Source: Trypanosoma brucei
Taxonomy: Eukaryota
Length of the DNA stretch: 64,000 bases
Direction: 5' to 3'
Assembly: GCA_000002445.1 (NCBI GenBank)
Contig: CH464491.1
Location: forward strand, 2,016,001 to 2,080,000
Part shown: positions 1 through 64,000 of the stretch, in pieces
Position numbering within the stretch: position 1 is the first letter of the stretch
Layout: every line of letters begins with the position of its first letter
Made by a program: the position numbers and the translations under genes
The notes under the pieces: generated by a model
Databases searched by the model: none
The model's input: the letters and a program-made list of their open reading frames with translations, nothing else
Told to the model about the DNA's origin: nothing

Positions 1-2
1 GT

Positions 3-3000
3 TTCAACAGACAAATACTTGGTGCTGGTCGTCATATTGCGTCAACTGAGGGCGAATGCAATGCTTTGGAGGAGTTTCTTTTGCATCTTCACATACACTT
101 TTCAGAAGGCATTGTTGGTAGTTGGGATACCTCTCTCATTCCCTTTGCCACAGAGTTTCTGACGGCTCTGTGCCAAACGGCGACTCACGCGAGAAGGGTT
201 GTGAAGGCGGCCACTGCTCTGCTCGCTTTGGACAAACCCTTGACGTCCGCGGCGATAGAGTGGGTGATTGGCCTCTTAGAGGCTGTGTTTTATTTAATGA
301 ACGAGAATGTTATTCTTTGTGGAGATGAATCTGCGAGTTTAGCTGAAGACATTACCGCCATTTTTAAGTCTTCACACGAGGCCGTGCGTCGCAAGGCACT
401 GTCTTTGTTTTCACGCACACCAATGTCTAGGACCCAGTTAGACGCCGTAATAAGCCAGTACATGGTGAGGGGAGTCCTCTCTTCGGTTGACGACTTGCTC
501 TCTGAGGAGGAGTTTCTTACTATTGTGGGGATCATTGAACGAAGCGCGGCCTCAGGTGACACCACTCGAGCTCGTGGGCTTCTGTATTTTCTCGTCACAC
601 TTCTTTCCCACGTCCCAAATGAAATTCGGTTGGGTATCCTGTCACTGCTCGAGGAGATAACGTGTGAAAGAGGCGCATTTGAGGGTGGGCTTCTTTCTCC
701 TCTTGACACCGGTGGGTTCCCTGTCTCTCTGTTGTATGGCCGCTTGCTGCACGTGCTGCATATGGTAGAGGGCAATTGCTCCTCCTTGGTTGAGTCATTT
801 GTGAGGTTGGTGATCCGTATGTGTGTGGGAATGGTTTCGGTCTCGTGTGAGAGAAATGACATGAATTGTGGCCATCTCCTAGGTGAAGTGGGTCTAGCCT
901 CTCTAACGTGTGTAGCGTCGATATTAAAACGTTCTGGACGTGAGGGATCGCTTGATGCTTGCATCAGCAGCGCGTTAATCCGGGCTTACCGGTATTCATC
1001 TGAAGTGTTACGTGCCTACAGCATGCATCTTGAGAAGGGAACTGCTACCGGAGCGTTTCTGATGAGCTATGTTTCGTTCCTAAAATCCACTGCAATTGTT
1101 GTGATTCTTCTAAGTTGGTGTGAAAGAGACTATCGGCTCTCTAGTGAGGTTAAAGTAGAAGATGAGAGTTGCGTTTGCCATGCGGCGGCGGAGGCTTACT
1201 TGGCTCAGTTTTCGAAACCTATTCATTTTGGAGACCACCACCTTAGTGCCCGCCTCTGCATGTCATTTTTTGAAGGTGGGCAAAGGTTATTTTTCCAGTT
1301 GCAGCAAGCTGGCACCACTGGGCTTCACGCCAAGGAAGTAAAGCAGATCTCTCAGGAGTTACTGACACTGCAATGGAGAGTGGCAGTGACCCTACTAAAT
1401 GACGCAGACACGAGCGGAGAAGATCTTATGAAAGAGCTTGCTCTTCTATATGTTGCAAGTAGCGGCAGCGCCAGTTACGGCTTTAAGTTTTCGACTTGGA
1501 AGGAGAGAGAGAGGTTGGTTGAACCACCATTGGGTTCCGACTGGAAGCATTTGCAATTCGCTCCCGGTGCTTTAATTACTGAGCTTCTGAAAGTGGATTA
1601 TGAGAGAGCGGTGAGGGAGAGCGCCCCATGGCTAATCGTTTCTAGAGGTGCATCAAGTCTTCTTAGTGAATCTCGGCTGGAGAATTCTAGTCGATACAAC
1701 ATGGCGGTGTCCATATGCCGTCTTGTGCGGTACAACAGCGGTATTTGGTCTAACGTGAAGGGGGGGTTTACTCCATTGTCCGTTGCGGAACTGGATTCGA
1801 ACATCAAAACGAATGCTATGAGTATCGGAGGTGCCGCCTTAAAACCTCTACCAGAGGGGGGTGATGGTATTAGCGTACATTGGGAAGTGGAGTTTTCGCG
1901 TAGTGGTGTGGCTTCGCTGGAAAGGTACATCAATGATATTCACTCGACTGCACTTTCTTCACTTAATCAATGTAGTGAGCGGTTTGCTCTTCTCCTTTTG
2001 TCGGTAAGTGCTGAACAGGCATTGCAGCATCGGGAAAAAAGTGGACTGGCTGTAGAGCAGTACTGCCGCTCCGTTTTGCGGCAAGTAGCTTCGCATCGAA
2101 AATGTATCGAGGGGGAAAGCAAGGCAGTACTCGCTGCATATGCAGCCTATCGTTTTTCGTTAACACCATGGTGGGGTCAAAGTGTAAATCTCTATGTTGC
2201 ATCCCCTGTGCCCATGAACCAGTGGGAGCTCGACCGTTTTACGGGACCTGAGTGGCAGCGCATTCGCTTTCGTCGCTTTGCACATGCCATGAGGGTTAAG
2301 CATGTGAAGTCCAAAGGCGATATGCTCCCATACGTTTATCGAGGTGACATTTCTTACCCCGATGACACACAACTGTTGGAAATTTACTCTGTTACGGCCG
2401 TTCCACAGTTGATCGGAGTCCACTGCGATGGACCTCAGCCTTTTGTGGCAAAGTGTGTCTTGGTTTTGCCCATGGACCGGGTTCCCATTACGCTGTACGT
2501 GTCGCCACATACCATTTCTTACGTTCACGACGAATCAGAACCGTCCCCAGATGCCACAGAAAGGGGGGTTACAGCGACACAGGCAACGAAGGGCAACGGA
2601 GGCAGTTGTTTTTCAGGTCTTCCGTGTATCTCTGCGTCGGCCGACCAGGAGTCTGACACGGTGGCTTGCAATGGAGATGTGCGTCGCTACCAGAGGGTGT
2701 TTGCTGTATCTTCTTTACGGGCAGTTTGGCCACGCCGTAATTTGCTTCAGCCATCTGCGCTTGAACTCCTTTTTTCGACTGGTGAAAGTATATTTTTGGT
2801 TTTTCATTCTCAGGACACGATGAAACTTGTCTCTGATATCGTCACTACCGTTGCATGTCCTTATCTTGATAGGGCTCTGGTGTTAACGGAGGCAAACTTG
2901 AAGATGTGGTGTAATTGGTGGCGCGAAGGACGCATCACCAACTTCCACTATTTGATGTACCTCAACTTTGCCGCGGGTCGGAGCTACGGGGATATGCGAC

Positions 3001-4934
3001 AGTATCCGGTATTCCCGCATGTTGTGGCTGACTTTTCGTCACTCACGTTGGATTTGACGTCACCATCCACGTACCGCTGCCTCAAGAGGCCGATAGGTGC
3101 TCAAACCCCGGAGGGCATCCAAAGGGCAGCTAAAACTTATGCGGAGACCTCCACGGATGTGGGCATGGCTGTGGAGGCATCGTGTTGCGGGTCGCCTTAT
3201 CACTACGGTTCCCACTACTCACCCTTAGGAGGCGCTCTTCATTACCTTGTTCGTGTGCAACCGTTTTCAGACTTTTTCATGAAGATGAATTCCAAGCTGG
3301 ACGATGCGGGTCGTGTGTTTGATTCTGTTGGTGCAGCATACGCGATAGCAACCTGTGGTAAAGATGTAAAAGAACTATTACCAGAGTTTTACTGTTTGCC
3401 CGAGTTGTTTGTTAATGCTAACCGTATACCATTCGGAACGAAGCAGGACGGGGAAGTCGTTAATGATGTGCAATTACCCCCTTGGGCGTCTACCCCTCGC
3501 AAGTTATCACAGACACTCAGAAGAGCACTGGAGGGTTGTTACGTCTCAGAAAATCTGCACTCGTGGATAGACTTAATATTTGGTTTCAGGCAGCGAGGAA
3601 AAGAGGCTGTCGCAGCACTGAACACGTTTCATCCTCTCACCTACGAGGGTTCTGTGAACCTCCCAAATATCAGTGATGACGTTCTCCGTTCCAGTCACGA
3701 AACACAGATTGACTGCTTTGGGCAAACTCCACTGCAGCTGTTCTCCCAGCCACACAAATCACGGCGGAAGATAGCAGATATCACGTTCCGTCAAAGCCCA
3801 TGTCCTACCCTCCGCTGCGATGCATCAAATTTGGCCCTTTGTGTTCTGCTGAACCCGGGACGACTCATCCCTGCCGGCGTTTGCAAACGTAGCTGCGGGA
3901 CCACTGTTGTGTTTCCCCGAACGAAGCTGAACGGCATCGGAAGCAGTATTGATGAGGGCACCGAACGCAAGGCTCAAGATGGCCAAGTGCGGCCCTTGGT
4001 GCTACCGAAAGGTGTTTTTCCGTTCACAGTGGTTCACGAACAGGTTAGGGATTGTCTTCGTTACAAAGGCAGTTGTATTGTTTTGGTCGATGGCAAGGAT
4101 GCGTCACACCAGACACGTTCATTTCATGTCGGATATGGGGAAATAACAGCTCTAACGGTCGACTCACCAAATGTTTACGTGGGGATGGAGTCTGGAGCCA
4201 TTCACATGCTAACGATGACGTATGACACTTTTCTGGAAGTTGAGTTGACCTTTCGTGATGGGAAGGGAGTGCGGCTAGGTGGGGAGGAGGTATTCCAAAG
4301 GTTTCTACAGGGTAAACTCAATTTCACTGAAAGCCGCCAGACAGCTTGTCGAACTTTGTGTGTGCTTTACGGTCACACCGCACGCGTGACTGCCCTATGC
4401 TTGTCCAGCGAGTGGGGCATTTTGGTCTCATCCTCCGAGGATTGCAACGTCGCACTGTGGGATACGGAGCGCCGTGTGCTAATTCGTACTATCCCCAATC
4501 ATCTCATGTCACCAGCGTACTCCAAATTTCCGATGAAAAGTGTCATGAACCACCGACTACAGGGTAGCAGTGGGTCGTGGTATTTTGATCTCATCACTGT
4601 GAACGCGAAGCATGGGGACATTATTTTAGCGGGTGGTTCGCTCGCTGGTTTGCACGAAGTCCGACGGTACTCCATCAATGGTGAGTTTTTGGGTTTCTAC
4701 TCGCTGGGGGAAACTCCGGCAACTGCCATTCTTTCAGTCGGTGATATTGTGTTTGTTGGTAGAGGGAGTGTAGTTCACATGTTGAAGGGGAATAGTTTAG
4801 AGTGGTCATGTGATCTTATCCATCCTGGGATCGAAGACTGCATCGAGTCGTTGGCTTTGAGTCCTAATGGTCAATCTCTCGTTGCTTGTGATCGGAGGGA
4901 AAATCTTGTTACATGGAAGGTAGCACCGCAGTAA
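3..4934 (+). CDS. BEACH-domain protein (neurobeachin/LvsA-like) with C-terminal WD40-like region; 5' partial
   Basis: The reading frame is open from position 3 with no stop before 4934. The track's start at 66 is a TTG codon, so the true ATG lies upstream of the window. The BEACH hallmark 'WIDLIFGFRQRGKEAVAALNTFHPLTYEG' is present, preceded by a PH-like segment. WD-repeat-like sequence follows (HTARVTALCLSSEWGILVSSSEDCNVALWD). Confidence 0.85.
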   Translation, partial: FNRQILGAGRHIASTEGECNALEEFLLHLHIHFSEGIVGSWDTSLIPFATEFLTALCQTATHARRVVKAATALLALDKPLTSAAIEWVIGLLEAVFYLMNENVILCGDESASLAEDITAIFKSSHEAVRRKALSLFSRTPMSRTQLDAVISQYMVRGVLSSVDDLLSEEEFLTIVGIIERSAASGDTTRARGLLYFLVTLLSHVPNEIRLGILSLLEEITCERGAFEGGLLSPLDTGGFPVSLLYGRLLHVLHMVEGNCSSLVESFVRLVIRMCVGMVSVSCERNDMNCGHLLGEVGLASLTCVASILKRSGREGSLDACISSALIRAYRYSSEVLRAYSMHLEKGTATGAFLMSYVSFLKSTAIVVILLSWCERDYRLSSEVKVEDESCVCHAAAEAYLAQFSKPIHFGDHHLSARLCMSFFEGGQRLFFQLQQAGTTGLHAKEVKQISQELLTLQWRVAVTLLNDADTSGEDLMKELALLYVASSGSASYGFKFSTWKERERLVEPPLGSDWKHLQFAPGALITELLKVDYERAVRESAPWLIVSRGASSLLSESRLENSSRYNMAVSICRLVRYNSGIWSNVKGGFTPLSVAELDSNIKTNAMSIGGAALKPLPEGGDGISVHWEVEFSRSGVASLERYINDIHSTALSSLNQCSERFALLLLSVSAEQALQHREKSGLAVEQYCRSVLRQVASHRKCIEGESKAVLAAYAAYRFSLTPWWGQSVNLYVASPVPMNQWELDRFTGPEWQRIRFRRFAHAMRVKHVKSKGDMLPYVYRGDISYPDDTQLLEIYSVTAVPQLIGVHCDGPQPFVAKCVLVLPMDRVPITLYVSPHTISYVHDESEPSPDATERGVTATQATKGNGGSCFSGLPCISASADQESDTVACNGDVRRYQRVFAVSSLRAVWPRRNLLQPSALELLFSTGESIFLVFHSQDTMKLVSDIVTTVACPYLDRALVLTEANLKMWCNWWREGRITNFHYLMYLNFAAGRSYGDMRQYPVFPHVVADFSSLTLDLTSPSTYRCLKRPIGAQTPEGIQRAAKTYAETSTDVGMAVEASCCGSPYHYGSHYSPLGGALHYLVRVQPFSDFFMKMNSKLDDAGRVFDSVGAAYAIATCGKDVKELLPEFYCLPELFVNANRIPFGTKQDGEVVNDVQLPPWASTPRKLSQTLRRALEGCYVSENLHSWIDLIFGFRQRGKEAVAALNTFHPLTYEGSVNLPNISDDVLRSSHETQIDCFGQTPLQLFSQPHKSRRKIADITFRQSPCPTLRCDASNLALCVLLNPGRLIPAGVCKRSCGTTVVFPRTKLNGIGSSIDEGTERKAQDGQVRPLVLPKGVFPFTVVHEQVRDCLRYKGSCIVLVDGKDASHQTRSFHVGYGEITALTVDSPNVYVGMESGAIHMLTMTYDTFLEVELTFRDGKGVRLGGEEVFQRFLQGKLNFTESRQTACRTLCVLYGHTARVTALCLSSEWGILVSSSEDCNVALWDTERRVLIRTIPNHLMSPAYSKFPMKSVMNHRLQGSSGSWYFDLITVNAKHGDIILAGGSLAGLHEVRRYSINGEFLGFYSLGETPATAILSVGDIVFVGRGSVVHMLKGNSLEWSCDLIHPGIEDCIESLALSPNGQSLVACDRRENLVTWKVAPQ

Positions 4935-5545
4935 CCCATTGAGCTGGCCGCGTGGCGTATTCAGGGACGTTTTTTTTTGTGTGTGCGTGTGCAGGGCAGG
5001 TGCGCGTGCATGTTTCTGGTGTCGAGACAAGGCGGTTCTGTATGTGGATGCAATATTCCTCAATCGCCATTACTCCCTAACCAAGTTAAGTTTGCTTTTC
5101 CCTGCTATACATACACCAACCTCCGCCCTTCTTTGTTTGTGGCGCTACTTTGTTGTTGCGTCGAGTAGTTAATTTTCTTTGCTTCGGTGAATGATGCTAG
5201 GTAACTGGTTGTGCGGGCGAGTTGTGTTGTTTCTTGAACTTTTCATCATCGGCCGATCCTTGTCCTTTTGTGAAAGTGTGAGTATTCGCTTTGTTGTTGC
5301 GGAAGCGTCTGCGCGGAGAAACGATTAGTCGAGTCCTACGATCTAAATGTTATCAATGCCGATGACCAGCGAATATTTACTGTGTGTTGTCAGTGTGAAG
5401 TGTACCATCATTTCTCCCCTTATTTTTTGTCGTTTCTTTGTTTAGGGCCCTGCCTGTCGTCTGCTTGTGCCACTGTGCGTGTGCGCGAATCTGTTATGCC
5501 AAATCGTTCATTGTCAGCTTTTCTCCTGTTATCTAATGTAGCGCC

Positions 5546-6349
5546 ATGCCCGTGCTCCCGCCGTGGCGGCAGCGGACCTCCATTTTTCACCGTTCGGAGG
5601 GTCGTGTACAAAGTGTTGACGCGACGAGGATTTCTCTGGTGGCGGCTGCAGGACTTGTCGCTTCACAATCAGCTACGTTTACCGTCCTCTATTTGTTTCT
5701 TCCCGAGGGACTGGCAGGTTTGACGCATTTGATGGTTGCGGCGGTGCTGTTCAACGCATTTATGTTGTGGAATTGGGGGTCTGATCCGGGGTTTGTGACT
5801 TCTTCGGAGGAGCCTTCAACGGCAAGGGAGAGGGCGATCCGTAGATGGTGTTCTGTGTGTCGTCTGTTGCAGCCCCTGCGGACCAAACACTGTGACAAGT
5901 GCGGCAGATGTGTCCGGAAGTACGATCACCATTGTTACTGCATTGGTGGTTGTGTTGGCGAGTTCAATCATGTGCGTTTCGTTCTTACTTTGGCGTCTGC
6001 AGTCCCTTATTTTGTCCTTCTACCACCGGCACTACTTAAATGTTTTAGTCTCGGGGATATCATAGACCTCGACCGCGTCATCAGTAGGAATATCGTTCCC
6101 TTTATTTTTGTTGCATACACCACCATTCAATTGGTACTTGTGCTCTCTTTGCTTGGGTTGCACTGCACTCTGTTGCTCAACAACAAGACAACGTGGGAGC
6201 TCTCTTCCAGAGGCCGCATCACATATCTGGATTCAAGGGCAGCGAACCCCTTTAACAAGGGGATTGTGCAGAATGTTTACTTTCTTTTTCGGCGGAAGCC
6301 CATAAACTGGTATTCAGTATTGGAAGAGGATGAATGTGCCCTCGTCTAA
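5546..6349 (+). CDS. DHHC-type zinc-finger palmitoyl acyltransferase
   Basis: ATG verified at 5546. Cys-rich domain 'CSVCRLLQPLRTKHCDKCGRCVRKYDHHCYCIGGCVGEFNH' carries the DHHC motif, flanked by predicted transmembrane segments. A polypyrimidine tract lies upstream at about 5395–5440. Confidence 0.85.
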   Translation: MPVLPPWRQRTSIFHRSEGRVQSVDATRISLVAAAGLVASQSATFTVLYLFLPEGLAGLTHLMVAAVLFNAFMLWNWGSDPGFVTSSEEPSTARERAIRRWCSVCRLLQPLRTKHCDKCGRCVRKYDHHCYCIGGCVGEFNHVRFVLTLASAVPYFVLLPPALLKCFSLGDIIDLDRVISRNIVPFIFVAYTTIQLVLVLSLLGLHCTLLLNNKTTWELSSRGRITYLDSRAANPFNKGIVQNVYFLFRRKPINWYSVLEEDECALV

Positions 6350-7521
6350 ATAATATTTTTGCCTTGCAATTTACTTACGCCCAGCGAGACCTGGACATGC
6401 CACTCTGTCGTGCTCGCCATGGAATTCGTGCTAGTGGCTTGTAGACTCGCTGCTCTATGTTACTCAAAACATATTGATGCTTGCGGATGCCTTTTTCGTG
6501 TGAGGGGGCGGCCCGTGTTGAAACACAACTGTCGTTTCCATACGTCGTTGAGAAAGTTTAATACTCTCTTGCTGGTTCATATTTGGTGTCTCAAATGCGC
6601 GCCTTTATGTTATACCCCTCTCAGCGTTTTTGTTTTCGCGAAGGTTTATCCTGATTATCATTTAGTTTACGCGTTTGTCACCCCTAGATATCTCATGGAC
6701 TGAAAGGGATAGAAATGAAGAGCGAGAAAAGGGGTTTCTCGTTTCCGAATTTTCGTCACATCAAGTTGAAGGTCGCCTGTGCCGCACTCTTCCCGGTTAA
6801 AAAATCTATGTTGTGCCAAGCCATTCACTGGCAGCTGAGGTGCTTCCCAGTAACGCGTGAGCCTCGTTGGTTTTCTTGGCTCAGCACCCTTTCGCGTAAG
6901 AGGTCTTGCAACCCAAATTGTCACCTTCAACTCCGAATACAGGAACATACCAGCGTGTGGTGCAAACCCACCATCTCAAGAGAAGGAAGGTGACTTCCCG
7001 AGTAATCTGGAGAGCAGACACCCTGAGAGAGATTATGCCACTTGACAGCTGCATCAGAATAGCCACATGGCGCCAGCACACTCATGGGAGATTTGTGGTT
7101 ATAATTGATATGCAAGACTGCCATCCCGGAGGAAACCGTTCGACCAGTGTCTGCATCTGCCGCAACCCACCATGTCCCGCAAACCGTTCACTGTATGCCA
7201 CACTCCTCCACACAGCGTGGCGTTCTAACGCATGATACAGGGTTGATTTCGGACGGACAAGCGCACAAAAAAGAGATACGTTGAACGATGAAGATGGACC
7301 GCAGCTCCAGTGATGTACTGTCAGTGTCAGTGTCAGTTCTGTTGGCTGACGGTAACGGGTCAGTACAGCACTGTAATGTTGGCTTCCCTCCATCTGATCT
7401 TGTGGGTCCTCATCAGGTATTTTCTTCGTTATTATTGTGTTTGTTTGTGTTTTGAAGCAGCTGTAGCAAAGGTTTTTTGCACTTTGACGTATTGTTGTTC
7501 GGCGTGTTGTGTTGCTCGCTG

Positions 7522-7560
7522 CTTTTTTTCTTTAACATTCCAGTTTTTCTTATTCTTTAG
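7522..7560 (+). promoter_or_regulatory. Polypyrimidine tract with AG, a candidate trans-splice acceptor for the coiled-coil gene
   Basis: The tract 'gctttttttctttaacattccagtttttcttattctttag' ends 9 nt before the ATG at 7569. Confidence 0.5.
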
Positions 7561-7568
7561 TTGAAGGT

Positions 7569-9092
7569 ATGCAAGCCGATGCAAAGGGGAAGAAAAAAAA
7601 GGGTTCCAAGAAGAGAAGGACACTTGATCCTGTTGTTGCTGAGCGAATGCGCGTTGAGGAGGAAGAACGGCGTAGACGTCAAGAGGTAGCACTTGTTGAA
7701 CGCCTGAGGGAGATGAAGAACGAAGAAGAAACTATGACAAAGAACGCGACTGCTGTTGTCGAGGCCCGATGGATTTCTTTCCTGCGTGAGTGCAAGCGCA
7801 AGGAACTTGTAGCGGAAATTGAAATTGTGCGTAGGGCATTCGGATCCTCTGTTGACCGTAAGAATGCAGTAATCGATATGCTGTTTGATGAGCTTGTGGA
7901 TGCTGAGGAGCAGCATCGCCTTGTTTTTCAGTCCCACATGCGAACTGTCGATTCTCTTATTCAAATGCAGAGCACACGTATGGAAGACCTCGAGGGCGAG
8001 TTTGAGAAGGACCTCCAGGAGATGAAGGCTGACTATGACAGAGAACTATTGGAACTTGCGCGCAAGCATGAGTATGAAGTGGCCGACCTGACATTCATTC
8101 TTGAGAATATGGCTGAGGAGGCGGAACAACTAGAAAAGAAGCTGCAAGAAAATACTTCGGAGGCACACGACACTGCTCTAGAAAAGATGGAGGAGGACCG
8201 AAAACAGATGGAAGCGGAACTGATTCGAGCAAGTGAAGCTATCCGCTCAGAGTTAGACACAAGGTACAAAGAATTTATGGCTACGGCGCAGGTGAGCATG
8301 AAGGATTACATGGACAAGTCGAAGAAAGATGCAGAAACGACGCAGCGCATCGCCTCACAGACGCAGCGTATTGAGAAGTTGCAGGAGAGCGTTAATTCGT
8401 GGAGGACGAACATAGCGCGCAATGCGAAGGGATGGGAACAGAAGAACTCCGTCATTCAACAGGAGCGTGACGCCACGATCGGTCATTTGAAGGCTTTGAA
8501 GAGCAAGATGCATGGTTGGAGGAGCAAGGAGGCCTCTCGTCTTGCAGAAGTGATCAAGAGTGCGAAGGACGTTGAAGACAAACTGCGTGGTGTGGTAAAG
8601 GATGCAGAAAAAATCCTCCGGCTAGTGGAACTTGCAAAGCCGCTGGAAACTGACAGGGAGCAAATACTCTCTTGCAACTCGAACATTACAACAAGCGAAA
8701 TTGAGAAAGAAGTTAAACACTTGATAGCAAATACCGATGCAGGAAGGCCAAGTGAAGAATCCTCTGTCCCCGATGGTGCGGCGTTCTCGGAGGACTGGCG
8801 CCTCCTGGAGCGCTTTTGGACGAAGTACAACAAGGTGGTGCTCGACAACGTGGCTCTGTCACAAGAGAGGCGTCACCTCGAGGAAGAAAATCTGAAGCTG
8901 CAGGTGTTGCTAAAGCAGTACCTAGATGAAATCAGCCTCAACGATGCCGTGATACGAGGTCCCAACCCATTGATCCAGGCGTCAAAACTACTGACTGTAG
9001 TTGAAGCTGCTGGGCGCGGGGCTACTGGCGGAAGACGTGAGTACACGACAGCGATAGAGGGCAACAAGTTCGTCTCCGACATGACGAGGTAG
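7569..9092 (+). CDS. Coiled-coil protein, possibly an axonemal nexin–dynein regulatory complex subunit (DRC1/DRC2/CCDC65-like)
   Basis: ATG at 7569. Lys-rich N-terminus followed by long heptad-rich E/K/R/L sequence. The C-terminal segment 'RFWTKYNKVVLDNVALSQERRHLEEENLKLQVLLKQYLDEISLND' resembles the conserved C-terminus of CCDC65/DRC-family proteins, recalled from memory and not verified. Length 507 aa. Confidence 0.55.
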   Translation: MQADAKGKKKKGSKKRRTLDPVVAERMRVEEEERRRRQEVALVERLREMKNEEETMTKNATAVVEARWISFLRECKRKELVAEIEIVRRAFGSSVDRKNAVIDMLFDELVDAEEQHRLVFQSHMRTVDSLIQMQSTRMEDLEGEFEKDLQEMKADYDRELLELARKHEYEVADLTFILENMAEEAEQLEKKLQENTSEAHDTALEKMEEDRKQMEAELIRASEAIRSELDTRYKEFMATAQVSMKDYMDKSKKDAETTQRIASQTQRIEKLQESVNSWRTNIARNAKGWEQKNSVIQQERDATIGHLKALKSKMHGWRSKEASRLAEVIKSAKDVEDKLRGVVKDAEKILRLVELAKPLETDREQILSCNSNITTSEIEKEVKHLIANTDAGRPSEESSVPDGAAFSEDWRLLERFWTKYNKVVLDNVALSQERRHLEEENLKLQVLLKQYLDEISLNDAVIRGPNPLIQASKLLTVVEAAGRGATGGRREYTTAIEGNKFVSDMTR

Positions 9093-9532
9093 GCAATTCC
9101 TGTTGGGGTATGAGCACACTTTTCATCGTTTCCTCCTTTAAGCAATATGGGGAAATGGCAATGTAGAGTTTACGACTAGAGCAACAGTGGTAAAGACCAA
9201 ATCCGAACAAGCGGTGTAACGGAATGGGTCCTTGCGGGTTTGCGGCAGGGGCTGGCATGACTGAATACCCGGCAACCTCATAATCTTCTTGGGGGCTAAC
9301 ACTTGGTTAGGTGTTGTTTGGCCACTCAGTTTTTTATCGTTTTTTTTCTTTTTCTGTCCCAAACTTTTTTGATATTCATGTAACGCGCGCACGAGTTGTA
9401 TACTGTGTGTTTGACGAAATAGACTGATAACAATAACCATAGGGTATACTATCTGTGCGGAAGGTTGAAAGGAAGGGTGTTACTTCTGTAAAAGGAAGTA
9501 AAAAGGGCAAGGCTCGAGAAGGGTTTCAAGCA

Positions 9533-11023
9533 ATGCGCCGTTTCTACTGCATTCCGTGGAACTGCTTGGTGCTGTCGAAGCCGCCACTTTCACGGCGCTT
9601 ATCAAGTTCAACTGAGACCCCAGAAGCTATTAGGGACGCTATCGCGGCTGATGAGAGGGATCAACGGCGACGTGAGGAGGCTGTCGATGGGCGTTCGGTT
9701 GTGTTTGCATGCGGCAGCAGTGCTGACCACCGACCACGCATAGCCGCTGCCGAAGCCTTTGACGTTGCGGCAGCCGCTCTGTCCAGCACTCCGAATTTCT
9801 GCTTTATGAACGTTTCGATGGATTACGCAGGGATGATAGATGCACCTGAGGTTGTATGGTACAACCTCTGCAAGGTCAACGATGTCACACCGTCGACTGT
9901 ACGGCCACAACAACTGCACATGATTGGAGGTGCTACACGGCTGCAGCGGCCTGGTGGGGGGTTCGTGCAGGTGATGTTGGGTTGCATACCTGACCTGCAG
10001 AGCGACACCTTCACATTTGATACAATACCCGAAGAGGATGACCTGGCAGAAGCTCACCGTCCGTCACCTGCAATTTGTTTTGCGCTCATGGATAATAAGT
10101 TAACGTTGCAGTATGAGCGGCAGCTCGTAGCACATTTGCAGGTTCTAAGCGAACGATTGGGCGGATGCCCTCTCACTGGAGGTATTTATCCAGCCGTTCA
10201 GAAATCTGCAGGTACCACTGGAGATAGTGGTGACGAGACTAAGGAGGAAAAAGGATCAGATAACGATCTTGGAGATTCACTGTTTTTCTTAAATGATCGT
10301 GTGTATACAGGAAGTGCCGCTGGTACTGTTCTCCGCAGTGAGATGGTCAAGGCACATAATCTAAGTGTGGTCCCTTCTATTGCCATTAGGAAAGTAGCCG
10401 TAACGTCCATCAGTAGCGAAGTTGAAGGCGTGTTTGTCGTCAAAACTTTGGAGGGTCGAAGGGCTACAGATGTTATTCATGACGTGTACTGCTCACCGGA
10501 GATGAAGGGGAAACCGTCGAGAGTGTTTCTTGGTCTGCAACATAATGACTTCTGTATCCCTGTTTCCTTTATCGGCAACCCGGGAACCGGCGAGCTTCGT
10601 TTCAGTGCGCCTAAGGGTATCAGTGTGGCTGAGAACGGCACTGTTCAGCTACTGGTGGACGACGTGGAATTGGATAGTGAGGTGGGAGCAGGTGCTCTTA
10701 TAGGACTTCACAAGCGTGTGGCCATGACGTACGCGACGAAGGATGTTAACGTTGCACGAGAGGCTCGCAGAAATGTTGTGGCATCATCTGCAGCTGCGTT
10801 CCATTACTCACATCCCGGCATGAACGTTTTGGCGCGACCGGAAGTGAACATTACTTTAGGGAATTCATCTGTGATGTATGCCCCCTCCCTTCTTCAGCGA
10901 TGCCTGGGAGGGTATTGTTCAACGACTGGTGTTTTTTGCCCTGGTCAGGTAATTACATTGGGTAATGCTACCGGTGTTTTTGCCAGATCCAGCAGCTACA
11001 CTGTCCTGGAGGGGCTCAAATAA
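9533..11023 (+). CDS. Hypothetical protein (496 aa); N-terminus resembles a mitochondrial presequence
   Basis: The track ORF starts at a GTG (9455). The first in-frame ATG is at 9533 (MRRFYCIPW...SRRLSSS). Long uninterrupted ORF with coding-like composition; no recognisable motif by eye. Confidence 0.55.
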   Translation: MRRFYCIPWNCLVLSKPPLSRRLSSSTETPEAIRDAIAADERDQRRREEAVDGRSVVFACGSSADHRPRIAAAEAFDVAAAALSSTPNFCFMNVSMDYAGMIDAPEVVWYNLCKVNDVTPSTVRPQQLHMIGGATRLQRPGGGFVQVMLGCIPDLQSDTFTFDTIPEEDDLAEAHRPSPAICFALMDNKLTLQYERQLVAHLQVLSERLGGCPLTGGIYPAVQKSAGTTGDSGDETKEEKGSDNDLGDSLFFLNDRVYTGSAAGTVLRSEMVKAHNLSVVPSIAIRKVAVTSISSEVEGVFVVKTLEGRRATDVIHDVYCSPEMKGKPSRVFLGLQHNDFCIPVSFIGNPGTGELRFSAPKGISVAENGTVQLLVDDVELDSEVGAGALIGLHKRVAMTYATKDVNVAREARRNVVASSAAAFHYSHPGMNVLARPEVNITLGNSSVMYAPSLLQRCLGGYCSTTGVFCPGQVITLGNATGVFARSSSYTVLEGLK

Positions 11024-21230: not shown

Positions 21231-21400
21231 TAATTTTCTTTTTTTTTTTTCTACCCTTCCCTTGCGCATTGTTGCAGGTCTATTATTATCACTGTGTTCT
21301 TTTTGCATCTTTTTGTTTTGTTATTCACCCATCTCTATTTACCCTTCCCTTTCCCCCTTCTTCCACATTCCTTTTTTTTACTGTGTAAGTGTCTACTAGG
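21231..21400 (+). promoter_or_regulatory. Extended pyrimidine-rich region upstream of the MFS transporter gene, with candidate trans-splice signals
   Basis: A T10 run followed by 'ctacccttcccttgcgcattgttgcag', then more than 100 nt of C/T-rich sequence (…ccttccctttcccccttcttccacattcctttttttt). Confidence 0.45.
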
Positions 21401-21568
21401 TGAGGCAGGGCGGTTCAAGAAGGAGGTGTGTATTTTCTTTCACTTTCCTACTTGTTTGCTTTTTTTTTATTCCTTACGGGGCAGGGCGAGGGGCATACAT
21501 ACAAAAAGTGACACAATTGCTGGATCGTGGTGGTGTCGGTTCCCCCTAGAGGAGAGGATCTATTCGCA

Positions 21569-23107
21569 ATGGAAAGACAATCTGATGAAGATATGCTCGT
21601 TGGCACCAACGATGAACCCGGAACGTGTAGGATGGTAATGAATGAGATCCTCGAACTGAGATGGCGTGCGCTCGTTGCCATATGTCTTCTCACCTTCGGC
21701 TCGTATTACGTTGTGGATTTTCCCGGTTCTATGGGCACTGGGAGTGGGAATACAATTGAACAGTATTTCCGAGACCACAATATGGAATACACTCAAGAAA
21801 TGAACCAATTGTTATATAGCGTATATTCATGGCCCAACACTGTACTTGCTTTCTTTGGTGGTTTGCTAATTGACAAGTATCTGGGAATCCGTACGGCTGC
21901 ATTGCTTTTCACATCGTTAGTTGTCTGTGGTTCTTTGCTGTTCTGGGTGGGATTGCGATTTACCTACTTTCCATTGATGGTGGGCTCCCGTGTTATACTG
22001 GGTATTGGAAGTGAATCTTTGGGTGTGGCCCAATCATCGTACGTGGCTCGTTGGTTCAAGAATACTCGCGGTGTTGCACTGGCGTTTGGCGTTACAATAA
22101 GCTTCTCACGTGTTGGTTCTTCGTTCAACTTCATATTCACCCCAACAATTGCTGAGTCTCTTGGAGTGGAGGTTGCAACCCTTGCTGGCGTTGCCATGTG
22201 CGGGGTGTCACTTCTTGCTTGCATAATTCTGGTAGTAGTTGATTTGTACGCGGTACGGACGAAATACATACGTGCTGAGCCATGTGATGACGAGGAAAGC
22301 GTGATGAAGCTTTCCGATGTGTTTCGGTTGCCTTTTACGTTCTGGGCACTCACTTTTATGTGCACCTTTTCCTATACCGCCATAATGCCCTTCATAAGTA
22401 TCGCGCGAAACTACTTCCAGGTTAAATACGACATTGATGGGACCCAAGCTGCCCTGTATATTTCCGCCTATCAGCTCTCAGCCGCCATCGGCTCACCTGT
22501 GATTGGTTCCATTGTTGGCGCTTTGGGACGTAACACACTGTGGCTGATACTCTCGTCCACTTTCATCGGTGTCTTTCATCTTGTACTACTCTTGACAAAC
22601 ATTCGTGGTGACCTGCTGATGGCGTCGTTGGGTGTTGTTTACAGTTTTCTCGTTTCCGGCTTGTGGCCATCTATTCCGTTGGCTGTGGAAGAGAACGTGG
22701 TGGGAGTGTCATATGGTGCCATGACATCCTTGCAGAACATTGGATTAGCAGTGTTCCCTCTAGTAGTTGGGAAGATTCTTGATGCTTATACTCCTGATCA
22801 TAACAGTAGCAGCATAATTGACCTGGCGTTTGACGCTGAGCTCCTCAACGGAAACAGTAATGCATCTGCTGACGGCCCACACCCAACTCTTGAGGGTTAT
22901 GAAGTGGCTGAACTAGTATTTATAGGATCAGCGGGTGTCGCCCTCTTGGCGTCTATGGCGGTGCTCATAGCGGACAAGTGCGGTAGGGGTATTCTCAGTG
23001 CTTCAGCGAAAAAGCGTGGACAAATGAAGGATGAAAAGCGGGAGAGCCTCCTGAATCATCTTCCCGAAGAGGAGAGGACTTTGGTATATTTGCATCGTGA
23101 GCCCTAG
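21569..23107 (+). CDS. Major facilitator superfamily (MFS) transporter
   Basis: The track start at 21527 is GTG; the first ATG is at 21569. About 12 predicted transmembrane helices. An MFS-signature-like loop 'GGLLIDKYLGIRTAAL' sits between TM2 and TM3. Long polypyrimidine region upstream (21231–21400). Confidence 0.75.
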   Translation: MERQSDEDMLVGTNDEPGTCRMVMNEILELRWRALVAICLLTFGSYYVVDFPGSMGTGSGNTIEQYFRDHNMEYTQEMNQLLYSVYSWPNTVLAFFGGLLIDKYLGIRTAALLFTSLVVCGSLLFWVGLRFTYFPLMVGSRVILGIGSESLGVAQSSYVARWFKNTRGVALAFGVTISFSRVGSSFNFIFTPTIAESLGVEVATLAGVAMCGVSLLACIILVVVDLYAVRTKYIRAEPCDDEESVMKLSDVFRLPFTFWALTFMCTFSYTAIMPFISIARNYFQVKYDIDGTQAALYISAYQLSAAIGSPVIGSIVGALGRNTLWLILSSTFIGVFHLVLLLTNIRGDLLMASLGVVYSFLVSGLWPSIPLAVEENVVGVSYGAMTSLQNIGLAVFPLVVGKILDAYTPDHNSSSIIDLAFDAELLNGNSNASADGPHPTLEGYEVAELVFIGSAGVALLASMAVLIADKCGRGILSASAKKRGQMKDEKRESLLNHLPEEERTLVYLHREP

Positions 23108-24017
23108 ACGCTTCGCAACGGAGGTCTTTTATTTTTCTTTTTTGTCGTGTGCCTGTCCTGTGGGGTAGTGCCGTGTTTTGGAAAAATCGGCGTATTAAGT
23201 TCATGAGAGAGACGAAGTGTGTGGAAGGGCCCACCTTGGGAATTAAGTGGAAAATGAATGTGATGGGGGATTTTTTTCTTTTCGTGCGCCTTTGCTTATC
23301 GCTATTCATCCTCCGCCGCGCAAGCAATAAGTCACGTCCGCTCCCTTTAAATGTAAGCACGCGCCTTGCGTCGGAGCGTAGAATGTGTGCGCGGGCGGAA
23401 ACTGTTCAAACAGCGGTATAACTTTTAAGTCCAGGAGTTTAGAAGAGGGAGATGTAACGGAGCGAAATGGAAGAGTTGGGGCACAGAGAGGACGGGGTCT
23501 GGAGCGGCTCTTACATTTTCCTCACTTTGTTGTTTCCCTTTTTATTTTGTCTGCTGTTCCGCCTTTGTTTCACTGTTTTTTAACAACGTAGCAAACTCCC
23601 TCCTTTTGTGGCACTTTAGTTTCACGTTGCCGGTTCGGTGGAAGCAACGTCAGGGTACCTTGACCTCCTGTCCTCTCCAATGATTTGCTCCCTCGTTTTT
23701 CTTTTTTTTCCCCCCCATCCCTTTTCATTACTTACTCTCTTCATCATATGCTCATTCCTTGACTTTATTCGCCACTTTACCCTCACACCACAACCTTTTC
23801 ACACCTTGCGAGTGTCTTTCTGTCTCAAGTGAGAAATTCCCCCCGTTCTCTGTTTTTCTTCGACTGAGGCTGTATTTGCCTTGGCAAAACTTTACGGTGC
23901 CGATGATGTTTCGTGGTTACTCATGTCTTTTGCATGTGTACATATGTAAATATACATGTATGTTATATTTTGACCTTTCTTTACTTTGATTTTCTACTTG
24001 GACAACAGTGTGTGCCG

Positions 24018-24818
24018 ATGCCTAGTAGGGCAGTTCTTCGAAAAAAGGCTCGACGCGAGTCAAAACGTCGGAAAGATGAAACTGAGGGCAAAACTACTGC
24101 CTTTAAGCTGCAGGCTATGGAGCAGTTAGGGAAGTCCCATAAGGCAGACGCCACAAAACATGTGGCCAGTGACCGGAAGGTGCAGTGCAATAAACGTCCG
24201 CGTGGGGAAACAGTGAAGGAAAAAGACACGGATGTCTGTGAGGTACTTGAGGGCGCTAGCCGAAAGGAACGTAAGCGATTCGAGGCAAAGCGGCGGTTTG
24301 AACGACAGCTGGGAGCGCTGAATCGGTCACTGGCAGCCGTAACTTCTAATACTGATGGAACTTCTAGGGATGCAGCGCCCTCTGCTGAGGAGGCACACCA
24401 ACGACATGATCCTAAATACAAAAACGGGACTTTCTGGCGGGATCGTAAGGAACGGCGAAGAAGAACCGTTTTCCTGGGTAATGTACCCGCTAAGCTAACC
24501 GAACAAGACGTTACCAGTCTTATTAGTGACACTTTGAGAAAAGGGTGGACACCACCTGAAGAGGATGGCATTGCTGATGTGGACGTGGTTATTGAAGAGG
24601 AAGTTGTGGAATCGGTGGATTTCATTAAGTCGATGCCCCGAGCGAAACGGCGTCACATGTATGTGACCATGTGCTCCATAAAGGCAGCTGAGTCTGCCAC
24701 TAAGCTGCTTGATGGGAAAATGATGGAGGGGATCGCATTGCGGTGCAATTTCGCTGCTGATAAAGTGCAGCGCGGCGAAGCAATTCAGAGGCGGTCGGCT
24801 TCTGGCAGCGAGCATTAG
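24018..24818 (+). CDS. Basic, RRM-like RNA-binding protein (possibly nucleolar)
   Basis: The track start at 23913 is GTG inside an AT-rich spacer. The plausible ATG is at 24018 (MPSRAVLRKKARRESKRRK...). Highly basic N-terminal half. RNP2-like 'RTVFLGNVPAKLTEQDV' and RNP1-like 'MYVTMCSIKAAESA' segments. Confidence 0.6.
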   Translation: MPSRAVLRKKARRESKRRKDETEGKTTAFKLQAMEQLGKSHKADATKHVASDRKVQCNKRPRGETVKEKDTDVCEVLEGASRKERKRFEAKRRFERQLGALNRSLAAVTSNTDGTSRDAAPSAEEAHQRHDPKYKNGTFWRDRKERRRRTVFLGNVPAKLTEQDVTSLISDTLRKGWTPPEEDGIADVDVVIEEEVVESVDFIKSMPRAKRRHMYVTMCSIKAAESATKLLDGKMMEGIALRCNFAADKVQRGEAIQRRSASGSEH

Positions 24819-25232
24819 TTTGTCACCACGTGGCGGAAGTCGGTAGGGGTGATGACGTTACTGAACCGAAAACGAGGATAAGTTAACAGTGCTCTTTCCG
24901 TTTTGTTTTCTGACCTTACGCTCGTTATGTGTAAGAAGGGATAATACGTGTAAAGCAGAGCGATGGTGGCAGTTGGGCATTTGTGTGCTTCCACATATGT
25001 CTTCTTCTTGCGATATTTACAGTCCCGCTGAGTTATCTTTCTTTTTTTATCCCTTTTTCTCTCGGTCGCTCCCTTCGGCGCAAGCTTCTGTGCTTTAAGA
25101 ACGAATATTAGGTAGTTACAGTAGCGGGGTTTGGACATCACATACACTGCATTTGTATTCTTTTTCCAACTAAACAAAGGTGTCGGGGTTGGAGGTGACA
25201 CGCCATTAAGGTACGTTGTGACAATAGTTCAA

Positions 25233-26477
25233 ATGAGCCGGTTGTTGTCTCCATCTGTCGCTCTGAGCGTAGAAAATGGTTTTGCTGATATTGGAGAATT
25301 CTGCGCCTCGTCACCTGATACTTCCTCATCAGTTTCCGAGTCTCTGGCATCGGCAGAACTTCCTCAGTTACATCAACAGCATAAACTGGGTGGGGTGGAT
25401 TTGAATGAAGTTGCTGATGAGCTTGAAGAAGAACTTGTTCTTTGCCTAAGCACCGGTTACTGCAACCTTTCACAGATGGGCTTTGTTACTACTCCCGCCA
25501 ACATTCCATATGAGTCCTTGGTTACCTTGTTACTATCGGGGAACCAAATTAAGGAAATATCTGAGAGTCTTTTTACAAATGGAAATTTCCAATTCCTCTG
25601 CAAGCTTGACTTGAGTTCTAACTGCTTGGAGTCGGTTCCGAAGTCTCTGTTCAAGTTGATGAAACTGGAGGTACTGCTGTTGGACCACAACAACATAACG
25701 AGGCTGCCGGTTTCTGTTGATGAACAAATTGGCAGTCAGCTTCTGCCAGCGCTTCAACGTATCGGTCTCGAATTCAACGACCTCAGTAGATTCCCTATTG
25801 AGCTCTTTAAGCATTGTCCCTCTCTGGAGGCAGTTTATCTGAGCCAGAATCTACGTATGCTAAACGAACCAGTTTCTGTGAAACAGCTCCTTCAAGCTGC
25901 AGCTGTGGAATCCAGTAAAGAGAACCACCGCGTTCTCCTTAAGGTGGACAACAAACCAGTTTTTGTTCAGCAAATGTACGACGAGAAGTGGGACGAGGTG
26001 CTCCCATGGTTGGACGTGGAGCTACATAAGATATATCCAGACAAGGTTTTGTCCTTTCTTTACCTTGGGTCTCTGCGTACGGCGCAAACTCCGCTCGTCT
26101 ATCGTGATCTTGATATAGGTTTCATATTGAGTGCCGGCCGGAATATGACAGTTCACGTGGAGTCCGGCATGAGACATCTTGTGCTTCCGATCGATGATCA
26201 TCCGGGGGAAAAGTTGCGACCCATTTTTGACATGGCATTTAACTTCATTGACGATGCGCGCGAGGAGGGAAAAGGGGTCCTGCTGCACTGTTTTGCGGGG
26301 TTATCCCGCTCTGTCACCATTGCGGTAGCTTATTTGATGAGTCGTTATAACTACAAGCGCGATGAGGCTATAGAGATGATAAGGAGGGTGCGCCCGTCGT
26401 CGCAACCGAACTCGGGGTTTATGGACATATTAGCACAGTATGAACAGGAACTAAACAATCAAAAGCATCATATGTAA
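25233..26477 (+). CDS. Leucine-rich-repeat dual-specificity phosphatase (kinetoplastid LRR-DUSP family)
   Basis: The track start at 25131 is TTG; the first ATG is at 25233. N-terminal leucine-rich repeats (LSGNQIKEISESLF..., LDLSSNCLESVPKSLF..., LLDHNNITRLP...). C-terminal DUSP catalytic loop 'VLLHCFAGLSRSVTIAVAYLM' (HCxxGxxRS). Confidence 0.8.
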   Translation: MSRLLSPSVALSVENGFADIGEFCASSPDTSSSVSESLASAELPQLHQQHKLGGVDLNEVADELEEELVLCLSTGYCNLSQMGFVTTPANIPYESLVTLLLSGNQIKEISESLFTNGNFQFLCKLDLSSNCLESVPKSLFKLMKLEVLLLDHNNITRLPVSVDEQIGSQLLPALQRIGLEFNDLSRFPIELFKHCPSLEAVYLSQNLRMLNEPVSVKQLLQAAAVESSKENHRVLLKVDNKPVFVQQMYDEKWDEVLPWLDVELHKIYPDKVLSFLYLGSLRTAQTPLVYRDLDIGFILSAGRNMTVHVESGMRHLVLPIDDHPGEKLRPIFDMAFNFIDDAREEGKGVLLHCFAGLSRSVTIAVAYLMSRYNYKRDEAIEMIRRVRPSSQPNSGFMDILAQYEQELNNQKHHM

Positions 26478-26865
26478 CATGAGGTGGTTGCATGTGTGTA
26501 GAACCGATCTGTTACCATCTCTCCCACCCAACAATTATACTTGGGGGGGGAAATGCATGAATTGGTAGAGACCTTGCCACCGAATTGGTAATAAGTTCGG
26601 TATGTTTGTGTTGGGGTGAGTTATTCGTGCTATCCCATTTTCTCATCTACGCAGCATGTCCTTGTGCATGCGTAGGAAACACGCCTATATATATATGTAG
26701 ATGTCCGTGGCTGTGGTATAGAACCCACGGCTGCGTTTTTTTGTTCCGTTTTTGTTCTCATAGTTTCAACTGTTTACTGATTTTTTTTTTGGTGTAAAAC
26801 AACATTGCCATCCATATATCTTGGCGGGTGTCGTAGCCATTCTGCGTCCGGTTGGCCCATTGCCC

Positions 26866-26868
<3 letters not shown>

Positions 26869-26905
<37 letters not shown>
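26869..26905. repeat. (AT)18 microsatellite
   Basis: Perfect AT dinucleotide run, read directly from the sequence. Confidence 0.95.
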
Positions 26906-26907
<2 letters not shown>

Positions 26908-27377
26908 CCTTCGTGTACAAACCTCTTCCACTTAAGAGTGAAGGATTTCCCCTGCGCACGTTTTTTTTCTTATTTATCTACGTTCTTCTATATAATTTTC
27001 GTTGTTCTGTGGCCCGCTTACGCACGGGCGAAGGAGGAGGGGTTAAGTCGACCATTATGTTGGATGGCGGTAGGCTCGCCTTTAACGTTGTTCTATTTTT
27101 TTAGTGTTTTCCCCCCTTTTATCAGTACTTTTCCATTTCCTTTTTTCAGAGCATATTAAGGTTTTTTTTCCCCATTTTTGTTGGAGACGGTGGTACCTGC
27201 TACTTTGCAGCACTGCGGTAAATGAGTACACAGCGTTGACGTAGTAATTCCCTTCTGCTTCTTCTCTTTCAGTTTGACATTCTTTCGGCCATACCTTTTA
27301 TCCCTTCTTTGCACTTCCATCTAAAACTTTTTGGCACCGTGTTGCGCATCAGCGGGGTTAATAAATAACAAGAAGAA

Positions 27378-28010
27378 ATGTCAACGCAGCTGGTTCGCGA
27401 GGTTATTTTCTCCTCCGTTGTTTGGACAGCGGGTGATTTTCTCGCTCAGTTTTTAGATGTCCATATCGATGCTGCGCGTCGCCGCGCCGCTGGTGAACCG
27501 AAAAGCGATCACCCCTCTGGAAAGCAAATGATAATAATGGTGGATCAACAAAGGTTGGGGTTTGCTGCCGTGTTTGGTGCCATTGTTGCGCCTGGGATGA
27601 TTCACTTTCGTGGCATATTAGCCCGTGTGGTAGGCTCGGCTCATGGCAATACATTGGCTGCCTTTTCTATTCTCACCGCTCAGCAGTTGTTTGCCACACC
27701 GCTCATGTTGCTGTTCTATCACAATAGTGCGACGATGGTTCGCGGCGGATTTACCGATCCAAGCTTTTTATCTGCTCACGAAACCAGCGTGATCGCAAGA
27801 CTGCGTGGCCGCTACGATGCCATGGCCGTGGAGCGGCGCATTGCGATTGATATTTTGCCCCAAACACTCCTCGCTTCCTGGTGTGTTTTCTTACCTCAGG
27901 TACTGCACAGTTATATGCGCGGGAGGTCTCTTAGAAGCCGTTACGCTGCTTGTCTGCACATTCCATGGCTCGCTTATGTATCGTACGTGCAGAGCACGAT
28001 GTTATTGTGA
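27378..28010 (+). CDS. Mpv17/PMP22-family membrane protein
   Basis: ATG at 27378. 210 aa with four predicted hydrophobic segments. N-terminal 'VVWTAGDFLAQ' matches the family's conserved start, consistent with a peroxisomal or mitochondrial inner-membrane protein. Confidence 0.65.
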   Translation: MSTQLVREVIFSSVVWTAGDFLAQFLDVHIDAARRRAAGEPKSDHPSGKQMIIMVDQQRLGFAAVFGAIVAPGMIHFRGILARVVGSAHGNTLAAFSILTAQQLFATPLMLLFYHNSATMVRGGFTDPSFLSAHETSVIARLRGRYDAMAVERRIAIDILPQTLLASWCVFLPQVLHSYMRGRSLRSRYAACLHIPWLAYVSYVQSTMLL

Positions 28011-28778
28011 ATGCACATGAACGGAATATAACTCGTGATGTGTATGTGGTGTATATGTCAATGTTGAGGGTGAGGTGGAGTGAGCTTGGTGGGAACCATT
28101 ATCGCTATTCCCCAAACGCGTATAATTCATTCATTGTGTACTGGGGAAAATAGTGGTGTGAGGCCACCTCCCGTTGCGCCACCGGTAGACAAAAAAAATG
28201 TGCTGATGAAGGAGGGTGGAAGGGATTCAGAAAGTAAAAGGATACCACATGAGAGGCGTGTGGTATTGAGAAAAGTGATTAGTTGGTGGGGAGCTGTCAA
28301 AGCGGTGGGTGGGCATCTTCATCTATTTTTTTTTTACGTTTGAGATAAATTTACGTTCGAATGGATGCATAAGTTTAACCACACACTCCAAGAGCGTGTG
28401 GTCTTACGTCCACGTTAATACTTTTGTCTTCCTCAGCGTGACACTTTACAAGTGTGGATGGCGTGACCATCCTCTACCTAAGGCGCATCTGGACGTCGAC
28501 ATCTATGCATACTTGAGTGTGCCACCTCTTCCTTTCCCTCTTGCTTTTGGTGCCATTTTCCCCATATTTTTTTTGTCTTGTAGCCGGACAAGTGTGAACT
28601 CGGATAGGGTTGCGCCTTCACCACAACAGTCACACACATTATCATAGCGACTACATCAGTCCTTGTTATTAGTTTTTTTTTTCACCGCTATACAATTGTC
28701 AGTTTTCTTAACGACGTCTTCGCAATCTGTAGTGCTTTAATATTTACACGCAGAACTACGCGTGGACGGTAGTAGTGG

Positions 28779-30458
28779 ATGCAAAGTTCCTCTGAGACGA
28801 TGGTTTCCTCTGCATCCCCATTATCGGTTGACGAACCCGATTTGTGGGATGCGAGTGAAATGCCAGTGGAGCTTTCAAGGCAGTTGGCAGTCGTAGAGGC
28901 AATATCCATAAAGTATGCCAACACGCAGTACGAGGGCTTTGGCTCCTTTCATTCAGAAAATGTAGAGGATGTTATAGGCATGGATGACAAAGAATATCGT
29001 CCTCCCTCACTTCCGTCCTTTGCTCGCAGGATCCTTTCCTCCACTGAGCTTCAGGAGATTCGGACTATGGGCGATAACGAGGCCAGAGAGGAAGAAATAA
29101 TGCAGCGCCCAGTTGCGAGATGTGACTTCGGGCGTGTGTTCCGCCGAGAGCATTTTGTGGTAACGCCTAAATTCGTGTTCCTCAACCACGGCGCCTTTGG
29201 TGGAGCGCTGCGCGGTGCATTAGAAGTTAAACACAGATTTGAGATGATGATGGAACATCAAGTAGTACAATACATGGACCGAATTCTGCTTCCACTTGCG
29301 TTGTACAGTGTCCGGAGGCTTGCAGAGTTTGTTAATGCGGACCCCAAACAAATAGTCATTGCGACAAACGCAACATTTATGTTGAATTCCGCCATGGAGT
29401 TAATTGAGAAGGATGACGTTGTTGCATACTTTGACACAGAGTATCTTTCCGTGTACAAGATGATGTACTTCCGATGCAAGAAAGTCGGTGCTTCTCTCCA
29501 TGAGGTTCCCTTACTGAAGTATTGGAATAACCCGGATATTATGGGTGATGACGAAGCTCTGACTCGTGAAATGTGCTCTAACCTGCCAGGAGGTTGTACA
29601 ACGGTTGTGGTTGATCACATCACGTCAACTACGGCCCTCCTCTTTCCGGTGTTCACGCACCTCATTCCGTCTCTGAAGCGCTGTGGCGTGAGGAAGGTTA
29701 TTGTTGACGGGGCTCATGCTCCACTCCAGGTGGACTTGGATTTTAAAGCACTTCCAGAGGAGTGTCAACCGAGCGTTTTCGTTGGTAATCTGCACAAATG
29801 GTGTTCTCTCCCTAAATCTGCTGGTTTCATGTGGGTGCACAGCACGCTAGTTGATTCCGTCCATCCTGTTGTGCTGTCACACGGGTCTGGTGACGGGCTC
29901 TTGTCGGAATTCATATGGGACGGCACCCGTGACCATAGTAGTTATCTTTGCATACCAGCTGTTATCGACTTTTGGTATGCTCAGGGACACAAGCGCGTGA
30001 GGGAGTATTGCATAGACTTGCTTCAGCAGGCAGCAGTGATGCTCTCGGAAAGTTTTGACACGAAACTTGTTAGCCGTCATTCACCATTTATGAGCCTGGT
30101 TGAACTACCGAAAGTGTTGCAAACTCCCAATGTAACACCAAGATACCTCCAGGACGTTCTACACGATGTGTACCGAGTGGAAGTGCCCGTGAAGAAGGTG
30201 GAGGGACGGCTGTATGTTCGAATCAGTGCTTTTGTTTATAATGAGCGTAGCGACTATGTGTATCTGCGTGAAGCCGTGTTGAGCATGAGCAGGAAGTTGG
30301 GTAGTATACTGATGCGAAAGGGAGTTTCGGGGAAAACGGAGGAGACTCCACCAGATAATCAAAAGGTTCTTAGTGACAAACATGTACGGGAAAAAACCGG
30401 CTGCGGGTTGTGCGGACTTAACTCCGTTTCAAAGAGGCGCAGGGGTTCACGGTTTTGA
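28779..30458 (+). CDS. Class V PLP-dependent aminotransferase-like protein (isopenicillin-N-epimerase / cysteine-desulfurase-like fold) with N- and C-terminal extensions
   Basis: ATG at 28779 (the alternative M8 would be 28800). 'FLNHGAFGG' near the domain start and the candidate PLP-lysine context 'VFVGNLHKWCSLPKSAGFMWV' are typical of class V enzymes. 559 aa. Confidence 0.7.
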   Translation: MQSSSETMVSSASPLSVDEPDLWDASEMPVELSRQLAVVEAISIKYANTQYEGFGSFHSENVEDVIGMDDKEYRPPSLPSFARRILSSTELQEIRTMGDNEAREEEIMQRPVARCDFGRVFRREHFVVTPKFVFLNHGAFGGALRGALEVKHRFEMMMEHQVVQYMDRILLPLALYSVRRLAEFVNADPKQIVIATNATFMLNSAMELIEKDDVVAYFDTEYLSVYKMMYFRCKKVGASLHEVPLLKYWNNPDIMGDDEALTREMCSNLPGGCTTVVVDHITSTTALLFPVFTHLIPSLKRCGVRKVIVDGAHAPLQVDLDFKALPEECQPSVFVGNLHKWCSLPKSAGFMWVHSTLVDSVHPVVLSHGSGDGLLSEFIWDGTRDHSSYLCIPAVIDFWYAQGHKRVREYCIDLLQQAAVMLSESFDTKLVSRHSPFMSLVELPKVLQTPNVTPRYLQDVLHDVYRVEVPVKKVEGRLYVRISAFVYNERSDYVYLREAVLSMSRKLGSILMRKGVSGKTEETPPDNQKVLSDKHVREKTGCGLCGLNSVSKRRRGSRF

Positions 30459-31275
30459 TTCGGGTATTTTGTAGCTGAGAGACAGCTCACTCCTTTTGAT
30501 GACCGTTTTAGTCATCTGTGTTGTAAAACACATGAAAGAATGGTCGTGTATTAGTGGTATGCTATGCTTTTGTTTTGTTTTATTATTTTTTTTCCTTGTT
30601 TCATCCTCCCCCGTCCTGTGTTCTCGTTTTCTTCCATCGGTAGTGGTGCTTCCCTTTTGGAGGCTCGCTTTTACCCCCTTTTGGCATTATTTTTATCGTT
30701 GGTATCGTTCATCCATGTTTATTTCACGTATCGGCATAATTCCACACACCAACCCACAATTGTGTATTCGCGCACGGATCCAACGGATTGTAACGCTATT
30801 AGTTAGTGGAAAAGGGGGGTCAATTAAATAACAAATGCGCCTGAGGAAGAAACGAATGATGATATATACATATATATCAGAAGAGATGAACTAATCCGAT
30901 AAACCTTTAATTTTTAATCATCATGATACCGGCGCGCGCACTCTACCTGTTTTGTATTTACTGGGGAGAGAGGGAGGGAGGGGGGAAGGGGGAAAAGGGG
31001 CCGGAAAAAACCGCTGCATACTTCCCGGACTTGTTTGTTTCCTTTTCCTACCCAGTCCCACCACCGTCGCGGAGCTGAACTATCTTGGTGTGGACTCGTT
31101 CAGCTACAGACGCATGTGCTTACTTGCATTTGAGGTACATATATCCATTATTCTTTTTTCACTTCGCCATCAATTCAAACTATCTTCTCACCTGTAACTT
31201 CATAATTTAATGGAAGATAAGGGGTATTACTTACGAACAGAAGGGAGTAACCGAGAAGTTGAACACAAAAAGGGT

Positions 31276-31707
31276 ATGCCGCCAACTAAAGGAGGAAAGC
31301 GTCCGCTCCCACTCGGTGGAAAGGGAAAGGGCAAACGCCCACCCGGTCAGACAACAAAGTCATCAAGCAGCAGGAAGAAGAGTGGCGCTCGTCGCGGAAA
31401 GAAACAACAACGTTGGGATTTATACATCCACCGAACTCTCCGTCAAGTTTACAAGCGCGGCACGCTCTCCAAGGCTGCCGTCCGCGTCCTATCATCCTTC
31501 ATTGAAGACATGTACGGGAAAATTCAGGCTGAGGCGGTTCATGTGGCGTGTATTAACAACGTAAAGACTCTTACTGCTCGTGAAATTCAAACATCCGCGA
31601 GGTTGCTTCTTCCACCAGAACTGGCAAAGCACGCCATGAGTGAGGGCACAAAGGCAGTCGCCAAATACAACGCGTCACGCGAGGAGGCGTACTCCAAGGT
31701 ACTGTAG
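31276..31707 (+). CDS. H2BV: Histone H2B variant (H2BV-like)
   Basis: Histone fold 'RWDLYIHRTLRQVYKRGTLSKAAVRVLSSFIEDMYGKIQAEAVHVACINNVKTLTAREIQTSARLLLPPELAKHAMSEGTKAVAKYN' with a K/G/R-rich N-tail 'MPPTKGGKRPLPLGGKGKGKRPPG'. Start placed at the ATG at 31276, giving 143 aa. The track's upstream ATG at 31210 would add 22 non-histone-like residues. The sequence diverges from canonical H2B in the way the trypanosome variant does. Confidence 0.85.
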   Translation: MPPTKGGKRPLPLGGKGKGKRPPGQTTKSSSSRKKSGARRGKKQQRWDLYIHRTLRQVYKRGTLSKAAVRVLSSFIEDMYGKIQAEAVHVACINNVKTLTAREIQTSARLLLPPELAKHAMSEGTKAVAKYNASREEAYSKVL

Positions 31708-32199
31708 AGCATATATTCAAGATACAAAGGAAATAGATCATTTTCCTTTCCTTCTTGTTTCCTCCCTTCCTGTATTTGTGAGTTTTTTTTAATTTTCTGT
31801 TGATTACTCACCGCTTTTGTTGTTGTCGTTGTCGCCCGTTTGGTTGCTCGAGATCATCATTTTTGTTTCCCACTTCGTGCCAGGAGGTCTTACATTCCTT
31901 TTGTTGTTTTGTTATTTGCATTTCCCAACCCTGCCTCTCCACACCTGCGAAAAGAAAAAAAAATGCACTGAAAAGGGAGGGGATTAGCCGTAACATTAGA
32001 AACATAGACCGTGCAATGTTTGAGAAGGGCGCGGAAGGAGAGGAGGAACTGGCAGAAATGGGAAGAAAAAGATTTCGAGCGGTTGTCTAAAGGGGTGGAA
32101 GAGGAGGGAAATACCGGCGTACTTAATGCAGCTGCACACGTATACGCCTATACATTTGTTGGAAGAAAAAATTATATATTTAGATATGTGTGTTTGTGT

Positions 32200-32225
32200 T
32201 TGTGTGTGTGCATTTGTACGTTGTG
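32200..32225. repeat. Imperfect (GT)/(GTTT) microsatellite
   Basis: The run 'gtgtgtttgtgtttgtgtgtgtgcatttg'. A nearby imperfect (CA)n run lies at about 32382–32402. Confidence 0.8.
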
Positions 32226-32820
32226 CAAGGAAAAGCATGTTGGAGTCAAAATGCGATACACCAGCAGGGCCGACAGTGTGAAGGAGGTGATCCACACAAA
32301 CTTATATATCTACATGTGTTTGTATTACATGGTTTGGAGAAGTAAACAGAACCGAAACAAAAATATATATTTAAATAGACAAACACACATACACACACAC
32401 GCACCAGAACGAACAGTAGCTACTAGGATGTTGGTGGAAGAAAGCGTAACGTGTATGCGAGTGCTGAGAAAAGAGAAAGCGGCGCGCCCTGCATAGATAC
32501 GCTGTTAGTTCCACGAGCACAGCTTTTTTTTTTCATTGTTTTGTTTGTCCTCCTCGCTGCGGCCGCTTTTTCGTTCTGTGTTTGCCTTCCACATTTTCCC
32601 GCAAATCCGAAACATACTTTAGAGGAAATTACGCGCTAGATGTGCGATTAGTCATTACTTTGACCTGCGCGTTATTGGGTGCTCCATCACGTGCACCGAG
32701 GTGTCGTGTCTCCGAATGCACTCCCTCTCCGCTTCCCCTTCCTTTGGTGTGTTACATTTACTTTGTTCCCTTCGCAACTTCTGAATTTTGCGTTCTCACG
32801 GTTCCCTTTATTTTTAGCAG

Positions 32821-33738
32821 ATGTCTAGTCTACCTTCAGATTCAGCGGAGGGTTTTATTATATCCCATGACAGCAGATGCAATTCGTCCCCTGTAGCGCT
32901 GGGAAATCTGAGTCGCAGTCGTTGCTGTAGGAGAACTTTCATTTGGAGTCCCGACGCCTTCAATCAGCTAATTCCCGTATCTATCACGTCGGCCCTGGTT
33001 TTCGGTGTCGTCTTCACACTGTGGAATGATTTGGGAGTCGCTGAGTTAGTTTTTCTTTTCTTTTTACTTTCCATCGCCTACACCTCCGCCTTTATCCTTA
33101 GCTCCTCCGATCCGGGCGTATATCCACGCCTTCGGTTGAGTGAAGTCGACCCACTGCGGGACCGGATGGAATTAGTCTATTGCCGCGTGTGTAATCTCCG
33201 TCGCCCCCCGCGGACATCACATTGTTACGAGTGTAACGTTTGTGTACGAGAGCATGATCACCACTGCGGGGTGTTGGGTGGTTGCGTCGGGCAGAGGACT
33301 ATGCGTTGGTTTGTATTATATCTAATATCTATTAGTGGCGCGTGCATCCTTGGGTTACTTTGGCTCATCCGTGGGCTGCTTAGGTTGGGCCCTATGGTGG
33401 TGATGCCATCGACCAACTCTTCGACCGTTAGGAATGTCAGTGATCGTGGGGCAGCTCCATCGTCTGCCGCTTACAAGGGTGAAGATGTGAAAGCTGCTGC
33501 AATTATAGTAATGTTCATCATTCTTGTCTTGATTACCATGCTTGTTGGAGGTTTAGCAGGTTATTATCTTTATTTGGTTGCAACGTCTACCACCCGTCGG
33601 GAAGCGCAGAAGAGGACGCCACGAACGCATACCAGCTTTACCCTGAAGGGAATGGTGAGTAATGTGGTGAATGTCATTTATCCACCACCCTCTCTGTTGA
33701 TTGAGCCAGCGGGCGCATCCGATGTTCACATGGTATAG
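32821..33738 (+). CDS. DHHC-type zinc-finger palmitoyl acyltransferase (second in this window)
   Basis: ATG at 32821. 'CRVCNLRRPPRTSHCYECNVCVREHDHHCGVLGGCVGQRTM' carries the DHHC cysteine-rich domain, flanked by transmembrane helices. Confidence 0.85.
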   Translation: MSSLPSDSAEGFIISHDSRCNSSPVALGNLSRSRCCRRTFIWSPDAFNQLIPVSITSALVFGVVFTLWNDLGVAELVFLFFLLSIAYTSAFILSSSDPGVYPRLRLSEVDPLRDRMELVYCRVCNLRRPPRTSHCYECNVCVREHDHHCGVLGGCVGQRTMRWFVLYLISISGACILGLLWLIRGLLRLGPMVVMPSTNSSTVRNVSDRGAAPSSAAYKGEDVKAAAIIVMFIILVLITMLVGGLAGYYLYLVATSTTRREAQKRTPRTHTSFTLKGMVSNVVNVIYPPPSLLIEPAGASDVHMV

Positions 33739-34658
33739 CATATATTTGCCATTTTCTGCTCAGGTGGGCACCGCTGTTCTTCTTGTTGTTCTTTTCGACC
33801 TCCGGACCTGTTTGTCAACTTCCATGCTGGTGCACACAGATGCGCATCTTCGTCTATCCCGCAAAACTTTTGTCCCTTTCCCCATTTACTTTTCTATCTG
33901 AAAAAGCTTTCTGTCCACAAGCCGGTGAGGCTCTTCACATGTTAGCTTGAATTATTATTACTATCGATGTTTTTCGTTTTGCCGTTTGCGGCTACAGTCA
34001 TATATAGAAGGTGAGTGGGGGAGAGTGATGGAGGTTGTTGCCCAAAGAATACTTCGCGAAAACTTGAATCGTTCCCCCTTTCCGGTTGCCCGAACAGCAA
34101 CCAAGTTTGGTCGATTCGGGAAAAGGAGGAGTAAGATGGGTGTTTTTTTTTGTTTTTGTTTTTTTTATGTTTCAAATTTCCTTCAAATCGGTGATTTTCC
34201 GAGCGTACACTCCACAATGAGCATGATACATATTAATAATGCTCTAGGGCGTTTGCACAACTGCGTATTGAGGATCATAACGAACCTTGTTCGTTTCGTC
34301 TTTTCCCCGTGGATTACAATTCTTTCCATCCTTCTTTTCCTTTTCCGGCGAATAGTTTTCCCTTGTTTTCCCTTTTATTTCCGGGTGCTAGGAGTGCTTG
34401 TACTCTTACCGCGTGCGGCACGACGCTGCTCACTCTCTCTCTTCAACTGCATCACAGAACCGGGTCCAAGAGGGGACGCCTGTGGACCGGTAACACCGAG
34501 GTGGGGGTTCAAAGCAGTTAATTAGGGCACCACGAGGGAACGAAGAAAAGAAAAAAAAACGCGTGCATACGATTGTGCGTGTGGGAGTGATTTGGGTTAG
34601 TGGAAGGAAGAGGAGACTGCAGCAATAATAAGGAGATCCCGTTTGCGTGGTACATACC

Positions 34659-35597
34659 ATGCCCCAATGTGGCACGGAAAAACATGTATCTGCACCTCCT
34701 TCTTACACCGGTCCATTTGTTGCCGTTGTCGTGGATCTGGACGGGACGATACTTGACGACAACCACCGTGTAAGTGACGTTACAAAGGCAACTCTTTACG
34801 AAGTTGCGTCATGTGGTGTGCACATCATCATTGCCACTGGCCGTCCTCGTGAGGGTGTGGCAGCCATAGAGCAAGAGCTCAATAGTTATTTCCGTTGCAA
34901 CAGCCGTGTGCCTGGGCGTGCCACTTCTTTGGCAGAGGTTAAGGGATTTCATTTGGTGGCGTCAAATGGCGCGCGGATTTACAACACAACGGGGGAACTC
35001 ATCTCCGCAGAGAGTATTGATAATAGTGTCGTTCGTGCTATATATGAGCGCGTTACGGAGTCGAATATCAATGCCAACAGTGAAGACTCTATGCTGGTGT
35101 CTGTCCACCAGACGGGCGCGTGGTGGGTAAATAACGTACTACCTGAAGAATGGCTGCGGCGTAAGTATGGAACCCTGCCGGAGGTGCGGCAAAACCTCTC
35201 GGATTTTCCAACGGATGGTGTTGGAAAAATATGCCTTCGATCCTTTAATGAAGGCACGCTTCGCACGTTCCAAAAGGAGCTAGATACGAAGTACGAGCAC
35301 TACATAACGACCGTCATGACATCTGATCATTGCTTGGATATTATGCCGAAAGGAGTTTCGAAGGCATCGGCCTTGAGGATGGTTGGGGAAATTTTGAACT
35401 TTGAGCCACATCGGGATGCCATTGCATTTGGTGATAGTCTCAACGATAGGGACATGTTAGAGAGTGTGGCTAAAGGGTGTATAATGAAAAATGGGAAGAA
35501 TGAACTGAAAGAGCTGTTGCCTCATGTGGAGGTAGTTGGTTGCAATGAGGAGGATGGAGTGGCGCATAAGTTACGTGAAGTGTTTCTGCTGAGCTAG
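34659..35597 (+). CDS. HAD-superfamily hydrolase, Cof/IIB subtype (sugar-phosphatase-like)
   Basis: The track start at 34647 is GTG; the ATG is at 34659. Motif I 'VVVDLDGTILDD' and motif IV 'AFGDSLNDRDMLE' are both present. About 312 aa. Confidence 0.8.
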   Translation: MPQCGTEKHVSAPPSYTGPFVAVVVDLDGTILDDNHRVSDVTKATLYEVASCGVHIIIATGRPREGVAAIEQELNSYFRCNSRVPGRATSLAEVKGFHLVASNGARIYNTTGELISAESIDNSVVRAIYERVTESNINANSEDSMLVSVHQTGAWWVNNVLPEEWLRRKYGTLPEVRQNLSDFPTDGVGKICLRSFNEGTLRTFQKELDTKYEHYITTVMTSDHCLDIMPKGVSKASALRMVGEILNFEPHRDAIAFGDSLNDRDMLESVAKGCIMKNGKNELKELLPHVEVVGCNEEDGVAHKLREVFLLS

Positions 35598-36016
35598 GCA
35601 GAGGAAAAGGGACGGAAGAAGATTGTTTATGGGTTCACAACTGATATGACATTCTTCCGTGTTTTACTCCTTACTTTTTTAGTTGGACATGTTTCTTTTT
35701 GTTTTCTCTCCCCCCTCTTTTCCCTTCCTTCGATTCAACAACAACACCAACATATATGAAGAGAAGGCTAACATGTGACTTTGGACGGAATTGAAGCTGT
35801 TCTTGCTCTTCACATAGTTTTGCAATCAGCTGTTCTTCTTTTCTTTTCCACTCCAAATTTTTCTTAGTTTAAATCTGTGTTTTCCCCTCTTTTTTTTTTT
35901 TGCCACGCCTTCATTTGTTTCACCATCTTAACCGGCACTGCATACTGCCGTGACACTACTTTATCTTCCTCTCCCGTCATCCTTCCGTTATTCCTCCCTT
36001 TTTGTATACTTGAAGA

Positions 36017-36027
36017 GGGGGGGGGGG
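36017..36027. repeat. G11 homopolymer
   Basis: The run 'agagggggggggggtcg'. Confidence 0.9.
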
Positions 36028-36245
36028 TCGTATGGACTGAAACTGCGCTCTAGGTTTAATTTATGGCAATTGGGGAATGTTATGGTGGAATACGCAATGA
36101 TGAAAGAAACCATAACATCAGAAGGGAAAGCGAGGACGTGAAAGTCGAAGTGGAGACCAAGTTTGTCATGAGTTGAAGCGAACATTTATTTTTGGTTTCA
36201 CATTACTACATAAACCCACGAAGTGTGTACGTGCATAAATAAATG

Positions 36246-36261
36246 ATATATATATATATAT
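36246..36261. repeat. (AT)8 microsatellite
   Basis: Read directly from the sequence. Confidence 0.85.
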
Positions 36262-37633
36262 CTTTCCAATGTTTGATATCTTTATTTTTCTTTTTGCTCT
36301 CCTTCCTCTATCCGTGTGCGGCGTATTCGTAGGACCACGGGAATATGAGGAGGGGAGAAAGGTATGATGATATGAGAGCTTGGGTATCTGCTTCTTTTGG
36401 TTGATTTTTTTCTTCTAAATTCCCTTCAGTTTATTTTGATTTAACCCCCGCATCCGCGCAGAGCCATCTTCTCCGCATTGTATCAGGGGCCGTGGAAACG
36501 CCCAGTAAGGGATGCATTGTCTGTAACATGTTTCTTTTCTTTGAGTAGGAGAGAAGGGGACGGGATGCAAGTTGAAAATAGGCAAATGACAAATTATTTC
36601 GACGGAAATTGTAGTGAATTTTTATAGTGTTCCTAGGAGGGATTTGGTGCAATAAAAAGAACAAGTGTCGGGTAATATTCGACCCTCATATCTGAGAGTA
36701 TGGTTCGCCTCAACTACAGACCATATGAGGGAGAGGGAGGTCATGCCGCCTTTGGACGTAGTGAAAACAGCACCGAGCAGTTTTTGAAGCATTTTCTTTT
36801 TTTTGTTGTTGTCCTTCTATCCACTGCTCGCGGTGTGAGTTTTACGATTTTGACGTTGCTCACATTTTACGTCTCCTTTCTCCTTCCAACTACCCCACAT
36901 CAAGTAGTTGTGGTAATTTGTTAGGGTGTTAACATATTTTAGTACATTATCATACCCCATATCGGGAACTACCGGTGGTAAATCCTCAGGTGGAACATAA
37001 TTTGGGTCTCAAACATTTGAAACGAGCATGATAAGAGGAAGAGATATATGCTGAACTGGTGTATTCATTAAAAGGGAGATGATGTTCCCTTCTTTAGTGA
37101 GACAACTATTGGTGCTTGGAAACATTCAACCGTGGGTTTGTGCGGCTCCGACTGCGATATGCTCAACATGAGACCGGCGAAGTACGTGCCTACATGTGTA
37201 GAAGAGGAACTAAATACGTGTCTTACCGGCCTTATTATAATAGCCACATTACCTGCACTTCGATTTCATTCGCTTCTTTCTCTTTGCTGTTCTTAGCATG
37301 TTTGCATTCTTCTTTTGCTATATGAGTGCATTCCATCTGCCTCAGGGTATCATCGTCGTGTAGAATATTCGCAACCATTCCGCGATGATACTCTTGCCAT
37401 TCTGTGACGTTGCTATGTCTAAATATACCTTTTACACTTCGGTTCGCCTTGTTTTATCCTCCTGTTCACCTAGTCACCAAATACGCCTCCCTTTTCCCCT
37501 TTTCGTTTTGCGCTGATTGGGTTCATGCGGCACTGCTACATAGACAGTGGAAGTTTGTTTATTCCCGTTGCCTAGCAGTACATTTTCTCTGTACCAAGAG
37601 AGAGAGAGAAAGGAAAGAAAAAAACAACAACAA

Positions 37634-39445
37634 ATGTCTCGTATTCCTGAGAAGATTCTCTGCGCGTCAGCAGGTGCCTTTGTGGGTTGCATAGGCTTCA
37701 GCTACACAAACCCAAAGTGGACACAACGACGTTTCAACCCAAAGAATGTGCCACCTCTTCTCTACCAGCAAACGCCCTCCCGTGAGGACTGCTTGAAGCG
37801 GATGGAAGCCTTCAACTCACCTGAAAATCCGATGGATGTAATTATTGTTGGTGGTGGCTCCGTTGGTGCGGGTGTGGCATTGGATGCCACCACACGCGGC
37901 ATGACCGTTGGACTTTTTGAAATGAACGACTACGCCAGCGGAACAAGCAGCCGGAGCACCAAGCTCATTCACGGTGGTATCCGTTACCTTGAAAAAGCTG
38001 TGTTCAAGCTTGACATGCAACAGCTGATGTTGGTGGCAGAGGCACTAAGGGAACGAATCATCATGTCTCATCAGGCGCCTCACCTCTGCCGCAGCATTCC
38101 TACTATGATTCCTTGCTACAATCCAATTGACATCGCCAAGTTTTGGTGTGGCGTGAAACTTTATGACATAATTGCCATGTGGGAACGCGGTACCCTGGAG
38201 TATGCTGGGTACCTCACCCCGTACGCCGCCTTGAAGAAGTTCCCGTACCTTAAGAATGGAACCAATAATGGGAAAATACTCCTTGGTGCTGTAGAGTACT
38301 ATGATGGTCAAATGAATGATGCCCGTCTCTGCCTCTCGGCTGCTCTCACAGCAGCCAGCTATGGCGCCGCAACGGTAAACTACGCCAAGGTGGAAAAAAT
38401 GGAGGTTGTGCAAAACAAAATGGGTGAACAAGTGGTGAAGGCAACCGTCCAAGATAGGATAAATTCCAACACGCTAACTGTGTATGGTAAATCTGTGGTT
38501 AACGCCGGTGGACCCTTCACTGCTCGAATTCAGAAGTTGATCACCGACAAGACATCCGTCCGCATGGCACCAAGTTCCGGTACCCATATCATTATTGACA
38601 GGAAGTACTGCCCCAGGGATAGTGCAATGGTGATCCCTTCTAACGATGGGCGTGTTGTATTCTCGGCTGAGTGGCTCGGCGGTTGCTTAGTGGGAACCAC
38701 TGATAAGGGTTGTGAAGTCACTGAGGACATCCGGCCAACGAAGAGCGACATTAAATTTCTTCTTAACAATGTGGAACCTTACGTGGGTAAAGTGTCGGAG
38801 AAAGATGTCCTTTCTGCGTGGTGTGGGATTCGCCCGCTCGCGCTCCCGGAGAATGCGGAAGGCAGTGACACACAAAACATCGTCCGTGAGCACATGGTGG
38901 TGGTCGACAAGGACAACCTGATGGTGAGTGTTGTGGGCGGTAAATGGACGACATACCGAAAGATTGCTCAAGACACGGTGGATGCCCTTTACTCTTCACT
39001 CCTCAAAGGTCGCGTGGAATGCAAACCGTGTATTACGGAGGAGTTGCAGGTTATCGGTGCGCACGAGCTAGAAACAGTCCCGGAGGAGCCAAAGATTTCC
39101 ATCTCAAACAAGGTTCACAAATTCTGGCGCCGCCAATACGGTGACCGTTATCATGTTTTGGCGGATATGGTGAGGGAGGATCCGTCTCTCCTTAAGCCAC
39201 TGCACCCGGAGGAGCCTGTTTTGGCTGCTGATGTTGTGTATTCCGCGCAGCGTGAGCATTGTGAGCGCGTCGTGGACTTCATTTCCCGCCGTACGAGGTT
39301 GTCATTCCTCAACGTGGAACACGCAAAGGCAATTATTCCAGAGGTTGCGCAAATCATGGCCACGACAAAGAACTGGAGCCGTGCGAGAAAGAGCGAGGAA
39401 GTGGCACACGCGCTTGCTGCGCTGGAATCATTTCACGGCCAATAA
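37634..39445 (+). CDS. FAD-dependent (mitochondrial) glycerol-3-phosphate dehydrogenase
   Basis: The track start at 37547 is GTG; the first ATG is at 37634. FAD-binding Rossmann motif 'DVIIVGGGSVGAGVALDATTRGMTVGLFE', and 'IHGGIRYLE' typical of GlpD/GPD2. C-terminal GlpD-like region. 603 aa. Confidence 0.9.
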   Translation: MSRIPEKILCASAGAFVGCIGFSYTNPKWTQRRFNPKNVPPLLYQQTPSREDCLKRMEAFNSPENPMDVIIVGGGSVGAGVALDATTRGMTVGLFEMNDYASGTSSRSTKLIHGGIRYLEKAVFKLDMQQLMLVAEALRERIIMSHQAPHLCRSIPTMIPCYNPIDIAKFWCGVKLYDIIAMWERGTLEYAGYLTPYAALKKFPYLKNGTNNGKILLGAVEYYDGQMNDARLCLSAALTAASYGAATVNYAKVEKMEVVQNKMGEQVVKATVQDRINSNTLTVYGKSVVNAGGPFTARIQKLITDKTSVRMAPSSGTHIIIDRKYCPRDSAMVIPSNDGRVVFSAEWLGGCLVGTTDKGCEVTEDIRPTKSDIKFLLNNVEPYVGKVSEKDVLSAWCGIRPLALPENAEGSDTQNIVREHMVVVDKDNLMVSVVGGKWTTYRKIAQDTVDALYSSLLKGRVECKPCITEELQVIGAHELETVPEEPKISISNKVHKFWRRQYGDRYHVLADMVREDPSLLKPLHPEEPVLAADVVYSAQREHCERVVDFISRRTRLSFLNVEHAKAIIPEVAQIMATTKNWSRARKSEEVAHALAALESFHGQ

Positions 39446-39495
39446 AAGCCATGTAGGGGAAAGAGAAAAAAGGGAAAATTACCTTTCGGCATGAT

Positions 39496-39513
39496 TGTGT
39501 GTGTGTGTGTGTA
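39496..39513. repeat. (TG)9 microsatellite
   Basis: The run 'tgtgtgtgtgtgtgtgtg'. Confidence 0.9.
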
Positions 39514-39940
39514 TGGAGGAGGTGCGGGGGGCGATTTTGCGTGCGTGTGTGGGGGGTGATGGTGGAATAATGAATAAATTGGTTAATTGTAAGAGGGGTT
39601 ATCATACACTATCATCTTCACTCTTTGTTTTTCGTTTGGTTGTTTCACTAACTCAATGGTGGAATGAGAAGGAAAAAGGGGGGGCCAGGCACGATAAAAC
39701 TAAGACTCAAAAAAGGTTAAGCAAAATAAAATGTGTTTGGTTAAGGAGAAGAATGAGAAGAAGTGAATATTATTTTCAAATGAAGGGGGAAAAAATAGAG
39801 AATTGGATGTGGGAAGGAAAGGAAAGGAACATATGCAGTGATGCTGGGGATGCTTTCCCACTCCCAGTGTATAGAAAAGGACCACTTCGTTGCATTCCAT
39901 CCATGACCGCGAGACAGAGAGATACTAAAAGAAACTAATG

Positions 39941-39990
39941 TAAATAAATAAATATAAATAAATAAATATATATATATATATATATGTACG
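39941..39990. repeat. (AAATA)n-like A-rich repeat followed by (AT)10
   Basis: The run 'gtaaataaataaatataaataaataaatatatatatatatatatatatg'. Confidence 0.85.
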
Positions 39991-40077
39991 TGGTCGTTAC
40001 GCTAGTGGGGGTATAATCAAACACGTACGTTTATATGCAACATATGCATATGTATATATATTTATTTGTATACCAGT

Positions 40078-40109
40078 ATGTGTGTATGTGTGTGTGTGTG
40101 TGTGTGTGT
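40078..40109. repeat. (TG)n microsatellite, about 15 units with one TA interruption
   Basis: The run 'tgtgtgtatgtgtgtgtgtgtgtgtgtgtgt'. Confidence 0.95.
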
Positions 40110-40824
40110 TTAGGGTGCCTCTTTTCATATTGATTCATGTTTGTCAACGACTGTTTGTTGCAGGGCCTTTCTCAGCTAGATTTAGTGGCAGCGGTGACTA
40201 CGAGTACGCGCAAACAGAATGTTTTCTCCATGTGTTCAAGTCTTATATGCAACCTAAGTTGTGTGGCACTTTTTCTCTTTTGCTGTTCAACAAGAATGTG
40301 ATGGGGAAGCATGCGTGAGGGAAGCAAACGGCCCCAGATCCCGGCGCGTGTTTGCCTCAACCGCTTCAACTTCCCTTTTTTTTGCTTTAATCCTTTTTCT
40401 TTTTGTTTTTTTTTGCCCCTTTACCCCTTCCTTTCCTCTATTTCGCCCTCCCACCTTCCACCCCTCATGAAAGGGAGCGCACAGCTTAAGTCGAGGGTTA
40501 AAATGTTAAGAGGTGGGAGAAATATGTACGAGGTTGTACAGGCAGTAAGTGACCGGGCCTGTGGCTTTCATTTTTAATTTTTTTTGTTTTTCTTGTATTC
40601 CTGAAATTACTTTTTTTTTCTTTCAGTGCCTGTGCAAATGTGAAGCCCCTGGAACCCATGTTTCCTTTCTTTCTTTTTTTCTTTTTAAAAGAGGAGAAAT
40701 GAGGAAACAAAGGATAACTAAATACAGAATAAATGAATGGATGACACTTAAAAATGGGATCAATGAGTAATGTCAATTTTTTAAAAAAAGATGAAACCCC
40801 TCGTAAAAACAACGCCGACAAACC

Positions 40825-40827
<3 letters not shown>

Positions 40828-40859
<32 letters not shown>
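40828..40859. repeat. (TA)16 microsatellite
   Basis: Perfect TA run within the 39.4–41.4 kb spacer. Confidence 0.95.
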
Positions 40860-40860
<1 letters not shown>

Positions 40861-40974
40861 GTAATTATGTGTATTTATTTACATACACGCAAAAGGAAAA
40901 GACCAAAATAAAGGGATCAATACGCAGTGTTTGTTTAACAATTTGGCGTGATGTTAGATAGTGAGGGAAACTGA

Positions 40975-40985
40975 GGGGGGGGGGG
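40975..40985. repeat. G11 homopolymer
   Basis: The run 'ctgagggggggggggtacg'. Confidence 0.9.
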
Positions 40986-40988
40986 TAC

Positions 40989-40989
<1 letters not shown>

Positions 40990-41020
<31 letters not shown>
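40990..41020. repeat. (AT)15 microsatellite
   Basis: Perfect AT run, immediately downstream of a G11 homopolymer. Confidence 0.95.
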
Positions 41021-41022
<2 letters not shown>

Positions 41023-41176
41023 TAATTAATAATGCATAATTTTAGGCGATGAACTTAAGTGTACATGCTTTCATTTATATTCATATCCATTTCTTCCTTT
41101 TGCACATCCACTTTTGCCACAAAACTTTGAACATGCACAGGAGAGGGACAGGGGGAAACACCACAATGGGACCCGA

Positions 41177-41194
41177 CATATATATATATATATA
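41177..41194. repeat. (AT)9 microsatellite
   Basis: Read directly from the sequence. Confidence 0.9.
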
Positions 41195-41402
41195 GTATTA
41201 CTGCTCTTTTCCATCACTGCGTTACGCTTTATCTTTCCCCCTTCTTCTTGAATTTACTATTTTCACCCAATCCTTGCAACGCTCAATACAGGTTTAACTT
41301 ATACACATTTGGAATAAGGCTGGCTTCCTTTACTCTATTCCAATTGAGGTCAATTCTGCCAAAGTTAGTAACTTCCCTCGGCTCTGCTGTCTAAGTGAGC
41401 AG

Positions 41403-42290
41403 ATGGCCACAGCTAAAGAACTTGGGCCAGGCGGGCTGCGAGAGGATGGGAGACCGATCTTCATAGCCACGGACCACACCAAATTTACTCCCTCTACAAA
41501 GCAAGAACTTACCGATCAGCAGAAGCTTGCCTGGAAGTCCTTCCAGCTTTGGCGTACGACACTTGGGATAGAACGGCGTGACAATGTGTATAAGACGCTC
41601 ACAAATTCGGATTACACCAACTTCCGCCTTGGTACCCACATTTTAGGCACGCCGTACCCTGTCATAGAAACTGTCCCGGGTTTCTTTGACGTGTTTAAGG
41701 CCGTGCGCTGGTATGAGCACGCCATTTCCCTAGCTGTTGCTTTGGGGTACGGTTATTGGATTCGGTCTAAGGCATCGACGCGGTATTCCCGTATGATGCC
41801 CATGTCACGGACGTCCATCACCATGCTCACTTTCATTTCAACTGATTTGTGCTTCTGCTATAGAAGCATGTACAGGCTAACTGGCTACCTGCCAAATGAG
41901 TACGAATGTTTCAAATACGGGGTTCTGGAGGATAAAGATAAACTTCAGCGAAAGAAAGAACTGTGGGAGAAGTACGCGAATCACAAGAGGGAATGGTGCC
42001 GTCGTTACGATTACCATGTCTATGGTATCCGACCCGGTGAGACCTTTTCTTTTTTCTCTGCGTGCATGATTCCCTCGTGGGAGCCCCGTTATAATACACG
42101 CACGGACTATCCACCGAGAAAGAATCCGTACTTCCTCACATCCACGCCGCTACGTGACACATTTCTTGAGTCCCCCTTTACATATGAAATACCAAAGGAT
42201 GAAACAGTGCCGCTGGTGCGGGAGCGGCCTGAACTCAAGTATTTGTACCGTGGGCCTGGGCGCACCACACCGCCGAGTGATGAAAAGTAG
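41403..42290 (+). CDS. Hypothetical protein (295 aa) with one predicted transmembrane helix
   Basis: ATG at 41403. Uninterrupted ORF with coding-like composition. Central hydrophobic segment 'WYEHAISLAVALGYGYWI'. No motif recognised. Confidence 0.5.
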   Translation: MATAKELGPGGLREDGRPIFIATDHTKFTPSTKQELTDQQKLAWKSFQLWRTTLGIERRDNVYKTLTNSDYTNFRLGTHILGTPYPVIETVPGFFDVFKAVRWYEHAISLAVALGYGYWIRSKASTRYSRMMPMSRTSITMLTFISTDLCFCYRSMYRLTGYLPNEYECFKYGVLEDKDKLQRKKELWEKYANHKREWCRRYDYHVYGIRPGETFSFFSACMIPSWEPRYNTRTDYPPRKNPYFLTSTPLRDTFLESPFTYEIPKDETVPLVRERPELKYLYRGPGRTTPPSDEK

Positions 42291-43324
42291 CAACAGATGC
42301 ATCGATGCCATTCGACTTTGGTGGTATTTGCGTTTGGCCCGAGGACCTCTTAGTGCTTACCGAGTTGACTTTTTTTTTTGTCTTGCGTAGGTTGGTTAAA
42401 ATGATGCGGTGAACAACAGCGGAGGGGAACGCGGAGAAGGAAGGTTGTGCAGCCCGTCTTACACTTACGGCGAATGCCACATGCGTACGACCGCACAAAT
42501 GGCAATAATATAGTAGTGAAGTAGGTAGCGAAGAAGGAAGTAGTAGTAATGATATTCTTCAAAGTGGTAGTTGTAGCAGTAGATGATATAGCAGTGCTAA
42601 AAGTGACAACCAACATCATGTTTGTATGTGTGTCTGCGGTTGTTATTTTTTCTCACAATTCTCTGCGTGTGTATGGGTTTTGTGGGAGTCTATCTCTTGA
42701 GGGCGTTGCGACCTTCCTTATGTTAAGAAGCTGCTTGCCCACGGTTATGGTGCCTGCATCAAGAATAGTTGAGGAAGACTGTAGGGTTGATGGGGAAACT
42801 GAAGTTCATTTGACAAAAAGTCGAAAGGGGGAAAAAGAAGTGTCTTCAAATGTTTGTTATTTTTTCCCTCCCTCCTTGTGAAGTATTTTTTATTTTTTTC
42901 GGTTCCTAGTATTTGACCGCGTTGTGAGACTTTATCGTTTGAGCTGTGTTGCATACTTTCCCTCCTTTCCTGCAGTCAGGTGGTCGATCATTGGTGAACT
43001 TTGGCGTGAGTATGGGAGACATATCGTATTGTAGCTATGAAATACGGCGAGTTGCCCAATCACCTCTTATCCAACCGTTCTCTTCGTCCCCCCTTTTTTT
43101 ATCTGATCCCCATCACTCTTCATTCTTGAGTCTATGTTTTCCTCTTTTCTTTCCGTAATCTTATGTATATATATTTTAAATAATATTTTGGTGGTTTCTC
43201 ATTTTCCCAGTGACACCGTTGGCTCATAGCTCTGTTTTGCCGCCTCAAGGTGAAGGAGGAAGAAACAGAAATTACTTGCTTTCAAATTTCGCTACATGCG
43301 GTATCGCTTGCTCGTAGCGCGCTA

Positions 43325-46300
43325 ATGGAAGACTCTAACGAAGTTGCGTTACGGGGTTTGAGGACAGCGCCTGGAACGCGGCGTGCGAGTCCGCAAGGGG
43401 ACACTAAGCTCAATCTAGTGCCGGAGCCACCACTACCACGCACTGGTGCGTCGATGCTTACAATACCAGTGGTGAAGTTGCTCCACTGCGCGGTCCGTGA
43501 CGTCGTTGAGCAGCAAGCGCCTTCCCTCAAATGTAGTTTATATGACGATGAGGAGGTCACGAACGAAGTGGTCAACCATTTGTTGCATGACACCGCTGTG
43601 GACGGCGTCACGACCCTTGATGTGCTGACGGCGAAGTGGCGGCAGGTTCTCTCAGAATCTCTGAATGCCAATGGCACTGTTTCGGACGCGGAGCGCGCCA
43701 CGCTTCCAGTTACCCCAGGGCCTAGTGAGGCAGAGTGCAATGAGATTCTGGAGCCGGTCACCGACGCCGGTGTGATTTTGAGTCAAAGCCCAGCAAGTGT
43801 TAACGTGCTTCGCCTTGACTGTGATAGTGAACTCTCACTGGATGGTCTGCATACAGAAGATAGTCAGAACACCCATGCTGACGCCCATGAGTTTATTGAT
43901 GCTTGTTTAAATGGATGGTTAAAGGACGGTCACCTAGTTCCTGGCGAGAAAAGGAATGCATTCGTGAGTGCGCTTCGCGTTGTGTCAGACGCGGATAGCG
44001 ATGTGGTTGTGTCAGACAGTCATTGGGATTTCTGGAGGGGCTCCCTGCTGGCCTGTTTGGAGCAACCAACAATTGCTTGGGAAGCAGCAGACCTGATTGT
44101 AGCGTTTCTGTGCAGTCGCTGTTCATCGACGCAGAAGCTTCTTTTGGTAGAAAGTGTCACGAGGATGCTTCGACAGTACAGCCAACAAAACGAAAGTGGA
44201 AGATCACCAGAGGTCTTGTTGCACCTACTCCACAAGCTTGTGCTTCGCCTGGCGGGAGACATAGATTTGCTATTGGATGATGAATTGGGAGGTCTGTTTC
44301 ATCACGTTATCGAATCTGTGATTGAACACATCACTTACTTTGGGGCTGTTGATCCACAAGGGCAGTGGCTGAAAGAGCTTCTGGTGCGTCCAGCACTTAC
44401 CCGTCATGTTATTCGGCTGCCAGAGACTCAGCATGCCCTGGTGAGTAAGCTACTAGATGCTTTTCCCACGACTCATGCGGTGGGACTGACGCTGGTGATG
44501 TTGCCTTTGTGGGTGCAAAAACACAATACTAAGGGTATATTTGCCTCGTTGCTTTCGTGTGTGGTTAACGGGGTTATGACTGGGACTGTTCGGCGTGACA
44601 TGGTTGGAGATGCGTTAGTTTGTATTAGGCGTTGTGCTCGCGGCTTGCATTATTCCAGGCGCTATGAATATGTTAACCAGATTTGCAACATCCTTGCTAG
44701 CAGCGGTAGTGACACAAGAGTGGAGGACAAAAACTGTGGCAATGACCGGAGGTTGTGGCGGTTAGGTTTGCCGCTTCTCCTCGTTTTCTCAGTGCCATCC
44801 GGTCATGATTGTGACAAGGGCTACCGTCTTTTGCCAGGTCAACTGAGGCAACTGGAGAAATGCCTGCTTAGACGCACCGAGCTGTGGTCAGAGGAGTCTC
44901 CGGAAGATCGCGAAATCATTAGCTCTTTTTGGTGTGAAATGCTCCACTGGTACGCAGTGCAGCTGCGCAAGGTAGTGAAGCGTGTTGTAAAGACCGTGGG
45001 CAGCGGGGTTAGCCGATCAGCTGTACCATGGGATGAGAGACACCTGGTTTCCATCAGCACCGTTACTCCTGCTTGGCGTGAACTTGAGAATATTCTCACG
45101 AACAGGGGACGCCATCAACCTCCTGACTACACAACGGTCCTTCAGTGCATGTGTTCTCACAGTGTGCTTGCCACGTCTCCCCAGTATTTTCTTCAGCAGA
45201 ACGTTCAGGTCCCGCAGCGAGATCGATATGCTTTGTTAAATACGAAGCATGAAATTTGGTGGTTACTCATGCGGTGGTGCAGCAGCGCTCCGCTGCGTCA
45301 CGAGCTGTTTCTTGCGACCGGGAGGGTGCTTAAACTGCTCACTAATAGCGAAAGCACTATAAATGAGACCCTCCTCATAGTCCCAGTGGAGGAGTTGGAG
45401 GGGGAGGTGCAGGTTCTGCACACGATTCCGACGGAGGAAATGGAGAAGCGGCGAAGGATAGCGCTTTTTCAATCAATACGCCTATGGATAGCTGCGTTGA
45501 CGCCCCCAGTTGATACTACACCCTTAACCCGTTGGGATGTGGCTGGTGCATTCCTCCAGCAAATCAAGCGGCACTGGATAGACCGCGAGCAAGGCGACAC
45601 GTCAGCGCGTCTATCGTTTGGTGATGACTCTTTGCTTTTACTGCTCTGCGTATATACCATAGGTACATTGACAGGTGCCGTTCTCAATGGCAGTGGAACT
45701 CATCCACCGGACCTTGACAACGCGCTACGTCGAATATTGTTGGATCGTCGGGGCTTCGACCCCGTTCAGCAGCTTCTGTTGTATTTGACCACATGTGCTG
45801 ACTGCAGTGGTCTCACTGATATATTAGCCCATAGATTCGATGCGGTGAGCGAACCCCTTTGGCGAGTGGAGGAATACCGCAACGCCAAGCCAACAGTTAG
45901 TTGTTCACCACTTCCCGTGGGACAAAAAGAGTTGCACCTCTTCAAAAAACATGTTGGAGAGTCATTAGACCAAAGCTACTGTGCCTCTGATGGGTATTAC
46001 TCATCGGGGATGGAACAGGTTTTGATGTTAATCCTTCAGCTGCATGAGGGAAATATAGCTTCAGCAGCAGCCTCTTTGGGATCGTTTCCCCTATCAACGT
46101 GGGAAGCATACGGAGGTGTTAAGGAACTTTCAGCTAGAATTGTCGAATCCATACGTGAAACTCACCCACACATGGAGGGCCTCCTCCGTCTTCATGGTGT
46201 CGATTTGTACTACCTTTCGCTTCTCTGTACCAGTCGCTGGCTTCGGGATCCGTGGAGGGCGGCAGATGTTGCTAGGACCTCTGTTGATATTTTTGTACGC

Positions 46301-46489
46301 CGAGGTTGGAAGGCGTGGGAAAATACCGTGGCGGAATCTCTTTGTGCATATATAACAATGATACATGAGCAGTTTCAGCGGCACCAAAGCCTTTTGTTGT
46401 GCCCATGGGAGGAAACAGCTGTCTTTCCAGTAAGTTATTTCTGGGCTTCGTGTATTACTAATAAATTTACATTGGTAAGGTCTAGCTAG
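43325..46489 (+). CDS. Large hypothetical protein (1054 aa), helical-repeat-like
   Basis: The track start at 43250 is GTG; the first ATG is at 43325. A 3.1-kb open frame rich in Leu/Ala/Val and predicted helices. No catalytic motifs recognised. Confidence 0.65.
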   Translation: MEDSNEVALRGLRTAPGTRRASPQGDTKLNLVPEPPLPRTGASMLTIPVVKLLHCAVRDVVEQQAPSLKCSLYDDEEVTNEVVNHLLHDTAVDGVTTLDVLTAKWRQVLSESLNANGTVSDAERATLPVTPGPSEAECNEILEPVTDAGVILSQSPASVNVLRLDCDSELSLDGLHTEDSQNTHADAHEFIDACLNGWLKDGHLVPGEKRNAFVSALRVVSDADSDVVVSDSHWDFWRGSLLACLEQPTIAWEAADLIVAFLCSRCSSTQKLLLVESVTRMLRQYSQQNESGRSPEVLLHLLHKLVLRLAGDIDLLLDDELGGLFHHVIESVIEHITYFGAVDPQGQWLKELLVRPALTRHVIRLPETQHALVSKLLDAFPTTHAVGLTLVMLPLWVQKHNTKGIFASLLSCVVNGVMTGTVRRDMVGDALVCIRRCARGLHYSRRYEYVNQICNILASSGSDTRVEDKNCGNDRRLWRLGLPLLLVFSVPSGHDCDKGYRLLPGQLRQLEKCLLRRTELWSEESPEDREIISSFWCEMLHWYAVQLRKVVKRVVKTVGSGVSRSAVPWDERHLVSISTVTPAWRELENILTNRGRHQPPDYTTVLQCMCSHSVLATSPQYFLQQNVQVPQRDRYALLNTKHEIWWLLMRWCSSAPLRHELFLATGRVLKLLTNSESTINETLLIVPVEELEGEVQVLHTIPTEEMEKRRRIALFQSIRLWIAALTPPVDTTPLTRWDVAGAFLQQIKRHWIDREQGDTSARLSFGDDSLLLLLCVYTIGTLTGAVLNGSGTHPPDLDNALRRILLDRRGFDPVQQLLLYLTTCADCSGLTDILAHRFDAVSEPLWRVEEYRNAKPTVSCSPLPVGQKELHLFKKHVGESLDQSYCASDGYYSSGMEQVLMLILQLHEGNIASAAASLGSFPLSTWEAYGGVKELSARIVESIRETHPHMEGLLRLHGVDLYYLSLLCTSRWLRDPWRAADVARTSVDIFVRRGWKAWENTVAESLCAYITMIHEQFQRHQSLLLCPWEETAVFPVSYFWASCITNKFTLVRSS

Positions 46490-47513
46490 GAAGTCCCTGG
46501 TGGAAATATCTCTTCGTTGAATATTGTCCGAACATGGTTTCGATGCGCACCAACGTGTTTGTTCAGTCAGCTTCTATTGTTCTCACCCACTGCATTGGTC
46601 GCCGTTTTTTCCCCCATCATATGTTTATTTCCTTTCTTTATGTGAACGATCCGTGTTTTTCCCGACACTTCTTTTGTTGCTACTGCTGTTGTGGTAGTAG
46701 TAGTAAACGCGCCTGTCATGTGCTGCAATGAGGTTAAGGAAAGCAAGTGTTCGCACGGCGGTGACGTGAGGAGGGCCTTTGCTCGTGGGCTGTATTAACT
46801 CAGGTTGGTGGTGACACTTTCTGAATAGCTCGGGTTAAATATTTTTTGTCCTTCCTACAAGGTGTCTGGGTGACGAGCGTTTTTGTTTTTTTTTTCATCG
46901 GCCGTATCGCCCTTAACTGCGCTGTAGATGGTTGCACCGTTACAAGTAACTCTCCTTCAACTATTTTGCTTTGCCGAGGAGGGCCAGGATGTTATTGCAA
47001 CTTGTTTTTGTTTTTTACCCCGTTACGTCGCATTCACTCAACACTACCGTGTCACGGTTGAGAAACTCAGAGCGCGGGAGCCGACTTGTCGTGTATGCGT
47101 GTAGAGGGGAGCTGTTCCTTCTATTTTTTATTACTCGTCTCTCGAATAATAGTAACAATAACATAAGAAGTGGTAAAGGCGACTAACTTTTGCACTGAGT
47201 CGTTTCTAGAGGGAGTTACAGTTGTAGAGGAAAGGGACTAGGGGGTATCAGTGGTAAGTGGGGCAAAGTACAGCGGTTTCTTCTTATTTTTCCTTTACGA
47301 AAAAAAAAAGGGAGGAGGGGGTGCACAAGTAAAACAGCGTTAGCAAGGATGTAGGTGGAGGGAGAGAAGAAATTGTTTTGAACAGGAACGTTGTCATGAT
47401 ATCGGTGCTGTGGGACATGATCGTTAAACTGAGGGTTAGTGTTTCTGATGGTAATAAATGGAGCCTTACGTCGATGCAAAGAAAACACGTTCTTGTGTTG
47501 GTTTCACCAACGA

Positions 47514-47550
47514 CCTTTTCGTTGCTTTTTTTTTTTGCTTTTTACACAAG
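47514..47550 (+). promoter_or_regulatory. Polypyrimidine tract with AG upstream of the GP63 gene
   Basis: The tract 'ccttttcgttgctttttttttttgctttttacacaag' ends 29 nt before the ATG at 47579. Confidence 0.5.
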
Positions 47551-47578
47551 GATACAGACCCACCGCATATTTTAGCAT

Positions 47579-49606
47579 ATGCTTCACCATAAATTAGATA
47601 CAGTGAGCGTCATCGCACTCTTGTTGACACTCCGTGGTACCGTCGCTGACGACAACATCACTGGGGAGGAAGAGGGGACAGGGCACCGATGCATGCACAA
47701 TGATGTTGCCGTTCCATACGATGAGCTTCCCTCCATGGACGCCGTTCATGATTTGCAAACGGCACACGTGGCGGAGGTTTCCAACAATACTGAAGGTGAG
47801 GGAAACAAGAGCAAAAGTGTTGAACGGAAAAATGTGCGGTTTCACATAAAATACGCGTTAGGCGAGACCTGCAAAGGAATCGGAATGACTGTTCCCACCT
47901 ACATCAAGGGAACTACCAAGGAATGCACCGAGGATGATGTGCTGACGAAATGGAAACTTCGCTCTGTCAAGGTCATGATGGAGGCTGCTACAAAATTTCT
48001 TAGTTCTGCGCTTCTTGTAGATCCCCTGGAAGCGGTGAACGTTCCAGGGGGTAAGTGCTCAGGGGTTCAGGTCCCCAAAATGACCGTACCGAATGCGGAT
48101 TACGTTGTGTTTGTGACGATCAACCCACGACCAGAAGAGGAAACCACGACAGTCGCGTGGGCCGCTGCGTGTCTGAAAGATACTCGGTCAGGTAGACCTG
48201 TCGTGGGCCACATCAATTTCATCCCCGCTGCCATCCAACGGAACCCATCAAGTCTTGCTGAACATGTGGCTATGCACGAGCTCGCGCATGCCATCGGCTT
48301 TAGTGATATTGCTGAAACGATGTTAAGAGCACCTAATGGATTGGGTGCGAAAGGCTCGCAAAGAGTGTATCGTAAAGGACTGGGGAAAGCGGTCACACTT
48401 ATTACCTCGCCCAAGGTTCTGAAGGTCGCCCGGGAGTACTATGGTTGCCCCGGCCTTGATGGTGTTGAGGTTGAGGATGCTGGAAGTGAGGGCACGCGGG
48501 GCTCGCACTGGAAGAAACGAATTTTGTTTAACGAGGCCCTCGTTGGTAGTGTAACGTCCGGGCAGCTGTTTTTTTCTCCTCTAACTCTCGCTTACTTTGA
48601 GGACCTTGGATTTTACACGGCCAACTACTCTACCGCAGAGACGGGCATGACCTGGGGGAAGGGCAGAGGGTGCGACTTTTTGTATCAGAAGTGCGATAAT
48701 CATCCCCGGGAGTGGGGAGAGTTCTGTTTTCGTAAAGAAATGTTCGTGTCCACCTGTACATTGGACCGAAGCAGCTTAGGGGCGTGCGATATTACAACTC
48801 ACCCCGAGGATCTCCCTCAGCTTTATCGGTACTTTGATGATCCTCGAGTTGGCGGCTCCTCCGCGGAGATGGATTATTGTCCCACCGTAATGGGGTTTGT
48901 TAATGCGTACTGTACTGCGGAGCTAGGTTTTGCTTTTATGAACGTCTTCGGTAATGAAATGGGTGTGCACAGTCTGTGTTATGACTCCGACGTCATCACA
49001 AGTGTGTTTCCCAACTTCCCCTTCGCGGCACGATGCTTTCCAACAACGTGTACACCCTCTGGACAGCTTCTGCTGCGTGTGCAGGGGCGTACGGTTGCGT
49101 GCCCACGTGACGGTAAAGCGGGATTGGGTGACACCTCGAAGTTGAAGGGTGTTCACGGTAAGGTCCAATGCCCCCCTAGTGAGAACTTTTGCAAAAATTC
49201 TGGTAATGGTATTTCTAAGCTGCAGCTTGCGTCGGTTGCGGACGAGGTGGATGGTAGTTCAAACACGGAAAGAATCGGACACTCACTTATATCTCCTACA
49301 CCGCATACATGGAACAGTGAAGACATGGGGAGCTGCAGCAGTCGCCTCGCTTGTCTGAAAGATATTCCGCCCCCCTTTCCGGCGTGCAGCCTGGCTGCAA
49401 GGAAGGTGAAGGAGTGTCTCGGGAATGATTGCCCAGGGAGTGCGCAGCAATGGCGATATGCAAATGAAGTAGGTAATAGTTGCTTGAACCCAGAGGGTAT
49501 GGTGGCCATGTGTATGGATGGCTGGAGAGGTGTAAATGAATTGTGTGGGGCAGTAGATCCTGAATCCAAGTTGGGACGAAGCTACCGATCGATGCTTCCC
49601 TTCTAA
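47579..49606 (+). CDS. GP63/leishmanolysin-like (M8) zinc metalloprotease, major surface protease family
   Basis: ATG at 47579 with a signal-peptide-like N-terminus (VSVIALLLTLRGTVA). Zinc-binding 'VAMHELAHAIGFS' (HExxH). Cys-rich C-terminal half typical of GP63. The C-terminus 'RSYRSMLPF' is not hydrophobic. Confidence 0.85.
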   Translation: MLHHKLDTVSVIALLLTLRGTVADDNITGEEEGTGHRCMHNDVAVPYDELPSMDAVHDLQTAHVAEVSNNTEGEGNKSKSVERKNVRFHIKYALGETCKGIGMTVPTYIKGTTKECTEDDVLTKWKLRSVKVMMEAATKFLSSALLVDPLEAVNVPGGKCSGVQVPKMTVPNADYVVFVTINPRPEEETTTVAWAAACLKDTRSGRPVVGHINFIPAAIQRNPSSLAEHVAMHELAHAIGFSDIAETMLRAPNGLGAKGSQRVYRKGLGKAVTLITSPKVLKVAREYYGCPGLDGVEVEDAGSEGTRGSHWKKRILFNEALVGSVTSGQLFFSPLTLAYFEDLGFYTANYSTAETGMTWGKGRGCDFLYQKCDNHPREWGEFCFRKEMFVSTCTLDRSSLGACDITTHPEDLPQLYRYFDDPRVGGSSAEMDYCPTVMGFVNAYCTAELGFAFMNVFGNEMGVHSLCYDSDVITSVFPNFPFAARCFPTTCTPSGQLLLRVQGRTVACPRDGKAGLGDTSKLKGVHGKVQCPPSENFCKNSGNGISKLQLASVADEVDGSSNTERIGHSLISPTPHTWNSEDMGSCSSRLACLKDIPPPFPACSLAARKVKECLGNDCPGSAQQWRYANEVGNSCLNPEGMVAMCMDGWRGVNELCGAVDPESKLGRSYRSMLPF

Positions 49607-49624
49607 TGTTCGCCCCTCCGAAAG

Positions 49625-49634
49625 GGGGGGGGGC
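49625..49634. repeat. G10 homopolymer, 18 nt downstream of the GP63 stop codon
   Basis: The run 'aaaggggggggggcgaaag'. Confidence 0.9.
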
Positions 49635-50544
49635 GAAAGCATGTTCGTTGGGCCTATGATAGCCGTCGGTATTGTAGTCGGAGATGGGGAAACATAAGGA
49701 ACGTAAATACTTTTTTAGGAAAGGTTGTTCCATAATTGCCCTTCGAGTATGTTCCATATGCTTATGTACTCTCCGTTCCCTTCCCACAGTTTGTAAGCAG
49801 GCACATGCTTGTACGATTGGAGGTGATTATATGATAAATCATGTGCCCCACGAAGTAATGCCCATTCTCTTATCTGCCCCGATAAAGTTCACAATTGAAA
49901 ACGCATGATGGTTCGGGTGGTGAGACGATGCCACAACATATCGGTAGCACATCACATTTGCTGAACCGTTAAGGATGCTTGAGGAACGGATAAACATCGC
50001 AAGGTGCTAGAGAACGCGAGTGCTATAGAGGGCGAGCGGGAGACGACGGTGGTTCCTCTCCAGTCTTAAGTTTGCTTCACTCAGGTGGTACGCGAGAGGC
50101 GTGTGGCTCTCCACGCTTTCCCCCATCCATCTTATGACGGTATTGACACTTCATTAGTTGTACTGCACTCGTCCGAACGTGTCATTGTTGTTTCTTCTTT
50201 TTTTTTTTTTATTGCGGGGAACTGCATGGACTGCATCAATGCTGCCAACAGTGGCTCACAGGTATACTGCAGGTCACAAGTGTCTAACCGTTTGCTGGCG
50301 CAAGGCGGTTGTTTTACGGTTCTACTTTTTTCCTTACCCTGGTGGGTATGTTTCGTAATTTTAACAATTGCACCCTTGAAATGTAGCATGTGGTGTGTTT
50401 GCCTATCAAAGAATCACAATGACTGCCTGCATTAACTGTTGCATATGTTTATATTTCGTTTCGTCGCTGTGGTTGTTTCCAAACCCGCTCAATCACTCCT
50501 TTTGGTTCACGTAGAAAGGCTGAATTTGTTGTGCCTGATCAGTA

Positions 50545-51513
50545 ATGGGAGAGGAGGTAGTTAGGTTAGATGGACATGGCGTAACTGATGGCACGGTGGC
50601 TGGTTTGTGTGATCACCGTAATATCCGACGCGTGGAATTAACGAACTGCACCCGCATCACTGATATCAGCCCATTGGCCAATATTTTTACGCTCGAAGAG
50701 GTGGTCATACGCAACTGCCAGTCCGTGCGTTACGTTGGAACACTTGGCCAATCGCAGCCGTCTCTGCGCAGAATTGAATTCACGGGGACCCCTCTGACAG
50801 GAGAGCAGCTGCAACTTCTTAGAAGTGCGCAAGCGCAATTAATTCTTAGAGACGGCGACTTTCCAGTACAACTGAAGCAACCAGGACAACTCCTCGTCAA
50901 GGAATCCATCGATGTTGTCAAGGGCATCGTAAGTCAGTTCAAGCCTGAAGAAATTGGGATTGCCTTCAATGGTGGCAAGGATTCTGTGGTTATGATGGAC
51001 ATCCTCTACTGTGTCATGGGGGCAGAATTCATTTCTCAGTGTTGTGTGTTTCATCTCAACACAATCAACGATAAGGAGTTTCACGAAGTGGTGGAGTTCA
51101 GGAAGGCATTCGCTGCTGCCAGAAAACTCTCTATAGTTCAATCTGATCAGATGTTATCCATGAAGGACGGGCTTGAACAAGTCAAGAAAACGATGGGTAT
51201 TCGAGTAGCTTTCATGGGAACGCGCAAAGCGGACGGTTGCCATCAAATGACTGGTGTAGAGAGAACCACGGCGGGCTGGCCTGATCTGCTGCGCGCCTGC
51301 CCGCTGTTTTGTTGGGAGTATGAAGATGTTTGGGGCTACATACGGACCTATGATCTTCCCTTCTGTGAATTGTATGAAAAAGGATATACTTCCCTTGGAG
51401 GCGCGAACAGCACCATTCCAAATTCTCACCTGTCCCGCGAGGATGGAACGTTCCGCCCCGCCTGGGAATTGGCTAATGGGAGGTCTGAGCGATGTGGAAG
51501 GCTAAGCACATGA
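50545..51513 (+). CDS. Leucine-rich-repeat N-terminal region fused to an FAD synthetase (FMN adenylyltransferase, PAPS-reductase-like fold)
   Basis: ATG at 50545. N-terminal leucine-rich repeats (LTNCTRITDISPLANIFTLEEVVIRNCQSVRYVG...). PP-loop 'IGIAFNGGKDSVVMMDILYCV' and a downstream FAD1-like region 'MGTRKADG...GWPD...CPLFCWEYEDVWGYIRTYDLPFCELYEKGYTSLG'. Confidence 0.75.
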   Translation: MGEEVVRLDGHGVTDGTVAGLCDHRNIRRVELTNCTRITDISPLANIFTLEEVVIRNCQSVRYVGTLGQSQPSLRRIEFTGTPLTGEQLQLLRSAQAQLILRDGDFPVQLKQPGQLLVKESIDVVKGIVSQFKPEEIGIAFNGGKDSVVMMDILYCVMGAEFISQCCVFHLNTINDKEFHEVVEFRKAFAAARKLSIVQSDQMLSMKDGLEQVKKTMGIRVAFMGTRKADGCHQMTGVERTTAGWPDLLRACPLFCWEYEDVWGYIRTYDLPFCELYEKGYTSLGGANSTIPNSHLSREDGTFRPAWELANGRSERCGRLST

Positions 51514-52059
51514 GGAGGCGGGGTATGATGTGGTGTGGCGCGCTCGAGATGGGGAAGGAGTTCGTGCGGCAGCGCAAATTAAGGAGGTGAAAGAAGGTGA
51601 GTGGAGCTAAAGGGGGATTGTGGGCGACAAAGAACAAGTCAGTTGTGATGGGCCACGGGGTGGGTGATCAACCGTTGTTATGCGTCTTACGGTTATTTTT
51701 TTAACGATATTTGGTGCGTTTCGTGGGGAGCTGCAGTTTTGCAGTGAACCGGAAAGTGTTGTACCACTTCGGTTTTTTTTTCTGCCGCTGGAGTTTTGGC
51801 GACGTAAACTGTATAATCTGTACTGTTCAGTTGGTGATAGTTCTGCAACTTTCTTTTGCTGGTTTGCAATATTGTGTGACTCTGTACTTTGTTGACATCA
51901 CACCAAAGGCTAATTACGGTACATCTTTTACAGGACAAACGAATTGGAGTACAACTTAGGGTTGTAAGGAGGAAATAGAAGTGACGAGGGAGAAAGCTGC
52001 CTTCGCTTTGGGTGTGGTGCTTCCTGTGCAATTTCATCCCTAAACTTTCTTCTTTCAGT

Positions 52060-52470
52060 ATGAGCCGTGCCAACGTGCCGTTCAATCCGATGAGGCGGAC
52101 CCCTCCGCCTCCACCCTGCATTGACACATTCACGCTCGTTCCCAGTGATTACATGTCGATGTTATCAGCAGATGGTCATAAATTCGTACTTCATCGTGAC
52201 TGTGCGTGTGCCTCACCTCTTATTCGTAAGGCACTTACAAATCTCGTGGACCCCGGCGTTCCGGAGATGCGCTTCGACTGGGCCAATGGTGACAATGAGC
52301 CTCCGGTTATTTACTTTACAAAAGCGCCAACTGCATTATTAGAGGTGGTTATCAAGTATCTGTACTACAAGCATAGATATGAAGGAGATACCGATTACCG
52401 ACCGCCATTCGACGTGCCACGCCAAATCGCCCTCGATATCATGAAGCTCGCGCAGGTACTCCAATGTTAA
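52060..52470 (+). CDS. Elongin C-like protein (Skp1/BTB-POZ fold)
   Basis: The track start at 52012 is GTG; the first ATG is at 52060. 'LVPSDYMSMLSADGHKFVLHRDCACASPLIRKAL' and 'LEVVIKYLYYKHRYEGDTDYRPPFDVPRQIALDIMKLAQVLQC' parallel the Elongin C pattern (I.SSDGHEF.V.R..A..SGTIKAML ... YF.YK.RY...EIPEF.I..E.ALELL.AANFLDC). Confidence 0.75.
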   Translation: MSRANVPFNPMRRTPPPPPCIDTFTLVPSDYMSMLSADGHKFVLHRDCACASPLIRKALTNLVDPGVPEMRFDWANGDNEPPVIYFTKAPTALLEVVIKYLYYKHRYEGDTDYRPPFDVPRQIALDIMKLAQVLQC

Positions 52471-52693
52471 CCACTCACCCTCTCTTTCGGTGGTTCTGCA
52501 TGTGCATGGACATGTGATATGTTGTTGCCTCTATACCAAAAGAGAGAGAAGGGCGAAATGTGTAGGTGTAAACAGCGATTCTTCAATCTAACCATGGTTT
52601 CACACCTGCGTGTCATAACACAAGCCCCTTTTTATGATTGCCATCCGCCTCTTCTCCTCGCACGGCTTTTTCTTCTGGTTTCAAGGGGTTATC

Positions 52694-53272
52694 ATGAAAA
52701 GGGCAAAGGCACTTGTTGTTGCCGAGCAGGCCACACCGCAAGTGATTCCATGTGAGCCGTCCTACATGGTGTGTTTAGAATCCTCTGATGGGCATCGTTT
52801 CTTAGTGGACCGAAACTGTGCTATGGTGAGTGGCGTGATGCGGCAAGCCATGCGCAACAAACTTTCAGATTTTGATGACAACAACTCCTCCCATGTGGCG
52901 GCAAACGCAACTTCCACCGCAGATGGGACGGTTTGTCCTGCCTCTCTGTCACCCACAACGTTTGAAACGGCTACCTTTTCCTCCTCCATCGCTTCCTCCG
53001 TATGCTCCGAGGATTGCGCGAGTACCATGGGAAACCTCATGTCACCCACGCAACGCGGGGAGGAGGTATGCACGATGACAAAAATTGGATCGTTAGAATA
53101 TGAAGTTATTAAACTGGATGAGATACCCGGGGACCTCCTTGACCTCGCAGTGCAAGAGATGTACTACAAGTACAGGTACGATGGGGAGCCGGAGAAGCGA
53201 CCGCAGGAACCAACGCATACTGTAGATATGAGGTACAAACTCGCTGCGTTGAGCGTCCTCCTAGATATGTAA
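52694..53272 (+). CDS. Second, divergent Elongin C/Skp1-fold paralogue with an internal S/T/A-rich insertion
   Basis: Same frame as the track ORF 52634..53272. Start placed at the ATG at 52694, since the first 20 track codons look like untranslated sequence. 'SYMVCLESSDGHRFLVDRNCAMVSGVMRQAMRN' and 'LDLAVQEMYYKYRYDGEPEKRPQEPTHTVDMRYKLAALSVLLDM' align with the upstream paralogue. They are separated by a low-complexity insertion of about 90 aa. Confidence 0.65.
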   Translation: MKRAKALVVAEQATPQVIPCEPSYMVCLESSDGHRFLVDRNCAMVSGVMRQAMRNKLSDFDDNNSSHVAANATSTADGTVCPASLSPTTFETATFSSSIASSVCSEDCASTMGNLMSPTQRGEEVCTMTKIGSLEYEVIKLDEIPGDLLDLAVQEMYYKYRYDGEPEKRPQEPTHTVDMRYKLAALSVLLDM

Positions 53273-53620
53273 TACCTTGCGGATCAGTTCTATTCACAAG
53301 CAGAAGTGGTGTTTGATCATGGTCACCCAGAGGGGGAAAGGGGGTCGGCGCGTGTGTGCATGTGCATGTATTGGGAGTGTAAAATTATTGTGATATGTGG
53401 TGGAACCCCGCGTCACACAAGAAACTGTCAGAGAAGCTGCATGTAGTGTCGTTCTCCCATGCTTTTTGATCTTCACTGCTTTTCGCACCGTGTTTTCTGC
53501 TGTTCTCACCCATTGATATTTCTTTTCAGTGGTGTTTTGCCCACCAGCACCTGGTGGTGACACCGCTTGGATTTTGTTTTCCGATTTTATTTTATTTTTC
53601 GTTGGCAGTGGGACGCTACG

Positions 53621-55420
53621 ATGAGTAGGGATCGTGGTGGTATAGAGCTTGTTTCTCATGGCAGAGGGGTACGTGACTGCTTCGAAGAGAATGAAAGCGC
53701 TTCTGATGCGCCTGATGGTGGCATGGAGTGGGTTTCCAGTGGGGACGCATCCGAGGAATGTGTTAACGACGTTGACGACATTTATAGTAACCGCGATGAT
53801 AGTGGCGCTGATGAGGAAGGAAACGAGTTTGGGCGAGAATATGAGGACGACAGGGGTGAGTTCCGCAGTGGTTTTGCGACAGCATTCAGCAACATTTTAG
53901 CCCGTGACCTGGAAATTCAACAGAGACACTGCCAACAGGTGGAAGGGGCTGGTGTTGACGTTAATCCAAGAGTTGCAACCGCCGACGGCCAGGTGGCAAC
54001 GGCGGGAGCGAAGGAGAAAATTTGCTGCATTTGCAAGGACAAATCTGTTTATACATGCCCTGGCTGCGGTGCCCGGACATGCAGCATGACGTGTGTGCGT
54101 GTTCATAAGGCGCAGTTCAATTGCAGTGGGGAGCGCAATGTTGCCGAGAAAGTGCCCCTAAGTGAGTTCACAGATAAGCAACTTGAACGCGACTTCCACT
54201 TCTTGGAGGACACACGTCGCGTGATAAGTAATTGTGAGCGCACGTTTCCAAAAATGTGGCGCTACACTTTTAGGGCGCTTCCTCCCCCACTTTATGCCCT
54301 ACGAAAGGCTGCAAAGCAGCGAGGAGTTGTATGCCAAATAACCTCCGAGGGAATGTCTAAGCGTGACGCAAACACATCCCGGTTTGATCGCAGGACAGAA
54401 ACGATCATCTGGCGTTGCCAGTTTAACTTCCACACCCCCAATTTCACCGTATCCACAGACTGGGGAAATGAAAGGCACAAACTTGGCGATATTTTGACGT
54501 ACTGCTGGGCTAAAAATCCACCGGTCCACTGTTTTCACATTAATCGAAGGTACAACCGTGCCTCCAAGTGGATTGGGATTGAGGGAGAAAGGGAAGGGAA
54601 AGAAGTGGAACGGGAAGAAGAAGGGGAAAAGGACAAGGAGAATGTTGAAAATGGAAGGGAAGAGAACGAAAGTGTGGAATTCAGGTGCTCCGGTGCCAGT
54701 GACACTTTAGCCGACATCAGTACAAGAAAAGAGGACTCAAATGATGAGGATGGTGCCGTCGGACCTCTGTTCGTCGAAGTGGGTGACAAACAACAGCAAC
54801 AACAAGTATGGAAGCCGTCAGTACTGGACATTAGTCCCCAGTCGCCCGAGGAAACTAAAAGTAAAGAAACTGTTTCTGCGTTCCTCTCTCTGGGTCCCGT
54901 CATTATTTTAGCGCAGGCAGAGCGACTCGGACTGGAGAAGAAGTATTTTCGGCTTTCCCCATCTCAAACCCTCAATGAGACATTGCGTACCCTCTTCTTC
55001 ATCAATGAGTTTCCTGTGTTCGAAGTCATTCATGCATCAGATCTCGAGTCCTATGCTCTGGTCACGGATGCTGACAAGGAGCGGATACGCGAGAGTTTCC
55101 GTGCAGCTCCACGTCCAACGAAGCCGGAGCGCCCACCGCGTCCAACGAAATCAACCTTGACACCGGAGGAGCGTGACCGTTATGCTCAGGTGCCGTGCCG
55201 CCTCTTTCTCGCGGGGTGTTGTAAACTCGGTGAAGAGGAGTGCCCGTACAGACACTGTGAATATCAGGACGTCCCGGTTTGCCGTAGTTTCATGAAGTTC
55301 GCTTCCTGTGAAAAAGGCAACCGGTGCGTGTTTCGGCACGATGCCACCGCCGTAGCGACGGCAAGGAAACGAATGCGAGAGGAGCGCCAGGCTGTACAAC
55401 TAGGCAGGCGGCGTTTTTAG
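53621..55420 (+). CDS. Zinc-finger protein with an N-terminal HIT-type zinc finger and two C-terminal CCCH zinc fingers
   Basis: The track start at 53567 is TTG; the first ATG is at 53621. zf-HIT 'CCICKDKSVYTCPGCGARTCSMTCVRVHKAQFNC'. C-terminal CCCH pair 'CRLFLAGCCKLGEEECPYRHC' and 'CRSFMKFASCEKGNRCVFRH'. Acidic, low-complexity middle region. Confidence 0.75.
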   Translation: MSRDRGGIELVSHGRGVRDCFEENESASDAPDGGMEWVSSGDASEECVNDVDDIYSNRDDSGADEEGNEFGREYEDDRGEFRSGFATAFSNILARDLEIQQRHCQQVEGAGVDVNPRVATADGQVATAGAKEKICCICKDKSVYTCPGCGARTCSMTCVRVHKAQFNCSGERNVAEKVPLSEFTDKQLERDFHFLEDTRRVISNCERTFPKMWRYTFRALPPPLYALRKAAKQRGVVCQITSEGMSKRDANTSRFDRRTETIIWRCQFNFHTPNFTVSTDWGNERHKLGDILTYCWAKNPPVHCFHINRRYNRASKWIGIEGEREGKEVEREEEGEKDKENVENGREENESVEFRCSGASDTLADISTRKEDSNDEDGAVGPLFVEVGDKQQQQQVWKPSVLDISPQSPEETKSKETVSAFLSLGPVIILAQAERLGLEKKYFRLSPSQTLNETLRTLFFINEFPVFEVIHASDLESYALVTDADKERIRESFRAAPRPTKPERPPRPTKSTLTPEERDRYAQVPCRLFLAGCCKLGEEECPYRHCEYQDVPVCRSFMKFASCEKGNRCVFRHDATAVATARKRMREERQAVQLGRRRF

Positions 55421-56252
55421 CATATTATATAGTGTTATGGTGACTAGGCGCACCAAATAATTATATGAACAGCAAATCTTATTAATACAAATTCACATGC
55501 ACTCGCATGTATATGTATTAATAGGATTTGCCTTTGCGGCGGGTAGTGCGGCTTTGCTCGTGCTAAATGGGCTGCTACGGCATCGGAGGTACTGTGTTGC
55601 TGCTACATGTGGAAATATAGTGAAAATTAAAAAAGAAAACCGAGAACCGTGTTGACGGTTCGTTGGAGGTGTCTATGCGAGGTGAGTTACAGCACTCAGC
55701 CTTTCAGAATGTTGTTGGATCATAAGCGTTTAAAGAAGTTAACAGTAACATCGGCATAGTAGCATTACGAATTGTCGGTTGTTATACTTACATAAAAATC
55801 TCCACAGCTTTTATAACGTTGTCTCAACCATATAAAAGTGTTCACCGGAGCAACTGGTGTGTGTCCTCTTCTCTCTTTTCCATCCGTTTGAGCGCTGCAC
55901 GTTAAGTTTATACGACGCAAATTTTCTGCAAATTTCCGATCGCAGCCACTCTCGTCTGTGAAGCTGTTTTTTTTGTTCTTAGTCTTTAAGAGAAAATACT
56001 GTATCTATTCAACTTCATCTGTTGCTGCGTTAGTATAAGGATGGGCGCATCACCCACACGCCTCTTCTATGTTTTTCTCTTGTCCTTTCTGTAGTAAGTT
56101 GGCTGCGCAACACCTGTGTGCATTAGGGGTTTATTAAGAGAAGGGTGTATCATAGCCTGCACGGTTGCAGCACCAGCAGGATCAAAAGGAAAGTGCACGG
56201 GTACGGCAAACAGCGGTGTTGGACGCGGCAAGAAGTAGAGTAGGTTAAGAAG

Positions 56253-57170
56253 ATGGGGTCAGACGATAGCGAACTAGAGGTGCTACAAGATCCCTCATCA
56301 TACACCAAGTCAATTCAAAAGGATAATGGCGCACGTTGGGTGCGTGGCCTAACTCCCATTGAAACCAATGATTCGGTGAAACTTACCACAGCGCCCTCTT
56401 CAACACGCAGTTGGGTTTTACGCTGCATGAGGCACTGGCTGCTGGTGCCGGTTATATTGGGTGTCTGTTGCCTCCTTGCCTTGGCCATGGACATGGCTGA
56501 TATGTGGATGACACATGGCACCACTTACCTTGAAAGGAGGCGTCACCCTTTAGATTTCCCGTTAAATGAAGATGAGTTGCGTGGGTTCACTGCGTTACAG
56601 GGGGAGAGCTTAATGCATCATTTGAGCCGAGTCCGACGTATTTGGTGTGTTTCCGTCTTATCTACGTTATTTTCCTTGGCAATTTCGTGGAGAATAGGCA
56701 TCGCTGCGCGTGACTTTTTGGCCCTCTGTGGCGTTGGGGTTTCTATACTTTCACTCCTGGCGACCGGGGGGCAGTGGATCCTTTTGTGGACTGCATGTGA
56801 CACCAAGCCAAAGCGCGGGAACATAGAGTGCAAAGCTCCCTTTGTGTTGTATTGGTGTCTTACTGTTGCACGCATGTGTGGGCCTTTGCTTGCTGTGTGG
56901 TTTACTGCTTCGGTATTTGATGATGTGCGGGGTTATAGGTTTTTCTGGAAAATATTTTTGGCACTGCCCGTTTTCGCTTACGTTTCCGGCGCTGCGCTCC
57001 TGGCGAATTGCTGTAAACGTGGTGGAGGATCGCCTTCATGTGATGGTGAGCACGCTGTTTATCGCTGGTGTTCGGTGGCCACGCTGCTTTCGTGGACGCA
57101 GTTAGTGGTATCGTGTTGGGCACAACACCGATTTAACGTTGTGCTCATGGTGAAGCCACATAACGAGTAA
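56253..57170 (+). CDS. Hypothetical polytopic membrane protein (305 aa)
   Basis: ATG at 56253. At least six predicted hydrophobic segments (e.g. LLVPVILGVCCLLALAM, VLSTLFSLAISWRIGIA, ILLWTAC..., FLALPVFAYVSGAALLA). Confidence 0.5.
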   Translation: MGSDDSELEVLQDPSSYTKSIQKDNGARWVRGLTPIETNDSVKLTTAPSSTRSWVLRCMRHWLLVPVILGVCCLLALAMDMADMWMTHGTTYLERRRHPLDFPLNEDELRGFTALQGESLMHHLSRVRRIWCVSVLSTLFSLAISWRIGIAARDFLALCGVGVSILSLLATGGQWILLWTACDTKPKRGNIECKAPFVLYWCLTVARMCGPLLAVWFTASVFDDVRGYRFFWKIFLALPVFAYVSGAALLANCCKRGGGSPSCDGEHAVYRWCSVATLLSWTQLVVSCWAQHRFNVVLMVKPHNE

Positions 57171-57914
57171 GCGGAGCATGGGGTTGTACTGCCAAGGAAA
57201 TGTAAGGAACGGACATAACACTGAAGAGTGCATTGTTACAATCAGAAGCCTGAACTATGCGGAAAGTGTGCACTCCAATAGCTAGCGTGTCGTGTCGTGT
57301 CGTATAAATCTACACTCCTTTGTTCTTGTCGTGGGTTTCATATTTACACATGACTTCGTTTTCTTCTGCAACGTTTCTCAAACGTTTTAGCGACGCATAT
57401 GGTGATGGTGGTACCCGGTAGTTATGGAAATAAGTTGTTTCGCTCTTTTCCGCGCTGACACACTCTCACGGAGCTGATGCGCGGCCACGTTTGGATGATT
57501 GTGTTGCTTTGAACGGCCTTCATTCGAGCTGTCGGTCTCGTGGAAATGTTTCGAGTTGCCGCGGATGGTGCCTGAATCATAATTTTCACTGAGCCCTTTT
57601 GCTGCCGTGGTGTAACTTTGTGTTTACGACCGTATGCGACCTAAACTTTTTCTGGTTATCCCCATGACTCTGGTGACCCAGTACCTGTCTTCAACCTCTG
57701 GCAATTTCTGTTAACGAACCTTTAGGTCGGCGTCTTCGAATGCTCCGCCCTGTCTTCCTTATCTGCGCGGAAATGAAAGTCCGATATGAGACGCCTATTT
57801 GTTTTCTTTACGCATTTATTTGTTTTGTGCCCCCTATTCTTATTTACTTTTTGTTTTTTTGCCTTTTGTCACATCGTATACTTGGGGCCTGAACAGGCGG
57901 GGACTGGCCGAAGT

Positions 57915-58925
57915 ATGGCAACCCATCTCATTCCGACGGCTGCGGGCGCGGGTTTAGCATTGCGGCTCTTAGACTGTTCGGCGTGTGCACTCATGAACTC
58001 TTTATCAGGATGGAAGGTCACACTTGAGGGTCGTCGCGATATTGCCAACTTCTCCCTTGACATAATAACGGGTGGAATGATGATTGGTGGGGCGGCCGAA
58101 ACGCTTGTGCCTTTTCGACTACTTGAAACCCTCCACCAAACGTTTGATGCACCTTATTCTGGTGGTACATCACACAAAGCTGCGTGGGATGCCGTACCAA
58201 GGTATGATCAGTTTGTTGTTTTGATAGCCCCATGCGATGTCCCGCAACTCATACAGAAGTTTCCTCTCTACAAGAAGGTGTGCTTGTGTGTTCCCTCGGG
58301 ACCACTTTGCTCGCGTATGCTTTTTGAGAAGTACTTGGAAGAGTTCTATGCGGAGGAATTCAACCCCGCACTATCTGCGTTGGCGGACATGGGCGGCTAC
58401 AAATGCACCGCGTGGCTACGGTCCTCGCTTACATGCCGCTACGAGGGACTTTACGTACCGGGTGTGCGTGTAGCAGAGGCTGCCGCGAGGTTACTAAGCT
58501 GCGATATCCTTGGCGAAGGCGGTGGTTGTTCCTGTGAGCGTGTGGTATTTGAAGAGGGAATCTTTGGTCTAACGCCCCGCTGGCTGGAAACCGTAATGAA
58601 AACGGCGGCATCATGTGGCGTTCCAATGAGGTGTGTGATGTTGGCGCTCTGCCGCGGTGAGAGTGGAAATGTCGGAGAAAACTACGTTCTCTCCAAGGCT
58701 ATGGAAGTGGGCATCGACACAATAGCCGTAACAGCTGTTCCCACTCCTCTTTTTCCAGGCACAGAGGGGCTTCTGGGAATCGATGATGTCCGAACCTTCG
58801 TGTCAGGGTGGAACGACGCGGGAAACGCGGCCGCCTCCCTTGAAGAACTCGAGTTGGTGGATGATTGTGTGGAGTACTGCGCTTTGGTGCGGAAGCAATG
58901 GCAGTCGTTGATGCCAACGATATAA
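57915..58925 (+). CDS. Hypothetical protein (336 aa)
   Basis: The track ORF begins at 57786 inside a polypyrimidine tract, so its first 43 codons (FVFFTHLFVLCPLFLFTFCFF) are probably untranslated. Start placed at the ATG at 57915 (MATHLIPTAAG...). No recognisable motif. Confidence 0.5.
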   Translation: MATHLIPTAAGAGLALRLLDCSACALMNSLSGWKVTLEGRRDIANFSLDIITGGMMIGGAAETLVPFRLLETLHQTFDAPYSGGTSHKAAWDAVPRYDQFVVLIAPCDVPQLIQKFPLYKKVCLCVPSGPLCSRMLFEKYLEEFYAEEFNPALSALADMGGYKCTAWLRSSLTCRYEGLYVPGVRVAEAAARLLSCDILGEGGGCSCERVVFEEGIFGLTPRWLETVMKTAASCGVPMRCVMLALCRGESGNVGENYVLSKAMEVGIDTIAVTAVPTPLFPGTEGLLGIDDVRTFVSGWNDAGNAAASLEELELVDDCVEYCALVRKQWQSLMPTI

Positions 58926-59246
58926 ACGAACAGTGCCTGTGACAGCTGCCACTGTCAGTCATTTCGGTATGTCGCGTAAATATCCTTGATGTGTACATTT
59001 GCGCATTCACTGTGGTAGCCGTTGTTGTCGAGATTATTAACGAATTTCTTTGGTGTTGTCGTGCTGTTTCCTGCTGCTGATTCCATCCTAATCGTGTTCA
59101 TCGGGAGACTATGAAGAACTGTGTCTTTCCGACTTCATGTTATCTTATGATTCTTAACGATACACTTCGTTGTCGTTGATATCGTCCTTAAGTGCATGTG
59201 CAACTGGTGTCCGATTAACTGTCCTACGTCATGATAGAACCGATTA

Positions 59247-59285
59247 ATTTTTGCTTTTCCCCCCCTCCCACACACACATTCGAAG
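59247..59285 (+). promoter_or_regulatory. Polypyrimidine tract with AG upstream of RRP44
   Basis: The tract 'aatttttgcttttccccccctcccacacacacattcgaag' lies immediately before the ATG at 59286. Confidence 0.5.
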
Positions 59286-62204
59286 ATGTTTACGAAAAAA
59301 CGACTGGCTGTGCATCAGGTCCGCAGCTCTGCCACGCGGCGCACTGCGAGTGGCATCACTCGCAATGATATCGGGTGTGGTACTGTTGGTTGTAAACTCT
59401 GTGCCTCAACGGCATGTCAAAACAGTGGCAACAGCAGCTCACTCGTCCCAACAGCACCCATAATGATCCCCGACGCCGTCACCATCCTACATAATATGAA
59501 TGCTATGGAGGATGCCCGAATACAGAATATTGTTCTGCTCTCCACCGTCATGTCGGAGGTGCAAGAGCGCAACAAGGCCATATATGCGCGACTCCAGCGT
59601 TTGGTAGGTGGTGAAAGAAAGCAGTGCTACGTCTTCTCAAACGATCGCCACGAGCAGACTCATTGTGTGATGCAGAGCGAAGAAACGCGGAGCGACTTCA
59701 ATGATCGTTGCGTTCGTGTGGCAGGTCGATGGTACGCACAGCATCTTGCCCTCGCCTTCCCAGCCGTAACGGGCGTAGCGGAGATTCCAAGCGTTGTGTT
59801 AGTTTCACATGACAAACTACTGCAGAGTGCACCTAATTCAGCGCAGGCTGAGGAAAATATCTCTAACCTTTCGTGCCTCACACTGCGACAGTTTTTAGAG
59901 GGATGCGTAACGGCTGGAACGGACTTGCTGGAGATGATACAACCCGACAGACCAGTGGAAGGAAAGGAACAGGGATCAGCGAGAGCGCTGTTTTCCCCAC
60001 ACCTCGCCGAGAGTGCCTTGGATCTTGGGGTTCAAAATGGTACGTACCTTCGTGGAAAGCTGCGTGTTAGCGAAACGAATTGTTTTTTTGGCGAGATCCG
60101 CGGGCAATGGAAGGGGCACAACTTCGAGCGGGTGCTGCTGCCCGGACGGACGAACCTCAATCGTGCCATTCATGGGGACATTGTTACGGTGGAGTTACTT
60201 CCGGTGGCTTCGTGGCGCCCTTTGAGGGGTGCGAAACCAACGGAAGAGATGAACGATACCGGTGCAGGCGGTGATGATCACGAAAATAGCGGTCGTGAGG
60301 GTATCGGTGAGGAGTCAGAAGGAGCAGCACTGGCGCGTGGCTACACGCCCGTTGGCCGAGTTGTCGGCATCACCACCATGAACCGACGCCCCTTCTGTGG
60401 CAGCATCGATGTTGAAGAATTGAACAAACTGGCAGATACGTTGGACACGCTAACAGGTACGGTGAGTGTGCTGTTTCAGCCGAAGGACAATCGCATCCCC
60501 CGCATCCGTATTACTACGGCTCATCTAGGGGCTCTAAAGGATAAGAGGTTAAGTGTTATTATTGATGACTGGGGGGAGCACAGCAGCTTCCCCGTGGGTC
60601 ACTACGTTGAGGTCCTCGGTACTATTGGTGACAAGGACACGGAAGCAAAGGTGATCCTTCTGGAGAATGACATACCGCACTATGACTTTAGCGAGGCGGT
60701 GTATGACTGCCTTCCAAAGGGCGAGTGGAACGTCACTGAAGAGGAACTTGGCAACCGGTTGGATCTTCGCGACCTCTGCGTTGTCAGTGTTGATCCACTT
60801 GGATGCCGAGATATCGACGATGCGCTTCACTGCCGCAGAGTGAATGGAAACCACTTGGAGGTCGGCGTTCACATCGCCGATGTTACGCACTTCCTGAAAG
60901 AGGGCACCGCGATGGACGAGGAGGCGGCGAAGAGAAGCACAAGTGTGTATCTCGTAGATAGACGTATCAATATGCTCCCTCAACTTCTCACGGAAAACTT
61001 GTGTTCTATTGTTGCTGACGAGGACAGATATGCATTCTCAATTATGTGGGAGTTTGATGAGAATTACTCTGTAGTACGTGAGTTCTTTGGGAAGACGGTA
61101 ATCCGTTCTCGTGCTGCACTTTATTACGGTGATGCACAACGTATGATCGACGACCCTGAGGATGAGAGTGAGGCTGCTGTTTCCCTGCGGTATCTCATGC
61201 AGCTGAGTCGTCACTTCAGGAAAAGGCGCGAAAAAGACGGTGCCCTGTTCTTGTGTTCGCAGGAGTTTAAGTTTAAGGTTGACAACGATCACGTGAATCC
61301 AACGGACATGCAAGCATATCAGACTTTTGATTCTAACTCGATGATTGAGGAATGGATGCTTTTCGCCAATGCAGCGGCGGCACGGCGCGTGTACGCCAGT
61401 TTTCCTCGGTGGACCCTCCTGCGTCGCCATCAGGCCCCCGCTGAGAATGCTTTCGACACGCTGAATGAGGCAATACGTAGGAAGATTGGTCTGAAACTCG
61501 ACGACACCACATCCCTTGCGTTAAACGAATCGTTAGAGAAATGTGTTGATCCATCTGATCCCTATTTCAACAGGCTTATCCGCACCCTTGTCACTAGATG
61601 TCTGCGTCAGGCACAGTATTTTTCAAGTAGCGAGGTGTCGAAGGACGAGTTTCACCATTTCGGTCTTGCCATGCCTATTTACACGCACTTTACCTCCCCT
61701 ATTCGTCGGTACGCGGACGTAATTGTGCATCGGCAGCTTGCAGCAGCGCTCGGAATTATGGATGTTAGCGAAGCTCATATGGTTTCCGTTAAGATGGAGG
61801 CATTGGCCTCCAATCTTAACTACCGCCACGAGCAAGCGCAGAAGGCTGGACGCGACTCGCAAAATCTCTTTACAGGATTCTACTTGCGTAACTTCGCAAA
61901 CCAGGAAATACCATCGGAGGACGGTTATGTGGTTAAGTTGTCGGAAACACATGTGTTTGTTCTTGTTCCAAAGTATGGCCAGGAAGGGAAAATCGCGAAA
62001 GAGACGCTGGTTCGCGTGCCCAACTTACTTGATAAGGTGAAGGTTGGTATTGAAGTGCGGCAACGCGGTGATGTGCTCCGGGCTTCGCTAGTCTTTTCGA
62101 TTATTGGTTTAACGAAGGGTTGTGAGGACGTCAGTGAACCAGTCGCAATAGCGGGTGAAGATTTACCGTTGAAGAGGCAGCGGCTGGAGGAGGGGCAACA
62201 GTAA
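59286..62204 (+). CDS. RRP44: RRP44/DIS3 exosome exoribonuclease (CR3 motif + PIN + cold-shock + RNB + S1 domains)
   Basis: ATG at 59286. CR3 motif 'CGTVGCKLCASTAC'. PIN region aligns by eye to yeast Rrp44 (YVFSNDRHEQTHCV...NDRCVRVAGRWYAQHL...VVLVSHDKLL). RNB catalytic motif 'VDPLGCRDIDDALHC'. S1-like C-terminus. 972 aa. Confidence 0.85.
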   Translation: MFTKKRLAVHQVRSSATRRTASGITRNDIGCGTVGCKLCASTACQNSGNSSSLVPTAPIMIPDAVTILHNMNAMEDARIQNIVLLSTVMSEVQERNKAIYARLQRLVGGERKQCYVFSNDRHEQTHCVMQSEETRSDFNDRCVRVAGRWYAQHLALAFPAVTGVAEIPSVVLVSHDKLLQSAPNSAQAEENISNLSCLTLRQFLEGCVTAGTDLLEMIQPDRPVEGKEQGSARALFSPHLAESALDLGVQNGTYLRGKLRVSETNCFFGEIRGQWKGHNFERVLLPGRTNLNRAIHGDIVTVELLPVASWRPLRGAKPTEEMNDTGAGGDDHENSGREGIGEESEGAALARGYTPVGRVVGITTMNRRPFCGSIDVEELNKLADTLDTLTGTVSVLFQPKDNRIPRIRITTAHLGALKDKRLSVIIDDWGEHSSFPVGHYVEVLGTIGDKDTEAKVILLENDIPHYDFSEAVYDCLPKGEWNVTEEELGNRLDLRDLCVVSVDPLGCRDIDDALHCRRVNGNHLEVGVHIADVTHFLKEGTAMDEEAAKRSTSVYLVDRRINMLPQLLTENLCSIVADEDRYAFSIMWEFDENYSVVREFFGKTVIRSRAALYYGDAQRMIDDPEDESEAAVSLRYLMQLSRHFRKRREKDGALFLCSQEFKFKVDNDHVNPTDMQAYQTFDSNSMIEEWMLFANAAAARRVYASFPRWTLLRRHQAPAENAFDTLNEAIRRKIGLKLDDTTSLALNESLEKCVDPSDPYFNRLIRTLVTRCLRQAQYFSSSEVSKDEFHHFGLAMPIYTHFTSPIRRYADVIVHRQLAAALGIMDVSEAHMVSVKMEALASNLNYRHEQAQKAGRDSQNLFTGFYLRNFANQEIPSEDGYVVKLSETHVFVLVPKYGQEGKIAKETLVRVPNLLDKVKVGIEVRQRGDVLRASLVFSIIGLTKGCEDVSEPVAIAGEDLPLKRQRLEEGQQ

Positions 62205-62655
62205 ACAAGCCCAACAGATAGCTGCGCCTTCATCTTGAGACTGGTGGGGCTGTTCGCTTCGAAGGGTGGTGCGCAAACGGTTGCCGGTGATAAGCTTTTC
62301 AGGCGTTTGATGCGAAATGATTTAATCGAAGATAAGTGTAAGTCATAATCAGCTCACAGACGGCCGTTGCCCGCCATTACTGGGCCTTTAACATCCTTTC
62401 CCTCTTTCGCTGTTTTCCCTCTTCTTTTTTTGTTTTTTAGCGCACTGTATTAACATTATTATTCTGATTCCTACTTTGCATACTTCCCCGCCTTTTTTGT
62501 TCTCCGTTGTGGTACCACGCGTGACACAATGCGGATGTAGCTGGTATCCTTCATCATTTGTTTTCGGCATGAATGGGAGGCTGTACTGTTTGATCCGGCG
62601 TATCACCTCCCCACCCGTGGCTACTCGTTTGATTAAGGAGGAATTGTGCTTATCC

Positions 62656-64000
62656 ATGGCTGCCATTGCGCGTCTGCCTCTACGAAGGGATCAACTGGCA
62701 CATGTAACGAACACGGAGGCCATAACTACAAGGGCGCAACGCATCAGCCATTTATGCACTCCCACAGAACTAGGAATGATAGCGGAGGGTGCCGAAGCAC
62801 TCTCTTGTAATCGTTTCGATCTGGCAGATGCTCTCATTGATGGTGCGTATGAGTCTGTGCGCAGAGCAGCTTCATCTACGCGCCTGAGTCACGTAAGTGC
62901 AATTGCTCGGTATTCGGCTTCAATTAAAACTTATGGCAACGAAACAATTACCACCCTTCTGAAGGCGGGTGCGAGTTTGCTTCAAAAGAATGACTCGGTA
63001 CCCGTGCTGAAATCGTTCTTGGGTGTCGCTCAATCACACCTCACAGATGGAGAAATGAGGGTGTTGATTGATGAAATGTGCGCCAAGGCAACGGAGGAAC
63101 AACGCCTCTGTATTAACAGCATTGGCACGCAGTCTTTGGCCAAAGACGCCGCGAAGTGTGGGGAGGAGACGTTAACGAAGGGAAACGAAGACGGGGACGA
63201 AACTGCTGTCGATGATGAGGAAACACAAGCATGGGATATGTTACGCGCACGGCAGTGGATGTTACAATTGGTGAGGTGTGGGAAGCCACCAACGGCAGCT
63301 GAGGCGGTGCAGGCGATGGAGCTCTACGCACACTTTGCCGTTCGGGACTTTGTTTTACATGAAAAGATTGAGGACTTAGTACTGTTAGTCCTTCCTACCG
63401 GCAACAAATTTCATTTGAACGAAATGCACAAAATAGTACTGAGGTCTCCCAACCTCTTCCCGCGAGTGCGCAATACTCTAGGCCAAGATCATAGCGGAGT
63501 TTCCGATGTCCACCGTGCCGATCGCGGTGTTGAGTGGAGTGACGATCCCGCCTCTTCCCTAACAACAACCTACACAACCTCCAGGGCATACAGTATGTTG
63601 CTGCTGGGTCAGAGATTGTCAGAGGACATAATGTTTGATGTCGTACAGGAGCAGAGTGAAACCATTCCCGTTGATGTGGCGGCGCAGGCGGCATGTCTAT
63701 TTGCTGAAAAGGGTGACATTCCTGAAGGCGTCATCTTGCGCCTCTCGGCAGAACTCGAACACATTAGTCCACAAGGAGTTACGGCGTTTGTCAGGGCAGC
63801 TCGACGCGATTCTTCCGGAGCATTGCTGCCCCACTACGCGGCCGTTCTTAACCGGTTTACTGAGAGGGATCTCTGTGACACGCCACTGGAGACGCTGCTG
63901 CAAATGTGTGAAGTGTTTGCACTACCAGCCCCCCGAGGCACCAGTGAGGGAGACAACGACTCTATAAATGAGTCCCAGAGTAAGTTTCAGAAAGCGTTGA
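62656..64000 (+). CDS. Hypothetical protein, 3' partial (open to the end of the window); N-terminus resembles a mitochondrial presequence
   Basis: ATG at 62656 (MAAIARLPLRRDQLAHV...). I translated the frame by hand and found no stop through position 64000. It is absent from the ORF track only because it has no stop within the window. Confidence 0.5.
   Translation, partial: MAAIARLPLRRDQLAHVTNTEAITTRAQRISHLCTPTELGMIAEGAEALSCNRFDLADALIDGAYESVRRAASSTRLSHVSAIARYSASIKTYGNETITTLLKAGASLLQKNDSVPVLKSFLGVAQSHLTDGEMRVLIDEMCAKATEEQRLCINSIGTQSLAKDAAKCGEETLTKGNEDGDETAVDDEETQAWDMLRARQWMLQLVRCGKPPTAAEAVQAMELYAHFAVRDFVLHEKIEDLVLLVLPTGNKFHLNEMHKIVLRSPNLFPRVRNTLGQDHSGVSDVHRADRGVEWSDDPASSLTTTYTTSRAYSMLLLGQRLSEDIMFDVVQEQSETIPVDVAAQAACLFAEKGDIPEGVILRLSAELEHISPQGVTAFVRAARRDSSGALLPHYAAVLNRFTERDLCDTPLETLLQMCEVFALPAPRGTSEGDNDSINESQSKFQKAL

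What the first reader, a model, noticed from the sequence alone, without database searches (positions are those of the whole stretch)
52060..53272. Tandem pair of divergent Elongin C/Skp1-fold genes
Two adjacent + strand genes, 52060–52470 and 52694–53272, encode clearly paralogous small proteins with the Elongin C signature. The match covers both the N-terminal block (SxDGHxFxVxRxCAxxSxxxRxAxxN) and the C-terminal block (YYKxRYxGxxxxRPxxxxxxxxxxLxxLxxLL). The second copy carries a low-complexity insertion of about 90 aa (S/T/A-rich, some acidic residues) between the two halves of the fold. A tandem, diverged pair suggests sub-functionalisation. One copy may serve a cullin–RING ligase adaptor while the other has been recruited elsewhere, for example to a transcription-elongation complex.
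Basis: partly seen in the sequence, partly recalled or inferred. Interest (0 to 1): 0.6.

Follow-up and report, generated by a model that had tools for sequence, protein, structure and literature searches.

The report
Ancient tandem Elongin C paralogues, Trypanosoma
Two neighbouring Trypanosoma brucei genes encode an Elongin C orthologue and a much more diverged, kinetoplastid-specific sister copy; both are real and very old, but what they bind is unknown, so this is a modest addition to a well-known family of ubiquitin-ligase adaptor proteins.

Summary
The window is T. brucei TREU927 chromosome 11.

- **Copy 1** (52060-52470, 136 aa) is Tb927.11.7430. It matches human Elongin C over its full length (E 5e-9; family profile 2.7e-12).
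- **Copy 2** (52694-53272, 192 aa) is presumably Tb927.11.7440. It is a diverged paralogue: profile-profile E 7e-17 to copy 1, and its predicted fold matches only Elongin C chains.
- **Insertion:** it is a disordered S/T/A-rich loop. Net size is about 61 aa, not about 90.
- **Age of the pair:** the gene order PAPS-reductase-domain gene, copy 1, copy 2, BCD1 is identical in T. cruzi, T. theileri and Angomonas deanei. It also appears on two unnamed sequencing-run contigs and on a bioreactor-metagenome contig. The duplication therefore predates the split of Trypanosoma from Angomonas, and probably the trypanosomatids altogether.
- **Key residues:** copy 1 keeps the BC-box groove residues. Copy 2 has replaced several of them and has its own invariant signature. 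Both lack the human Cul2-pocket residues.
- **Experimental data:** copy 1 is detected by proteomics and is tagged to axoneme and cytoplasm. Neither protein appears in the stored supplementary tables of the study that immunoprecipitated six T. brucei cullins.

Sub-functionalisation is plausible. The transcription-elongation idea has no support. This is a new member of a known kind, of modest interest.

The parts
52060..52470 (+). Copy 1 coding sequence with stop: 136 aa, Tb927.11.7430 / UniProt Q384S2. It is the kinetoplastid Elongin C orthologue ('A1-type').
   Evidence: ORF. Identity with Tb927.11.7430 rests on length, strand and record location 2092278-2092688(+) and on an exact protein match in NCBI/UniRef. 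Full-length match to human Elongin C: phmmer E 5e-9, family profile E 2.7e-12. Foldseek top 50 hits are all Elongin C-containing entries, target-normalised TM-score (TMt) 0.75-0.91, 25-31% identity.
52078..52128 (+). Copy 1 residues 7-23 (PFNPMRRTPPPPPCIDT): a proline-rich N-terminal motif absent from human Elongin C.
   Evidence: F8, N9, P10, M11, R12, T14, P15-P17, P19, D22 and T23 are invariant across seven Trypanosoma species. The motif recurs in Leptomonas, Angomonas and unnamed distant relatives. AlphaFold2 pLDDT is below 50, so it is probably a disordered linear motif.
52144..52467 (+). Copy 1 residues 29-136: the Elongin C fold (two N-terminal strands, short helices, two further strands, two long helices), ending at the last helix.
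   Evidence: Aligned with human Elongin C residues 17-112. Model pLDDT is 63-88 per 10-residue block across the fold, 77-88 outside the aa 61-80 loop. BC-box groove residues are conserved.
52020..52058 (+). Pyrimidine-rich tract ending in AG (52057-52058), directly upstream of the copy 1 ATG. Probable trans-splice acceptor region.
   Evidence: Read directly from the sequence. Its function is inferred from the known organisation of trypanosome splice acceptors, not tested.
52626..52693 (+). Pyrimidine-rich tract with AG at 52684-52685, upstream of the copy 2 ATG. It overlaps the 20-codon extension (from ATG 52634) of the database 212-aa gene model and is probably 5' UTR or splice acceptor, not coding.
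   Evidence: Sequence. Orthologues start at the equivalent of 52694. All amino-acid differences among Trypanozoon strains fall in these 20 codons, while the remaining 192 aa are identical. T. equiperdum is annotated at 192 aa.
52694..53272 (+). Copy 2 coding sequence with stop: 192 aa, UniProt Q384S1, presumably Tb927.11.7440. A diverged, kinetoplastid-specific Elongin C paralogue ('A2-type').
   Evidence: ORF. hhalign against the copy 1 family: 98.8%, E 7.4e-17. Human Elongin C by phmmer: E 1.3e-3. Score of 65.9 bits against a profile of 51 canonical Elongin C sequences. Foldseek top 50 hits are all Elongin C-containing entries, TMt 0.71-0.86. The gene ID is inferred from gene order only.
52763..52858 (+). 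Copy 2 residues 24-55: the N-terminal conserved block (two strands and a helix) with the family signature F-L-x-D-R-N-C-A-x-V-S.
   Evidence: Invariant columns. pLDDT 81-93. N34 (human numbering) is invariant in 34 of 34 A2-type sequences.
52859..53086 (+). Copy 2 residues 56-131: variable S/T/A-rich loop, mostly predicted disordered, at the position of human Elongin C loop 48-58.
   Evidence: pLDDT below 50 for most of aa 63-124. Length and sequence are not conserved among orthologues, whose total lengths run from 127 to 431 aa. Composition.
53087..53269 (+). Copy 2 residues 132-192: the C-terminal conserved block (two strands, long helix with MYYKYRYDGEPEKRP, last helix ending SVLLDM).
   Evidence: Invariant columns. 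pLDDT 81-91. Aligned to copy 1 residues 77-131.

Best explanation
**What it is.** The two genes are an ancient, syntenically fixed tandem duplicate of Elongin C. Elongin C is the small BTB/Skp1-fold adaptor that holds a helical 'BC-box' of a substrate-receptor protein in a hydrophobic groove. In animals and yeast it links that receptor to a cullin-RING ubiquitin ligase.

**Copy 1 (Tb927.11.7430)** is the orthologue.
- It aligns end to end with human Elongin C.
- It keeps the groove residues (human Y76, Y79, Y83, F93, A100, L101, L103, A107, L110, C112).
- It most likely still clamps a BC-box-like helix of one or more receptor proteins (inferred).

**Copy 2** is a paralogue found here only in kinetoplastid-type sequences.
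- It keeps the fold but has replaced Y76, F93 and A100.
- It has its own near-invariant set (D32-R33-N34-C35, M77, Y81, D84, A105, S107 in human numbering).
- It has a free-evolving disordered loop.
- It most likely binds a different set of partners, that is, it is a neo- or sub-functionalised adaptor (inferred).

**Scaffold.** In both copies the two human residues that form the Cul2-binding pocket (M105, F109) are replaced. The scaffold they dock to is therefore not a Cul2/Cul5-type interface. It could be one of the two T. brucei cullins without known adaptors (TbCul-B, TbCul-C) or a non-cullin complex (inferred).

**Shown versus inferred.** Shown here: gene structure, homology, predicted fold, age and synteny of the duplication, the residue patterns, protein expression of copy 1 and its axoneme/cytoplasm tag. 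Inferred: everything about partners.
For: - **Homology of copy 1:** phmmer against human Elongin C E 5e-9 over residues 29-136; family profile E 2.7e-12.
- **Homology of copy 2:** hhalign against the copy 1 family 98.8%, E 7.4e-17. It scores 65.9 bits against a canonical Elongin C profile, where human SKP1 scores 56.2 bits. It scores 2.5 bits against human SKP1 itself but 23.9 bits against human Elongin C.
- **Fold:** AlphaFold2 models of both, searched against the PDB with Foldseek, give only Elongin C-containing entries in the top 50. Both proteins end at the last Elongin C helix, with no Skp1 C-terminal domain.
- **Age and synteny:** the order PAPS_reduct gene, A1-type, A2-type, BCD1 gene is found in T. 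brucei, T. cruzi, T. theileri, Angomonas deanei and an unnamed run contig. A second run contig shows a partial version. A bioreactor metagenome contig shows PAPS_reduct, A1, A2.
- **Two families:** 34 A1-type and 34 A2-type sequences separate cleanly by profile score.
- **Residue patterns:** per-position counts are. The role of M105 and F109 in Cul2 binding comes from PMC5462531.
- **Expression:** Tb927.11.7430 has 7 unique peptides and 56.6% coverage in the bloodstream-form proteome. TrypTag places both N- and C-terminal tags at axoneme and cytoplasm (PMC12816148 supplement 7).
- **Selection on copy 2:** the ORF is intact with 37 invariant columns across eight Trypanosoma species, and the 192-aa part is 100% identical among Trypanozoon strains.
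Against: - No partner of either protein is known.
- Neither gene ID occurs in the stored supplementary tables of the study that immunoprecipitated six of the seven T. brucei cullins. In that study TbCul-B could not be tagged and TbCul-C yielded no adaptors.
- I found no protein-level or localisation evidence for copy 2. Several of those supplementary files were truncated when stored, so this absence is weak.
- An axonemal signal is not what a classical Elongin C predicts.
- Pfam Skp1_POZ is below its gathering threshold for both proteins.
- The structure models rest on shallow alignments of 7-8 sequences (mean pLDDT 67 and 73).
- The assignment of groove residues comes from my knowledge of the VHL-Elongin BC structures and of the ELOC Y79/A100 cancer hotspots. 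It is not a contact calculation made here.
- Tandem conservation says little about functional coupling, because trypanosomatid gene order is conserved generally.
Confidence: 0.7

Rival explanations
1. One reading: one copy is a cullin-RING adaptor and the other was recruited to a Pol II transcription-elongation (Elongin A-type) complex.
For: Elongin C does both jobs in animals, and yeast Elc1 works with Ela1 on RNA polymerase II (established knowledge; summarised in PMC2785787). The two copies differ at partner-binding positions.
Against: The conservative copy is tagged to axoneme and cytoplasm, not the nucleus. Full-text searches found no paper describing an Elongin A or Elongin complex in kinetoplastids. 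Nothing in the sequence of either copy points to the nucleus. Copy 2 localisation is unknown.
Confidence: 0.08
2. One or both proteins are cullin-independent scaffolds. The precedent is the trypanosome Skp1 paralogue SkpZ, which sits in the TUSK deubiquitinase complex rather than in a ligase. For copy 1 the complex might be attached to the axoneme.
For: Neither protein occurs in the stored supplementary tables of the six-cullin immunoprecipitation study. The human Cul2-pocket residues M105 and F109 are replaced in both families. SkpZ is a direct precedent in the same organism (PMC11732084). Copy 1 gives an axoneme signal.
Against: TbCul-B was never purified and TbCul-C gave no adaptors, so two cullins remain open. 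Kinetoplastid cullins are so diverged that loss of the human pocket residues is expected anyway. Adaptor-cullin contacts are dynamic and small proteins are easily missed by mass spectrometry.
Confidence: 0.3
3. The two paralogues work together as a heterodimer. Copy 2 would take the stabilising role that the ubiquitin-like Elongin B has in animals.
For: Both genes are retained in every lineage where both could be checked, and they are adjacent from a presumably free-living relative to T. brucei. I know of no Elongin B described for kinetoplastids. BTB/POZ-fold proteins often pair through their N-terminal strands (established knowledge).
Against: This is pure inference. No complex prediction could be run, and Elongin B presence was not tested. 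In Phytomonas EM1 the copy 2 orthologue sits alone in another neighbourhood. Gene adjacency carries no functional meaning in polycistronic trypanosomatid genomes.
Confidence: 0.1
4. Copy 2 is a decaying or non-functional duplicate. A related version is that both are ordinary Skp1 proteins that bind F-box receptors.
For: Copy 2 has a weak direct match to Elongin C (E about 1e-3), a low-complexity insertion, and no proteomic evidence that I could find. Pfam names the only weak hit Skp1_POZ.
Against: The ORF is intact, with 37 invariant positions across Trypanosoma and a shared signature in 34 distant relatives. It is identical among Trypanozoon strains, whereas the adjacent non-coding stretch varies. 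No Skp1 C-terminal (F-box-binding) domain is present: both proteins end at the Elongin C terminus and fold searches return Elongin C only. Both genes are absent from the published T. brucei Skp1 paralogue sets.
Confidence: 0.02

Closest known systems
Human Elongin C (ELOC/TCEB1), adaptor of CRL2 and CRL5 ligases and subunit of the Elongin (SIII) complex
   Same: Same fold and same end point, with no Skp1 C-terminal domain. Copy 1 aligns over the whole protein (25-31% identity in structural alignments) and keeps Y76, Y79, K80, Y83, P91, F93, A100, L101, L103, A107, L110 and C112. Copy 2 keeps the fold, the S-x-DG-x-F strand motif and the YK-x-RY...RP helix motif.
   Different: Both copies lack the Cul2-pocket residues: M105 becomes K/R in copy 1 and A in copy 2, and F109 becomes V/L/T or L/I. 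Copy 1 adds an invariant proline-rich N-terminal motif. Copy 2 replaces Y76, F93 and A100 and has a long disordered loop. Partners (Elongin B, BC-box proteins, cullin) are unknown. Copy 1 is tagged to the axoneme.
Saccharomyces cerevisiae Elc1 (Elongin C working with Ela1 and Cul3, without Elongin B)
   Same: An Elongin C in an organism without Cul2/Cul5 and, as far as is known, without Elongin B. It shows that the family can use other scaffolds (PMC2785787; otherwise my own knowledge). Yeast Elongin C chains are also hit by the copy 1 profile (E 2e-6).
   Different: Yeast has a single gene. There is no evidence here for a Pol II-degradation role or for an Ela1-like partner.
Trypanosome Skp1 paralogues Skp1.2, Skp1.3, Skp1.4 and SkpZ (PMC12816148, PMC11732084)
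   Same: Lineage-specific expansion of small Skp1/BTB-fold adaptors in the same organism. Some bind lineage-specific cullins with kelch or LRR receptors, and one (SkpZ) sits in a deubiquitinase complex.
   Different: They are different genes (Tb927.9.8370, Tb927.11.13330, Tb927.10.14310, Tb927.10.11610). The two genes studied here are absent from those inventories. They belong to the Elongin C branch, not the Skp1 branch.

Membership tests
Elongin C | Sequence homology to solved Elongin C over the whole domain (copy 1) | tested here: met
   phmmer E 5e-9 for residues 29-136 against chain residues 4-100. Family profile E 2.7e-12. 86.6 bits against a profile of 51 canonical sequences.
Elongin C | Sequence homology to Elongin C over the whole domain (copy 2) | tested here: met
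   The direct match is weak (E 1.3e-3, N-terminal block only; profile E 3.9e-3). However, hhalign against the copy 1 family gives E 7.4e-17 over both blocks. A single alignment spanning both blocks scores 65.9 bits against the canonical profile, above the 56.2 bits of human SKP1.
Elongin C | BTB/Skp1-like alpha/beta fold that ends after helix 4, without the Skp1 F-box-binding C-terminal domain | tested here: met
   AlphaFold2 models. Foldseek against the PDB returns only Elongin C-containing entries in the top 50 for both. Both C-termini align with the human C-terminus. These are predicted structures from shallow alignments.
Elongin C | Pfam Skp1_POZ (PF03931) at or above the gathering score | tested here: not met
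   15.2 bits (copy 1) and 17.8 bits (copy 2) against a cut-off of 21.9. 13 of 17 family members hit at E <= 0.1, best 6.6e-6. T. cruzi copy 1 has a Skp1_POZ (PF03931) hit on record: precomputed, marked faint.
Elongin C | Conserved hydrophobic groove residues that hold the BC-box helix (human Y76, Y79, F93, A100, L103, L104, A107, L110) | tested here: met
   Copy 1 family: Y76 33/34, Y79 25/34, F93 28/34, A100 32/34, A107 31/34, L110 32/34. Which residues form the groove is taken from my own knowledge of the VHL-Elongin BC structures.
Elongin C | The same groove residues in copy 2 | tested here: not met
   A2-type family: Y76 becomes F18/A6/E5 (E in T. brucei), F93 becomes E or a gap, A100 becomes R12/A7, A107 becomes S24. 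L103 and L110 are kept.
Elongin C | Cullin-2 pocket residues M105 and F109 | tested here: not met
   Copy 1 family: K21/R6 at 105 and V10/L7/T4 at 109. Copy 2 family: A31 at 105 and L25/I6 at 109. The importance of these residues comes from PMC5462531. Cul2 and Cul5 are animal-specific, so this does not exclude family membership.
Elongin C | Physical binding to Elongin B, a BC-box protein and a cullin | not testable with these tools
Neither gene ID occurs in the stored supplementary tables of the six-cullin immunoprecipitation study.
Skp1 proper | C-terminal Skp1 domain (PF01466) that forms the F-box-binding helices | tested here: not met
   No such Pfam hit at E <= 10. Both proteins end at the Elongin C terminus. 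phmmer with human SKP1 (sequence from memory) gives 2.5 and -1.5 bits.
Published T. brucei Skp1 paralogue set (Skp1.1, 1.2, 1.3, 1.4, SkpZ) | Identity with one of the listed gene IDs | tested here: not met
   The listed IDs are Tb927.11.6130, 9.8370, 11.13330, 10.14310 and 10.11610. Copy 1 is Tb927.11.7430. The T. grayi Skp1.3 orthologue DQ04_07401030 differs from the copy 2 orthologue DQ04_01671080. Neither ID occurs in the TUSK paper supplements.

The most novel reading that the evidence does not exclude
Kinetoplastids may build an Elongin BC-like adaptor from two Elongin C paralogues, with copy 2 substituting for Elongin B. Alternatively, the pair may form a cullin-independent module attached to the axoneme, so that an 'Elongin C' system regulates flagellar protein turnover or assembly rather than nuclear or cytosolic substrates.
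Probability: 0.1. Interest if true: 0.6.

Novelty: new member of a known kind. Interest (0 to 1): 0.33.

Why it matters
Trypanosome cullin-RING ligases are being mapped as lineage-specific machines and possible drug targets. Two of the seven cullins still have no known adaptor.

The two published inventories of Skp1-type adaptors omit both genes. One of them used Elongin B as its 'Skp1-like' outgroup. Recognising a conserved Elongin C orthologue and an old kinetoplastid-specific sister gives two concrete, testable adaptor candidates for those orphan cullins, or for a cullin-independent complex like TUSK.

It also shows that Elongin C duplicated and diverged early in this lineage. That bears on the claim that elongin-based ligases are recent animal and fungal inventions. 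Beyond that, the finding is an annotation refinement of a well-known fold.

Tried and rejected
1. **Copy 2 as Skp1.3.** I suspected copy 2 was the published Skp1.3 (Tb927.11.13330), because UniProt and T. equiperdum name it a Skp1 POZ protein. Rejected: the T. grayi orthologue IDs differ, and the neighbour Tb927.11.13340 is an 819-aa minus-strand gene unlike anything next to copy 2.
2. **Gene ID searches.** The IDs Tb927.11.7430/7440 and the old-style IDs Tb11.02.5330/5340 (derived from my memory of neighbouring genes) occur in the main text of no held paper. Tb927.11.7430 was confirmed through a supplementary table. Tb927.11.7440 was found nowhere, so it remains inferred from gene order.
3. 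**Localisation of copy 2.** The held TrypTag supplements (PMC9981465) and the TUSK supplements contain neither ID.
4. **Naming distant homologues.** Most representatives come from unnamed sequencing-run assemblies. Searching the run accessions in the literature gave nothing. The organisms behind L005, L006 and L007 therefore remain unnamed.
5. **AlphaFold database fold search.** This would have given organism names, but the library was not available.
6. **Phytomonas locus.** I expected a tandem pair and found copy 2 alone, with a small membrane protein upstream.
7. **Literature.** Searches for any kinetoplastid Elongin C, BC-box or SOCS-box study found only a passing remark that orthologues of an Rbx/cullin/elongin ligase exist in T. 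brucei (PMC4619645).
8. **Phylogenetic tree.** I did not build one. About 95 alignable positions and no maximum-likelihood tool would not have resolved more than the profile-score split plus synteny.
Full report
**1. Observation**

The products share two collinear blocks. BLASTP gives 34% identity over 61 aa (E 4e-9) and 38% over 39 aa (E 6e-8).

Between the blocks, copy 2 has 76 residues (43% S+T+A, 12% D+E) where copy 1 has 15. The net insertion is therefore about 61 aa, not about 90.

**2. Source and gene identity**

Exact protein matches place the window on T. brucei brucei TREU927 chromosome 11.

- Copy 1 is UniProt Q384S2. A supplementary proteomics table gives Tb927.11.7430 as a 136-aa '+' gene at Tb927_11_v5.1:2092278-2092688, which is the same length as 52060-52470.
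- Copy 2 is Q384S1. By gene order it should be Tb927.11.7440, but I could not confirm that ID.
- All long ORFs in the window are on the + strand, as expected for one polycistronic unit. Those scanned include glycerol-3-phosphate dehydrogenase, a complex I subunit, a leishmanolysin, a PAPS-reductase-domain protein, BCD1 and RRP44.

**3. Family assignment**

*Copy 1.*
- It aligns with human Elongin C from residue 29 to its last residue (E 5e-9). A profile of seven Trypanosoma orthologues gives E 2.7e-12.
- Its AlphaFold2 model has pLDDT of 63-88 per 10-residue block across the fold, 77-88 outside the aa 61-80 loop. The first 25 residues are disordered.
- In a Foldseek search of the PDB, all top 50 hits are Elongin C-containing entries (target-normalised TM-score 0.75-0.91, 25-31% identity).

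*Copy 2.*
- It is much more diverged. The direct match to Elongin C has E about 1e-3 and covers the N-terminal block only. Its own profile scores a plant SKP1-like protein and Elongin C about equally.
- Three results settle the assignment:
  - The orthologue profiles of the two copies align at 98.8% probability, E 7.4e-17, across both blocks.
  - A profile of 51 canonical Elongin C sequences scores copy 2 at 65.9 bits in one alignment spanning the insertion. Human SKP1 scores 56.2 bits against the same profile. Human SKP1 itself scores copy 2 at 2.5 bits, whereas human Elongin C scores it at 23.9 bits.
  - Its model has a core with pLDDT of 80-93 outside the aa 51-60 block (70) and an insertion mostly below 50. 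It also returns only Elongin C-containing entries in the top 50 (TM-score 0.71-0.86).
- Both proteins stop at the Elongin C C-terminus, so neither has the F-box-binding domain of Skp1.
- Pfam Skp1_POZ is below threshold for both (15.2 and 17.8 bits against 21.9). It is nevertheless hit by 13 of 17 family members.

**4. Start codon of copy 2**

The database model starts at ATG 52634 (212 aa). Four observations favour 52694 (192 aa):

- Orthologues begin at the equivalent of 52694 (MKK.../MSKK...).
- T. equiperdum is annotated at 192 aa.
- All differences among Trypanozoon strains (R5C, S9L, a one-residue deletion) lie in the 20 extra codons. The other 192 residues are identical.
- The extra codons consist of a pyrimidine-rich tract followed by AG at 52684-52685, the usual look of a trans-splice acceptor (function inferred).

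**5. Age of the duplication**

- Both genes occur in T. congolense, T. vivax, T. grayi, T. theileri, T. melophagium and T. cruzi. Copy 2 was also recovered from T. conorhini and T. rangeli.
- A profile search of 1.84 billion representative proteins found 330 hits. Re-scoring the listed hits with separate profiles split them into 34 copy-1-type and 34 copy-2-type sequences plus canonical Elongin C.
- Named members outside Trypanosoma are Leptomonas seymouri (copy 1 type), Angomonas deanei (both types, consecutive accessions) and two Phytomonas species (copy 2 type).
- The gene order PAPS-reductase-domain gene, copy 1, copy 2, BCD1 is identical in T. brucei, T. cruzi, T. theileri, Angomonas deanei and an unnamed sequencing-run contig. 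A leishmanolysin (Peptidase_M8) gene lies upstream of it in the four named species.
- A second run contig shows a copy 1 C-terminal fragment, then copy 2, then BCD1.
- A bioreactor-metagenome contig shows the PAPS-reductase-domain gene, copy 1, then a short-loop copy 2.
- Trypanosomatids are obligate parasites, so the bioreactor organism is probably a free-living kinetoplastid. In it the two paralogues are already only 30% identical.
- In Phytomonas EM1, copy 2 sits alone in a different neighbourhood.

The duplication therefore predates the split of Trypanosoma from the Angomonas/Leptomonas/Phytomonas lineages, and probably predates the trypanosomatids. Its persistence as a tandem pair is what one expects from the generally conserved trypanosomatid gene order. 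It is not evidence of co-function.

**6. What has changed between the copies**

I aligned each family to human Elongin C and counted residues at each human position.

*Copy 1 family.*
- It keeps the residues that are nearly invariant in canonical Elongin C. From my knowledge of the VHL-Elongin BC structures and of the ELOC Y79/A100 cancer hotspots, these line the BC-box groove.
- Counts out of 34: Y76 33, Y79 25, K80 30, Y83 32, P91 28, F93 28, A100 32, A107 31, L110 32, C112 31.

*Copy 2 family.*
- It has replaced Y76 (F/A/E), F93 (E or gap), A100 (R/A) and A107 (S).
- It has its own near-invariant set: D32 31, R33 30, N34 34, C35 32, M77 32, Y81 33, D84 34, A105 31.

*Both families.*
- M105 and F109 form the pocket for the Cul2 N-terminus and are the most damaging positions to mutate in human Elongin C (PMC5462531).
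- In copy 1 they are K/R and V/L/T. In copy 2 they are A and L/I.
- Cul2 and Cul5 are animal-specific (PMC2785787), so this argues for a different docking partner, not against family membership.

*Other features.*
- Copy 1 orthologues carry an invariant N-terminal motif, (P/A)FNPM(R/K)xxPPPPPxxDT. It is absent from human Elongin C and predicted disordered. It looks like a linear binding motif of unknown partner.
- The loop equivalent to human residues 48-58 is an insertion hot spot in both families. There is a 36-aa insert in T. theileri and T. melophagium copy 1. Copy-1-type proteins reach 200-271 aa in Leptomonas and unnamed relatives. Copy-2-type proteins range from 127 to 431 aa.
- The copy 2 insertion is therefore a free-evolving disordered loop, not a defining feature.

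**7. Experimental data in the literature**

- Two Field-laboratory papers catalogue trypanosome Skp1 paralogues (Skp1.1, 1.2, 1.3, 1.4, SkpZ) and the composition of six of the seven cullin complexes (PMC11732084, PMC12816148). Neither gene studied here is among them.
- TbCul-B could not be tagged, and TbCul-C gave no adaptors.
- Neither Tb927.11.7430 nor Tb927.11.7440 occurs in the stored supplementary tables of that cullin study, apart from the whole-proteome table below.
- In that paper's whole-proteome table, Tb927.11.7430 is detected in bloodstream forms with 7 unique peptides and 56.6% coverage. Its TrypTag annotation is 'axoneme, cytoplasm' for both tag positions.
- I found no data for copy 2. 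Several supplementary files were truncated when stored, so this absence is weak.
- An earlier paper remarks only that orthologues of an Rbx/cullin/elongin ligase exist in T. brucei (PMC4619645).
- No paper on a kinetoplastid Elongin C was found.

**8. Interpretation**

- The best-supported reading is an ancient tandem duplicate of Elongin C. Copy 1 is the conservative orthologue and most likely still holds a BC-box-like helix. Copy 2 keeps the fold but has re-tuned its surfaces, so it most likely serves other partners.
- The scaffold is unknown. TbCul-B, TbCul-C and a cullin-independent complex of the SkpZ/TUSK type are all open.
The only localisation available is non-nuclear.
- A pseudogene reading of copy 2 is excluded by its conservation.
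- A heterodimer in which copy 2 replaces Elongin B is possible but purely speculative.

**9. Novelty and score**

- Automated annotation already names copy 1 'Elongin-C' and copy 2 a Skp1-POZ protein.
- The following appear not to be described in the literature I could search:
  - the recognition of a distinct, old, kinetoplastid-specific Elongin C sister family;
  - its fixed tandem position;
  - its changed groove residues;
  - the copy 1 N-terminal motif;
  - the omission of both genes from the published adaptor inventories.
- This is a new member of a known kind. It gives useful candidates for orphan trypanosome cullins, but it would not surprise a specialist. Interest 0.33.

Noticed in passing
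window 52634-52693: The database gene model of copy 2 (212 aa, starting at ATG 52634) probably starts 20 codons too early. Strain differences cluster there, orthologues start at 52694, and the stretch is a pyrimidine tract ending in AG, like a splice acceptor.
   Followed up: yes
window 52078-52128 (copy 1 aa 7-23): There is an invariant proline-rich N-terminal motif, PFNPM(R/K)xxPPPPPxxDT, in copy 1 orthologues from Trypanosoma to Angomonas, Leptomonas and unnamed relatives. It is absent from human Elongin C and predicted disordered. R12-x-x-P15-x-x-P18 fits a class I SH3-type ligand pattern, but no partner is known.
   Followed up: partly
window 52859-53086; P0005, P0007, P0027-P0031, P0053: The loop equivalent to human Elongin C residues 48-58 is an insertion hot spot in both paralogue families. 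Protein lengths run from 127 to 431 aa with unrelated low-complexity inserts.
   Followed up: partly
window 52060-52470 (Tb927.11.7430): TrypTag annotates this Elongin C orthologue as 'axoneme, cytoplasm' with both N- and C-terminal tags. An axonemal Elongin C is unexpected and unexplained.
   Followed up: no
L001 (Phytomonas sp. EM1, HF955062.1) 6001-6459: The copy 2 orthologue sits alone between a small membrane protein and a COG8/Dor1 gene, so the conserved neighbourhood is broken in Phytomonas. Whether Phytomonas keeps a copy 1 gene elsewhere was not checked.
   Followed up: partly
L007 (bioreactor metagenome ERZ922514) 1166-2100; L006 (SRR7085473) 3-844: The tandem copy 1 / copy 2 arrangement is also present in unnamed organisms with very short intergenic regions (about 180 bp) and short-loop copy 2 proteins. 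These are probably free-living kinetoplastids, but the organisms could not be identified.
   Followed up: partly
window 50545-51513: The upstream gene combines an N-terminal leucine-rich-repeat-like region with a PAPS-reductase/FAD-synthetase-type domain (PF01507, aa 139-291). A PAPS_reduct-domain gene sits immediately upstream of the pair in every species examined. The N-terminal region was judged from the sequence only.
   Followed up: no
window 53567-55420: The downstream gene is a BCD1/zf-HIT protein (a box C/D snoRNP assembly factor type). Its C-terminal cysteine/histidine-rich stretch looks like CCCH zinc fingers. It is syntenic with the pair in all species checked where the downstream gene is present, except Phytomonas.
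   Followed up: no
P0032 (1526 aa) and P0052 (2521 aa): Two very long hits appeared in the profile search. P0032 begins with a normal copy-2-type sequence followed by low-complexity text, probably a run-through gene model. P0052 matches in 11 stretches and does not score with either family profile, so it is probably a repeat artefact.
   Followed up: no
[quoted passage not shown]: The published trypanosome cullin study describes Elongin B as having a Skp1-like domain and uses it as the outgroup for the Skp1 tree. The Skp1-fold subunit is Elongin C, which may explain why the two genes here were not included.
   Followed up: partly
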